Shown here: positions 1 to 64,000 of the stretch, piece after piece
Layout of the letters: the number at the start of each line of letters is the position of its first letter
Numbering within the stretch: the stretch's first letter is position 1
Assembly: GCA_024137785.1 (NCBI GenBank)
Contig: JAHRHZ010000095.1
Span: forward strand, 10,356,203 to 10,420,202
Reading direction: 5' to 3'
Origin: Ginglymostoma cirratum
Lineage: Eukaryota
Length of the DNA: 64,000 bases
Position numbers and translations under genes: made by a program
The notes under the pieces: model-generated
Told to the model about the DNA's origin: nothing
What the model saw: the letters and a program-made list of their open reading frames with translations, nothing else
Database searches by the model: none

Positions 1-1100
1 AGGGGCCAGTGAAGAGGGACTGGGGGGAGAGGTGGATGGAGGAGAGTGGGGAGGGGGAATGGGGAGGGGGATGGGAGAGGAGTGGGGGAAGGGGAGAATG
101 TGATAGAGAGTGGGGTGAGGGGGATGGGGGAGCACACACTGAGAGGGATCGGTGGGTGAGGGGGATGGGGTAGGGGGATGAGGGATAGAGAGGGTGAGAG
201 GGATGGGGCGAGAGCACGGTGTGAGGGGTCGGGGAGGAGAACATGAGGTGTGGGGGTTGGGCAGAGGAGAGGGGAATGGGGTGCAGAGCGGTGTGAGGGG
301 GAAGGGGTAGCGCGGGGAGAGTGGGGTGGAGGGAGAGCGCAGGGTTGAGGGGAGAGAGAGAGAGACGGAAGTTGAGGGGGAGGGAGAAGGGGCGTGGAGA
401 GGGACTTGGGGGCGGTGGGGGCAGAGCAGCTTGAGAGGGCTGGGGGAGGAGAATGGAGTGAGGTGGATAGGTGGAGAGGGGAGATTGGGGAGGGGAAGAG
501 GGATGGGGGCGAGAGCGTGGGACGGGAGAGGAGAAGGCGATGGTGGGGAGAGAAGGGATTGGGGAGAAGTGTGGGGTTTGAGGGATGGGGGAGGAGAGGG
601 CGATGGGGGTAATGGGATAGAGAGTGGGGTGAGGGGGATGGGGGGGATCACTGGGTGAGAGGGATTTGGCGGAGAGTGAAGTGGGGGTGGAGAGCAGAAT
701 GAGGGGAGCCTGGTCTGAGAGGGATGGGGAAGAGAGAGGAATGGGGGTAGAGAGATGGAAGGAGGGTGAGGGGGATGGGTTGAGAGGGTGAGGGGGATGG
801 GTTGAGAGGGGAATCGGGGGGAGAGCAGGATGACGGAGTTTGGAAGTGAGGGGGCATGAGGGGAGAGCATGGTGTGACAGGGATGTGGGGAGAGTGCGGG
901 GTGAGAGGGATGTGGGGAGAGAGGGGGGTGTGGGGTTTGGGTGAGGAGGGGGTTGCAGGGTGAAGAAGGAGGCTTGGGAGGCATTGGGTAAAGATGGGGG
1001 GTAATTGGGAAGAGGGTGAAGGGGAAGGGAAGTGGGTGAAAGGGGTGGGGGGGCAGGGAAAAGAATGCAGAATGGGGGGAAGAAAGAAGCAACGAACTTG
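1..1100 (+). repeat. G/A-rich low-complexity tract with degenerate GAGGGGGATGGGG-like units
   Basis: Almost no C on the + strand; dozens of G3-G7 runs; recurring gtgagggggatgggg motif. Confidence 0.9.
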
Positions 1101-1167
1101 GGGGAGTCAAGGAGAAAGCTTGGTGTTTGCCAGGGGTGCACTAGAGACAGAGAAGGGATGGTGAGAT

Positions 1168-1266
1168 AACAAGGTGTGGGGCTGGATGAACACAGCAGGC
1201 CAAGCAGCATCATAGGAGCAGGAAAGCTTGACGTTTCAGGCCTAGACCCTTCATCAGAAAAAATCT
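1168..1266 (-). mobile_element. Short Penelope-like terminal repeat with hammerhead-like core; 11 bp TSD
   Basis: Near-identical to 8389-8482 and to the tail of the GIY-YIG fragment at 58585-58710; flanked by GATGGTGAGAT at 1157-1167 and 1267-1277. Confidence 0.75.
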
Positions 1267-2010
1267 GATGGTGAGATTATTGGTGAACAGGAGAGAGAGT
1301 GGGAGCAGGAGACTGAGCCTGCTGGGTGTTGGAGCGAGTCTGTTTGGGGTTACATGTGATGCAGGTGAGGTTGTGGTGGGGGTAGAGAGAGAGAGAGTGT
1401 GAATCTGATGAGGAGGGTGCAAGACTGGTGGATGCAGGGAGCCGGAGAGTGTAGAATTGTACAAAGTTGAAAGGCTGAAATTGAGAGCAGATTGAGGAGG
1501 TTGGGGCAAAGCTGTGTGGGAGAGTTGAAAACTGCAGCGTGATCATTGAGTGAGATGAGGACTGATTTTCAGGGATAGCCGGGTGAGTTGGGTGTGTCAG
1601 AAATGAGGGGGAAGCAAGCCATGGTGTGAGGTTCATGAAAGGTGGAGGAATCAGCAGCTCCAGTTTGAATGTAGGTTTCCCCATCTCTAACCCTGTTCTG
1701 GCGTGAAGATACTCCATGGAGTCAGGGACTGCTAACACCACCCGGGGTTGCTGTTGAAGCACGTGTCCCCAAAAGCATCCCTGGCCATCTGTTCACATCT
1801 CCATCCATGCCTCTCCTTCAGCCACCCTGCCCAACTCACAGCCTGTTATTCCTTGGGTGGTCCGTGGTCCTCACTATCCCCTCCTCTGTTCCTTTTATTT
1901 AGTTGCTATAAGTATCTCACAATTTGCCCCTAGAGGTTATAGCTGGGGTTAGTTCATTAGGGACACATTCCTGCACGAATATCTAGTAACTATTCCCTAT
2001 CTGTTTTCAG

Positions 2011-2106
2011 GATGATGAGTTACAATATGCAATCAAGCGACTGGTTGAAGGACTGGCAGCAACCCGTGAAGCAGCCCGTCCGGGCTTCAGCTTGGCCCTG
2101 GCACAG
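2011..2106 (+). CDS. MYBBP1A: MYBBP1A exon (~exon 2), DDELQYAIKRLVEGLAATREAARPGFSLALAQ
   Basis: ttttcag| acceptor, |gtcagt donor, 96 nt, phase 0-0. Confidence 0.93.
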
Positions 2107-2270
2107 GTCAGTCTCTTGGTTTAACAGACATGTAATGCGCATGGAGCCGTTACAACTAACAGACTGAGTACACCGTTGGAGCAATTTAATTTCTGGTCCT
2201 GGAACTGCAAAACCTGACAACCGTCTACAGCACCAAGATTTCTCTTTGATTCAGATGTTGCTCCTGTTCA

Positions 2271-2975
2271 AAGAGTAGTACAGCACAGGACCAGGCCCTT
2301 TGGCCCATCAAGACTGCACTGACACATGATGCCTTTCCAAGTTAAAAACCTTTTGCCTGTATTTGGTCCGTATCCCTCTATTCCTTGCCTGTTCATATTT
2401 CTGTAAAGATTCCTCTGAAACATTGCTATTGTATCCACCTCCACCACCTGCTCTGGCAGTGCATTCCGGGCACCTACCACTCTCTGTATAAAAAAAAACC
2501 TTAGCTCTCCTTTAAACTTACCCCCTCTCACCTTAAACCTATGTCCCTGTGAAAAAGATTCCAACCCTTACAATTTTGTAAACTTCTATGAGGTCACCTC
2601 TCTTCATACAATGTTCAAGTGAAAACAAACCAAGTTTGTCTGATTTTCCTTAGAGCTAATACCCTCCAAACAAGACAATATCCGATAAGCCATTTTTGTA
2701 CTGTTTCCAAAGCAACCACATCCTTCTCTGGTACTGTGGTGACCAGACTGTACACAATATTCCAAATGTGGCTGAACTAAAGTTCTATCCAACTGCAACA
2801 TGATCTGCCAATTTTTATTCTCTGTGCCCTGGCTGATGAAGGCAAGCATGTCAAATGCCTCTTGACCACCTTTTCCACTTGTGTACCCACCTTCAGGAAA
2901 CTGTGGACCTGTACATCTAGATCTCTCTGTGTAGTGATACTACTAAGAGTGCTGCCATTTACTATTTAATATCCC
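2271..2975 (-). mobile_element. CR1 LINE 3' fragment (degenerate)
   Basis: Minus-strand ORF remnants LVQPHLEYCVQ and FFIQRVVGARNALP, typical of the CR1 ORF2 C-terminus. Confidence 0.85.
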
Positions 2976-3029
2976 ACTTTGTGACATAGCCTTTGGAAAG
3001 CACACAGCCTGGCAATCTCCCGCTGAAAT

Positions 3030-3400
3030 CCTCAGCAATGCCTTTGCATCTTCTGGACTTCATTACTGCACTTCTCTCTTGGATGTCCTCTGTCATCCAT
3101 AAACTTGAACTCATTCAAAACTCAGCTGCTTATCTCCTGACTGGCATCAAGTCCTGATCATTCGTCACTCATGTTCCCACTGACTTTCGACGGCTACTGA
3201 ATCGACAATACAGTGATTAAAAATTTTCATCCTTCTTTTTCATTACCTCCTCTGCCTCATTCCCCTCCTCATTTCTGTATAGTCCTCCAGACAAACCTTC
3301 AGCAACTTGTCTGAGCATCTTCTCTGGCTCGGTGCAATCTATGGTTTTGCCAGCGCTTCTGTGAAACTCTGTTGTATGGTTTACTACATCAAGGAGACCA
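3030..3400 (+). mobile_element. L2-type LINE 3' fragment (degenerate)
   Basis: ccataaacttgaactcattcaaaactcagctgc and ttaaaaattttcatcctt resemble the L2 ORF2 end; opposite-orientation relatives at 4420-4930 and 17610-18230. Confidence 0.55.
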
Positions 3401-3616
3401 AATTTGTAGTCCTTTGTTGAAATTTGTTGATTCCACTAGAGGTAAAAATGCTGTTTTTCCCATTGTGGTCACATGCAGAACTTGGACAGAGTCTATGAAA
3501 GAGCCACGGTTGGGGCAGGGTCTGGCATTTTTATGTTCGGAGTGCCTGAGCCAGTTGCTAAATGCTCTTGGTGAAGCAGTAGAATATAGTTTAGTGCAGG
3601 AGTTTAGGACAGTGCA

Positions 3617-3666
3617 ATGAGTTTGGCTGAGGCACTGTTCCATGAGTTTGGCTGAGGCAATGATCC
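3617..3666. repeat. Tandem duplication, 2 x 25 bp
   Basis: atgagtttggctgaggcactgttcc / atgagtttggctgaggcaatgatcc. Confidence 0.9.
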
Positions 3667-3760
3667 AAATAACAGTTGATTTATGAATGTACTGTTCTGT
3701 TTTTACATCGAATACAATCCTTTGCTAGTTGTAACATCTTGCTAATTTATTTTCCAACAG

Positions 3761-3844
3761 CTCCTGTATTACAATGAGGATATCCCTCTGCAGAAAGTCC
3801 TGGAGCAGATCAAAGAGAAACATAATATAACAAAAGCAAAGAAG
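3761..3844 (+). CDS. MYBBP1A: MYBBP1A exon (~3), LLYYNEDIPLQKVLEQIKEKHNITKAKK
   Basis: tttccaacag| acceptor, |gtgagt donor, 84 nt, phase 0-0. Confidence 0.92.
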
Positions 3845-4419
3845 GTGAGTGGCAGTATCTGATTCTCAATTGTACTTGGCCTTAAATGTAGCAACAGCAG
3901 CTGATGAAGAAGGAGCATGAAATTACTTTGAAAACTTGTTTAGTATGCCTGTAAACAGCACCCCAATGCAAACTGCTGGTTCAGGTTTCAGAAACAGCTG
4001 GGGTGATCTGAAGCAATTCAGAAAATATTGCAATTGAAAATTTCTTCAAGGATTGAACTTGCCATATTTTGCTTGATTTCTGACGTTTTTAGAGTCATGA
4101 AAAACTTCAAATTGGAAACCTATATACTGGATTATGTAGTTCAGAAGTAGACCATTCAGCCCAACTTAGGTCTCATTTAAATTTACCAGTTTGACCTTAG
4201 CTGACAAAATTATCTTTTCCCTTCTCCCCAAATACTTGTCTAGCTTTGCCTGAAATACATCTAAACTGTTTGATTAAACCACTTCTATGCTGGTGAATTT
4301 CACTTTCTTAACATTTTGTCATTGTAGAAGTTTCTTCTAGATTTACTGTTCGATTTCTTGGTGTTTATCTTACATTGATGGTCTTTAGTTATGTCTTCCC
4401 TGCAAGGATAAACCATAAG

Positions 4420-4930
4420 GTTTATTTATGTAGCATTTTAACTAAAGGTAAAGTCTCAAGGTACCCCACAGGAGTATTATAAAATGGAGGATGATACTGA
4501 GCCAAATAAGTAGACATTAGGTCAGCTAATCAAAGGTTTGGTCAAACAAGGAGGCTTTAAGGATTATCTCAAAGGAAGAAAATTGGGTGGAGAAGCGGAG
4601 AGGTTTCGGGAGGAACTGGAGGCACGAGAACCAATGGTGGATTGATTACAATTGAACACTTGCAAGAAGAGAATTAGAGGAGCGCAGATATCGCAGAGGA
4701 TCATGGTGTTGAAGAAGGTGACAGACACTGGAAGTAGCAGAGCCAGAGAGGAATTTGAAAACATGGATAAGCATTTTAAGATCAAGACATTGCTTGGCTC
4801 ACTCAAGACATTGCTTGGCTGTGAGCCAACATGAGTCATCAAGCAGACAATGATGGGAAAAGGGACTTGTTGCAAGTTAGTGTACAGGCACTAGCATTTA
4901 GGATGGCCTCCAGTTCATGTAGTGTAGTAA
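4420..4930 (-). mobile_element. L2-type LINE 3' fragment with internal 18 bp duplication (4782-4820)
   Basis: Similar to 17610-18230; tcaagacattgcttggct occurs twice. Confidence 0.5.
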
Positions 4931-5029
4931 GTAGAATATCTGTTTAAATACGGTTGATAGGGGTACTGTCAGACAATATTACGGCAATGGAAATAGGTAG
5001 CCCTAGTGATGGCATGAATATGAGGGATA

Positions 5030-5985
5030 GCAAACAGGGTCATGGTTAATGAATATTTTCCCTAGGAGTTGTTATTTGGACCCTTGTTTTTACAGATATA
5101 TAAATGATCTGGGTCCTGGGTGAATGGGGCAATTTCAAAGTCTGCAGACAGCACAAAATTATGAAGAATTCTGAACTGTGAGGCAACTGTGTAGAACTTT
5201 TAAAAAGACGTTGACAAGTTGGTGGAATGGGCAGATAGATGGTAGATCAAGTTCAATATGGAGAAGTTTGGGGTGAAACAGTATAAAATGAAAGGTACTC
5301 TTCTAATGGGTGTGCAGGAGTAGGGAAACCTGGGCGTATATGCTTAAGTCATTAAAAGTGACAGTGCAGGTAGAGAGTTGTTTAAAATAGCATGCGGTAT
5401 TCATAAATAGAAGCATATAGTACTCGATCAGGGAGGTTATGATTCACCTATAGAGGACACTAGTTAGACCTCAGCTAGCGTATCATGCATAGTTATGGAG
5501 GATGTGAATGTATTGGAAAGAGTACAGAGAGGTTTAGGAGAATGGTTCCAAGAGAAGACATTTCAGTATGCAGAAAGGTTGGGGAATATGAGACTTTTTT
5601 TTTCCCTTGGAGAGCAAAAGACTAAGGAGATTTGTTAGAGGTTTTCCAAATCATGACAGGTCTGGACATTGTAGGAAAATATTGTTCCCACTTGTAAAAA
5701 GATCACAAACCAGAGGGCACAGTTTTAAAGTGAAAGAAGCAAATGTGAGGTGAGAAAACACTTTAATACAGCAGCTTGTTACAGTCTGGAATGCAGTGCC
5801 TGGGAGGGTGGTGGAGGCAGGTTCAATTAGGCTTTCATGAGGGCTTTGGATGATTATTTAAATGGAATTAATGTGCAAGGTTATGGAAAACACAGGAGAT
5901 TGATACTAAATTAAAATACTAAGTTAAAAAGGCCAACAGAGACATGTTAGGCTAAATAGCTTACTTCCACGCCATACTAATTCTG
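5030..5985 (+). mobile_element. CR1 LINE RT/3' fragment (old, degenerate)
   Basis: Recognisable gttagacctcagct, gttcaatatggagaag, agagggcacagttttaaagtg and tggaatgcagtgcctggg segments in CR1 order. Confidence 0.75.
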
Positions 5986-6074
5986 TTTACTAAAAGTTTT
6001 ACTAAAACTAGTTCTGGAAGTTTATCTTGGAATCAGATGTAGCACAAAGGTTGCAAACCTATTTGGTTAACTTC

Positions 6075-6973
6075 GCTGTGGAGCTGGAGGAACACAGCAG
6101 GCCAGGCAGCATCAGAGGAGCAGGAAAGCTGACATTTCGACCTGAAACCATAAGACAGGAGTGGAAGTAAGGCCATTCGGCCCATCGAGTCCACTCCGCC
6201 ATTTAATCATGGCTGATGGGCATTTCACCTCCACTTACCCGCACTCTCCCCGTAGCCCTTGATTCCTTGCGAGATCAAGAATTTATCAATCTCTGCCTTG
6301 AAGACATTCAACGTCCCGGCCTCCACTGCGCTCCGCGGCAATGAATTCCACAGGCCCACCACTCTCTGGCTGAAGAAATGTCTCCTCATTTCCATTCTAA
6401 ATTGACCCCCTCTAATTCTAAGGCTGTGCCCACGGGTCCTAGTATCCCCACCTAACGGAAACCGCTTCCCAGCGTCCACCCTTTCTAAGCCATGCATTAT
6501 CTTGTAAGTTTCTATTAGATCTCCCCTCAACCTTCTAAACTCTAATGAATACAATCCCAGGATCCTCAGCCGTTCATCATATGTTAGGCCTACCATTCCA
6601 GGGATCATCCGTGTGAATCTCCGCTGGACACGCTCCAGTGCCAGTATCACCTTCCTGAGGTGTGGGGCCCAAAATTGGACACAGTATTCTAAATGGGGCC
6701 TAACTAGAGCTTTATAAAGTCTCAGAAGCACATCGCTGCTTTTATATTCCGACCCTCTTGAGATAAGTGACAACATTCCATTCACTTTCTTAATCACGGA
6801 CTCAACCTGCAAGTTAACCTTTAGAGAATCCTGTACTAGCACTCCCTGATCCCTTTGTACTTCGGCTTTATGAATTCAAAGCTTTCCTGCCCCTCTGATG
6901 CTGCCTGCCTGCTGTGTTCCTCCAGCTCCACACTGTGTTATCTCAGACTCCAGCACCGGCAGTTCTCACTATC
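6075..6973. mobile_element. Composite: inverted Penelope-like terminal repeats enclosing a CR1 fragment; 13 bp TSD
   Basis: Arms 6077-6130 and 6880-6932 are reverse complements (1 mismatch, 1 indel); TTTGGTTAACTTC flanks both sides (6062-6074, 6974-6986). Confidence 0.8.
6147..6877 (-). mobile_element. Young CR1 LINE 3' fragment with an uninterrupted 205-aa ORF2 C-terminus
   Basis: ORF 6225..6842 LYKALVRPHLEYCVQFWAPHLRK...FFSQRVVGLWNSLP; the same tail recurs at 28223-28303 ending in (tcttatgg)n. Confidence 0.92.
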
Positions 6974-7947
6974 TTTGGTTAACTTCAGACTGTTGCCAGG
7001 GAGAGGGATTGAGTTTGGAGTGATCAACAACTGGAATATTAATTGCGAATATTGCTTGGAGGGAATTTCTACTCATCCAATCCTGATGTCAAAGTAGCAA
7101 TTGAATGAGTTAAGCAACATTGCAGGTGACAAGAGAGTTAGTGGTGAAATGGAGCAGGTATGATGTGTCCATTGGCCAGAATCAGTACTGTTAAGACTCT
7201 GGTGGTAACCTGTTTTGTTAATTGCATCTGTTTTTAGTTTGTGTAAGCATCATTCTTTAGTTTTAGTGTTCAAAATACATGTTGTGCTTCTAATAATCCA
7301 TACTTCTCCATTCCAAAGCATTGATAGGTTCCAACCATTTACTCTGCTTTTCAAGATTAATTGTAAACTTAGGATGGAGGAGATTCTGTATTCATTTGGA
7401 GCGCTTATAGTATGTTTGCACACTGTGTCTTTGTTAGGATCTGTCAGAGACAATTGCAGAAAACTAGTGTTTTCAGATGTGACAATGTATTTGGTTTTGT
7501 CTTGTGAAATATTCATGCATGAATCCCCTCCCGATAAAGAAAAAGCAACAGTTCTCATTCAAGCATCTGGTATGGTTGGAACCTGCCTGGTAGGATCAGT
7601 ATTACCTAAGTCAGTTTTATTGGTTTGTGACATTAGATCCCTGTTACTGTGATTAATAGTTAAGATCAGAGTGAAAATCAACATTCTACAGAATAATCTA
7701 GTGAGAGTGAGTTGGACCTGGGCCTGGGCTCCACATGATATGATACTGTTTTTGTTTGCATAACTGACCATGTGATTGGTACTTGGGTATATCTAGAACA
7801 TGCTGGCGGATAGATTGTGTGGCAGGTCTCCAATGTTACCCACCAACAAGTTGATGCAACGGACATGACGGGAAGAATTAAATATACAACTGTCCAGAAA
7901 TCTAGCCCAACACTGGGTAACTCAGTTTGCTATATTTCGTCTTCCAG

Positions 7948-8022
7948 AAACTCATCAGGAATGCTGCATTTGGAAATCTCTTTGGTGTCTTGGCACTTTC
8001 GCAGTCAGGACGGCTCACAAAG
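7948..8022 (+). CDS. MYBBP1A: MYBBP1A exon (~4), KLIRNAAFGNLFGVLALSQSGRLTK
   Basis: cttccag| acceptor, |gtaaaa donor, 75 nt; conserved NLFGVLAL.QSGRL motif. Confidence 0.94.
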
Positions 8023-8388
8023 GTAAAATTCAACCTTTCTAAATGCCTCTGAGACAATGGATGACAGCTAATATGTGTGAACGAGTGTTTCAGATCCACT
8101 TAATGCTGCTTTTCTGAACCAGCCTTCGGTTGATGCAAATGCACATGATGTTTGTTTAATGAAGCAGAGAGATACTGCAGTGTATAATGGGTTCTGCAAT
8201 TCCAGTCATTATTTTTTGTGGAAGTGAAAGGATTTTGCTTTGATTCTCTGTAAAATTATGCTGTGAAATTCCAGCAAATGCCCAGTTTAATGTTTAACAA
8301 CCAGCCTAGTGATAATCCAGTATAAATCTCAGGGCTGCTGATTCAATGTAACAAGTTACCAAATTCAAATCTGCCAGACATTCTTAGT

Positions 8389-8482
8389 TAACAAGGTGTG
8401 GGGCTGGATGAACACAGCAGGCCAAGCAGCATCATAGGAGCAGGCAAGCTCGACGTTTCGGGCCTAGACCCTTCATCAGAAA
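8389..8482 (-). mobile_element. Short Penelope-like terminal repeat with intact hammerhead-like core (8452-8479)
   Basis: Minus strand reads CTGATGA-A-GGGTCTAGGCCC-GAAACGTC. Confidence 0.75.
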
Positions 8483-8618
8483 ATGTCATTTTAATGGCGG
8501 TGAATGGGCTAATCTTCATTGCTGTCTGAATGGTTAGTAAGTGGTTGGGAAGCAAGGCATTGAGGCAGATAGCTGTTTACTCTTCTAAGGGAGTTTAAGA
8601 TCATTATTTGGTTTCAGT

Positions 8619-9119
8619 GTCATTGGGGACTCCATAGTTTGGGGGACAGATAGGAGATTCTGTGGGAACGAGAGAGACTCGAGGTTGGTGTGTTGCCTCC
8701 CAGGTGCCAGGGTCCGTGATGTCTCGGATCGTGTTTTCGGGACCCTTAAAGGGGAGGGGGAGCAGCCCCAAGTCGTGGTCCACATAGGCACCAACGACAT
8801 AGGTAGGAAAAGGGATGGGGATGTAAGGCAGAAATACAAGGAGCTAGGGTGGAAGCTTAGAGCTAGAACAAGCAGAGTTGTTATCTCTGGTTTGTTACCT
8901 GTGCCACGTGCTAGCGAGGCGAGGAATAGAGGGAGAGAGCAGTTGAACACGTGGCTACACGGATGGTGCAGGAGGGAGGGATTCAGATACCTGGATAATT
9001 GGAGCTCATTCTGGGCTAGGTGGGACCTCTACAAATGGGATGGTCTACACCTGAACCAGAGGGGTACCAATATCCTGGGGGGGGGATTTGCTAATGCTCT
9101 TCGGGAGGGTTTAAACTAA
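8619..9119 (+). pseudogene. CR1 ORF1 C-terminal SGNH/GDSL esterase domain (uninterrupted, no native start codon)
   Basis: VIGDSIV (block I), LPGAR (II), HIGTNDI (III), DGLHL (V); stop after EGLN. Confidence 0.9.
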
Positions 9120-9183
9120 TTCAGCAGGGGCTTGGGAACCTGATTGTAGCTCCAGTGTACAGGAGGTTGAGAGTAGTGAGGTC

Positions 9184-11998
9184 ATGAATAAGGTTTCAAG
9201 GTCGCAGGAGTGTACTGGCAGGCAGGAACGTGGTTTGAAGTGTGTCTACTTCAACGCCAGGAGCATCCGGAATAAGGTGGGTGAACTTGCAGCATGGGTT
9301 GGTACCTGGGACTTTGATGTTGTGGCCATTTCGGAGACATGGATAGAGCATGGACAGGAATGGTTGTTGCAGGTTCTGGGGTTTAGATGTTTCAGCAAGA
9401 TCAGGGAAGGTGGTAAAAGAGAGGGAGGTGTGGCATTGTTAGTCAAGGATAGTATTACTGTGGTAGAAAGGACATTTGATGAGGACTCGTCTACTGAGGT
9501 AGTATGGGCTGAGGTTAGAAACAGGAAAGGAGAGGTCACCCTGTTGGGAGTTTTCTACAGGCCTCCGAAAAGTTCCAGAGATGTAGAGGAAAGGATTGCA
9601 AAGATGATTCTGGATAGGAGAGAAGGTAACAGGGTAGTTGTTATGGGGGACTTCAACTTTCCAAATATTGACTGGAAACGCTATAGTTCGAGTACTTTAG
9701 ATGGTTCAGTTTTTGTCCAATGTGTGCAGGAGGGTTTCCTGACACAGTATGTAGATAGGCCAACAAGAGGCGAGGCAACATTGGATTTGGTACTAAATAA
9801 TGAACCAGGCCAGGTGTTAGAATTGGAGGTAGGTGAGCACTTCAGTGATAGTGACCACAATTCGGTTACGTTTACTTTAGCGATGGAAAGGGATAGGTAT
9901 ATATTGCAGGGAAAGAGTTTTAGCTGGGGGAAAGGCAATTATGAGGCGATTAGGCAAGATTTAGGATGCATAGCATGGAGAAGGAAACTGCAAGGGCTGG
10001 GCACAATTGAAATGTGGAACTTGTTCAAGGAACAGCTACTGCATGTCCTTGATAAATATGTACCTATCAGGCAGGGAGGAAGCGGTCGAGCGAGGGAACC
10101 ATGGTTTACTAAAGAATCTCTTGTCAAGAGGAAGAAGGAGGCTTATGTAAAGATGAGGCGTGAAGGCTCAGTTAGGGCGCTTGAGAGTTACAAGTTAGCC
10201 AGGAAGGACCTAAAGAGAGAGCTAAGAATAGCCAGGAGGGAACATGAGAAGTCTTTGGCAGGTAGGATCAAGGAAAGCCCTAAAGCTTTCTATAGGTATG
10301 TCAGGAACAAAAGAATGACTAGAGTAAATTTAGGACCAGTCAAGGACAGTAGTGGGAAGTTGTGCGTGGAGTCCGAAGAGATAGGAGAGGCGCTAAATGA
10401 ATATTTTTCGTCAGTATTCACACATGAAAAAGACAATATTGTCAAGGAGGATGCTGAGATACAGGCTATTGGACTAGACAGGATTGAGGTTCACAAGGAG
10501 GAGGTGTTAGCAATTCTGGAAAGTGTGAAAATAGATAAGTCACCTGGGCCAGATGGGATTTATCCTTGGATTCTCTGGGAAGCTAGGGAGGAGATTGCAG
10601 AGCCTTTGGCTTTGATCTTTATGTCATCATTGTCTACAGGAATAGTGCCAGAAGTCTGGAGGATAGCAAATGTTGTCCCCTTGTTCACGTAGGGGAGTAG
10701 AGACAACCCTGGTAATTATAGACCAGTGAGCCTTACTTTGGTTGTGGGTAAAATGTTGGAAAGGATTGTAAGGGATAGGATTTATAATCATCTAGAAAGG
10801 AATAATTTGATTAGGGATAGTCAACACAGTTTTGTGAAGGGTAGGTCGTGCCTCTCAAACCTTATTGAGTTCTTTGAGAAGGTGACCAAACAGGTGGATG
10901 AGGGTGAAGCGGTTGATGTGGTGTATATGGATTTCAGTAAAGCGTTTGATAAGGTTCCCCACAGCAGGCTATTGCAGAAAATACGGAGGCATGGGATTGA
11001 GGGTGATTTAGTGGTTTAGATCAGAAATTGGCTAGCTGTAAGAAGACAGAGGGTGGTGGTTGATGGGAAATGTTCATCCTGGAGTTCAGTTAATAGTGGT
11101 GTACCACAAGGATCTGTTTTGGGTCCACTGCTGTTTGTCATTTCTATAAATGACCTGGATGAGGGTGTAGAAGGATGGGTTAGTAAATTTGCAGATGACA
11201 CTAAAGTCGGTGGAGTGGTGGATAGAGTGGAAGGATGTTGCAGGTTACAGAGGGACATAGATAAGCTACAGAGCTGGACTGAGAGGTGGCAAATGGAGTT
11301 TAATGCGGAAAAGTGTGAGGTGATTCTCTTTGGAAGGAGTAACAGGAATATAGAGTACAGGGCTAATGGTAAGATTCTTGGTAGTGTGGATTAGCAGAGA
11401 GATCTCGGTGTCCATGTGCATAGATCCCTGAAAGTTGCCACCCGGGTTGATAGGGTTGTTAGGAAGGCATACGGTGTGTTAGGTTTTATTGATAGAGGGA
11501 TTGAGTTTCGGAGCCGTGAGGTCATGTTGCAGCTGTACAAAACTCTGGTGCGGCCGCACTTGGAGTATTGCGTACAGTTCTGGTCACCGCATTATAGTAA
11601 GGATGTAGAAGCATTGGAAAGTGTGCAGAGGAGATTTACCAGGATGTTGCCTGGTCTGGAGCGAAGGTCTTATGAGGAAAGGCTGAGGGACTTGAGGCTG
11701 TTTTCGTTAGGAGAGAAGAAGGTTAAGAGGTGATTTAATAGAGACCTACAAGGTGATCAGAGGATTAGATAAGGTGGACAGTGAGAGCCTTTTTCCTCAG
11801 ATGGTGATGGCTAGCACGAGGGAACATAGCCTTAAATTGAGGGGTGATAGATATAGGACAGATAGCAGACATAGGTTCTTTACTCAGAGAGTAGTAAAGG
11901 CATGGAATGCCCTGCCTGCAACAGTAGTAGACTTGGCAACTTTAAGGGCATTTAAATGGTCATTGGATAAACATATGGATGATGAGGGAATAGTATAG
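9184..11998 (+). pseudogene. CR1 ORF2 (APE endonuclease + reverse transcriptase), disrupted
   Basis: APE motifs YFNARS, ISETW, YRPP, GDFN, LDL, SDH; RT motifs YRPVSL, DFSKAFD, GVPQGSVLGP, FADD; in-frame TAG at 10690, 11017 and 11392; +1 frameshift near 11710. Confidence 0.95.
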
Positions 11999-13252
11999 GT
12001 TATATGGGCTTCAGATTGGTTTCACAGGTCGGCGCAACATCGAGGGCCGAAGGGCCTGTACTGCGCTGTAATGTTCTATGTACTCACCTAAATTCCGTTA
12101 GTGTTACTGTTATTGCGGATTGCATTTGCCATTTTTTAAATCAAGATCAATTTTACTTGCATTATTCTTGCATTATTCTATCAGAATGGTAGAAGGGTTT
12201 CAGTAAAGTGCTTAACCAGGGATATTTAGGGGTCATAACAGTAAAAATCATAACATGCACAATGGAATTCCTAAATTCCCAACGCTTTATCCTTCTGAAC
12301 CCACTGCTTCTAATCTCCAGTTTTTTGTTCTACGCTCCTGAAGCCTTTTTGGAATTTTCTTGTACATTAAAGTTCTTGCAAACTCGTGTGATCTGTTGTG
12401 GGGCCCTCCATCAGTTACATGGAAGACTCTCATCAATTAAGTGCATTATGACAGAGAAGGCATTAAATTTAGATTGAAAGCAAAAAAGAGAGAGGAAGGA
12501 ACCAACAAGAATGAAAACAAAAGAAAATAAATGTTGATCATAAGTAAAAGTGCTCATAAACCTTTAAGATTGTCATTACAAATCCATCTGGTTGAATAAT
12601 GTCCTTCAAGGAAGGAAACCCCCTATGAATGCCCTTGTGCAACTCTAGTCCCTCACCATTGGTGCCCTTTCTGTCCTTAGATACAGGTACCTGCTGCCAT
12701 CAATTCTTAACCTCATCTAACTTTTTTTTTTGTGGCATCTACTCATTCTAACTTGTTTCCTGTGATCCGTGCCTACTCTTCCAGGGCTTGTGCTGTGTGG
12801 ACCACTTCTCCTTGTCTCCTCTCAGTTCCACCTTTAACTCGGTCATTATGCCCCACTGTCACTTAAATCATGCTAAATTACCACAGCCTGACATCTATTC
12901 TTTGTCCTTCCCTGTTGCTCCCCCTGTCAGCACAGCACCGGTTTTATAATAGTGACCAAACCCTATAGTTTGTCTGTTTCCTCTTCTCCATTATCTTTTC
13001 ATAGTTGCGTACTCTGCCAGTTTTCATCATGTTTTCTGAAGATACTTTCTCATTGCCTCATTCACGCATGTTTTTGGTACATGGCCTTGCGTGCACGTGT
13101 CTAATTAATTATATGTTGTAATTCAGTTGTGGCATGATTGGCAAAATGGCTGGTTTTTCTTGGGGTTTGGGGCTGTAATGATGTGTTGGTCTTGTTAACT
13201 TAATTTACTTGTGTGCAACAAGATGAAGTGTTTCAAAATTGTTTGTTGCTAG

Positions 13253-13360
13253 GAGCCGAATGTACTTCTGCAGTCGATGCAATTGCTGCAAAGCCTTGCT
13301 CCGCTTAGAAATCATCTCTCGGATTTGCCCCACAAAACTATGATAGACATCCTGTCTGAG
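13253..13360 (+). CDS. MYBBP1A: MYBBP1A exon (~5), EPNVLLQSMQLLQSLAPLRNHLSDLPHKTMIDILSE
   Basis: ttgctag| acceptor, |gtaagg donor, 108 nt, ends DILSE. Confidence 0.92.
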
Positions 13361-14954
13361 GTAAGGCTTGCATTATATCAGTGAAATGTATTCTGTGTAA
13401 TGTTCTTGAATAGCTTAGTTTGTAAACATATAGTTTCTTATGAGTTGCTTAGAGACTCTTTAGGAATCATCCCTCAATTAATCTCATTGAATTTCTTTGA
13501 TGTGGGGCACTAGCTTTGTGGATGGGGGCAGGGGGGATGGTGGGAAGTGTCCACAAACTCGTCGCTATGGATATCACGAAAGCATTTGATGAGTTCATCT
13601 ACAACAGATTGTTAACACAGAATAGTAGTAAGCATGTAATGTAGGTTAGCAATTGGCCAGGAGGTATATGGGTGAAAACTGAATCTCAGGCCAAATGTTG
13701 CAGAATTAAATTAGACATGCATCATTTTCTTGATAATTGATTTATTTACGGATTGCAGCATTCCGCGTGTCTGTTCCCTATTTACTAACAAAGTGTCCCA
13801 GCAGTGTCTCTTTATAAGTGCTGTGGGTATTTAATTATGCTTATTCCTGTTGCAATTAGAGTTTTTGCTCATCCATAACTGTCTGGGAGCATGTGCATTG
13901 CATCTTGCAATGCACGGTCAGTCTTTTGTACCATTTGCAAAAATCACCAAATATGCTTTACTTTGGAACATGTTCCAGTGAACAGTGGGACTTCACTGTG
14001 ATGTGTCATTAACAGAATGGATGATGGATGTGCTGTCTGATCAAACGATATGATAAGTGGAGTTCTTGTGGAAATATGCTGTGCCGTGAGCTTTTCTCTG
14101 CTGATCTCTGAATGGGATGGAGAGCTTGAGAGTATGTACCCAAGTCCACCAATGAAATCATATCAAGAGGGACAATAAGTTTTATTCAACATAGAAACAA
14201 AAATTGCTGGAGGGGGTTGCATTATCTCACTTCAGAGTGAGAAGGCACAAAATAGATTAGCCGGGACTTAAAGGTTTTTAACTGTGAACAAGTTGCGTCA
14301 TCATCTATTCCCTTGAGTTTGGGTAGCTGAGTGGTAATCCAATTGAAGTGTTTAAAATGGTAATGGAGTTATGAGGGAGTTCCTCAAGCATACGGTGTGA
14401 CTGGAAGCGTATTACAATAGTGACTACTGCTGGCCTAGCCGTAGGATAAGGAATTACTTGGTGTCAGAGTAAATGATATGAATTAACATCTGTAATAAGT
14501 CAGCAACTCTATCTGTATGTTTTAATTTTTTTTAAGCTGGCTGTATTAGTTCAGCTCCATTACATTGCCTAGCTTAATAATTACTTCTAATCTACTTAGT
14601 ACCCAGAGCAAAAATTGAAATCTTAATAGCAAGACACCCTCTGAGGCAAGCTACATACTTGAAGAATAGTATGTGTATGGAGATCTGTTGAGGACTCGTT
14701 CCTAATGCCTTGTGATGCCTTTTTGTCAAAGGCTTCTAGTCATGGGTCATACACTGCTCATGACCAGAGGCATGGGAGAACATGCAAAACCGTTAACAGG
14801 AATGATGCCAGAACTGTCAAGAATGTGCAACAGATTAGGGTTTTTCTTCCAGAAAAGAAAAGGCAGAGTGTTAACCTAATAGTGCTCTTTAAAACTATGA
14901 AGGGGATTGATTAGGTAAATGTAGAGAATGGTTCCAGTTGTGGGGGTGTCTGAC

Positions 14955-15230
14955 AAGTAAAAGGACAAGGGCAGCAGATACATGGGAACACCACCACCTG
15001 CAAGCCCTCTATCCAAGCCACTCACCAGCCCGACTTGGAAAGATATCACCGTTCCATCAGTGTTGTTGGGTCAAAATCCTGGAACTACCGAACAGCGTTG
15101 TGGGTGTCCTACACCCCAGGGATGATAGTGGTTCAAGAAGGCAATTCATCACTACCTTCTCCAGGGTAATTAGAGATGGCTAGTAAACATTGGCCCCTTG
15201 GCAACAAAATCCACATCCCCTGAATGAATG
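14955..15230 (+). mobile_element. 3' end of a second non-LTR (probably CR1-clade) family
   Basis: aggacaagggcagcagatacatgggaacaccaccacctgcaag...gggtcaaaatcctggaac...cacatcccctgaatgaat; copies at 16095-16600, 47690-48135 and 51835-52200 (-). Confidence 0.6.
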
Positions 15231-15615
15231 GTAAGGGGCATCACTGATAAATCCAATGAAGAACTTCTTCGCCCATAGAATGATTATAACGTGGAACTTG
15301 CCACCATGAGGGGCAATTGTCATAATCAGTATAGATCCATTTAAGTGGATCTATACTTAATATGATGGATGTACAGACGGTTGTGCTGATTGAGTTGAGT
15401 GAAGTTGGATGGGGAGAAGGCTTGTACACACTAGTGCTGTTGCAATGCCATAAATTCTATGCCACTTGGCTGAATTATCAAAGAATTATTTACCTTATCT
15501 GAGGAAATAAATGACCTCTTGAAAGAATGTGTTACATTGGCAAAAAAGTAGTAAATTAATAGTGCAGGATGGTACATAGCATTCATTCTTGAATTACCAC
15601 TTTGTATTGCTGCAG

Positions 15616-15806
15616 ACCCCAGAGGCTGTCTTCAAGGAGACTCTGTTTGACGTCTTAAAACCCGATTTGTCGACGGCCTTAACCAACCCGCAGCAGTTAC
15701 ATTTGCTGCTGGTTGCACTGCAACGCTTCCCAAATGTTCTGAAGCCCCAGAAGTTGAAGGCTTTGCTTGGATCAACTGTCATCGTGACATCAGAAAATGT
15801 TCCCAA
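15616..15806 (+). CDS. MYBBP1A: MYBBP1A exon (~6), TPEAVFKETLFDVLKPDL...SENVPK
   Basis: gctgcag| acceptor, AA|gtaagc donor, 191 nt, phase 0-2. Confidence 0.92.
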
Positions 15807-16094
15807 GTAAGCACTTTGTAAATCTTATTGGATAATACCAAGAGAGATGGGGGTCCGGGGTTTGTGGTATTCGAGATGACATAAGATAAATTAAGTGTGT
15901 TCAGTCATAGGACAATTATAGCAGAGAAAGGGACCATTCAGCCCATCTTGACCTTGCTGACCTATCCTTGCTTTGTTGCCTTGTCCCACACCCCATCTTT
16001 TCGCCAGAACCCAGCAAATGTTTTCTCTTTGGATAACTATCCAATCTTCTTTTGAAAGCCATAAATGAATCTGCATCCAGCACACTGGATGTAC

Positions 16095-16600
16095 GCGCAA
16101 GGGCAGCAGATGACCCCACCAACTGCAAGTGCCTCTCCAAGCCACTCACCAACCTGTGTTGAAACTTTGTTTTTATTTGTTCTTGGGATGTGGGTATTGC
16201 TGGTCTAGGACAGCATTTGTTGTTCATCGCAAATTGCCAAGGGGGTACTTGAGAGTCAACCAGTTGCTATGGGCCATCAGAAGACTAATTTTAATTTCCA
16301 GATTTTTACTGAATTCAAATTTCACCAGTTGTTGTAGTGGGATTCAAACAGGTCCTTAGAATATGAGGCTGTAGTTCTGGATTACTAATTGTGTGACATT
16401 TCCACTATGCCACGACCTGCCCTTCAGTGTTGCTGGATTAAGGTCCTGGAACTCCCACCTTTAATGGCATTGTGGGTCTACCCACACCACATGGACTGCA
16501 GTGGTTGAAGAAGGCATTTCATGACTACCTTGTCAAGGATAACTAGGGATAAGTAATAGATGCTGGCCTAGGCAGCGATGCTCATATCCCACAAATAAAT
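16095..16600 (+). mobile_element. Same LINE 3' end interrupted by an antisense tRNA-derived SINE (~16170-16420)
   Basis: LINE sequence stops after aagccactcacc and resumes at cttcagtgttgctgg; the insert matches 45405-45761. Confidence 0.55.
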
Positions 16601-16986
16601 TTTTCAAAAAGACACTCCAGAGAAGTATATTATAGATCCTAACCGCGTAATATGTACAAATATTTTTTTCCTTACGTTGATAGCCATTCTTCTTAAACTA
16701 GTGTCCTCTAGTTCTTTACCCTTCTGTCAATGTTTTCAGTTTTGCCCTGCCCACTCAGTTTAAACACCTCTATGAAAACTTCCTCTCAAGAATGTCTTCC
16801 AATGGGAACAGCTTCAGCTTCTGTAAAATATCCACATCACTGATCCCAAGAACCTTTCTCATGAATCGTTTCTGTAGCATGAGTTTCTCGCCCATTTGAA
16901 AGCGCAAATGGACAACATCACTGTCTAATCCAGGTCTGGCTTTGTTACATGTTTAAGTGATTAGTTTCTTCTTCCTTTTAATTCAG

Positions 16987-17154
16987 GTTAATCCAGGTGT
17001 TGAAAATTGCTGCCAAGACTGTGAAGAAGGCTCAGAGTCTGCCACCTCTTGCCATGAGCCTGGTGCATGTCACCTTGAAGGAGGACACATTTGAAACTTT
17101 CTGGAAGGAGCTGGTAGAGAATGGCTTGCTCAAATCCCAGACGGGGCCCAACTG
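16987..17154 (+). CDS. MYBBP1A: MYBBP1A exon (~7), LIQVLKIAAKTVKK...FWKELVENGLLKSQTGPN
   Basis: attcag| acceptor, TG|gtacgt donor, 168 nt, phase 2-2. Confidence 0.93.
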
Positions 17155-17609
17155 GTACGTGATAGTGACCATCCAAGTGGCATCAGTGTACAGTCAAGAG
17201 CTTGCAATCATAATGTGGGATGCCAATGCAGAACCTTTTGACAATAGATCAAATAACTCCAGGTGATTTTGTACACCAGCCTGCCTTGAGACACTAGGCA
17301 GTGACATGTTAATGCCAGATTGTGCACAGGATCTCTCAAACGGGATCACGATAATGAACAGGTAATCTGATTTAGTTATTTAGTTGAGGCACGAATATTG
17401 GCTAGGGCACCCAGTTTAGTTATCCTGCTCCTGTTTGATATATTGTGTGAATCCTTTTTATCCACCTGAGGAAGTGGGCTCAAAAGAAGGCACCTCTATC
17501 AGTGCAGCTCTTCTTTTGGTCAACGCTGTGGTGAACTGTTTGATTTCTGTGCTCAAGTCCTGAGTCCTGTGCTTAAGTTCTGACGACTTAAACTTGAAAT
17601 AGGTCCAAC

Positions 17610-18230
17610 AGTAACAGCAATTTGTATTCGTTCAGCATTTTTAATATAAAATGTACTGTGGTTTTGTTTTAACTGACAAGAGCATTCTGAACAAACTTGA
17701 TACCAATTCACATAAAGCGAGGTTAAGGCAGATGGCCAAAAGCCTATTCAAAGAATTAGGGCTTGAGGAAAGCCATAAAGTTGGAGAGCTTTAAGGAGGG
17801 CATTTCAGAGTTTGGAGCCAGGCACACTAGTGATGGAGCATTGACACTAGGAGTGTGCAAGATGTCAAGAGTTTGAAGAATGCAGAGGTTGTATTAAGGG
17901 AGGAACCTACACAGATAGGGAGGGGGTAAGACCATGGATGATTTTCAAAACAAGGATGAGAATTTGAAGATCTTAGCACTACCAAAATGGAGGCCACCGT
18001 AGGTCAGTGAGGATAGGTGCAACATATTTGGTTTGTGTTAGGGTATGGGCGAGTAGTTTTAGATGCGCTAATTACACAGAGGTGGAATATTGGAAGGTGA
18101 TCAGGAATGGTCATGGCTAGAGGTGACAAAGGCATGGATGAAGGCTCCTGCAGCAGATGAGTTGAGCAGGATATGTGATTGGAAGTCCAACTCTGGGACA
18201 AATGCTACCCACCAGGTTCTGAAGAATCAA
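17610..18230 (-). mobile_element. L2-type LINE 3' fragment
   Basis: ttttcaaaacaaggatgagaattt, ctagaggtgacaaaggcatggatga are the reverse complement of motifs at 3030-3400. Confidence 0.55.
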
Positions 18231-18337
18231 AGGTCACCTAATCTGCTGTCAGAAGGACTACCGAATTGCAGGTAGAATTAATGTTTTCTTCCGGCTCCCC
18301 CTAACATAGGCTGATACTAACCCTCTATGATCAGAGG

Positions 18338-18468
18338 TCTGATGAAGAGTACCTGGACTCAAAATGTGAACTCTGCTTTCTTTCCACAGATGCTGCCAGA
18401 CCTGCTGAATTTCACCAGCAGTTTCTGTTTTTGTTTCAGATTTCCGGCATCCACAGTTCTTTGTTTTA
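18338..18468 (+). mobile_element. Penelope-like terminal repeat, older subfamily, decayed hammerhead core
   Basis: CTGATGAAGAGTACCTGGACTC-AAAATGT followed by acagatgctgccagacctgctg. Confidence 0.6.
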
Positions 18469-19184
18469 TTTTAACATGTCCAGTCTAGTCTTTTTCTAGC
18501 CTGTATGTCCCAGTGCCAAATAGGTCTCCTGGTCTAGAACAGGCAGGGAAGGGAGAGCTTTAGAATAATTCTTCTTTGTTCTCTGAGAAACTAGTGGTTA
18601 AATATACAGTGAAGGTGATGTCTAAGTTGTGACATCCTGTAGGTTTTGTGACCTACAAACCAGTGCCTTGTGTATCAATGCATTTGCTATTTGCTGTCCA
18701 GTATAAAATTCATCAAGCCAACTTTCAAACTCATGTCTCCAATGAGCTAACTATATTGAATGCTGTGTTACAAAGCCTGTTGTTGTTCATTTCATGGCTT
18801 AGGGAGCAATGCACGTCAACCTGTGCACAAAAAAGCCTGATTTTTCTTTTAAAAGTATGTGCTGTCAACCAGTGTGAGATGTGACTTTGCTGATTTGTTT
18901 TCTTTTAAATGCATGTCGCCTCTAGTTTCCAGGAAAAGTAGAGTGCCAGGGTGTTTGTAGATCTCCTGGCCATATTAAGTCGGTCTATTTCAGACAGTTG
19001 TTTGGGCTCAACTTCTGTGCATGCTGTTTGTTTCATAGCATTGTTGAGTGTACTTTTGTTAGAAATCAATTATAGCAGAGGATTTGAAAACTTGCATCTT
19101 TCAGAACCGCTGTACTAAGATATATTTCCTCACTTGAAAGGTTAATTTATTAGTGGTTAACTTATGAGACATTCATAAATATTG

Positions 19185-19500
19185 TGGAACTAATCAGGTC
19201 AGGCAGCGGACAATGGGAGTGGAAGGCAGAGCTACCGTTTCAAGTCAGTGACCTTTCATCAAACATCGAAGAAACTGCGGTAACAGGTTTTAAGCAAGTA
19301 CAAGGGGACAGGATTTCATAGCACCCTTTCACCCTATCGCTGGCCTTGCTTTTTGGTCTGAAAGCGCCAATCCCACACCCAGCTCCTCCCACCTTTCCGG
19401 ATCTGTACTTGGCCTAAAACCTTTCATCTCTCATTTTGTCCAGTTCTGACGTAAGGTTATTAACCTGACATGTTGGCTATCTTTCTCCATTGGCCAACTA
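19185..19500. mobile_element. Head-to-head pair of old Penelope-like terminal repeats
   Basis: aggttttaagcaagtaca (19285-19302) pairs with tgtacttggcctaaaacct (19404-19422); decayed cores on both arms. Confidence 0.5.
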
Positions 19501-19795
19501 GCTATTGTTTGCATCTGCTTAACTTGTTTTTACATCAGAAACTTTAAAATGTGGCTTTCCAATTAAACTACTCAGTAGCTATTTTTGCTTGCAGTTTTGT
19601 GTTAAGTGATGGTATTGGCTTTGCAATATATTTCACTTTTAAAACCCTGTCAAATGTTTCGCTGGCCATTGATTATTGTGGGCTAGTCACATTCACAAGT
19701 GCCTTGACTGTGGGTGATGGGGTCTGTACTTTCACGCATAGAAGACATACCAAAGCTGGATGGTCCCCACTACCAAGTGAGTGCATTTGATGTAA

Positions 19796-20015
19796 GAACA
19801 GAAAGTGCTGGAGAAATTCAGCAGGTCTGGCAACATTTATGGAAAGATGAAATGACTTAGCCTGCACTATAACGCTTCTTCAGAACTGAATTTAGGTTTG
19901 CTCTTTGATTCGAAAGGAGAGTCATATTGAACCCATAGATGCTGCCAGACTTGGCAAGTTTCTCCAGCACAGTTTGTTTTCACTTCTGATCTCCCACATT
20001 GCATTATTTTGCTTT
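19796..20015. mobile_element. Head-to-head pair of Penelope-like terminal repeats
   Basis: 19805-19842 is approximately the reverse complement of 19933-19970. Confidence 0.6.
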
Positions 20016-20477
20016 TAAGTTGTTTGCTTTTGTAAATTTGTAAAATTTGTAAAGGTTGTGCTGGTTGTGAGGCGTTATTACAGCTTTCACCTGTCTCTGG
20101 ACATTACGTGGGACCTTTGGGAAATGGGAATGGTCGTTTGTTGTAGTCCCTGTTGATGGGAAGCTTGACCTATACGATTCATGCTTTAATTGCCTTGATC
20201 TACAGCATCAAACTGGGGTTTAGGGAAAGATTTTTGTTGTGCTGCTGCTGAGGTACTATTCCTGCGTGAATGAGTGATCATGTTCCACTGGTAACTGGTG
20301 GACAAACATTTCTGGCATTTCAGTGAAAGTGAATGTGCATTTGCCATTTAACAGTATCAGAATCTGCTGAAAGGACACCTCATCCTGAAACTGTAACTGT
20401 TTTTTGCCATACCTGTTCAGTATTTCTAGCACATTGTGTCTATGTAAGACATCACTCAATTCTTACATGTTATAAGA

Positions 20478-21370
20478 GTCATACGGCACGGAAACAGACC
20501 CTTCAGTTCAAGCAGTCCATACCAAAAGTATTCCCAAACTAAACTAGTTGCACCTGCCTGCTTCGGACCCATATCCCTCCAAACCCTTCCTATTCATGTA
20601 CTTCTTCAAATCCCTTTTAAACATTGTAATTGCGTCCATATCTACCATTTCCTGAGGAAGTTCATTCCACATACAAACTACCGTCTGTGTAAAAGATTTG
20701 CCCCCTTTTTTTTTTTAAAATCTCTCCCCCCTCACCTTGAAAAAATGCTCCTTAGTCTTGAAATCCCGCATCATAGGGAAAAGACACCTGCCATTAACCC
20801 TATCTATATTCCTCATCATTTTATAAACTTCTATAAGGTAACCTTTCGACCTCCTCCGCTCCAGTGAAAAAAGTCTCAGCCTATCCAGCCTTTCCTTATA
20901 ACTCAAACCTTCCAGACCTGGCAACATCTTTGTAAATCTCTTCTGAACCCTCTCCAGTTTGATAATATCCTTCCTATAACCGGGCAACCAGAACTGAACA
21001 CAGTATTCCAGAAGAGGCCTCACCAATGTCTTGTACACCTCAACACTCAAAGGACTGACAAATGAAAGCAAGCGTGCTAAATGCCTTTTTAACCACCCTG
21101 TCTATATGTGATGCAAACTTCAAAGAATTTTGTACCTGCACCCCTAGGTCCCTCTGCCTTACAACACTTCCCTAGGCCCTACCATTAATTGTGTAAGTCC
21201 TGCTGCTGTTTGTTTACCAAAATGCAACGCTTCACATTTATCCACATTGAATTCCATCTGCCATTTTTCAGTCCATTGACACATTTGATCAAGATCCCTC
21301 TTCTAATCTTAGAAAACCTTCTTCACTGTCTGTTGTGCTACTAGTTTCCCTGTCATCCGCAAACTGACTA
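20478..21370 (-). mobile_element. CR1 LINE 3' fragment
   Basis: ORF 20715..21071 YKTLVRPLLEYCVQFWLPGYRKDIIKLERVQKRFT. Confidence 0.9.
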
Positions 21371-23141
21371 TTTTCTCTTGGAGCCTTATCATATCAGCAA
21401 CAACTCATTCATGTATCACTTGGAACATATTCCGAAATATTTCAACATTTGGGTGTTTAATTCGTATAAATGTGAGCCAATACCAGAAAATAATTTGAAT
21501 AATGTCGCTCAACAAGTTGATGCAATTCCAGCCATGTGCTCATTTAGATACCTCCACAAATGTTCACATAGTTGAAAGGGGCTGCATTACTGAAATGTCT
21601 TTGAGTGATTTATTTAAAGTTGTTTAATTGTGTTGCCTTCTAAGTGGTAAAATATACATTATGTACAATGTGAATACTTAAAGAACACAGTGGCTCGATC
21701 AATTTTTAAATGGTTTTTTTGAGGTGAAGCTGAGACCACTGGCCAAACAGTGGTGAGTCTTAACAGCCAGATTCTAAACAAGGCGTCGTACCTAAAATGC
21801 ATTGTCTGACCTGGGACGTCACCTCTGGTAAACCAAGGGAACGGATAAAATCTTGGGGGCAGTGACTTGAAAGAAATTTGGAAATTTGCATATTAATCCT
21901 TTCTTACTGACTAAAGATTCAACACAACACCAGTTACATGACCCTTTGATCTTTTGCTTTTAAATGCTGTGTCCAATGCCACCTCTCTCACTGACACCTG
22001 GAGGAGGAATGAACCTCTGAAAGGTTGTGTCTTCAAATAAGTCCGTGGTTTGGATTTTAGGTTTCACAATGGCAGAGCAGTGGTGTCCCCTAGTGGTAGC
22101 CCTGAGGACCTAACATGGCAGAGAATCTTAGGTCTCTGTCCCTGTCCTTTTGACATGTCTACCGTATGCATATGCTCAAAATGCTTGATTTGTGTCTTAA
22201 CTTTTTTTTAGAAAATATGAAAGAAAGTGAAGCATTAGTTTTGAGCCTGAACTTTACACACTGTTAAATTTGCCCTTTCATAAGCACTTCATAAATGGTT
22301 ACAATTAATCTCAGACTGTGACACTTTGCTAGCAGTTACAATGAACCTCTCTGCCTCTAGCAAGCCACAGACACAAATAGACTGGCCAGATGAGCAGCAA
22401 ACAATTACAACCAAGCTATAGATGGTCCTTCAGCAACATCAGAGAAAGTACTTCTCCAAAAGTTACATGCAGAACTCTACAATAAAGTCCAGAAACGCTG
22501 GAAATATTCAGCCAGCCTGGCAGCATCTGTGAGAGTGTCAGTTAATATTTCAGGATGTAACTTTTCGTCAGGAGGACTAAGCTGAAATTTGAGACAATTC
22601 CTTTAATCCAACAGCAGAAATTATTTCATGGGAAAATGCAAGCCTACGTGCAAATTAGGACCAGGCGAAGTCCATTTGGCCCTTTAAACCTGATATGATT
22701 GTGGTATCAAGTGCAGTTTCCTGCCAGTTGTTGATACTTTTTGACTCCCTTGTTAATCAAGAACCTCTCTACCTCTGTCCTAAAAATATTCAGTGAGCCC
22801 GCCTCCACTGTTCTGTGTAGAACAGTGAGTTCCAGATTCAAAACCTAAGAGGGGAAAAAAAAAATTCCTCCTCATCTCCATCTTTAAATGTGTCCCCTGG
22901 TTCTAGTCTCTCCTGTAAGTGGAATCATTCTTTCAGCGACAGTCCTCTCTCAAGTCCCCTCAGGGTCTTGTACATATCAGTAAAATCAACTCTCATCCTT
23001 CTGAAGACCAACAGACAAAAGTATTTTTATTTTGTATGTTTTGATCTCAAAGTGCTGCTGATGAATTAATTTGACAGCCTTGAATATAACTAAGCTGTCT
23101 CCTATTAATGGCAAGTCTGTTCTGTTATTTTTCCCATTCAG

Positions 23142-23259
23142 CTACCTGTGTTTCCGGTTACTTGGTGCAGTATTACCGCTCCTAACATTGCCCCAACTTA
23201 AACTTGTTCTCACGGGAGAGGTGATGCGACAGTATGGGAACCACGTGGTTTCAGCTCAG
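23142..23259 (+). CDS. MYBBP1A: MYBBP1A exon (~8), YLCFRLLGAVLPLL...YGNHVVSAQ
   Basis: cccattcag| acceptor, |gtatgg donor, 118 nt, phase 2-0. Confidence 0.94.
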
Positions 23260-23699
23260 GTATGGCCCAACTTTGTTTCGTGGTTTAGAAATTCTACACT
23301 GAAGATGTGTTGTACTTTTCATCACCTTAGAATACCCCAAAGCACTTTACAGCTGAATATTTATGAAATGAAATGACTCTTGAAATGTAGGAAATGCAGC
23401 ATGCGCTTGCATACAGTGAGATCCCTCTCAGCATCTATCCTGCTAAGTCCATTAAGAATCCTACATGTTTCAATGATGTTGCCTCTTCTTCTAAAATCCA
23501 GTGAGTACAAGTCCAACCTACTCAACTTCTGCTTTCGGAAAGTTCCTGCAAACCCAAATCACATAGTGAACCTTCTCTGGATTAACTGCAGTGCTGTCCA
23601 AAAGATGTCCTCTTCATGACAGTCTATGTTGATTCCATGGTCACAATTACTGTTGTACGGGACAAATGCAAACGCAGTTTTGACTAAGGAGTATTGACT

Positions 23700-24155
23700 A
23701 TTAAACTAGAGAGGGTTTAGAAGAGATTTACCAGAATCTTGCCATATATGGACGGTTTGAGTTATAAACAAAGGCTGGGACTTTTTCCCACTGGAGCGTA
23801 GAGTGTTGAGAGTTGACCTTAGAGGTTCATAAAATCATGACAGATATGGGTAGGGTTAATGGTAGGTGTCTTTTCCGTAGGATGGGAGATTTCAAGACTA
23901 GGCAGCATATTTTTAAGGTGAGAGGAGAGAGATTTTAAAATGATGTGAGGCAAATATTTTACACAGAGGGTGGCTCGCATGTGGAATGAACTTCCTGAGG
24001 AAGTGATGGATTTGGGCACAGTTACAATGTTTAAAAGACATTTGGATGAGTACATGAATGGGAAAGGTTTGGAGAGGTATGGGTCAGGAGCAGACAGGTG
24101 GGACTGTGTTCAGCATGGACTGCTTGGACCAAAGGGCCTGTTAGCTTGACTCTTA
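23700..24155 (+). mobile_element. CR1 LINE 3' fragment (same subfamily as 20478-21370)
   Basis: agaagagatttaccag...gggagatttcaagactagg...ggaccaaagggcctgtt. Confidence 0.85.
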
Positions 24156-24804
24156 TGATGGTTGAAATTCTAGATCTTGAGAAGGGCCATAGCAATTACC
24201 TATCATTGTGCACTTAAATGGTCTGTGGTAGCTTGTGGCTATCTGAAGATTGAGGCTCAGAGCCAGCATTACTCATTCTGCTAAATCTTCAGAGTTTCAA
24301 ACAAGTCTAGAGTTTTCTCTTGATAATTGCAAAGCATAACTGGGTGATAGTGTACCTGAACTAGTAACCCCCAACCTCAGGCTAATGGTTAAAACCTACC
24401 ATGACACCAGGGGAAGATTTAAATTCAGATAATATAAATCTGAAATTGAAAACTAGCCTCAGTAATCATCATAAAGAAGGCATTTTTTGCAGTGTGTATA
24501 CTTAACAAGATTTAACTAAGTTATTTTGTTTGACTGTCAATTTTGAGGACTTTTAACTCCCTCAATAAATAATTTTTCACACTTGGGAGATTGGAAGGTG
24601 GTGTCAATATTGTGTGTGGTAACATGTGAGTTTCACAAGAGCACAGAGTGAGTAAAATGCCCCTTCTATTTTAGTCAATGACAATAGAATGCCATTAATT
24701 AGGTGGGAATAACTGTCTTGATTTAATGCATGTCCTCTCTAAATCACAAGCCTACTGTTTGAACCTGTCCAATTTGCCTCTTGCCCATCCATGAAGAATT
24801 TACG

Positions 24805-25165
24805 GAGAGGTGGTAAAGGCGTGGCCGTATACCTGAATTAGTAGTCCGAAGACTCTGACGATATAGATTCAATCCCACCCTAGCAGCTGGAAAAAATTGA
24901 ATTCAATGTTAAAAAAAAAAAATCATCTGGAATATAAAGCTAGCATCAGTAATGGTGACCATGACACCACCATCAATTGTCATAAAAACCCATCTTGTTC
25001 ATTAATGTCCTTTCACGAAGGAAGCTGTCGTCCTTACTTGGCCTGGCCTACATGTGACTCCATACCCACGTTAATGCGCTAGAATGTTAAAATGCCCTCT
25101 GAAATGGCCTAGCAAGCCACTCTAGTTCATGGGAAGTTAGGGATGAGGGATAAATGCTGGTCCTG
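24805..25165 (+). mobile_element. tRNA-derived SINE
   Basis: B-box-like gattcaatccc, body aaaacccatc..ttcattaatgtccttt, tail ttagggatg..ataaatgctgg; related to 45405-45761. Confidence 0.6.
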
Positions 25166-28100
25166 TCACCCTGTGGAAGAATAAATAACTTAATAAAAAC
25201 ATAGGACCACATCCTTGCTTGGCCTTCCTACCTGACTATACTGGTTCACTGCTATTTCGGTGCAACTTGAGATGGTCAGCCTTGCCAGTAATGCCCAGAT
25301 CCCCAGAAGGAATGAAAAAGTGCAATTCAAAGCTCACAAACATTATGAAAAGTAGGGAAAGACCAGCTGAAACCAGAAATAATGGTTAGACAATGTCGTG
25401 AGTTTGGGAATGCCTGTACATAAGTGAGTACCTTAAAATTCTAATCAATTTGGGAAGTTCTGTGGTTTTGGAACTCTGAATTAGTTTGAAGTTGGAGGAA
25501 GGGCATTGGGTCCTTATTTCTCAACAGCTTGGTGGATTTGTTTGGACAATGGGAAAGCTCAGAGGACAACTGACTTATAAATGGAGGAAAGTGTATTAGA
25601 AAAGCTGAAGGGAAATATTTGGAGTTTGGTTGGAGGCCACCAGTGCAGCATTTCTTTACAATTTGCAGCAACCCACCCTTTATAATGTATTTCCTTTCTC
25701 TTTCCAAGAGACAGCATACAGACTGTGGTATAATTACAGATTCAGGGTAGTGACTTGTGAAGATCTTCAATGACCTTTATAGAAATTAGCATAAGGCAGC
25801 TGCCTTTTAACTTCCTTTGTGACTCTCTCACTGAAATGTGTGTTTTTGCATCGTCCCTGCAAACTCTGCCTATGACCTGCACTAACTGTCAATCCACTGG
25901 CCTCTTGTGGCCTGAGATCCGAGTTAGCGAAGCGTCCAGGAAGTAAGTGATGATAATCTGGTTGCTGCAGTAGCTGCTGGTTAACCAATGAGATCCTCCT
26001 GCTGAAACTGCCTCACCAGTGTGGTTACAGCCTGTGTGGCTGAAGTGTAAAACTGTGAGGAGACAGTTGCTTCAATTGACACACAGCAGAACAGAGAATG
26101 TTTTATTGAGGGCCTCTAGGAGTACACCTTGCATTAAAGGAAATGGACCCCCTTCCTGTCAGTCTTTACAATGCTGTGGCCGCAAAATAGGGTTCCCTGT
26201 ACAGCAAGGAGCTGACATGAAATAGACAGGTCATATAGGCAGTGTGGAATTGGTTTCCTTTTCTTAAATACTCAATAAAGAAGTTGTTGGCAAGGGTCTG
26301 CTTCCCAGAAAATAAAAATAAAAATCTAATACAGTCTTCTTCCTCTTGATGTTGGAATCTCGGAACAGGGCTTCCCAAAGTGGGAATCAGAGCCCCAAGT
26401 AGGACCATGAAATCTGAGGTAGCAATGGCCAAACCCCTCTTTGCTCTAATAAGTCCCTCCCCACTGCTCATTGAGGAACCACAAAAATTTTTAAGCCTTG
26501 GAATGAGGTCGCAATGGGGGAAAAGGAATGTTTGGAAAGCATTGATCTAGATTAACTTCTGTCCGTCAGCTCAAAACCTTCACGTCTCTGAATTGTCACT
26601 CTGTTTATTGGACTTCCAGTAGTGGGTGAGCAAAACTTTGATCCAGTTAGATTTTTAGGAGACCAAAATCATTGCCTTCAGCCTCCACTCCCGTTCGTGA
26701 GCCACTGACTCTCTCCCTCTCTGTGAACCAGCCTGACTGAATCTCGGTGACATGATTGTCCCTTAGATGAGATTTAAAATTGCGCATTTCACGCCGTCAC
26801 TCCATTCTCTACCTCTGTAACACCACCTGAGCTCTTCTGCTGCTAAAACCCTCTTTGCAACTTTGTTGCTGGCGTGATGATCTTTTCCTTTGTGTTGTAT
26901 ACAGTTTATGCTGTAGAAGCCAGCGCTCAGTGAACGTTATAGCATTAAGGGAACAGACCCTTCCAGAGGGCTGCTACATTTGACTGTTGGTTTATTAAAT
27001 TCAGTTCCACTTAACAATGAGGTGGGGCTATTACAAGTTTTCAAAGGATCCATTCAAAACCAGGTCAGGAGTGATTGAAGTTTGGTTAGTTTAAATAAAA
27101 TGACTGTGAGATTGAGGCAGTGTATGGTATAGGAAAGAATTGTTAGGCTTTGCTGCTGAGAAGGTGACTTAAGTCCACTGGGTTGTGGAGCCAGAGTGTC
27201 AGAAGAAGTTCTGGAAGTCAGCGAAGTGTTGAAGTTAGTCCTCAGGAAAAGTTATACAAGCAGGGATGATCAGTTGAAGCTCAGTGCCATTGATTGTTCA
27301 GGGCATGTGCGAATGAGGGTGAAGGAAACCCTCAGCATTATTTGCTTTGTGCAAATAAGCAAGATTAGAACACTCGAGATCCACCACATGGTACCAGTTG
27401 TCGCTGAAAAGCTGGATTTTGGCCTTTGAGTAAGAGCTGAGGTGCAGCTTTTAAATTCTCAGGAGAGACTGGGCGCAGGAAAGGAAGGTGTACCTCCATG
27501 ACATGAACAGTCAAAGCAGCAATCCATGTCAGAGTTTTTCTTGAAGTTTCAAAGCCAGGTGGCCACAGCTGAACAGTTGGATTCACTCATAATGTTTTAA
27601 TAAGGTTTGGTGAACCACTGTGTTACTAGTGTCTGGAGAATTTGAAAAATCCGTCAGACGTATCTTGATCACATTTGCTGTCTGATGTGATCTCTGGCAT
27701 ATTTGACCATAGTCTGTTACATTCATTTGTCTCAGTTAATTTTGGGATTTTAGAGTCTAAGCCATATCTATTTTATACAGTTTAATGTTTGCAACAATCT
27801 TGTTCTTTAGCTAAAGATAAAACTAAGATAAAACCAGATATAGTCTTAAAGGTGTACAATTAACCATGTTATCACCTTGGTAAAATTAAAATTCCTGATG
27901 ACCAGAGGAGTAGGCCTAAAAAGGAATCTGCACATACCTCCATCCTCAATCGGAAGCATACATTTGACTATTCCTATGTACTCCCGGCCAGCTTCCCACA
28001 TTCTATCTTCGATAACCTTTGATACAAAACTCTGCTCATGTCTTTACGCCAAGTCTTAATCATGCATCACCACTTTATCGGTTCATGTTTGTTTGTTTGT

Positions 28101-28222
28101 TTGTTCCTGGGTAAGTAATCTATTTTTGTATAGTTTTATGCCCACATCCTTGAGTTTGGGTTTAAGGCAGGCTAGTTGAGAAGAAGGCAAGGTCAAGAAC
28201 TCTCTTCAGGCTTGGGCTTATG

Positions 28223-28303
28223 CCCATCAGCCATGATTAAATGGCAGAGTGGATGGCCGAATGGCCTTACTTCCACTCCTTTGTCTTATGGTCTTATGGT
28301 CTT
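28223..28303 (+). mobile_element. Short CR1 3' tail
   Basis: Matches the end of the 6147-6877 element; terminates in tcttatggtcttatggtctta. Confidence 0.75.
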
Positions 28304-30477
28304 ATTTTTAACACGGTTTATTACAAAGTAAGACTAAATATTATGGTTTATGACAATCAGAGATGTACCAGGCTCTCATCTTAATGTTATGTTAGCTAAA
28401 GACTGTTTGATGAACTCCACTACCTAATGTTAGTCAACCCATGCTCGATGTGTTTAGAAAGTTTACGCAGCTAGTCTTCAAGCTTCTGCCCAGCTCTTGA
28501 TGTGTGTTTCTTGCTTGTTTTTCTTAATTCCGTGTCCACTGTTCTATTTATGTCCAATGAGGAGCAGCTCCATTGCATCATCACAAGGTTCCTCCGGGGA
28601 CCTGAAGCCTTTGCACAACAAGTAACTCTGTTCATGTCCTTTTATTTGATGTCTTCACTTCCTCCATTTCTGTAATCTTCTCCAGCTGTACAGCTTTCTG
28701 CAAAGTCTATACTCCTCAATTTCAGGCTTCTTGAGCATCTTGAGTTTTAATTGCTTCACCTTTGACAACATATCACCAACTTCAAGGCTTTGATATCTGA
28801 AATTCTCTCCTCCTTTTTCCTCCTTTGAGTGCTCCTTGACATCTCCCTCTTAAACGAAGAAACCAAAAGGTGAGAAGCTGGCCTGAAGACCATTGAAATA
28901 GCCGAGTGAACTGCGAGGAAACCCTAGTTTTCAGTGCAGTGCTGTACTGCAGAAGTGGGGCTTACGACGACTTGCTGTCAGTCATTTAAAATTCCCGCTT
29001 CTTTGAGCACTCAAATTTTGAGTGGGTAAAGGATGACCTCTGTCCCAAATGCAGCCTCCTGATTGAACTTTTTCACAACTACGTGTGTATTTGGAGCGCA
29101 TGAAAACATGCAAGCCCATACTTCACACGATGCAGAAATTGTCACTTTAAAATTCTGTATTTCCCTCCAGTGAAGTATTGCAGTAAATCTACCCAAAGTG
29201 CCCCTCGAAACCACCTTCCAGTCCACTTTGTTGCCTTTGTCACCCATTGACTCTCTTGGTCTCTTTCTCGATGTGCTAACTCTCCCTCTCACTGCATCCT
29301 GCTGCTTGCTCACCTCATCTACTGTGCATTCCCCACTGCCCCACTTGCCAATGCACACTTTGTCATTCCTGTTTTGTCCACTCACAATTAGTACATTAAT
29401 GAGTTGCACCAATCTTGGAAGTTTATAATGCTTGCATTTTTCAAACTGTTCAACATTCCAGCATTGCTCCCTTGCTGTGGTGAGGCTTCTGGGTGCAGCA
29501 AGAAATTTTTTAAAAACTTGTCCTTTCAAAGCAACATTCACAACCTCAAGATATCCCAAAGTACTTTTGAACTGTAGCCGCAGTAGTAATGTGGGAAACA
29601 ACCAGTGCAATGTTGGTCATGGGATATAGATTGGCTAACAGCGTTGCATACCTTCAGTGCCAGTTTAAGTATTGTGTTCATTTTTTGGAGTGGAGCTACT
29701 GCTAAGCCAAAGCTAGCAAGTTGCTTAATGTAAAAAGGAGTGTATAATCTATGGAGGAAAGTAACTCGTGCACAAAGACGTTAATTTCATTTGCAGTCAA
29801 GTCTCACCCGACACTGATGGCCAGATAAACAATCTGGGGCCAAGCATAACAGCCACAGAGAAGGGAGTGAGTTTGAAAAGGAATTTGTTCAGGCCCAGAA
29901 CATGGATTCTTTGACACTTCTTGCCAGCCCCTAATTGTATAACCATTGCCTTGCTGCTTCTGTATGAGGCAAATACTCACCCATGTAATTGGACTGTTGC
30001 TGGTCTTACAATAAAAGCACCCTGGGCTCAACTGGCTGACCTTTTGCATTAAGTGCTGCTCCAGGAAGTCATCTCTATTTTGTGGCTATGTAGAGGCCTA
30101 CATTAACTGAACTTGTGGTTTATTTTTAACTGCCGACTGTCCCGTAAGCTGCATTACACTTTTCTTCACAACTTTATTTTTTAACTGCACTGAGCAGTTT
30201 GAATAGTTGTATAGTAGAAGTAAGTACAAAATTCTGTGGTTCTGTTGGATAGAAGAAATTTTTTTTTCAAAAAAAGGGGCTCCAGAGTTGACAAAGTCCC
30301 TCAGTTTAAGACCTGAAGTCTTCAGTTTCTTTTCCAGTCAACCAAAGGTTCAGCTGTGCAGACTGGCCCAAAGAAATGGTTCCAATTTCTGCTGTGGTCT
30401 GTAGGTGGAATGGAGTGTAGTAGTGAGCAGAGCAGCTCTGCAGTAATACGTCCCATGTGGGTTTTTTTAAAAAATCA

Positions 30478-30730
30478 TCATAGAATCCCTACAGTGTGGA
30501 AACAGGCCATTTGGCCCATCAAGTCCACACCAACCTTCTGAAGAGTGTCCGACACAATCCCTGTAACCCTACATTTCCCATGGCCAATCCACCTAACCTG
30601 CACATCTTTGGACTGTGGGAGGAAACCAGAGCACCCGGAGGAAGTACACGCAGACACGAGGAGGGTGTGCAAACTCCACACCCAGGTCCCTGGCACTGTG
30701 GGGCAACAGTGCTAACCACTGAGCCATCAT
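30478..30730 (-). mobile_element. HE1-like (elasmobranch V-SINE type) SINE
   Basis: Minus strand: tggctcagtggttagcactg head, V-domain-like ggtgctctggtttcctcccacagtccaaagatgtgcaggttaggtggattggccat, CR1-like tail ctgtagggattctatga. Confidence 0.75.
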
Positions 30731-31252
30731 ACTGCCCTCTTCAGTTCTTTTAAAAATAACCTATCTACCTCTGCCCTGCCAGATTACTCACCTGACGTTC
30801 CAACATAAGTGTACTGAGATTTTGTCCAATTAGTTATTGGAGTGTCCAAAATCTTTGTCGTCAGGCTGCACCACAACTTTATTCCCCTGGCCACCATCTG
30901 ACCCTAACTCAGGCTGATCTTCCATACTGACCCTGGGCTAAGCTTCTGACCACACATCCTTGTTATCATTAAGCTGGTCCACTTTTACATATGTGCTATT
31001 AGCTGGATCCATTGATCCCGCCCTCAGTCACTATGTCCAGCACATCCTCCTAATATCATATTCTGTGGTCCACGGTTGATTTTTTTTTTGATTTACACTG
31101 CTGTCTTGGGAATATTTCTACTTTAAAAGTGGCTCTATAGGTGGGTCATCTCGGATGTGTCCACATTTTGTCCTCCGGAATGTAATGCAGCATTGTGCCA
31201 AATGGACCTGTGGATGGGGATCAGATCATTAACTACAACATTTCTCTTTCAG

Positions 31253-31539
31253 GTGCCAGACAGGTTCAAGTTTGCACCAGAAATGGAGACCTACGTTGAC
31301 TCCTTTCTTGAAAGCACCCAGGATGCTGAGAAGCAGTTCACAGTAATTACCAAGTTCTCGTGCCTCACTAACCAGGGTTACCCTGTGATTCCTAGCTATT
31401 GGAAAGTGATCCGTCACTTACAGCCCTCAGTTTTATTGAACTATGTCAATTGGCTGAAAAATATGTTCATTAATCCAGACCTTGAAGCCTGCTTGGATTT
31501 CAGCACCAAACGACAAGAGGACAAGCAACGACCTGGCCT
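31253..31539 (+). CDS. MYBBP1A: MYBBP1A exon (~9), VPDRFKFAPEMETYV...LDFSTKRQEDKQRPG
   Basis: ctctttcag| acceptor, CT|gtaagt donor, 287 nt, phase 0-2. Confidence 0.95.
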
Positions 31540-31552
31540 GTAAGTTGTGCAG

Positions 31553-32200
31553 TAGTGATTGATTTTGTCATGTGTAGCGAAATACAGTGAAAAGCTTTGT
31601 TTACAGCAGTACAGGCAGATCACAGCAAGCAAAGGATGTACAGATCAAAAAGACTTAGAGGCATTGCAGGTTACAGTATTGAGACTAGAGTCCGTTCAAC
31701 AGTCTGATAACGTTCGGAAAGAAGCAGTTCCTCAACCTGCTCGTGCGTGTGTTCAGGCTTCTGTATCTTCTGCCTGACGGAAGAGTCTGTAAGAGGTCAT
31801 TACCGGGGTGTGATGGGTCTTTGATGTTGGTCACCTTTCTGTGGCAGTGAGCCATGTAAATAGAGTCCATGGATGAAAGGTTGGCTTCCATGATGGGTGT
31901 GGTGTGCCCAGCCCAGACACCTTCTGTAGTTTCTTTCTGTCGGGCAGAGCAGTTTCCGCATCCGGACAGTACGCTTTCAGTGGTGCATCTGTAGAAGTTG
32001 GTGAGGGACCTTATGGACATGCCAAATTTCCTGAGCCGCTTGAGGAAGAAGAGGCACTGTTGTACCTTCTTGGCTGTCGCACTTACATGGGATGTCCAGG
32101 ACAGGTCGTTGGTTATCGTCATTCTGAGGAACTTGACCCTCTTCACTCTCTCAGCCTCAGTTCTGTTGATGTAGATGGGGGTATGTTCACTGGACCACCC
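31553..32200 (-). mobile_element. Rex1/Babar-type LINE 3' fragment
   Basis: ORF 31685..32203 KFLRMTITNDLSWTSH..AKKVQQCLFFLKRLRKFG..LPSGRRYRSLNTRTSRLRNCFFP. Confidence 0.85.
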
Positions 32201-33539
32201 CATAATACCACATTTAAACAGGAGATGCCACTAGATGACTGCAGAGCCAAGCTTGCTATTGGCATGAAGTCCTGTGACTGTCTCAGTTTGGATCATTCAA
32301 GAGGGATCATTCTCTCCTCCAGCCGTTCACATCGCTGAGATAACACACTTGTCTAACTCTGGCTGTTTCACCATAACCAGGTTCAGCCACGCTGTCAGTT
32401 ATTAGTCCCAAACAGGGTGACCAGCTCTCAGTTAAGAAAATAAGCAGCAGCTTGGTCAGGCCATGGGAGGCTGGGGTATAGGGGATGGGATTGTTGTTGA
32501 GACCCCTGGATTAAACCATTCATGAGTGCATCTGCATGTGCATGAATATCAAAGATCAATTGAAGAGAGTCAGATGAAGTGATGTGGCAGCTGTGCCGTC
32601 AACATAAAGTCATCTAAAACCAAATAAGTCATTTGTATATCTGATCAATTCAAATTTCAGACTCCCTGTAATACGTACCTATGTTCAAACTGATGAAGGA
32701 TGCAGAAAAATCAGATTGGAGGAGTCAGAATTCCTAATTGAGATCAAATTTTATTGAGTGTTTGGTTCAAAAGTAAGAAACCATCCCACCCCCCAGATTG
32801 TAAGATGGTAGATAAAATCAAAGCCAGTTAGTTAACCTGGCCCCAAGCTCCCAAATACCAATCCTACAATTTACCACCTCTCTCCACTGTTCCTTGCTTC
32901 CCTCCGTAAAGGCAGGATGTCCCAATGTGCGGCTGAGGAGCCCAAGGCACGCAGCCTTTCCCCCACCCCTCTACCTCTTCCTCCTACTTGGGGGTTGAGA
33001 CAGATTTCAAGTCCCAAAATAAGGTCATGGGAGTAACAAAAACAGAAATTGCTGGAAAAGCTCGGCAAGTCTGCCAGCATCTCTGGAGAGAAATCAGGGT
33101 TAACGCATCCCATAAGACTATGGAGGCCGAGTTGTCTATATTTAACAAAGAAATTCATTTTGCAATACTGAAGGCATCAAGGGGTATGGGGAGAACTCAA
33201 AAATGTGACATTGGAGGTGGGTGTTCATATTATCAATAATCATATTGACTGAAAGGAGCAGACTTGATCGGCTGAATGGCCTGCTGCTATTCCTGTTTTC
33301 TACATTGCTAAAGAGGGGTATGGCACATCAGATGCCCCTTTACACCTCAGCTAATTATCTTTGCCGTAATTTCAAAATGGGTGGTGAAAACAAAATGGCC
33401 AGCTGGTGCCTTTTTTTGCCCCCTTGCAAACCTTGGAACCTACTGTAGTTAATCGTAAATGAACAGCATGGATTTTAAATTCAGCCAAGCTGAGAAAGGT
33501 GTATGTATAAGAGGCTTGAAGATGCAATGAACAGGGTGG

Positions 33540-33925
33540 TTGAATGATTATCTTCCACTGGAGTTTAGAAATTAGAGAGGGGACTTCATTGAAACTTAAC
33601 ATTCTGACAGGGCTGGCAGTTTGGATACAGGGATGATTTTCCTCTGGCTGGGGTTCAAAACAAGGCATCATAGTTTTCAAGATATTTGATAAGCTATTTT
33701 TGGACTAAATGAGAAATTTCTTCACTAAATGGTGAACCTGTAGAATTCTCTACCACAGAAGTACGCAGAGGTGAGGTCAAAAAATGATCTCTGGACGCTA
33801 AACGACTCAAGGGGAGTGGGGAGAGCACAGGAATATGGCATTGAGATCGAGATCACCCATGATTATGTTGAAATATGGAGTGGGCTTGACAGACCGAATG
33901 GCCTGCTCTTGTTCCTATTTTCCAC
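33540..33925 (+). mobile_element. CR1 LINE 3' fragment
   Basis: tccactggagtttagaa..agaggggacttcattgaaac..ccgaatggcctgctcttgttcct; related piece at 33110-33300. Confidence 0.7.
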
Positions 33926-34059
33926 GTATCCGTGGTTCCTCCCCCCACTCCCATGACGGATTGCTTTTGGGCCTGTTGGCTATCTTTCTGACAGCTGTAA
34001 AAGTGCTTTGGTATGTCATGCTGAAACTGTTCGAATTGACTCTCCCTGATATTTTACAG

Positions 34060-34170
34060 AATGCAACACTCGGTGACAAGGCTGCGAATGTGGATTGTTG
34101 CACGGCTCACCTCAATTGTGGATAATAATCAAGTGAGGAAAGAGGAAGACCTGGTTATGGACATTACCAG
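34060..34170 (+). CDS. MYBBP1A: MYBBP1A exon (~10), MQHSVTRLRMWIVARLTSIVDNNQVRKEEDLVMDITR
   Basis: ttttacag| acceptor, AG|gtcaga donor, 111 nt, phase 2-2. Confidence 0.92.
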
Positions 34171-34770
34171 GTCAGAAGGCAAAGCATGAGGCTGTACATA
34201 ATGTAGCTTCTCAGGACTTGCTACTATAAATTTTACTACCTCAATTTCAACTTATTCATTTCTGAGAGCTCATAGTGGCTATGAATATGGCCAGGGGCAG
34301 CAGGTCAAGTACCAAGTTGATCTGATATCTTGTATCTGAGCTGTTTCGTGTTCTGTCTTATTCGGTGATGGGGGAGGTGACCGGACCTACGTCTAGGCTG
34401 CTTCCCAGTTGATGAGATGCAAACCTTTCTTTTACTGAACTGTAAAGGTATTTGTCATCATGGATTTAGGTCTCAGCAGTTATCTTGGCTAGGGCACAAA
34501 GCTAACTATGTGCAAAGACCATTTTCACCAACAAAGTACCTGGAGAAAAGGCCAGGCTGCTGCTAAGTTCACTTAGTAGCAGTTGCCTCCGGTGATGATA
34601 TTGATAGTGCTCAGGGATGGGATTTCAGAGGGATATGGGACAAAGGCAAGCAAGTGGGACTAGTTTACGTTGGGAAATTTGGTCAGCATGGACAAGTTGG
34701 ACTGAAGGGTCTCTTTCCATGATTCTATGTTTCAAGCTAAGCTAATACCTTTCCATCTTTTTGGATCCAG

Positions 34771-34896
34771 ATTCATTTTCTTCCACACCTTCTTTGTGAC
34801 TGAACAGCAAACACCTGATATCCCAGAGACTGAGGCGACACTGACCATTCCTCTGAACCTAACCACCCGGAATGCAATTGCAAATTCTTTCTTTGG
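34771..34896 (+). CDS. MYBBP1A: MYBBP1A exon (~11), FIFFHTFFVTEQQTPDIPETE...IANSFFG
   Basis: ggatccag| acceptor, GG|gtaagc donor, 126 nt, phase 2-2. Confidence 0.93.
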
Positions 34897-35106
34897 GTAA
34901 GCTTTTAGAGACTTTGCTTTTGCACTTTGCGTCCTAAAAAATGCAGCCTTTATCTTTGTATTTCTGGATTTCCAGAGAGTTTAAAATTAATAAAACTTAG
35001 GAGATTACTTTTCACCTCTTCCTCCACATCATTGATGGCACATTGTTTAATATCCATGGTGACACATACTGCATAATCAAGACGTGTATGTTTTTGATAT
35101 CCCCAG

Positions 35107-35313
35107 TCTGTTGAACCATCTGAATTCCCTACCTCCACTGGGCAACTCCACTGAATCAGTTGGCCAGAATGAAAAACGCTTGCTGGGATTTACAGCAGAT
35201 GGAAAAATGTGGATCTACTCTGTGGTTTGTTACGCTGATTCCCTGCTGTCAAAGAAGGACTCCATCACACTTGTCCAACCCTTTACGCAAGAGCAGAGAG
35301 AGGCCTGGGACCG
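35107..35313 (+). CDS. MYBBP1A: MYBBP1A exon (~12), LLNHLNSLPP...PFTQEQREAWDR
   Basis: atccccag| acceptor, CG|gtatgt donor, 207 nt, phase 2-2. Confidence 0.92.
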
Positions 35314-36524
35314 GTATGTAACCCAAACCTAATTAGTGTCACTGTAGGAAGCCTTTTATGTGGGCCTATCAGTCTGCCTTTTAGTGCAATTGTTCCTGAA
35401 TACTATCTTAAGCATCTGCCCTGGATGTATAATCGTTCAAAGTAGTAAAACTCTGCCAATAATGCACAATCCGGTGCCTGGATTATTCATTGGTAGGAAT
35501 GCTACTTGCCCTGTTAAAGTAATCATTTATTTCCTTACTGTTAGTAGGAATTTGCTGTGCACAAATTTGACTGCATTCCCTGCATTGCCCTCATTGTGTA
35601 CCCTATTAAAAAAGTTTAATGGGTTGTAAAGCGCTTTGGTCTCGTGAAGTGCTATATAAATGCAAGTTTTTTTTTTAATGTTTCCGTTTACAACAGAATG
35701 TACTAGGTATCTCCTATATGATGCGGTTTATTACCCCATTAATATTTGTCTCTGACGGTTCTTGATGTGTTACATTTATAGCTTGGTCAAACAGGAACTG
35801 TACACAAACGTAGCAGCCATTAAGCATAACAAGTTCTTCAAAAAATAGCAAAAAATGTGATGAATGACTTTTCAATTGTTTCTGGTGAATTTGGTTGAGG
35901 TATGCACTTTAATGAGACTGAGGAAAACTCCCCTATCCCGTTATTGTGCTCTTTGTGACCTTTTGTCCCCAGTTGAAAGGATAGACCAAAGGATGATGCT
36001 TCTGACCTGGCAGCAATGCCTCAGTACTGCAGTGGAGTGCCAATCCTGATCACGTGATGATGTAATCTGAAATCGGAGGGAGATAGCTTCTCTCTTACAC
36101 AGTCTGAGCATGGCAGATATAGAGAAGGGAAGCTCCAGCATAGGCAAGTATAATAAATAAAACTGTAGGTTCAGGGAGAGGAAGATGCTGAAGCCGAACT
36201 TTACCAATTTGATCAAATCCTGGAATGGCTTTCTCCATGATTGAAGGCTGGAGGGAAGACTATCTGCCTTCAGGAAATAATTAAATACAAATGTTACCTG
36301 GTCTGTGAGAAAATGGTATGGATAAGTTATCTAGAACAGGTGTGCTATCATTTTGGGCATCCTTGAGGTGTTTGAGCATTTGTAAAATCTATATTTGCTC
36401 CTATCTTAAGTGAGTGTTTAATTAATTTGTGAAGGAAGGTGCCTGGGGTCACAGTCTAATAAATGCTTTCCCACTTTTGGAAAGCCAAGGATCAGACAAA
36501 TAAGCCAATGTAGGGTTCTCTTGT

Positions 36525-36860
36525 TCAATTTCACCTTCCTCCCTGCTATAGGAAAGATGTTGTTAAACTTGAAAGGGTCCGGTAAAGATTTTTAACAGAT
36601 GTTGCCAAGGTTGGAGGGTTTGAGCTATAGGGAAAGGCTCAGTAGGCTGGGGCTATTTCCCCTGGGGTGTTGGAGATTGCCAGTGGAGGTGGTATAATTA
36701 TGACATTTAAAAGGCATCTGGATGGGTACATGAATAGGAAGGGTTTAGAGGGATATGGGCCAAATGCTGACAAATGGGTCTAGATTAATTTAGGATATCT
36801 GGTTGGCATGGACAGGTTGGACTGAAGGGTCTGTTTCGGTGCAGTACAACTCTATGACTA
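36525..36860 (+). mobile_element. CR1 LINE 3' fragment with internal deletion
   Basis: tgctataggaaagatgttgttaaacttgaaaggg...ggactgaagggtctgtttcggtgcagtacaactctatgac. Confidence 0.8.
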
Positions 36861-36954
36861 TACTGGGGGTGCTCCTGTTGGATGTAGATAGCTGCAAGAT
36901 GGAAAATACTCTTGCATGTGGGAATTAAAGATAGTACGAACAATTTTTTTTTCT

Positions 36955-37510
36955 CATTAGTCATTCATGGGACAGTGGGTTTTGCTGGCATTTGTTGCTT
37001 GCCCCTAATTGCCCTTGATCTGGGTGGCTTACCATTTCAGAGGGCAGGCAATCACATTGCTAGGGGTTTCAAGTTGCATGTAGTCAGCCTGGATGGCAAA
37101 GGCAGGTATTCTTGCCCAAAGGATGTTAGCAAACCAGATAAAGCAAAGAATTGTGGATGCTGAACATCTGAAACAAGAGCAGAAGTTGCTGGAAAAGCTC
37201 AGCAGATCTGGCAGCATCTGGGGAGAAAGAAGCAGAGTTAACATTTAGAATCCAATGATCCTTTCGAAAAAGATGCTACCAGATGTGCTGAGTTTCTTCA
37301 GCAATTTCTGTTGTTGTTAGTGAACCAGATTGATTGTTGTTTTAAAAAAAAATTGTCATCATGGTCACTGTTATGGAAACTTGTTATATATTCCAATTTT
37401 ATGAATAGATTTTAAATTCCACTGGTGTTTGTGATGGGATTTGAACCCATTTCCTCAGAGCATTAACTTCAGCCTCTGCATTAGTAGTCCAGTGATTTTA
37501 ACACTACACC
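36955..37510 (-). mobile_element. tRNA-derived SINE interrupted by an inverted Penelope-like repeat pair (37140-37314)
   Basis: SINE halves match 45405-45761; the insert is flanked by a 16 bp TSD. Confidence 0.7.
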
Positions 37511-37862
37511 ACCAAGAGACAGCTCAATCATAATTCCGTTCTTTTTCCCCCTATTCCTTCGGAGCTAGACCTGGCTGGATTATCTCATATTTTGTGTATT
37601 ATTCTGGGTCTAGCTATCTTTGATTGGACTAGTTAATGGTTCACTGTCGAGCTGCCACTATGGCTATATCCTGTTAAAATCAACCAGAAATGTTCACATA
37701 GTCAATTTTTCTTATATAATCAAAATCAGGATGTAACAAAATAGATCTGTGCCATGTATGCTAAAATTAGAACATTCCTTGTGCTAAGTTGACCCATGTT
37801 TGTCACTGAATACATTGAAGTGGTCACTGCATGTGCTCATGAGTTAACTTGTTCATTCACAG

Positions 37863-37971
37863 AATGCTCCAGTCTGTCAAAGATCTGCAGAAAAATTCAA
37901 AGAAATCAGAGCAGTTGGAGATTTCAGCCTTTCAGTTGCTCTTCCTGCTCGTGGGCATTCATCTCTTCAAG
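37863..37971 (+). CDS. MYBBP1A: MYBBP1A exon (~13), MLQSVKDLQK...AFQLLFLLVGIHLFK
   Basis: ttcacag| acceptor, |gtactt donor, 109 nt, phase 2-0. Confidence 0.93.
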
Positions 37972-39754
37972 GTACTTGGTCACTCTCAATATCCCATAGG
38001 TTTCTTTAATGCAATATGAACCTTTCAGCCATATTACATCAGCCCAGTGTCTGGGAAGCAGGGACTGGTAAAACAGTGCAATTTAAATGCAAGCATCTTA
38101 ATAGATTTGGTATCTTTTAAGAGCAGTATAATGTACAGTATCTGGAAAAATTTCTCATCCTGATGAGTTCAAATCATCTTTTGTCTGAAGTCTGCAGAAA
38201 GTGATGAACCACATGGTCTTCTGTTAACTTCCTTCCTTTCCTGAAAGCATCAAACCAATGTGGACAGCAGGAGGTCAGCTCTGCCACTCTCCCCTGGTAC
38301 CACCCACCAGGAGTCATTCTTCACAGAACTACTTTGTGCTTCAGATATGAGGGCCACTGGCAAGGCTGGTATTTATTATTCATCTCTAAATTAGCCTGAG
38401 GGGAGACAGGTCCACCCTTTGGGACTAACTGACTAGCTAGGCCACTTGCTGGTTGATCGCATTCATGTCGACAAGGATAGCAAGTTTCCTTCCTTATAAA
38501 TAGATTGGCAAACTCCATAGAGGCAAAGTTAGAATCTTGAGTACCTGCAAAAGATTGGCAAGCAGTGCAATTTTATCTTGTTATGTATTATGTTAAACCA
38601 GACAGTTCATTGATTGTCAAGTGGCAGCCATCTCATTTGCTGGGTTTAAGGTGATTAGTCTGCCACTTGGTCTTTTGATAAGGAAACAGTAGATCAGCAT
38701 TCATGCACAGCTTCTGTTAGTACCCCAGCACCCTTGGGGACATAGTTCATTCTACAATTGGCTGAATTCCAACTGAGTCTCCATGCAGGTTCTCAATCCA
38801 CCCCACGCTAGAGACACCAGTCTTGTCATTGAGCAACCCTCCGTCTGGCTTTATGAAAGCGCATTCTCAAAATCTTCCAATTTTCTGGCTGATGGGCCTC
38901 AACATTAAGTTAAACTTCATTGCTACTAAGGGTGGCATTAGGAGATGAGAAGAAGGGAATTGAAACCTATTACTCCCTTTGCAGCTTGATTTTGTAGCCA
39001 ACAGCTATAAATGATCCTGTGACAAACACACATACTTTGAAATGATGTGTAGAATGAGTGAATGTATTGTTCCAGTGTATCGAGGAGTCTCTTCAGCAAT
39101 AGTATCTCACATTTATATTGTTAGCCTGCTAAATGTTTCACTAGTTTCCTGCCACAGAAGCTCCACTGCCGCCATCTGGGATTGAGCTAACTGTTACGCT
39201 GTTGACTGGTAAATGTGTTGAGAATCCCAAATTACCAGGAATATTCCAGGTGGCAGGTACATTTTCATCAAATCTAGATATTGTCTGATCCAGAACACCT
39301 TTTCTTGGCATTTGTCATTATTTTTGTTACCCCTCTCCACTCCCTGCCATGTACAAAAAAAGCTGAACCGTACAGCTTGCCCTTCATCATGGATGGCCAC
39401 ATGCTGCAGTTGAAACATTCAACAGGGAACCACATCGATTCCTGTTCTTTTAGTGAGTGGCTTTAAAGCACTATTGAAGGTGAGGCATGATCTCTTTGGA
39501 TTGTGAAAGAAATCCCAAGCAGGAATTTTGTAATTGTAGCTTTTTTGTTCCAGGGCCTATGCTCATTGATCTCATCACTGAATGTTTGCTCTGCATCTGT
39601 TGAATTTAAAGATGTGTAGGCAACTTTAACAAACCCCGCAGGAAGGGCAACCATTAAGAAAATTGTGGCAAATCTCAAGTGTTGAGAGTAAATGTAGCAC
39701 CTTGCCAATACTGTTTTCCCAAGCTATCTTGAGCTCTTCTGTCTTTCTGTTTAG

Positions 39755-39851
39755 AATGGTGACGATTCTGTGGCACTATTGAGTGACCTACACACATGTC
39801 TGCAGAAAGCATTGGTGAAGAAAAGGAAAAGGCAGTCCAAATCCGCAATGG
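39755..39851 (+). CDS. MYBBP1A: MYBBP1A exon (~14), NGDDSVALLSDLHTCLQKALVKKRKRQSKSAM
   Basis: ctgtttag| acceptor, G|gtcagt donor, 97 nt, phase 0-1; basic KKRKR patch. Confidence 0.9.
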
Positions 39852-41495
39852 GTCAGTACCACCCCCTTCAACGTAGGTTGTGTGTGTGTTTCCTTATTGC
39901 AATCCTCCAACATTCTGAAGACGGTACAAAAAGGTTATGTGTGGCCCAACTGTGTATCAGCAGGGTGAAACCCAATGCCTCTCAGCAATTTCAAAGGGTG
40001 CAAATGTGGAAATCATTGCCTTGTGGAATGTTTTGAAATGGATAACTTTGGTATTTTAAATAGGAGCCTTGAGGCAGAAGTGAAGGAGGGTGGAATTGAG
40101 AGAGAATGATGCTGGATGGGAATGGGCTTGTATGGGGTATATGCACCAACAAACTGTTTGAAAGGTCTTTTTCAGTGCTGCTAATTTCCTAATTCCAGAA
40201 CAGAGCAGAATTCCCTTGCCTGTATCATATCTATTAACCATCATTTGCTGCCAGAGTATATTTAGAGGATTCCATTGAACGTGTTAAAGGGGATTTTCAC
40301 CCTAATTTGCTCTAAATAAGACTTCTATAATGTGTAGAGACCAATGGTGCCTATGTGCTTGGTCGTAAAATTGTGGCTTTGAAACTGAAGCCCATTCCTG
40401 TTCAACACCGAGTTTTTGTTACTTCTGAGATACTTTTTATGGATATGTTCTTAAACGCAACACAAGAGCTATCTTTAAACACAGGTCTGCTCTTGTCTAA
40501 AATGGTCTGGGCCTTGTAGGTTCTTTATCTTAGTATAAAGCTTTGGGAGGAAAGCTGAATGCAAAAATGTACTGTAGAAGTATAATCTGTTTAAAGTACT
40601 CCCAACCTCAGTAAAGAATATTACCGGAAGTGTTCAGTGCCTTGATCTTGTACCTCCATTCATTTGAATCCAGGCCAACTTGTACCTTCACTTTATGTCT
40701 CATGATAACCTTACCCAATTTAGCAATCTCCGTTTTGAAATTTTCACTTGATCTCTACCCTCAGCAGCTTTTAATGGAGAAGGGTTTCAGATTTCCATGA
40801 CCCTTTATGTGAAGACACTCACTCAGGTCATCACCCCTGAATGACCTCACTTGAATTTTTAGGTTATGCCCTAATCTGGACACTCACCAGAAGGCACAGT
40901 ACTTTTTTAAATCTATCTTAACTTGAAAACCTTGGGTCACTCTAAATCTAATATATTCAAGGGACTGCAAGTCTCATTATGCAATATGTCCTCATAATTT
41001 ATCCCTTTTGATCCCCAGCAAAGTTCTGCTGAACTTGCATTTCACCCACTCCAAAGCCAGAATATCCTACCCAAGGCGTGGTGCACAGATATAATGTAGT
41101 ACTGAGCATTTTAACTGACAGATTTTCAATTTAAGAAGTCCTTCGTTCCTTACTCTGATTGCTTCTTGGGGATGAAGAGGGTTTGATGAATCTACTAGTG
41201 ACCCTGTGGTTCAGGGGGAACCAGAATTTCAGGGAGTTCTAGCAGCCTGGCCAGTCAGGATAACCAGGTCACTGGCTGAAAACAGTAGAGAGGAGGTGAG
41301 GGGCTTCTTGGGCAGAGCCCCCAATCCATCAGTTGTTGGTGTGACAGATGTTTAAGGACAAATTCAGTGTTCATGGGAAATGCAACCACGTTACAGATGC
41401 CTCCTGTGTAATTGGGAATGCTTGATAGCTAAGTTTCTGTATCAAACAAGAACAAGGTATCTTAATTTTCTCAAGCTGTCTCTTGTCATTTTCAG

Positions 41496-41647
41496 ACCAG
41501 GAAGAACCGGAGTGGGTGGAGGTTGTGGTTGAAATCTTGCTGTCTTTTCTCTCCCAACCAAGTCGTTTGATGCGGCAGGTCTCAAAAACTGTGTTTGTGC
41601 GGATTTGTCCTCGCATCACCAAGGCAGCCTTGCAACTCATCCTGGAT
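41496..41647 (+). CDS. MYBBP1A: MYBBP1A exon (~15), QEEPEWVEVVVEILLSFLSQPSRLMRQV...LQLILD
   Basis: ttttcag| acceptor, |gtaagt donor, 152 nt, phase 1-0. Confidence 0.95.
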
Positions 41648-42539
41648 GTAAGTAACATTGTAGAATCCAGTGTTTACACCCTTACAATTGTTTAACTCGG
41701 TTTTTCTCTCTTTCTCTCCTTCTTTTTCCTTCTTTCTTTGTTCTTGTCCTACTTCAGAAACGTTCTGGTGTAGTACTGACAGAGTGCTATCTTTCAGACA
41801 GGATGGTTGGGTCCGTCTGGCGGGGTCCTGGGCTGACAGCTGGGTCAGTCTGTCTGGTATCTCAGGCTGAAAGCCAGGTTGTTCATTTGGTGGTGTCCTG
41901 CTCATGGCGGTAGTTTGCACAGTGGCATTGGATTCACTTCCTTTTTTGTGATGATTGTTACAAACTAGAGGAGATGTTTGACAGCCAACACATCCATCAG
42001 AAATAAAACGGCAGTTCAAATGTTCTTCCTACCAAAATAAAATGGCCAGACTGCTGTGAATGAGGTACTCAATGGATGCAGTAAGTGGTCTGAATCAGCA
42101 TAGGTCATACAGGTACAGAGTTGGATGACATCTGGCCCTTTGCTTCCATGCCAGGTCATCCAGTTGGTCCCACTTCCCTGCTCTGTCCTTGTTGCCCTGA
42201 TAGTATATTTCTCTCAAGTGTATTTCCAATATCCTTTTGAAATCATTGATCACCTCCACTTCCACCCATCTCGAAGGCTGCAAATTTCACATTAAATGTT
42301 CCACCTCTCATCCCTTCGGTATCCCCCATGTGCCAACCATTGCCCGGTTTCAGCAACTTTTTAATCCAATTCTTGTAATATCCCCAGATGTTAGCAGCAA
42401 TCTAAGCTGACACCAGCATTGGGGTGATTGTGTATAGGATTGAGTGGTGTTGGCATTACCTACTACTGACTGTTTGAGGCTAAAGGCTTGCTCCCTGAAA
42501 TGTCCAGAATTAGCTCTAAAATCAGCTCCCCTTAAACAG

Positions 42540-42638
42540 GTCCTCAAACCGGAATCTGAAAGTGGTGAAGAGAGCACCCTGATGGTGACTGAAGAGCCTG
42601 AGGAAACAAAGAAGGTCAAGCAGTCGTCTGGAGATGAG
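42540..42638 (+). CDS. MYBBP1A: MYBBP1A exon (~16), VLKPESESGEESTLMVTEEPEETKKVKQSSGDE
   Basis: ttaaacag| acceptor; donor GAG|gttaga (an alternative in-frame donor exists after 42614); phase 0-0. Confidence 0.82.
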
Positions 42639-42964
42639 GTTAGATTTTCATTCAAAACTGTAGCTGAAGTGTAACTCGGTGTTTTAGAAACTGCAACCTG
42701 GGCTGTATATTTATGTTTTGACATCCAGTTTTTATGAAAAGGCATCAAGTCCCCTCTATTTTTTTGTTGACTCTTGTTTTTAAGGTTGCTTTTTAATCTC
42801 AATGCCAGATTGACCTCTTTCACAGCTGTTGCCTGCCCCTTGGGGAGAATCATCTTTAGCAGATGGACAGAATGCACAGCGTTCAGTTCTAATGCTTCCT
42901 GATAATGTGCAGGTGTTCCGGCAGCAATTGCTGTGACCAGAATGACGCACTGCTGACTCTGTGA

Positions 42965-43660
42965 GATCCCCCTTAAATAATCCAGTACAATACACAATAA
43001 TCCAGCTGAGATCTAACAAGGGACTTGTACACTTTGAGCATAATCCTTTGCTCTTGTACTGTAGGTCTCTGTTAATAACTAATATATTGGTAATGTTCAG
43101 AATACTGTATGCTTTATTAACTACTCTCTCCACCTGTCGTGCCACCTTCAATGATCTGTCCATATATGCATCCAAGATGCACTGCTGCTGTACCCCTTTT
43201 CTTATAATGTTTGTCCATGTTCTTCCTACCAAAATGCATTACCTTACATTTCTCTGAATTGGACTTGATCTGCTACCTTACTGCTCATTCACTCACCTGT
43301 CTGCGTTATTTTGAAGATCTGTATAGTCCCCCTCACAGTTTAAAATTCTTCCTTAAGCATTGGATCTTCCACAAACTTTGAAATTGTCCTAGGCCTCCAT
43401 CATTAATGTAGATCAGGAGAAACAAAGGTCCCTTACTGACCCCTGGGGATCCCCACCAAAAACCTTCTTCCTACCTGAAAAGTATCCACTGACTCGTACT
43501 CTGTTTCCTGTCACTCGGCCAACATTGGACTGATGTTGTACAACTTTCCTCATAAGTCTGTTGTGTGGCTTTCTGAAAGTCCATGTCCACCACATCAACA
43601 TGCTTTCTGTAAGAAAAAAAAAGCTTCCAAGTTAGTTAAAACACAGCTTCTCCTTTCAAA
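42965..43660 (-). mobile_element. CR1 LINE RT fragment (degenerate)
   Basis: Remnant peptides DPQGSV, DRSLKVARQVERVVNKAYSIL. Confidence 0.75.
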
Positions 43661-44534
43661 ACCCATGATGGCTCTCTCCCATTAGGTTCTAAATGGCCTG
43701 TGTCTAGGCTGTTCAGCCTTGTAAGAATTTTGTATGCTTGAATGAGATCGCCTCTCAACTCTAGAGTGTACAGGTCCAATTTCCTCACAGGACAGTGCCA
43801 ACATCCCAGGAATCAGTCTGGTGGAATTTTCATGCACTCCTTCAATAGAATAAAAATTATTAACAGATAAGCAATTAATTAAAAATATAGTCTTTTTCAA
43901 TTTCTTCTCAATATGTAGACATCTATGCGATCCCTGGTAATTGTGACTTATTGAATATGTCACCCAAGTGCTCACTCTTTCTATATCAGCAAACTATTCA
44001 ATTGTCAGAAGCAACACACCAAAGCTTATTCCTCTACTACTCTGCCATTCACACCATGCCATCTCTAGAAGTGGGAGCCCTGAGTGACCAATTTTATTGT
44101 CCCTGTGTCTGCTGCCATTGTCTTTTACTCCTATTTCACCCCTATTTCTTAACACAGTACGGAACTGGAGCTTAACATGGGCGATGGCTCTGTACAATTC
44201 AAATACTCAAGACCACTGGCTAAAGTTTGGAACTCACTCAGAAGCACTGGGGACCTTCTCTGGCCTGTTCATTTATCGTGACATCTTAAATATTTGCATG
44301 TGTTGTCTCCTATCCCACAAGGTGCCTTATAATCTCCTGGGTGAGCTGAAATGAAATTTCTCTCTTTTTTTCAGAGAATGTAGTATTACATTATTATAGC
44401 AAGTAATACTACTGACCAAAGGTGCATCATGGCCACATTTGAAGAGATTCTGGCCCCTTGTGTGTGCTTTACATCTTCATTTATTTTCACGTCTCTTGAT
44501 GCTTGTAATGATTTATAGTGTATATGTATTCTAG

Positions 44535-44708
44535 ATGGAAGCTGAGAGTGACAGCGATGAATCTGAGGGGGGTGGTGATGATGCTGATGATGACGATGAC
44601 GACGACGACGACGACGATGATAGTGAGGAGGAAATTGCTGAGGACGAGGCTGTAGATGACAGCTTTCGCATGGAATTGATGAAGGTTCTGCAGGCAGGCC
44701 GTGCAGCT
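44535..44708 (+). CDS. MYBBP1A: MYBBP1A exon (~17), acidic region MEAESDSDESE...VDDSFRMELMKVLQAGRAA
   Basis: attctag| acceptor, |gtaagt donor, 174 nt; matches the VDQGFREQLM.VLQAG region. Confidence 0.88.
44577..44621 (+). repeat. Coding GAT/GAC trinucleotide repeat (DDA + D12)
   Basis: gatgatgctgatgatgacgatgacgacgacgacgacgacgatgat. Confidence 0.9.
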
Positions 44709-45012
44709 GTAAGTTTTTTTGATCTTGGCACAACCTTTATAAGGTCACGCCTCAGCCTCCAACGGTCCAGGGAAATGCCATCTTTGCATGTCGTCAATGC
44801 TTTTGTCTATCTTGCTCCATTTTAAAGTGCCGTTGTTTTGCTTTTTTTGCCCCCAAAGTTCCAAAACAATGCAACAGCTTATAAAATAGTAATTACTGCA
44901 CCTACAATTTGAGGAAGTCAGCTCCGGTACTGAAAATACCTCAAAAATTGGGCAGCCACAACTTTTTTTCCCGTCCTCCACCTTGAATTAGCCAACAGTT
45001 AAGATGTACCTC

Positions 45013-45282
45013 GGAATCCTACAGTGTGGAAGCAGGCCGCTCAGCCCATCAAGACCACACTCCCCTCTGAAGAGCATCCCACCCAGACCCATCCTACCCC
45101 CATAATTCCCATGGCTGATCCACCTAGCCTGCACATCCCTGCTCTCTTAAGCATGGCCAATCCACCTAACCTGCGCATCCTTGGACTATGGGAGGAAACC
45201 AGAGCACCCTGAGGAAACCGAGGAACTGCAGACACGGGGAAAAGGTACACACTGCACACAGGCAGTTGCCTGAGGGTGGAAT
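45013..45282 (-). mobile_element. HE1-like SINE (partial)
   Basis: Same motifs as 30478-30730 (gccaatccacctaacctg, ggactatgggaggaaaccagagcaccc). Confidence 0.75.
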
Positions 45283-45404
45283 GGTTGTACAATTTGGGAT
45301 TCCTGAGTGAACCAGTTTCAAAGATTTTAGCTAATACTTTTTAAGCCAAACCTAAACTTTCTTTAATTTTATTTTTTTAATTTTTTAATTCTTTAATTTT
45401 TTTA

Positions 45405-45761
45405 ATCCATTCATGGGATAGGGACATGGCTGGCTAGGCCAGCATTTTATTTCCCATCCCTAACTGTCCAGAGGACATGTAAGAGTCAACCACATTGCTG
45501 TGGCTCTGGAGTCACATACAGACCAAACCAGGCAAGGATGGCAGCTTTTCTTCGTTGAAGGTATGTAGTGACCCAGATGGGGTTTTTCCTGACCATGCAC
45601 AATTGATTCATGGTCATCATTAGCCTCTTAATTCTAGATTTTTTAAATTGAATTCGAATTCCACCATCTGCCATTTGGTGGGATTTGAATCTGGGTCCCC
45701 AGAACGTTACCTGAGTCTCTGGTTTAATAGTCCAGCGAAAGTACCACTAGGTCACTGCCTC
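45405..45761 (-). mobile_element. tRNA-derived SINE, near full length, with A-rich tail (45357-45405)
   Basis: Minus strand head gaggcagTGACCTAGTGG (A box) ... GATTCAAATCC (B box); tail ttagggatgggaaataaaatgctggcctagccagc. Confidence 0.75.
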
Positions 45762-47047
45762 TGCCAGTGCTCCCCCAATGTATGTGCTTTTGTCTGAGTT
45801 TTATCTTCTATTCCCCCTCGCCATTCTTTGTTTCTCCAGGAAGTTTTGGAAATGTACTATAATGTGTTTGCATATTTCAGTGCTGTCAATAGGATTTTCA
45901 TTGCTGTGCAAGACTAATACTATAGAACCTTACAATTATTAGAGGACGGAGTGCTTTTTGATCTATCATGATGATTCTTTCAAGCAATCCAAAATTAGTC
46001 TCAGTGGACCCAGAGGGCTGCCTTCTATGCTGTATGTCTCTATGACTGTGAAAAATCAATACAGGACCGTCAGTCAGGCTCGGTATGGCACACTTCACAT
46101 ACTGGAAGCTGCATGTATCAGTACAGAGGTTGCCGTTCTTTGCAGTCAGAAACAACATGTAAATAGTTTTCTGCAATTTTCTGATTTATTTCTCCAGGCA
46201 GTGCCTTGACCAATCAGAATCAATTTATCTGGTTTAAAATTTGAACAGTTTGACAGCTAACTGAGAGTCATCATCTAACTGGTGTATTCTCAATGACAAC
46301 ATGACTACCAAGCAGAGTTCACTTGTTCTTCTCCTCTTGTACTGTATGAAAGTTATTTTCCATTTATATTAGCATTTCTTGTGAATTGTTCTGATGAATG
46401 CAAGAAAAAAAACCTTGAACAACTTTTTTTCTTCAGTGGTACTCAAAAGAAATGCCAGTTGACAGTAGTATGGATTTTGGCTTTCCAAGCTGGGATTGTG
46501 TCTGGTGGGTGTTTTTTTTGAGCTGTGCAGACCAGAATAGTTGTAGATCAACCAAAATATACAGCACTAAATCTCGTATCTATATTTTAAAAATAATTAG
46601 TCTATTTTGACCTAGGGATGGGTCTGTGTAAACTGCTTTCTTTCTGCTAACTCACCTCACTGAGCTGTGAATGAACCTAAATAATACATGTCTGTTCTGT
46701 GAACGTTTTAAAGTTCCACCAAAATTGTCACTGTAGTAGTCATACTAGACAGGCTAATGAGGCTAAAGGCAAACATGACCCCTGGCCCTGCTGACTTGCA
46801 TCCTAGAATCCTAAAAGAGGTAGCTTCAGAGATAGTGGGTGTATTGGCTGCAAATTTCCAAGAGGATGAATCACAAGTCAGACTTAGGGTGTATTGCAAT
46901 ATAGGTGCTCTGAGAGTGGTTCTGACCTTCAGTGATCGAAGCTGGGTGCTTCATATTTTAGCACTGAAAGCTTAAAAAAAAAATGCGTTTCCACAAATCT
47001 GTATCTCATGTCATTAATCATGAACTGGGTGCATTTGAAAGAAAGAA

Positions 47048-47236
47048 AGATGTGCAGGTTAGGTGGATTGGCCATGCTAGATTGCCCAAAGTTTCCAAGC
47101 CTGTGTAGGCTGGGTGAATCAACCATGGGAAATGCAGGCTTACAGGGATAAGGTGGATGTGGGTGGGATGCTCGTCAGAGGGTCGGTGTGGACTCGGTGG
47201 GCCAAATGGCCTGTTTCCACATTGTAGGGATTCTAT
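47048..47236 (+). mobile_element. HE1-like SINE 3' half
   Basis: agatgtgcaggttaggtggattggccatgcta...ggcctgtttccacattgtagggattctatga. Confidence 0.75.
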
Positions 47237-47819
47237 GAGAGAGAATTTGCATAGATATATAGCACTTTCAATTCCTAATAATGTGCTAAAATGGAGTATA
47301 ATCAATGAAATATTTATTGAAATCTAGTCACTGTTGCTTTGTAACAATAATAGGTGCACAGGATGGTCTCTGAATTACCATGTGATTATGATAAAGGGTA
47401 AACTACATGCCACGATGCCTGGAAAAGCTGTTTCGTTCTGCTTGAAACAGTGCCATGGGGATCTTTTGCTGTCATCTAAGAGGACCAATGAGGCCTCGGT
47501 TATTAGCACATCAGAAGGGCAGCACTGCTGCAGCATATCGGCCTGGGGTTTGTGCTCACAATCTTACGACTTGGGTGTGTTTGCAGTGAGTTAAGCTGAC
47601 ACGGGGCTACAGTCGGTGATAATGCAAGGTGTAATTTCTACATTGGTTTATCTGAGTGCTGCTGTAACATCTTGACTTGGTGAAAGGACAAAGATATATT
47701 TCCATCACTGGGTCAAAATCCTGGAATACCCTCCCTAAGGGCATTGTGGATCAACCTAGAGCACATGGACTGTATGGTTCAAGAAGTAAGCTCACCACCA
47801 CCTTCTCAGGGGCAATTGA

Positions 47820-48090
47820 TAGACAGAATGTACAAAAACTTAAACACACGTACCAGCAGGATCAAGCACAGCTTCTTCCCGACTGTTATTAGGCTTCTAA
47901 ATGGACCTCTCAAAATTTCAAATCTAATGTTGACCTTGCTTTTTGTGCACCTTCTCTGCAGCCATAACTTTACATTCCTCGCTCTGTTCAATCACCCTAT
48001 GACCTTTGTGTGTTGTTATCTGCCTATCCTGCACAGAAACAAAACTGTTCACTGCACTTGTGTAATGTGACAATAATAAATCAAATCAAA
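47820..48090 (+). mobile_element. Rex1/Babar-type 3' end nested in a LINE tail
   Basis: Peptide LNTRTSRIKHSFFPTVIRLLN; ends caataataaatcaaatcaaa. Confidence 0.75.
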
Positions 48091-59590: not shown

Positions 59591-62500
59591 CTCCAAATAC
59601 CACTTGCCTTCCTAATTCCTTGCTGTACTTGCATGTTTGCTTTCAGTGACAGATGTACACAGGCACCCAAATCCTTTTGCACCTCAAATTTTTCCAATTA
59701 ATCTCAATTTAAATAATGCTGTTTTTATATTCTCAGTACTCTCAATCCTATCTAGTTTTGTGTTATCAGCAGACTTAGAAGTAATACATGTCATTCCCAC
59801 ATTCCAAATCATTGGTATATTTTCTATGAATTGCTGAGGTCCAGTTGCGAGCATATTACCCCAATTTCATGCTTTGATTTTGGTTTTGATTTTCTGATGT
59901 GGGACTCTTATCAAAAACTTTCTGAAAATCCAATTAAGCAACATACCCATGTATTCTTCCAGGTATGTCCTCGATATGTTCGAGTAGGCTTGTCAGAAAT
60001 GTTTCCATTTTCGTGAATCTGTGTCCACTTTGCTTAATCTGGTATTTTCTAATTGTCCTGTTATCACATTCTTTTATCACAGACACTCCAGTATTTTTCC
60101 TGCTACTAATGGTGAGGCTGATATTAGGCTTATCTCTGCCAATCTTCTAGATCTGGCTCTACATCCTCTCCAATGGTCTGATGTCCTTCCTGAAGTGTGG
60201 TGATTAGAGTTGGCCACAGTATTACAATTGAGGACTAACCAAACATTAATGAAGGTTTAGCACCAAATTTCCCATTTTTAAACATGGCACCCAGGATCCT
60301 GGGTGTTATTTATTAATATGTTGTATTAATGATGAATATTTGATTGAATCTTTCAGTTAGCAAGGCTCCTACTGTGAAGTAGCTTTCTTTGGCCATCACT
60401 ACATTTTGGCACCTTCCCAGTTGCTAACTCAGTGTCGCAGGCTTGCGTCATTGTTGTGGAGTTTGACGGCTGCCAGCTGGGTGGCAGGAAGCCCGTGTTT
60501 GTTGCAATAGGGCACTCTGACGTTCTGCCACCTGGAATGCCAGCTTCACCAGCACAAAGCCTGTTCCCCAGAAAACGTGACCTGGCATGTGTGGCGCTCA
60601 AGCTGTTGGTTCAGACTTATTCCTCTCGGTCTGTTCTCTGCTGCTGCTGGTAAATTTAACTGCACAAGTTCTGAGGACTCTGAGATTTAAATGGTTTCTG
60701 TACACTGTAATGCACTACAAAAAACGTGCTGCACTGTCAGAGGTGCTTGAGAAGAGATGTTAAACAAAGGCCCCATGTCCCTAATCAGGTGATCTTGAGG
60801 CTATTTTAAACAAAGGCCACAGTTGACTAATATTTACCTTCAATCTACATCACAAAAAAATCCGAGATTATCTGGTCATTACCACTTTACAGTTTGTGAG
60901 AGTTTGATCAACACAAATTAATGGTTACTTTTCCCACATCACAATAGCCAGGCATTAAAAATATGACTTGAATATAGAGCACTTTGAAATATCTGATGGC
61001 TGTGAAAAGTGCTATAAAAATGCAAATATTTCTTGCTCTATGCAACTAGTGTTGCAGTGCAAGTTGTAAGAGATCAATTATTATGGGCTCTATATTCTAG
61101 AGTGTAATCAGCACAATCAAACAGCAATTATAGCTAGGAGTACAATCCCTTAAAAGGGTTGCCTCCCTGTCAAAGTATTACAGGAATTCTTTTAATTTCC
61201 TCTCTCCGTTGTTTGGCTTCTGAAAGCATCCAGCTGCAATGGTGTAGGATTCCACAGGTACGCTTTGACTTCTTATCCCTCAAGATGGAGCCTACTTTCA
61301 CATGTGAGAACCTGGTTTGAGAGTGTCTTGTGGACTATTCAGCACCGGCAAGCAGCATATCAGAGTCCAGTTTTGTCAGTTCCTGTACATTTGTGATGCA
61401 GAAATTGGTGGGCCTTGATTGAGCCACACATTTTTGATTTGGAACAGTAAATTGACTGAGGATGTAAATGTACTGGGCAGGCTGTGACTGCATTTGTAAA
61501 AGTCTACTTTAAGAAATATCTGCAGTACCAGCTGCAAAAGTTGCTGTCACTCTTCATAAGGAGACCTCAACAGTTCCCACCCCCTGGTGGATATAATTTC
61601 TGCTCTTTCAGCGCTCCTACATTAACTGTGCTGTTGTTATCGAAGTGTGTGGCACTATTCAGTTAAGGTAATCATTTCTCCACTAATCAGCTCTTACTGA
61701 GCCTGCATGACCCACGACCATGCTGAGCATGTGGAAAGGGAGCACAGCTTTCTGCAACTCCATTGTCCTGATGTCTGACTCCCTCGCCAGATTCTATGCG
61801 TCACTGGTGTTTTCAGCTCCTTGAGCTCCTGTGGTTTGAAATTGCCCAAGTTCTGTGATCTTCCTGAATTAATGAACTTACAGCAAGAATTCAGACACTT
61901 GGCTCAGTGCAGCTGTTGCAGAGGGTTTCAGGAGGGCAGGTGTTTACAAGGGAAAGCCAGGGAAGGGAGCATTGTGACAAGACCACATCTCTTTCGTCCC
62001 CTGTGGTTTCTCAAAAAAAAAAATTCCACCCCCTTGCTGTGGTACATCCAGGTTAAACCTCAAACTATTTGCTTTGCAGAGGAACCATCTTTTATTGTAA
62101 CTCAGTAGTTTTAGTTAGTCCAATGCATGTCTGATAGTGACAAGGGAGGTGGGCTATATTTAACTGCATCCTTTTGTTCCACACTGCTGATGCTAGAGGG
62201 GCTCTCCATTTAAATAGAGTGCTGTCTTACCAGGAGAAGATCAGAGGCTCAAGCTCCACGGCTAATGTGCCATGCCCTGATAGAGCAGGTATTATTCTTA
62301 TCTTGGCCAACACCACCTGCCCTCTAGTATATGTGAAACCCCAGAATTGACATTCATTCTAGACACTCTGCGGAATATATCGGATAAGGACTCTGGCTTG
62401 TTCTGCTTCTGGCATTGCAAGCTCACTGAATACAGAGTATTTTATAATTAACCATCCTAGCTAATTACCAGGAGACATCACAGCTTTGATTTGTCAGCTT

Positions 62501-62714
62501 GCTTTGCCACTGATGTACTGAAAACAGTTGTTGTTGCAATTATACCTTACCTCTCCTGCTGGAAGGAAGCCAGATATCCTTAACTCCTTTTCTTGCCTTC
62601 TACTAAAATGATTTTGTCATTAAATTCAAGTTACCTCCCCACTACTGCCACCATCACCAGCTGTACAGAATCAAGCTATTCAGCCCCTTTCACATAAGGT
62701 TATCCCCTAATGCA

Positions 62715-63075
62715 TTGGAACATAGGAACAGGTGTAGGCTATTCGGTCCATCAAGTCTGTTTTAACATTTAATAAGATCATGGCTGATCACTTCACTGCC
62801 TTTTACCCACACTTTTCTCATGACATTGGTAATCAGTAATCGATCAATCTCTACTTCAAATATACTCGGGCTGAGCTTCCACAGTCATCTGTGAGAAGAA
62901 ATTCCAAAGGTTCATACCCCTCTGATTAAAAATTAAAATCTTGTCTTGGGCCTAAATGACATCGCCCTTATTTTTAAATTGAGCCCCTAGTTCTGGTCTC
63001 CCCATCCAGAAAGAATATCTTACCTGCAGCTACCCTGTCTGCTTCTTCAAATATTTCGTAGGTTTCAGTGAGATC
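62715..63075 (-). mobile_element. CR1 LINE 3' fragment
   Basis: gaacataggaacaggtgtaggctattcgg..aataagatcatggctgatc..ccctagttctggtctccc. Confidence 0.7.
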
Positions 63076-63499
63076 TTGGGGATCTGATCTGATCTGATCT
63101 TGCCCTAACTTCTGCTTCCCTACCAGCTTCCATAATCTTTGCCTCCACTGTTGTTCAAGACCTCTTTGTCCTCTAACAGAGTCTTTTCCTTATAAATCAA
63201 TTCTGAGTCCAGTAAATGGATGACAAATGCTAGGGGCAAGAAAACAGTCATCAGTAACTACCGATATATATGCTTGTGCCAGTGGTCAAAAGAATTTTTC
63301 TTTTTCAAGGGCTACTCTCAAAATTTTTTTGAGGACTACTTTGTTGATTTATATCGCCATGTAAGTATAGTAGCTCCTGAACTTACGCCACCTTAAACTT
63401 GAGATTCCACATTCATGTGGAAGGAATTAGTTACCTCAGTGATTTAAAAGTTTGCCTTTGATCTCATTGACTGAGTATTTCATTGTTGCTAAATGTAAA

Positions 63500-63750
63500 A
63501 CCATTCTCTCTCCTTTGCAACCTTCCTGTCCCCCCCACACCTCCCTTGCAGCCTCTTTCTCCCCTTCACTTTTTGCAGTCTCCTCCTTCCCTGCGCCTCT
63601 TTCAATTTCCTTCTCCCTGTCACCTCTTGTTGCCTCTCTCTCTCCCCAACCCATCTTGACACCTATTTCTCTCCTCCCTTCTACCCTTTGCAGCATTCAT
63701 TTTCACCTTCTCACACCAACAGCCTTCTCATAGTCTCTTTCTCCCTTCCC
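63500..63750. repeat. Pyrimidine-rich low-complexity tract
   Basis: C/T dominated, no consistent period. Confidence 0.7.
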
Positions 63751-64000
63751 AAAGCCACAGAGAACTGTATTCTGCTCCTGACCCCAGGCCCTCTCCTGAC
63801 TGATGACTTCACTCCAGATCCAGCAAGAGGCCTCTTGCTACCAGCCTTGGCAAAAGGCCACCCTAACAACAGTAATCCGATCCAAGCCAAAGATGGCTTT
63901 TGGCATCCCCGCCTGCTCTCTGCTCTCAGCCCTTAGTGATTTCCTCACTGCCAGTACTGACTTGCCGAGCAGTTAATGCTCCTCAATTTATAGACTGATT

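Follow-up and report, generated by a model that had tools for sequence, protein, structure and literature searches.

Among elements of the Penelope type, an inverted, 5'-truncated copy with a tail of 30-40 bp at one end is a described arrangement, going by excerpts of one account (PMC8557442), and the available sections of another report inverted pseudo-LTRs with target duplications of 8-10 bp, a 31-bp tail and palindromes at the inverted junctions (PMC3846280). Excerpts of a third tie the tail to two start sites of the reverse transcriptase (RT), with cleavage and extension on both strands (PMC11167929), and minimal Penelope-like hammerheads without helix III appear in the available portion of PMC6155905. 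For CR1/L2 LINEs, the accessible part of PMC4245944 gives peaks of duplication length at 3-5 bp, from earlier work cited there, together with junctions that are blunt or slightly truncated and in many cases carry additional nucleotides at the 5' end; 5' junctions with 1-2 bp of microhomology or extra bases are described in a section of PMC4760211. In the whale shark, introns are rich in both CR1-clade LINEs and Penelope-like elements, according to the available text of 10.1101/443036.

Here we describe an intronic locus of Ginglymostoma cirratum at which the two kinds of element are combined. All positions refer to the 64-kb stretch of DNA that was analysed, called the window below. A 5'-truncated LINE of CR1 type is enclosed by the arms of a Penelope-like inverted insertion, and the geometry of the junctions, from which alone the order of events is read, makes it very probable that this is sequential nesting, the Penelope-like unit having come first and CR1 later. 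The nested unit lies in an intron of MYBBP1A, a plus-strand gene most of which falls within the window: the whale shark MYBBP1A protein gives 21 exon-like matches from 2008 to 57741 at 70-100% identity, with the exon at 31256-31504 reaching 99%. The intron spans approximately 3845 to 7944 (plus strand), between exons at 3758-3844 and 7945-8022 that were located by tblastn with the whale shark and bamboo shark proteins. Elsewhere in the gene, an intron carries a plus-strand H/ACA snoRNA of the SNORA50 family (49455-49591), which scores above the Rfam gathering cut-off, and just below an exon a minus-strand frame (31688-32230) matches Pfam ALKBH8_N and is likely to be the 3' end of another LINE-type repeat. 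The window also holds opposite-orientation copies of a further repeat, presumably a SINE, at 45063-45182 and 47046-47182 (about 1.9 kb apart), and an imperfect 46-bp palindrome without a loop at 15320-15365.

The outer boundaries of the nested unit are marked by a 13-bp target site duplication (6062-6074 and 6974-6986, read on the plus strand), already given in an earlier note on this DNA, which we attribute to the Penelope-like insertion. The two copies are identical, the exact match extends no further, and the 13-mer occurs nowhere else in the window. Two unmatched bases (6075-6076) separate the left copy from the left arm (6077-6139, minus strand), an inverted, 5'-truncated pseudo-LTR without a tail that is identical at 59 of 63 positions to a family copy at 58628-58690. 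This arm ends in stem II of the hammerhead; its GAAA and cleavage triplet are uninterrupted, and it carries one CpG transition. The right, sense arm resumes beyond CR1 at 6880-6939 (plus strand) and is followed by a 34-nt tail (6940-6973, plus strand) that has no counterpart on the left; together they match 87 of 94 positions of the family copy at 58587-58681. Aligned over 54 columns, the arms proper (6077-6130 and 6880-6932) differ at two and are 96% identical, so the Penelope-like inverted arms of about 54 bp that had been proposed are indeed present. So is the proposed extension of the right arm to 6973: it measures 41 nt, matches family copy 58587, and leaves the left arm 41 nt short of the equivalent point. 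We set the family tail at 34 nt because the copies at about 1168 and 8390 stop at the position corresponding to 6939, whereas copy 58587, which has the full tail, and the right arm both reach the equivalent of 6973.

In each arm the break falls within stem II, where the Penelope inversion point lies. The earlier note held that the hammerhead cores were mostly missing, which is right for the CUGANGA strand, absent from both arms, but not for GAAAC and the cleavage triplet, which remain on both sides. Neither arm encodes a complete hammerhead, and neither the Penelope-like nor the CR1 part is mobile on its own. The minimal motif can be recognised through the three closest relatives of the arms (1162-1260, 8382-8482 and 58587-58712), in each of which a pattern scan found CTGAnGA-stem-GAAAC-nTC (at 1257, 8479 and 58709); the nested copy retains its 3' half only. 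Scanned against Rfam at E<=1, the window as a whole matched no hammerhead family, and such a scan is uninformative for minimal Penelope hammerheads.

The identity of the parent element comes from copy 58587, which runs on into a broken ORF remnant (58587-59134). With stops read as X, this remnant matches 25 of 31 candidate proteins at 71-86% identity, and Pfam GIY-YIG was found at E<=0.05 in five of the nine proteins scanned, one of them above the curated cut-off. Since the relatives of the remnant match GIY-YIG, the arms can be assigned, indirectly and by way of this sister copy, to an endonuclease-bearing Penelope-like element of which they are pseudo-LTR pieces. A HMMER search with a second-frame remnant of the same copy gave two matches and added nothing, the ORF at 58801-59208 matched no Pfam family, and no RT of the arm family was found in the window. 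The locus thus resembles Penelope/Poseidon-type, endonuclease-bearing elements, as far as the excerpts of PMC8557442, PMC3846280 and PMC11167929 describe them, in its inverted 5'-truncated copy, in a tail confined to one side (34 nt, within the described range of 30-40), in its target duplication around the whole inverted unit, in the palindrome at the inversion junction, in its minimal hammerhead and in a parent ORF that ends in GIY-YIG. It differs from those examples in consisting of two pseudo-LTR stubs with no ORF and in being interrupted by CR1, and its 13-bp duplication compares with 8-10 bp in the examples given in the available sections of PMC3846280.

Further Penelope-like copies in the window can be described alongside. 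The one at 58587-59165 is a 5'-truncated member of the arm family with a broken GIY-YIG C-terminal remnant and an intact minimal hammerhead pattern; an inversion hairpin within it (59093-59158) is the source of weak Rfam microRNA matches. Solo pseudo-LTRs also occur. One, at 1157-1277, measures about 100 bp, has a complete hammerhead pattern and comes with an 11-bp duplication; another, at 8382-8484, shows no decay of its hammerhead pattern, yielded no exact duplication and lies some 100 bp upstream of a long CR1. That long CR1-type LINE (8589-12082, plus strand) is near full length; its ORF1 survives as a GDSL-esterase remnant, and its APE-RT ORF2 is split over several frames. Older Penelope-like pseudo-LTRs form more inverted arrangements at 19184-19492 and 19785-20015. 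A search for exact duplications of 6 bp or more around five intervals found them for two, the nested unit and 1162-1265, and found none at 8385, 19785 or 18335. By eye, we spotted a 15-bp duplication with two mismatches (37125/37316) around the inverted pair at 37125-37330, which belongs to an older Penelope-like family, contains no CR1 and has a tail on its left side only; one copy of the duplication reads CA where the other reads TG, as decay of one CpG on opposite strands would produce.

The inner element is a CR1-type LINE on the minus strand (6147-6875; a start at 6149, giving 727 bp, serves equally) that comprises the last 216 codons of ORF2, the stop, a short 3' UTR and one tail unit. 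The minus-strand frame at 6228-6875 runs for 216 codons without a stop and is identical at 188 of 215 residues (87%) to P0005, a full-length ORF2 with APE and RT (Pfam Exo_endo_phos and RVT_1). The first codon of this homology is precisely 6873-6875, and the 5' end of CR1 is thereby placed independently of the arms. At the other end, 70 of 71 aligned bases, with three gaps, are identical to a sister copy at 28220-28305, in which an 8-nt unit is repeated to form the tail. The fragment itself matched no Pfam family, and its identity was taken from its relatives; the name CR1 is our assumption from bird, turtle and shark relatives among the protein matches, none of which is named CR1 there. Short tandem-repeat 3' tails and 5' truncation are features of CR1-clade LINEs, and both are present here, the former as the 8-nt unit repeated in the sister copy and the latter as the break at 6875. 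The fragment also resembles CR1-clade LINEs of cartilaginous fish in its APE and RT ORF2 relative and in having no long target duplication, with short microhomology and extra bases at its junctions instead. Its CpG observed/expected ratio reaches 0.59, compared with 0.26 across the window, so that the earlier description of a young CR1 3' end is fair; 20 CpG remain, and CpG decay could explain three of the 27 residues at which the fragment differs from P0005. Compared with CR1-clade LINEs the element itself is unremarkable, and it is the landing site, in a hammerhead remnant, that deserves notice.

How the two elements meet on the left decides much of the interpretation. The match of the left arm to its three relatives stops at 6138-6139 and the match to the CR1 tail begins at 6147, leaving eight bases (6139-6146) to be assigned. 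These are one edit away from the sense hammerhead, three from a CR1 tail unit and five from the antisense continuation of the left arm, and for this reason we place the inversion axis at G6139, inside the self-complementary stem II, with the sense arm beginning there. The bases before the CR1 tail, which had been parsed as left-arm sequence, are instead the start of the sense arm (6139-6148, plus strand), namely the 3' side of stem II followed by GAAAC, with G6139 common to both arms and 6147-6148 common to GAAAC and the CR1 tail. The single edit is a CpG transition, and the same change occurs in hammerhead copies at 1233-1242 and 59513-59522. Among random 8-mers of the window, 55 of 60,000 came within one edit at any of the five end positions. 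An exact GACCYGAAAC is found in the window at this junction and in the intact hammerhead at 58685-58694 only, a pattern that was chosen after both had been seen. The decisive stretch amounts to just seven or eight bases, parsed after the fact, and the chance of a misparse is raised by the 4-mer GACC, which is common to the CR1 tail and stem II.

By this parse CR1 sits about 10 nt beside the axis and splits the sense arm between GAAAC and the cleavage triplet. The suggestion that CR1 had entered an existing inverted pair therefore keeps its order of events, but not its geometry, which put CR1 at the axis and had it delete the centre. A version that retains that geometry takes 6140-6146 as a decayed CR1 tail unit and has the central hammerhead cores deleted. 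It would account for the loss of the CUGANGA strand from both arms, and the shared GACC makes a decayed tail unit less unlikely than the random null suggests. However, it needs three edits in eight nucleotides where the sense hammerhead needs one CpG transition, a change seen identically in the two further hammerhead copies, and this in a tail unit that adjoins a CR1 3' end matching its sister at 70 of 71 bases (three gaps); we regard it as highly improbable.

The right-hand junction is equally tight. The sense arm resumes at 6876-6880, within 4 nt beyond CR1, and when CR1 is removed in silico it aligns continuously with the family copy. The junction bases (6876-6879, plus strand) can be read as TC of the cleavage triplet plus two extra A, or as four filler bases; the family sequence is not exactly restored. 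Four choices of excision point score nearly equally (164-168) and imply a loss of 1-3 nt and a gain of 2-4 nt. Folded without CR1, the 172-nt unit forms a single hairpin whose loop lies at the axis, the tail remaining unpaired with the left arm. A short duplication made by CR1 itself, with AAA on both sides, is not preferred, as it requires a prior deletion and filler. We also rejected a right arm that started at the cleavage site through self-cleavage of the RNA, since 10 nt of upstream hammerhead lie beyond CR1; the observation, reported in excerpts of PMC11167929, that uncleaved RNA serves as the chief substrate in vitro counts against such an origin as well.

Resumption of the outer element at the point of interruption is a mark of nesting, and it bears on whether the whole unit could have integrated in one event, a template switch between the two RNAs having been among the earlier suggestions. 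In such an event a CR1 RNP, or a template-jumping Penelope RT, would extend an unfinished intermediate, and CR1 cDNA would be built in during joining. There is something to be said for this: during joining a free 3' end would be present at the axis, just 10 nt from the 3' end of CR1, both arms and CR1 are young, and the left arm points the same way as CR1, a feature of the LINE template-switch chimeras in the available part of PMC4476161, while tripartite chimeras within one duplication are on record in the excerpted text of PMC2104539. As in those U6/L1 and tripartite chimeras, to the extent that these partial sources describe them, several RNA-derived parts lie within one duplication and the second part is complete to its 3' end. 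The likeness ends at the junctions, where, unlike in the chimeras, the Penelope arm resumes and a 10-nt sense piece stands between the left arm and CR1. A simple jump from Penelope to CR1 RNA predicts a left arm set directly on the CR1 tail, which is not observed; to arrive at the observed structure, synthesis would have to change to the sense strand for 10 nt, then jump precisely to the 3' end of CR1 and finally come back to within 4 nt of where it had left off. The 10-nt piece and the return come free with a later insertion and so count against a single event, and tripartite structures can also arise from two independent insertions, according to the same portion of PMC4476161. We therefore consider integration in one event improbable.

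That single duplication enclosing the whole unit also invites another proposal, namely that the arm-CR1-arm structure was copied from another locus as a non-autonomous element, either by Penelope proteins or in the manner of a MITE; in the accessible sections of PMC3846280, Penelope pseudo-LTRs are able to move unrelated DNA enclosed by them, which then acquires a target duplication. Against such composite mobility stands the left arm, whose GAAA-x-GTC is uninterrupted, so that its template would have had no CR1. The structure is present once in the 64-kb window, as is each of its junctions, a weak test, and a transposase family match was found in none of the seven ORFs scanned of the 31 listed. 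MITEs are short, non-coding, non-autonomous DNA transposons with inverted repeats near both ends and a target duplication. Here, by contrast, the repeats are retroelement pseudo-LTRs, and on the right they are not terminal, 41 nt separating the arm from the duplication, for which reason the label MITE-like, given to the unit earlier, does not fit. Transposition of the composite is in our judgement extremely unlikely.

Sequential nesting remains the reading we favour by a wide measure of confidence, and a rough proposal can be made for its steps. A GIY-YIG endonuclease would make a staggered cut that gives rise to the 13-bp duplication; two cDNAs begun at different points near the 3' region of the RNA would leave the tail on one side, and could be joined at the self-complementary stem II. 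The likely product of the Penelope step is an inverted pair of pseudo-LTRs of about 172 bp with a 13-bp duplication and a one-sided tail, for which the pair with tail at 37125-37330 offers a CR1-free comparison. Later, and likely independently, CR1 would have inserted into the sense arm 10 bases from the axis, perhaps primed on the 3' end of GAAAC through the 2-nt microhomology of its tail, and after about 727 nt it would have been truncated and joined at the cost of 1-3 nt and with 2-4 nt added. The 13-bp duplication fits the Penelope event better because CR1/L2 LINEs make 3-5 bp duplications or blunt joins, and the near-blunt inner junctions fit the CR1 event because such LINEs give blunt joins, short truncations and extra 5' nucleotides.

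An encounter of this kind is to be expected by chance. The window contains 16 merged CR1 ORF2-like intervals and 16 matches to a Penelope-like pseudo-LTR profile, one of them probably spurious (20907-20932, E 0.29) and excluded from the base count; with Penelope DNA at about 3% of the window, roughly 0.5 nested cases per window would be expected. A more specific relationship can be imagined, in which the CR1 family homes to Penelope hammerheads: its tail is partly complementary to the strand of stem II and GAAAC (GACC and AC are shared), which could favour priming there and split ribozymes repeatedly, perhaps on unfinished Penelope integration intermediates. Of 12 CR1/SINE-type 3' motifs in the window, only that of the nested CR1 itself falls within Penelope DNA, and the copy of the same family at 28220-28305 is not near Penelope DNA; a non-exhaustive literature search found no report of CR1 enrichment at Penelope hammerheads or of Penelope/CR1 co-integration in sharks. 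We think homing unlikely.

The prediction that the arms would form dsRNA in the pre-mRNA holds as a prediction. In plus-strand RNA of 6062-6986 the arms pair in both the MFE and the centroid fold (z -10.4 against 20 shuffles), giving a predicted intronic duplex of about 54 bp. There are, however, 12 inverted pairs of at least 22 nt within 3 kb of each other in the window, the one at 19785-20015 (no exact duplication found) among them; the duplex belongs to this background, is therefore not special, and implies no function.

In summary, a CR1 fragment in a standard inverted Penelope pseudo-LTR insertion is of an already known kind and ordinary. The locus can be used in teaching to show what an inverted Penelope insertion looks like, here with its axis in stem II of the hammerhead, and how a nested LINE can make a Penelope inverted unit resemble a MITE. 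Genome-wide enrichment of CR1 at the GAAAC of hammerheads, or a repeated occurrence of the junction pair, would point to cross-class targeting or to co-integration of Penelope and LINE elements. If the insertions prove to be polymorphic, they may provide a two-step phylogenetic marker for carpet sharks.

Follow-up and report, generated by a model that had tools for sequence, protein, structure and literature searches.

A phased slippery heptamer conserved at the end of ORF1 in vertebrate CR1 retrotransposons suggests programmed -1 frameshifting into ORF2

The CR1 element and its ORF1/ORF2 junction

The analysed window, a stretch of 64,000 nucleotides of Ginglymostoma cirratum DNA, contains on its forward strand, from 8589 to about 12080, a CR1-type LINE that is truncated at its 5' end. 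It is a dead copy, since ORF2 is interrupted by stops at 10690, 11017 and 11392 and changes frame near 11711-11733. The coding parts and the signals at the end of ORF1 are as follows.

8589..9119, + strand: remnant of CR1 ORF1, 5'-truncated, with an SGNH/GDSL esterase domain (Pfam PF13472, E 7e-16) and the end ...EGLN-stop
9092..9094, + strand: TAA at which the -1 frame closes, five codons 5' of the heptamer; the variant 9094 A>G is still a stop
9110..9116, + strand: heptamer T TTA AAC, a slippery site phased as X XXY YYZ, read from the letters of the window and conserved in relatives
9117..9119, + strand: TAA stop codon of ORF1, directly 3' of the heptamer; TAG or TGA in relatives
9247..9858, + strand: apurinic-type endonuclease domain of ORF2 (PF03372, E 1e-19)
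10693..11998, + strand: reverse transcriptase and C-terminal part of ORF2, broken, recognised from domain and ORF evidence

The domain content is that of CR1 elements with an esterase ORF1, namely an SGNH esterase (PF13472) followed by an ORF2 with an APE endonuclease and a reverse transcriptase (PF03372, PF14529, PF00078). The probable assignment to CR1 is based on these domains, on the esterase tree and on likeness, judged by eye, to consensus junctions labelled CR1. The ORF1 remnant is 94% identical to the C-terminal half of a 313-aa protein (P0001), and its closest named homologues come from sharks and rays. The window holds a single copy of the junction; no second ORF1/ORF2 junction was found within it. 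A short interspersed repeat lies just 5' of the element at 8400-8483, with copies at 1178-1261 (96%), 58631, 6080 and 6929. Elsewhere in the window are 3' fragments of CR1 elements of other subfamilies (6225-6875, 20830-21045 and 2664-2806, all on the minus strand) and a SNORA50 H/ACA snoRNA at 49455-49591 on the plus strand (Rfam RF00407).

ORF1 (8589-9119) closes with GAG GGT TTA AAC TAA, exactly as the first-pass annotation had claimed for a phased X XXY YYZ heptamer. The letters of the window also confirm its reading of the -1 frame, FKLIQQGLGNL... up to the TGA at 9185-9187, and its observation that this copy has its ORF2 in the +1 frame. The TTTAAAC word occurs 21 times in the window, counting both strands, and alone means little; what recurs in relatives is its phase and its place at the ORF1 stop.

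Conservation of the heptamer in vertebrate relatives

The dipeptide LN forms the C-terminal end of 49 of the 67 longer ORF1 homologues, from shark to snake; among the named hosts of homologues are sawshark, rays, coelacanth, a mormyrid fish, frogs, turtles, lizards and a snake. Three collections were scanned in a codon-blind manner, requiring D-G-x-H-L...G...L/F-N-stop and leaving the codons free. At least 81 matches were listed, and 14 of them were classed as CR1-like by tblastn to ORF1 or to the downstream endonuclease. Four bacterial-type esterases (L030, L058, L062 and L066; E<1e-8, at most 30% identity, no downstream endonuclease) were moved to the controls after inspection. Among the matches listed, exact T TTA AAC is present in 10 of the 14 CR1-like loci, compared with none of the 67 others; in the remaining four CR1-like loci the heptamer is damaged, with one or two letters differing. 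After an additional scan, T TTA AAC was found in none of 60 distinct open L-N-stop controls, which use 25 different codon sets; seven of these controls carry T TTA AAT, formally also a heptamer. The p values of such comparisons overstate the case, because 11 of the 14 CR1-like loci are mutually related and come from one data set, which we take to be bird-like. Protein-guided locus searches found no further relatives.

Published consensus sequences extend the range. In the library supplementing PMC13343379, searched over the first 400 letters of each entry, 17 of the 23 matches to TTTAAACTA lie at the ORF1/ORF2 junction as judged by eye, in 11 species from chimaera to crocodile. In a lizard entry of the same supplement the heptamer is followed by a TGA stop. 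Among the junctions visible in searches of these entry starts anchored on the flanks, 6 of 7 (downstream G word) and 7 of 7 (upstream H-L codons) carry the heptamer; the seventh junction of the former set starts inside the heptamer, for one word 14 of 17 places were listed, and both sets overlap the 17 junctions above. The statement in the first-pass annotation that amniote CR1 ORF1s end in LN-stop over TTTAAAC is therefore borne out by the searched parts of these entries, and in a wider range of vertebrates.

Two observations concern other labels. The beginning of AldAff_Crack-2, an entry of the PMC13343379 supplement labelled Crack, shows the end of an esterase-like ORF1, again with this heptamer and stop; a passage of PMC13343379 reports vertebrate Crack elements to be without ORF1. 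Vertebrate-type CR1 also occurs in bacterial assemblies labelled Jeotgalibacillus and Carnobacterium (L013, a 257-nt contig, and P0070), likely as contamination.

More distant lineages were reached through proteins. A profile built from LN-ending proteins was used to collect the best 150 matches, 85 of which have a normal tail after the D-G-x-H motif. Their tails end in LN (46), GN (8), KN (2) or LK (1), so that heptamer-compatible ends make up 57 of 85; for internal dipeptides the corresponding figure is 116 of 1715. GN is preceded in seven of eight cases by Gln, whose codon can end in G and not in T, and KN by Ser; the residue before LN has pyrimidine-ending codons in 16 cases and purine-ending codons in one. 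At the protein level, the ends QGN and SKN would thus fit the slippery sites G GGA AAC and A AAA AAC. A residue incompatible with T precedes LN in 1 of 46 proteins and in 6 of 60 bacterial controls, a difference that is not significant (p 0.14). In a quick tree the proteins with GN and KN ends group in a single clade; seven rows form another esterase clade, in which ends of the LN, GN or KN type do not occur. Neither protein-guided searches nor a pattern for the QGN lineage found the DNA of the GN/KN lineages. In several proteins KN, FF or GF stands where ORF1 usually ends, and the tail continues (P0205, P0182, P0211, P0193 and P0194; P0144, P0181, P0207 and P0212); these longer tails look as if the slippery site had been kept while the stop shifted downstream.

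TTTAAAC-stop could have been kept for a C-terminal Leu-Asn or as a DNA or RNA signal, for instance in a promoter, for cleavage or for splicing, the -1 phase being incidental. The LN end of most homologues could indeed be a protein motif, and in this copy the palindrome GTTTAAAC is formed around the heptamer. However, the need for a protein motif would not hold TTA, AAC and the preceding T constant, given the variety of codon sets in the controls, and related esterases end without LN or in GN or KN. As for a nucleic acid signal, no pyrimidine tract follows the CTAAT-like word, and the palindrome is not general. We consider such explanations the least probable of those discussed here. A splice branch point in particular was ruled out by eye (no pyrimidine tract, and CTAG in most relatives). 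The heptamer is kept at the DNA level beyond protein need, silent positions included.

Reading frame of ORF2 and its point of entry

The features that bear on the frame of ORF2 are located between the heptamer and the endonuclease domain.

9110..9237, + strand: putative trans-frame linker from the heptamer to the endonuclease, with variants favouring third codon positions of the ORF2 frame
9142..9143, + strand: site of the one-base deficit of this copy relative to sister copies, from the run alignment
9184..9186, + strand: ATG in the ORF2 frame, variable between lineages and not a family-wide start

Four runs aligned to 8990-9290 gave 6494, 6652, 226 and 0 records (the last in X21), which are contigs and not reads. 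The single indel listed is an A inserted behind 9142, seen in 71, 56 and 5 contigs of X1, X4 and X15 (27%, 30% and 20% of the depth aligned across the site). Aligned depth collapses at 9142/9143, where most records stop aligning, and the loose ends at 9141/9143 (119, 118 and 47 records) likewise carry the extra base. The loss of one base near 9143, which the first-pass annotation had deduced without seeing it, is thereby visible in sister copies of three runs, and the extra A puts their ORF2 into the frame reached by a -1 shift at the heptamer, as it had proposed. The overlap of stop and start in ATGA that it also described exists only through the lost base; with the extra A the TGA at 9185 drops out of the -1 frame that leads from the heptamer into ORF2, and the overlap is therefore accidental, peculiar to this copy. 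In X1 and X4 the ATG at 9184 is altered in 60-76% of depth, and in X15 it is unaltered; an intact relative (P0068) has a Met at the matching position.

Among the best-supported 40 of the 122 variant rows, no variant falls in 9103-9119, and 10 of the 16 positions that vary within 9143-9237 are at third codon positions of the ORF2 frame (p 0.016). These third-position variants include 9150 and 9159, both 5' of the ATG at 9184, and suggest that the linker is translated.

The endonuclease was reached in 10 of the 14 CR1-like loci, and in eight of the ten it starts in the -1 frame. Four of the ten (L016, L019, L031 and L043) have 30-92 codons between heptamer and endonuclease without a stop or a Met. 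The -1 frame is shut 1-37 codons 5' of the heptamer, with no ATG in between, in 15 of 15 sequences; in the window the TAA at 9092-9094 closes it, and the ORF2 frame therefore cannot be entered from further 5'. An overlapping ORF2 begun upstream is thereby ruled out, which leaves the heptamer region or downstream initiation as the ways into ORF2. In four protein records the sequence passes from DGLHL through ...FKL and onward with no stop; P0005, P0013 and P0059 continue into the endonuclease motif, with a Met in their linkers, and P0028 into later ORF2 sequence. These are gene models or mutated copies, known from protein alone.

Downstream initiation would mean that ribosomes stop at the end of ORF1 and restart nearby at an AUG or non-AUG codon, yielding a separate ORF2 protein. 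Passages of PMC2881922 and PMC1965478 describe this as a known route of bicistronic LINEs, and UAAUG in the ORF2 frame is present at 3 of the 17 consensus junctions (ScyCan_CR1-1a, SquAca_CR1-17a and SquAca_CR1-6c, in the searched part of their entries); the Met codons of P0068 and at 9184 also fit. However, the four intact linkers named above lack an AUG, and an AUG overlapping or adjoining the ORF1 stop, as in SART1, was found in none of the 14 loci and is absent from the window, so that no conserved AUG was seen. Reinitiation also leaves unexplained the fixed silent positions of T-TTA-AAC, the fixed -1 phase, the conserved F-K-L that lies partly 5' of the stop, and the apparent switch to other slippery heptamers. 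We regard it as the chief rival to frameshifting, yet as an unlikely main route, which may operate beside frameshifting where an AUG is kept.

Canonical -1 frameshifting agrees with the phased heptamer and with its conservation beyond protein need; a downstream ORF open in the -1 frame from the heptamer is found in the relatives, and this copy lacks it through the missing base. Judged by comparative sequence evidence, esterase-ORF1 CR1 elements probably translate ORF2 by programmed -1 frameshifting on U UUA AAC, giving an ORF1-ORF2 fusion.

Candidate stimulators and comparison with known systems

Most efficient -1 sites have a stimulatory fold. Two regions downstream of the heptamer were considered.

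9125..9155, + strand: H-type pseudoknot proposed in the first-pass annotation, not supported here
9127..9136, + strand: G/purine-rich tract at a conserved position, 11-20 nt 3' of the heptamer

Both stems of the proposed pseudoknot can be drawn, with stacking energies of -7.5 and -6.5 kcal/mol. By local folding the region does not stand out from shuffles (z -0.27, +1.0 and +1.55), and the first stem has a pair probability of 0.12 in nested folding, by which the second stem cannot be scored. The best pseudoknot that a simple finder located in the window was equalled by 10 of 100 shuffles. The same finder gave a pseudoknot in 6 of 15 junctions and none in the other nine, and none of those found beats 10% of shuffles; the junction of L019 is almost unstructured. 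Common variants break the pairs: 9132 T>A, in 78-94% of depth, disrupts one pseudoknot pair, and 9142 G>A, in about half of X1 and X4 depth and silent in the ORF2 frame, breaks the four-pair first stem. Across the 15 junctions no conserved pseudoknot or hairpin was found 5-9 nt 3' of the heptamer, and there was no Rfam match at the junction. The common variant 9150 C>T does permit a re-registered second stem of five pairs, and each lineage may have a structure of its own. Still, a frameshift driven by the pseudoknot at 9125-9155 seems very unlikely, as its folds do not exceed shuffles, its pairs are broken by common variants and it is absent from other lineages.

The case for a lineage-specific structure is best illustrated by a distant CR1-like element (L016:428-478), in which T TTA AAC TAG is followed after about 10 nt by a 9-bp hairpin (z -3.0) and the -1 frame is open and free of Met. 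By its sequence this is the most textbook-like frameshift cassette seen, and the sole strong proximal hairpin.

In the G-rich tract the fraction of G is 0.66, against 0.31 further downstream (15 sequences; the region was chosen after viewing the data), and the tract is also visible in the junction alignment. It may be a candidate stimulator or may reflect a coding constraint for Gly-Glu/Asp-Gly in the -1 frame. A long-range partner for the tract was sought, and the best partners lie at unrelated places.

We propose that ribosomes ending ORF1 would slip back by one base on U UUA AAC and enter ORF2. The yield would be much free ORF1 protein and a minor esterase-endonuclease-RT fusion. The adjacent stop codon could act as a pause, the G-rich tract at +11 to +20 could act when protein-bound or in a quadruplex-like form, and in the lineage of L016 a plain hairpin could serve. 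The case for frameshifting is weakened by the lack of a conserved stimulatory fold, by AUGs in some lineages and by the damaged heptamers in 4 of the 14 loci. We nevertheless regard the conserved heptamer at the end of CR1 ORF1 as a real feature, and the mechanism it points to is of a known type.

In most vertebrates CR1 is the predominant group of retrotransposons, according to a passage of PMC13343379. If frameshifting is confirmed, the enzyme that replicates the element would be a fusion of esterase, endonuclease and RT, produced in a fixed proportion to ORF1p, as in retroviral Gag-Pol and unlike L1. ORF2 annotations that begin at the first Met would need correcting, and the reading of CR1 expression constructs would be defined. 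The junctions would also form a natural series 450 million years old in which to look for a frameshift stimulator other than a conserved fold.

No paper on a CR1 frameshift was found in the literature searched, which did not extend to the original CR1 papers (Haas 1997, 2001; Kajikawa 1997; Kapitonov and Jurka 2003) or the Repbase notes; these papers of 1997-2003 may already have proposed it. Translation of CR1 ORF2 is not addressed in any passage found, and the searched passages of PMC4120745, PMC13343379 and PMC3905857 do not mention a frameshift or the mode of ORF2 translation. As described in those passages, the vertebrate canonical CR1 (CR1 subgroup 7, with type IV ORF1) has the same esterase ORF1 followed by an ORF2 with APE and RT, and the junction studied here matches the searched parts of published CR1 consensus sequences of sharks, rays, crocodilians and other hosts.

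Among bicistronic LINEs, SART1, with its UAAUG coupling, and L1, with reinitiation, share the dependence of ORF2 on ORF1 translation proposed here (passages of PMC2881922). They differ in making a separate ORF2 protein, for which a slippery heptamer is unneeded; UAAUG occurs at the three CR1 junctions mentioned above. For L1, production of ORF2 with neither an AUG nor a shift is also possible, according to a passage of PMC1965478. In some Penelope-like elements ORF1 is set off by a frameshift with a pseudoknot (PMC8557442, legend to Fig. 1); these are likewise non-LTR elements with a frameshift between ORF1 and RT, but they belong to the GIY-YIG nuclease class and have a pseudoknot. IBV and other coronaviruses use the identical U_UUA_AAC in the same phase, with a structural protein upstream and the polymerase in the -1 frame (a passage of PMC5009743). 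Unlike the coronaviruses, CR1 has a stop directly after the heptamer and, in place of a conserved pseudoknot, a G-rich tract. A further parallel is offered by TRE5-A and TRE3-A of Dictyostelium, for which the legend of a review (PMC5911963) states that a -1 frameshift is needed for ORF2 translation. Like CR1 they are APE-type LINEs, although they differ from it in clade, host and ORF1.
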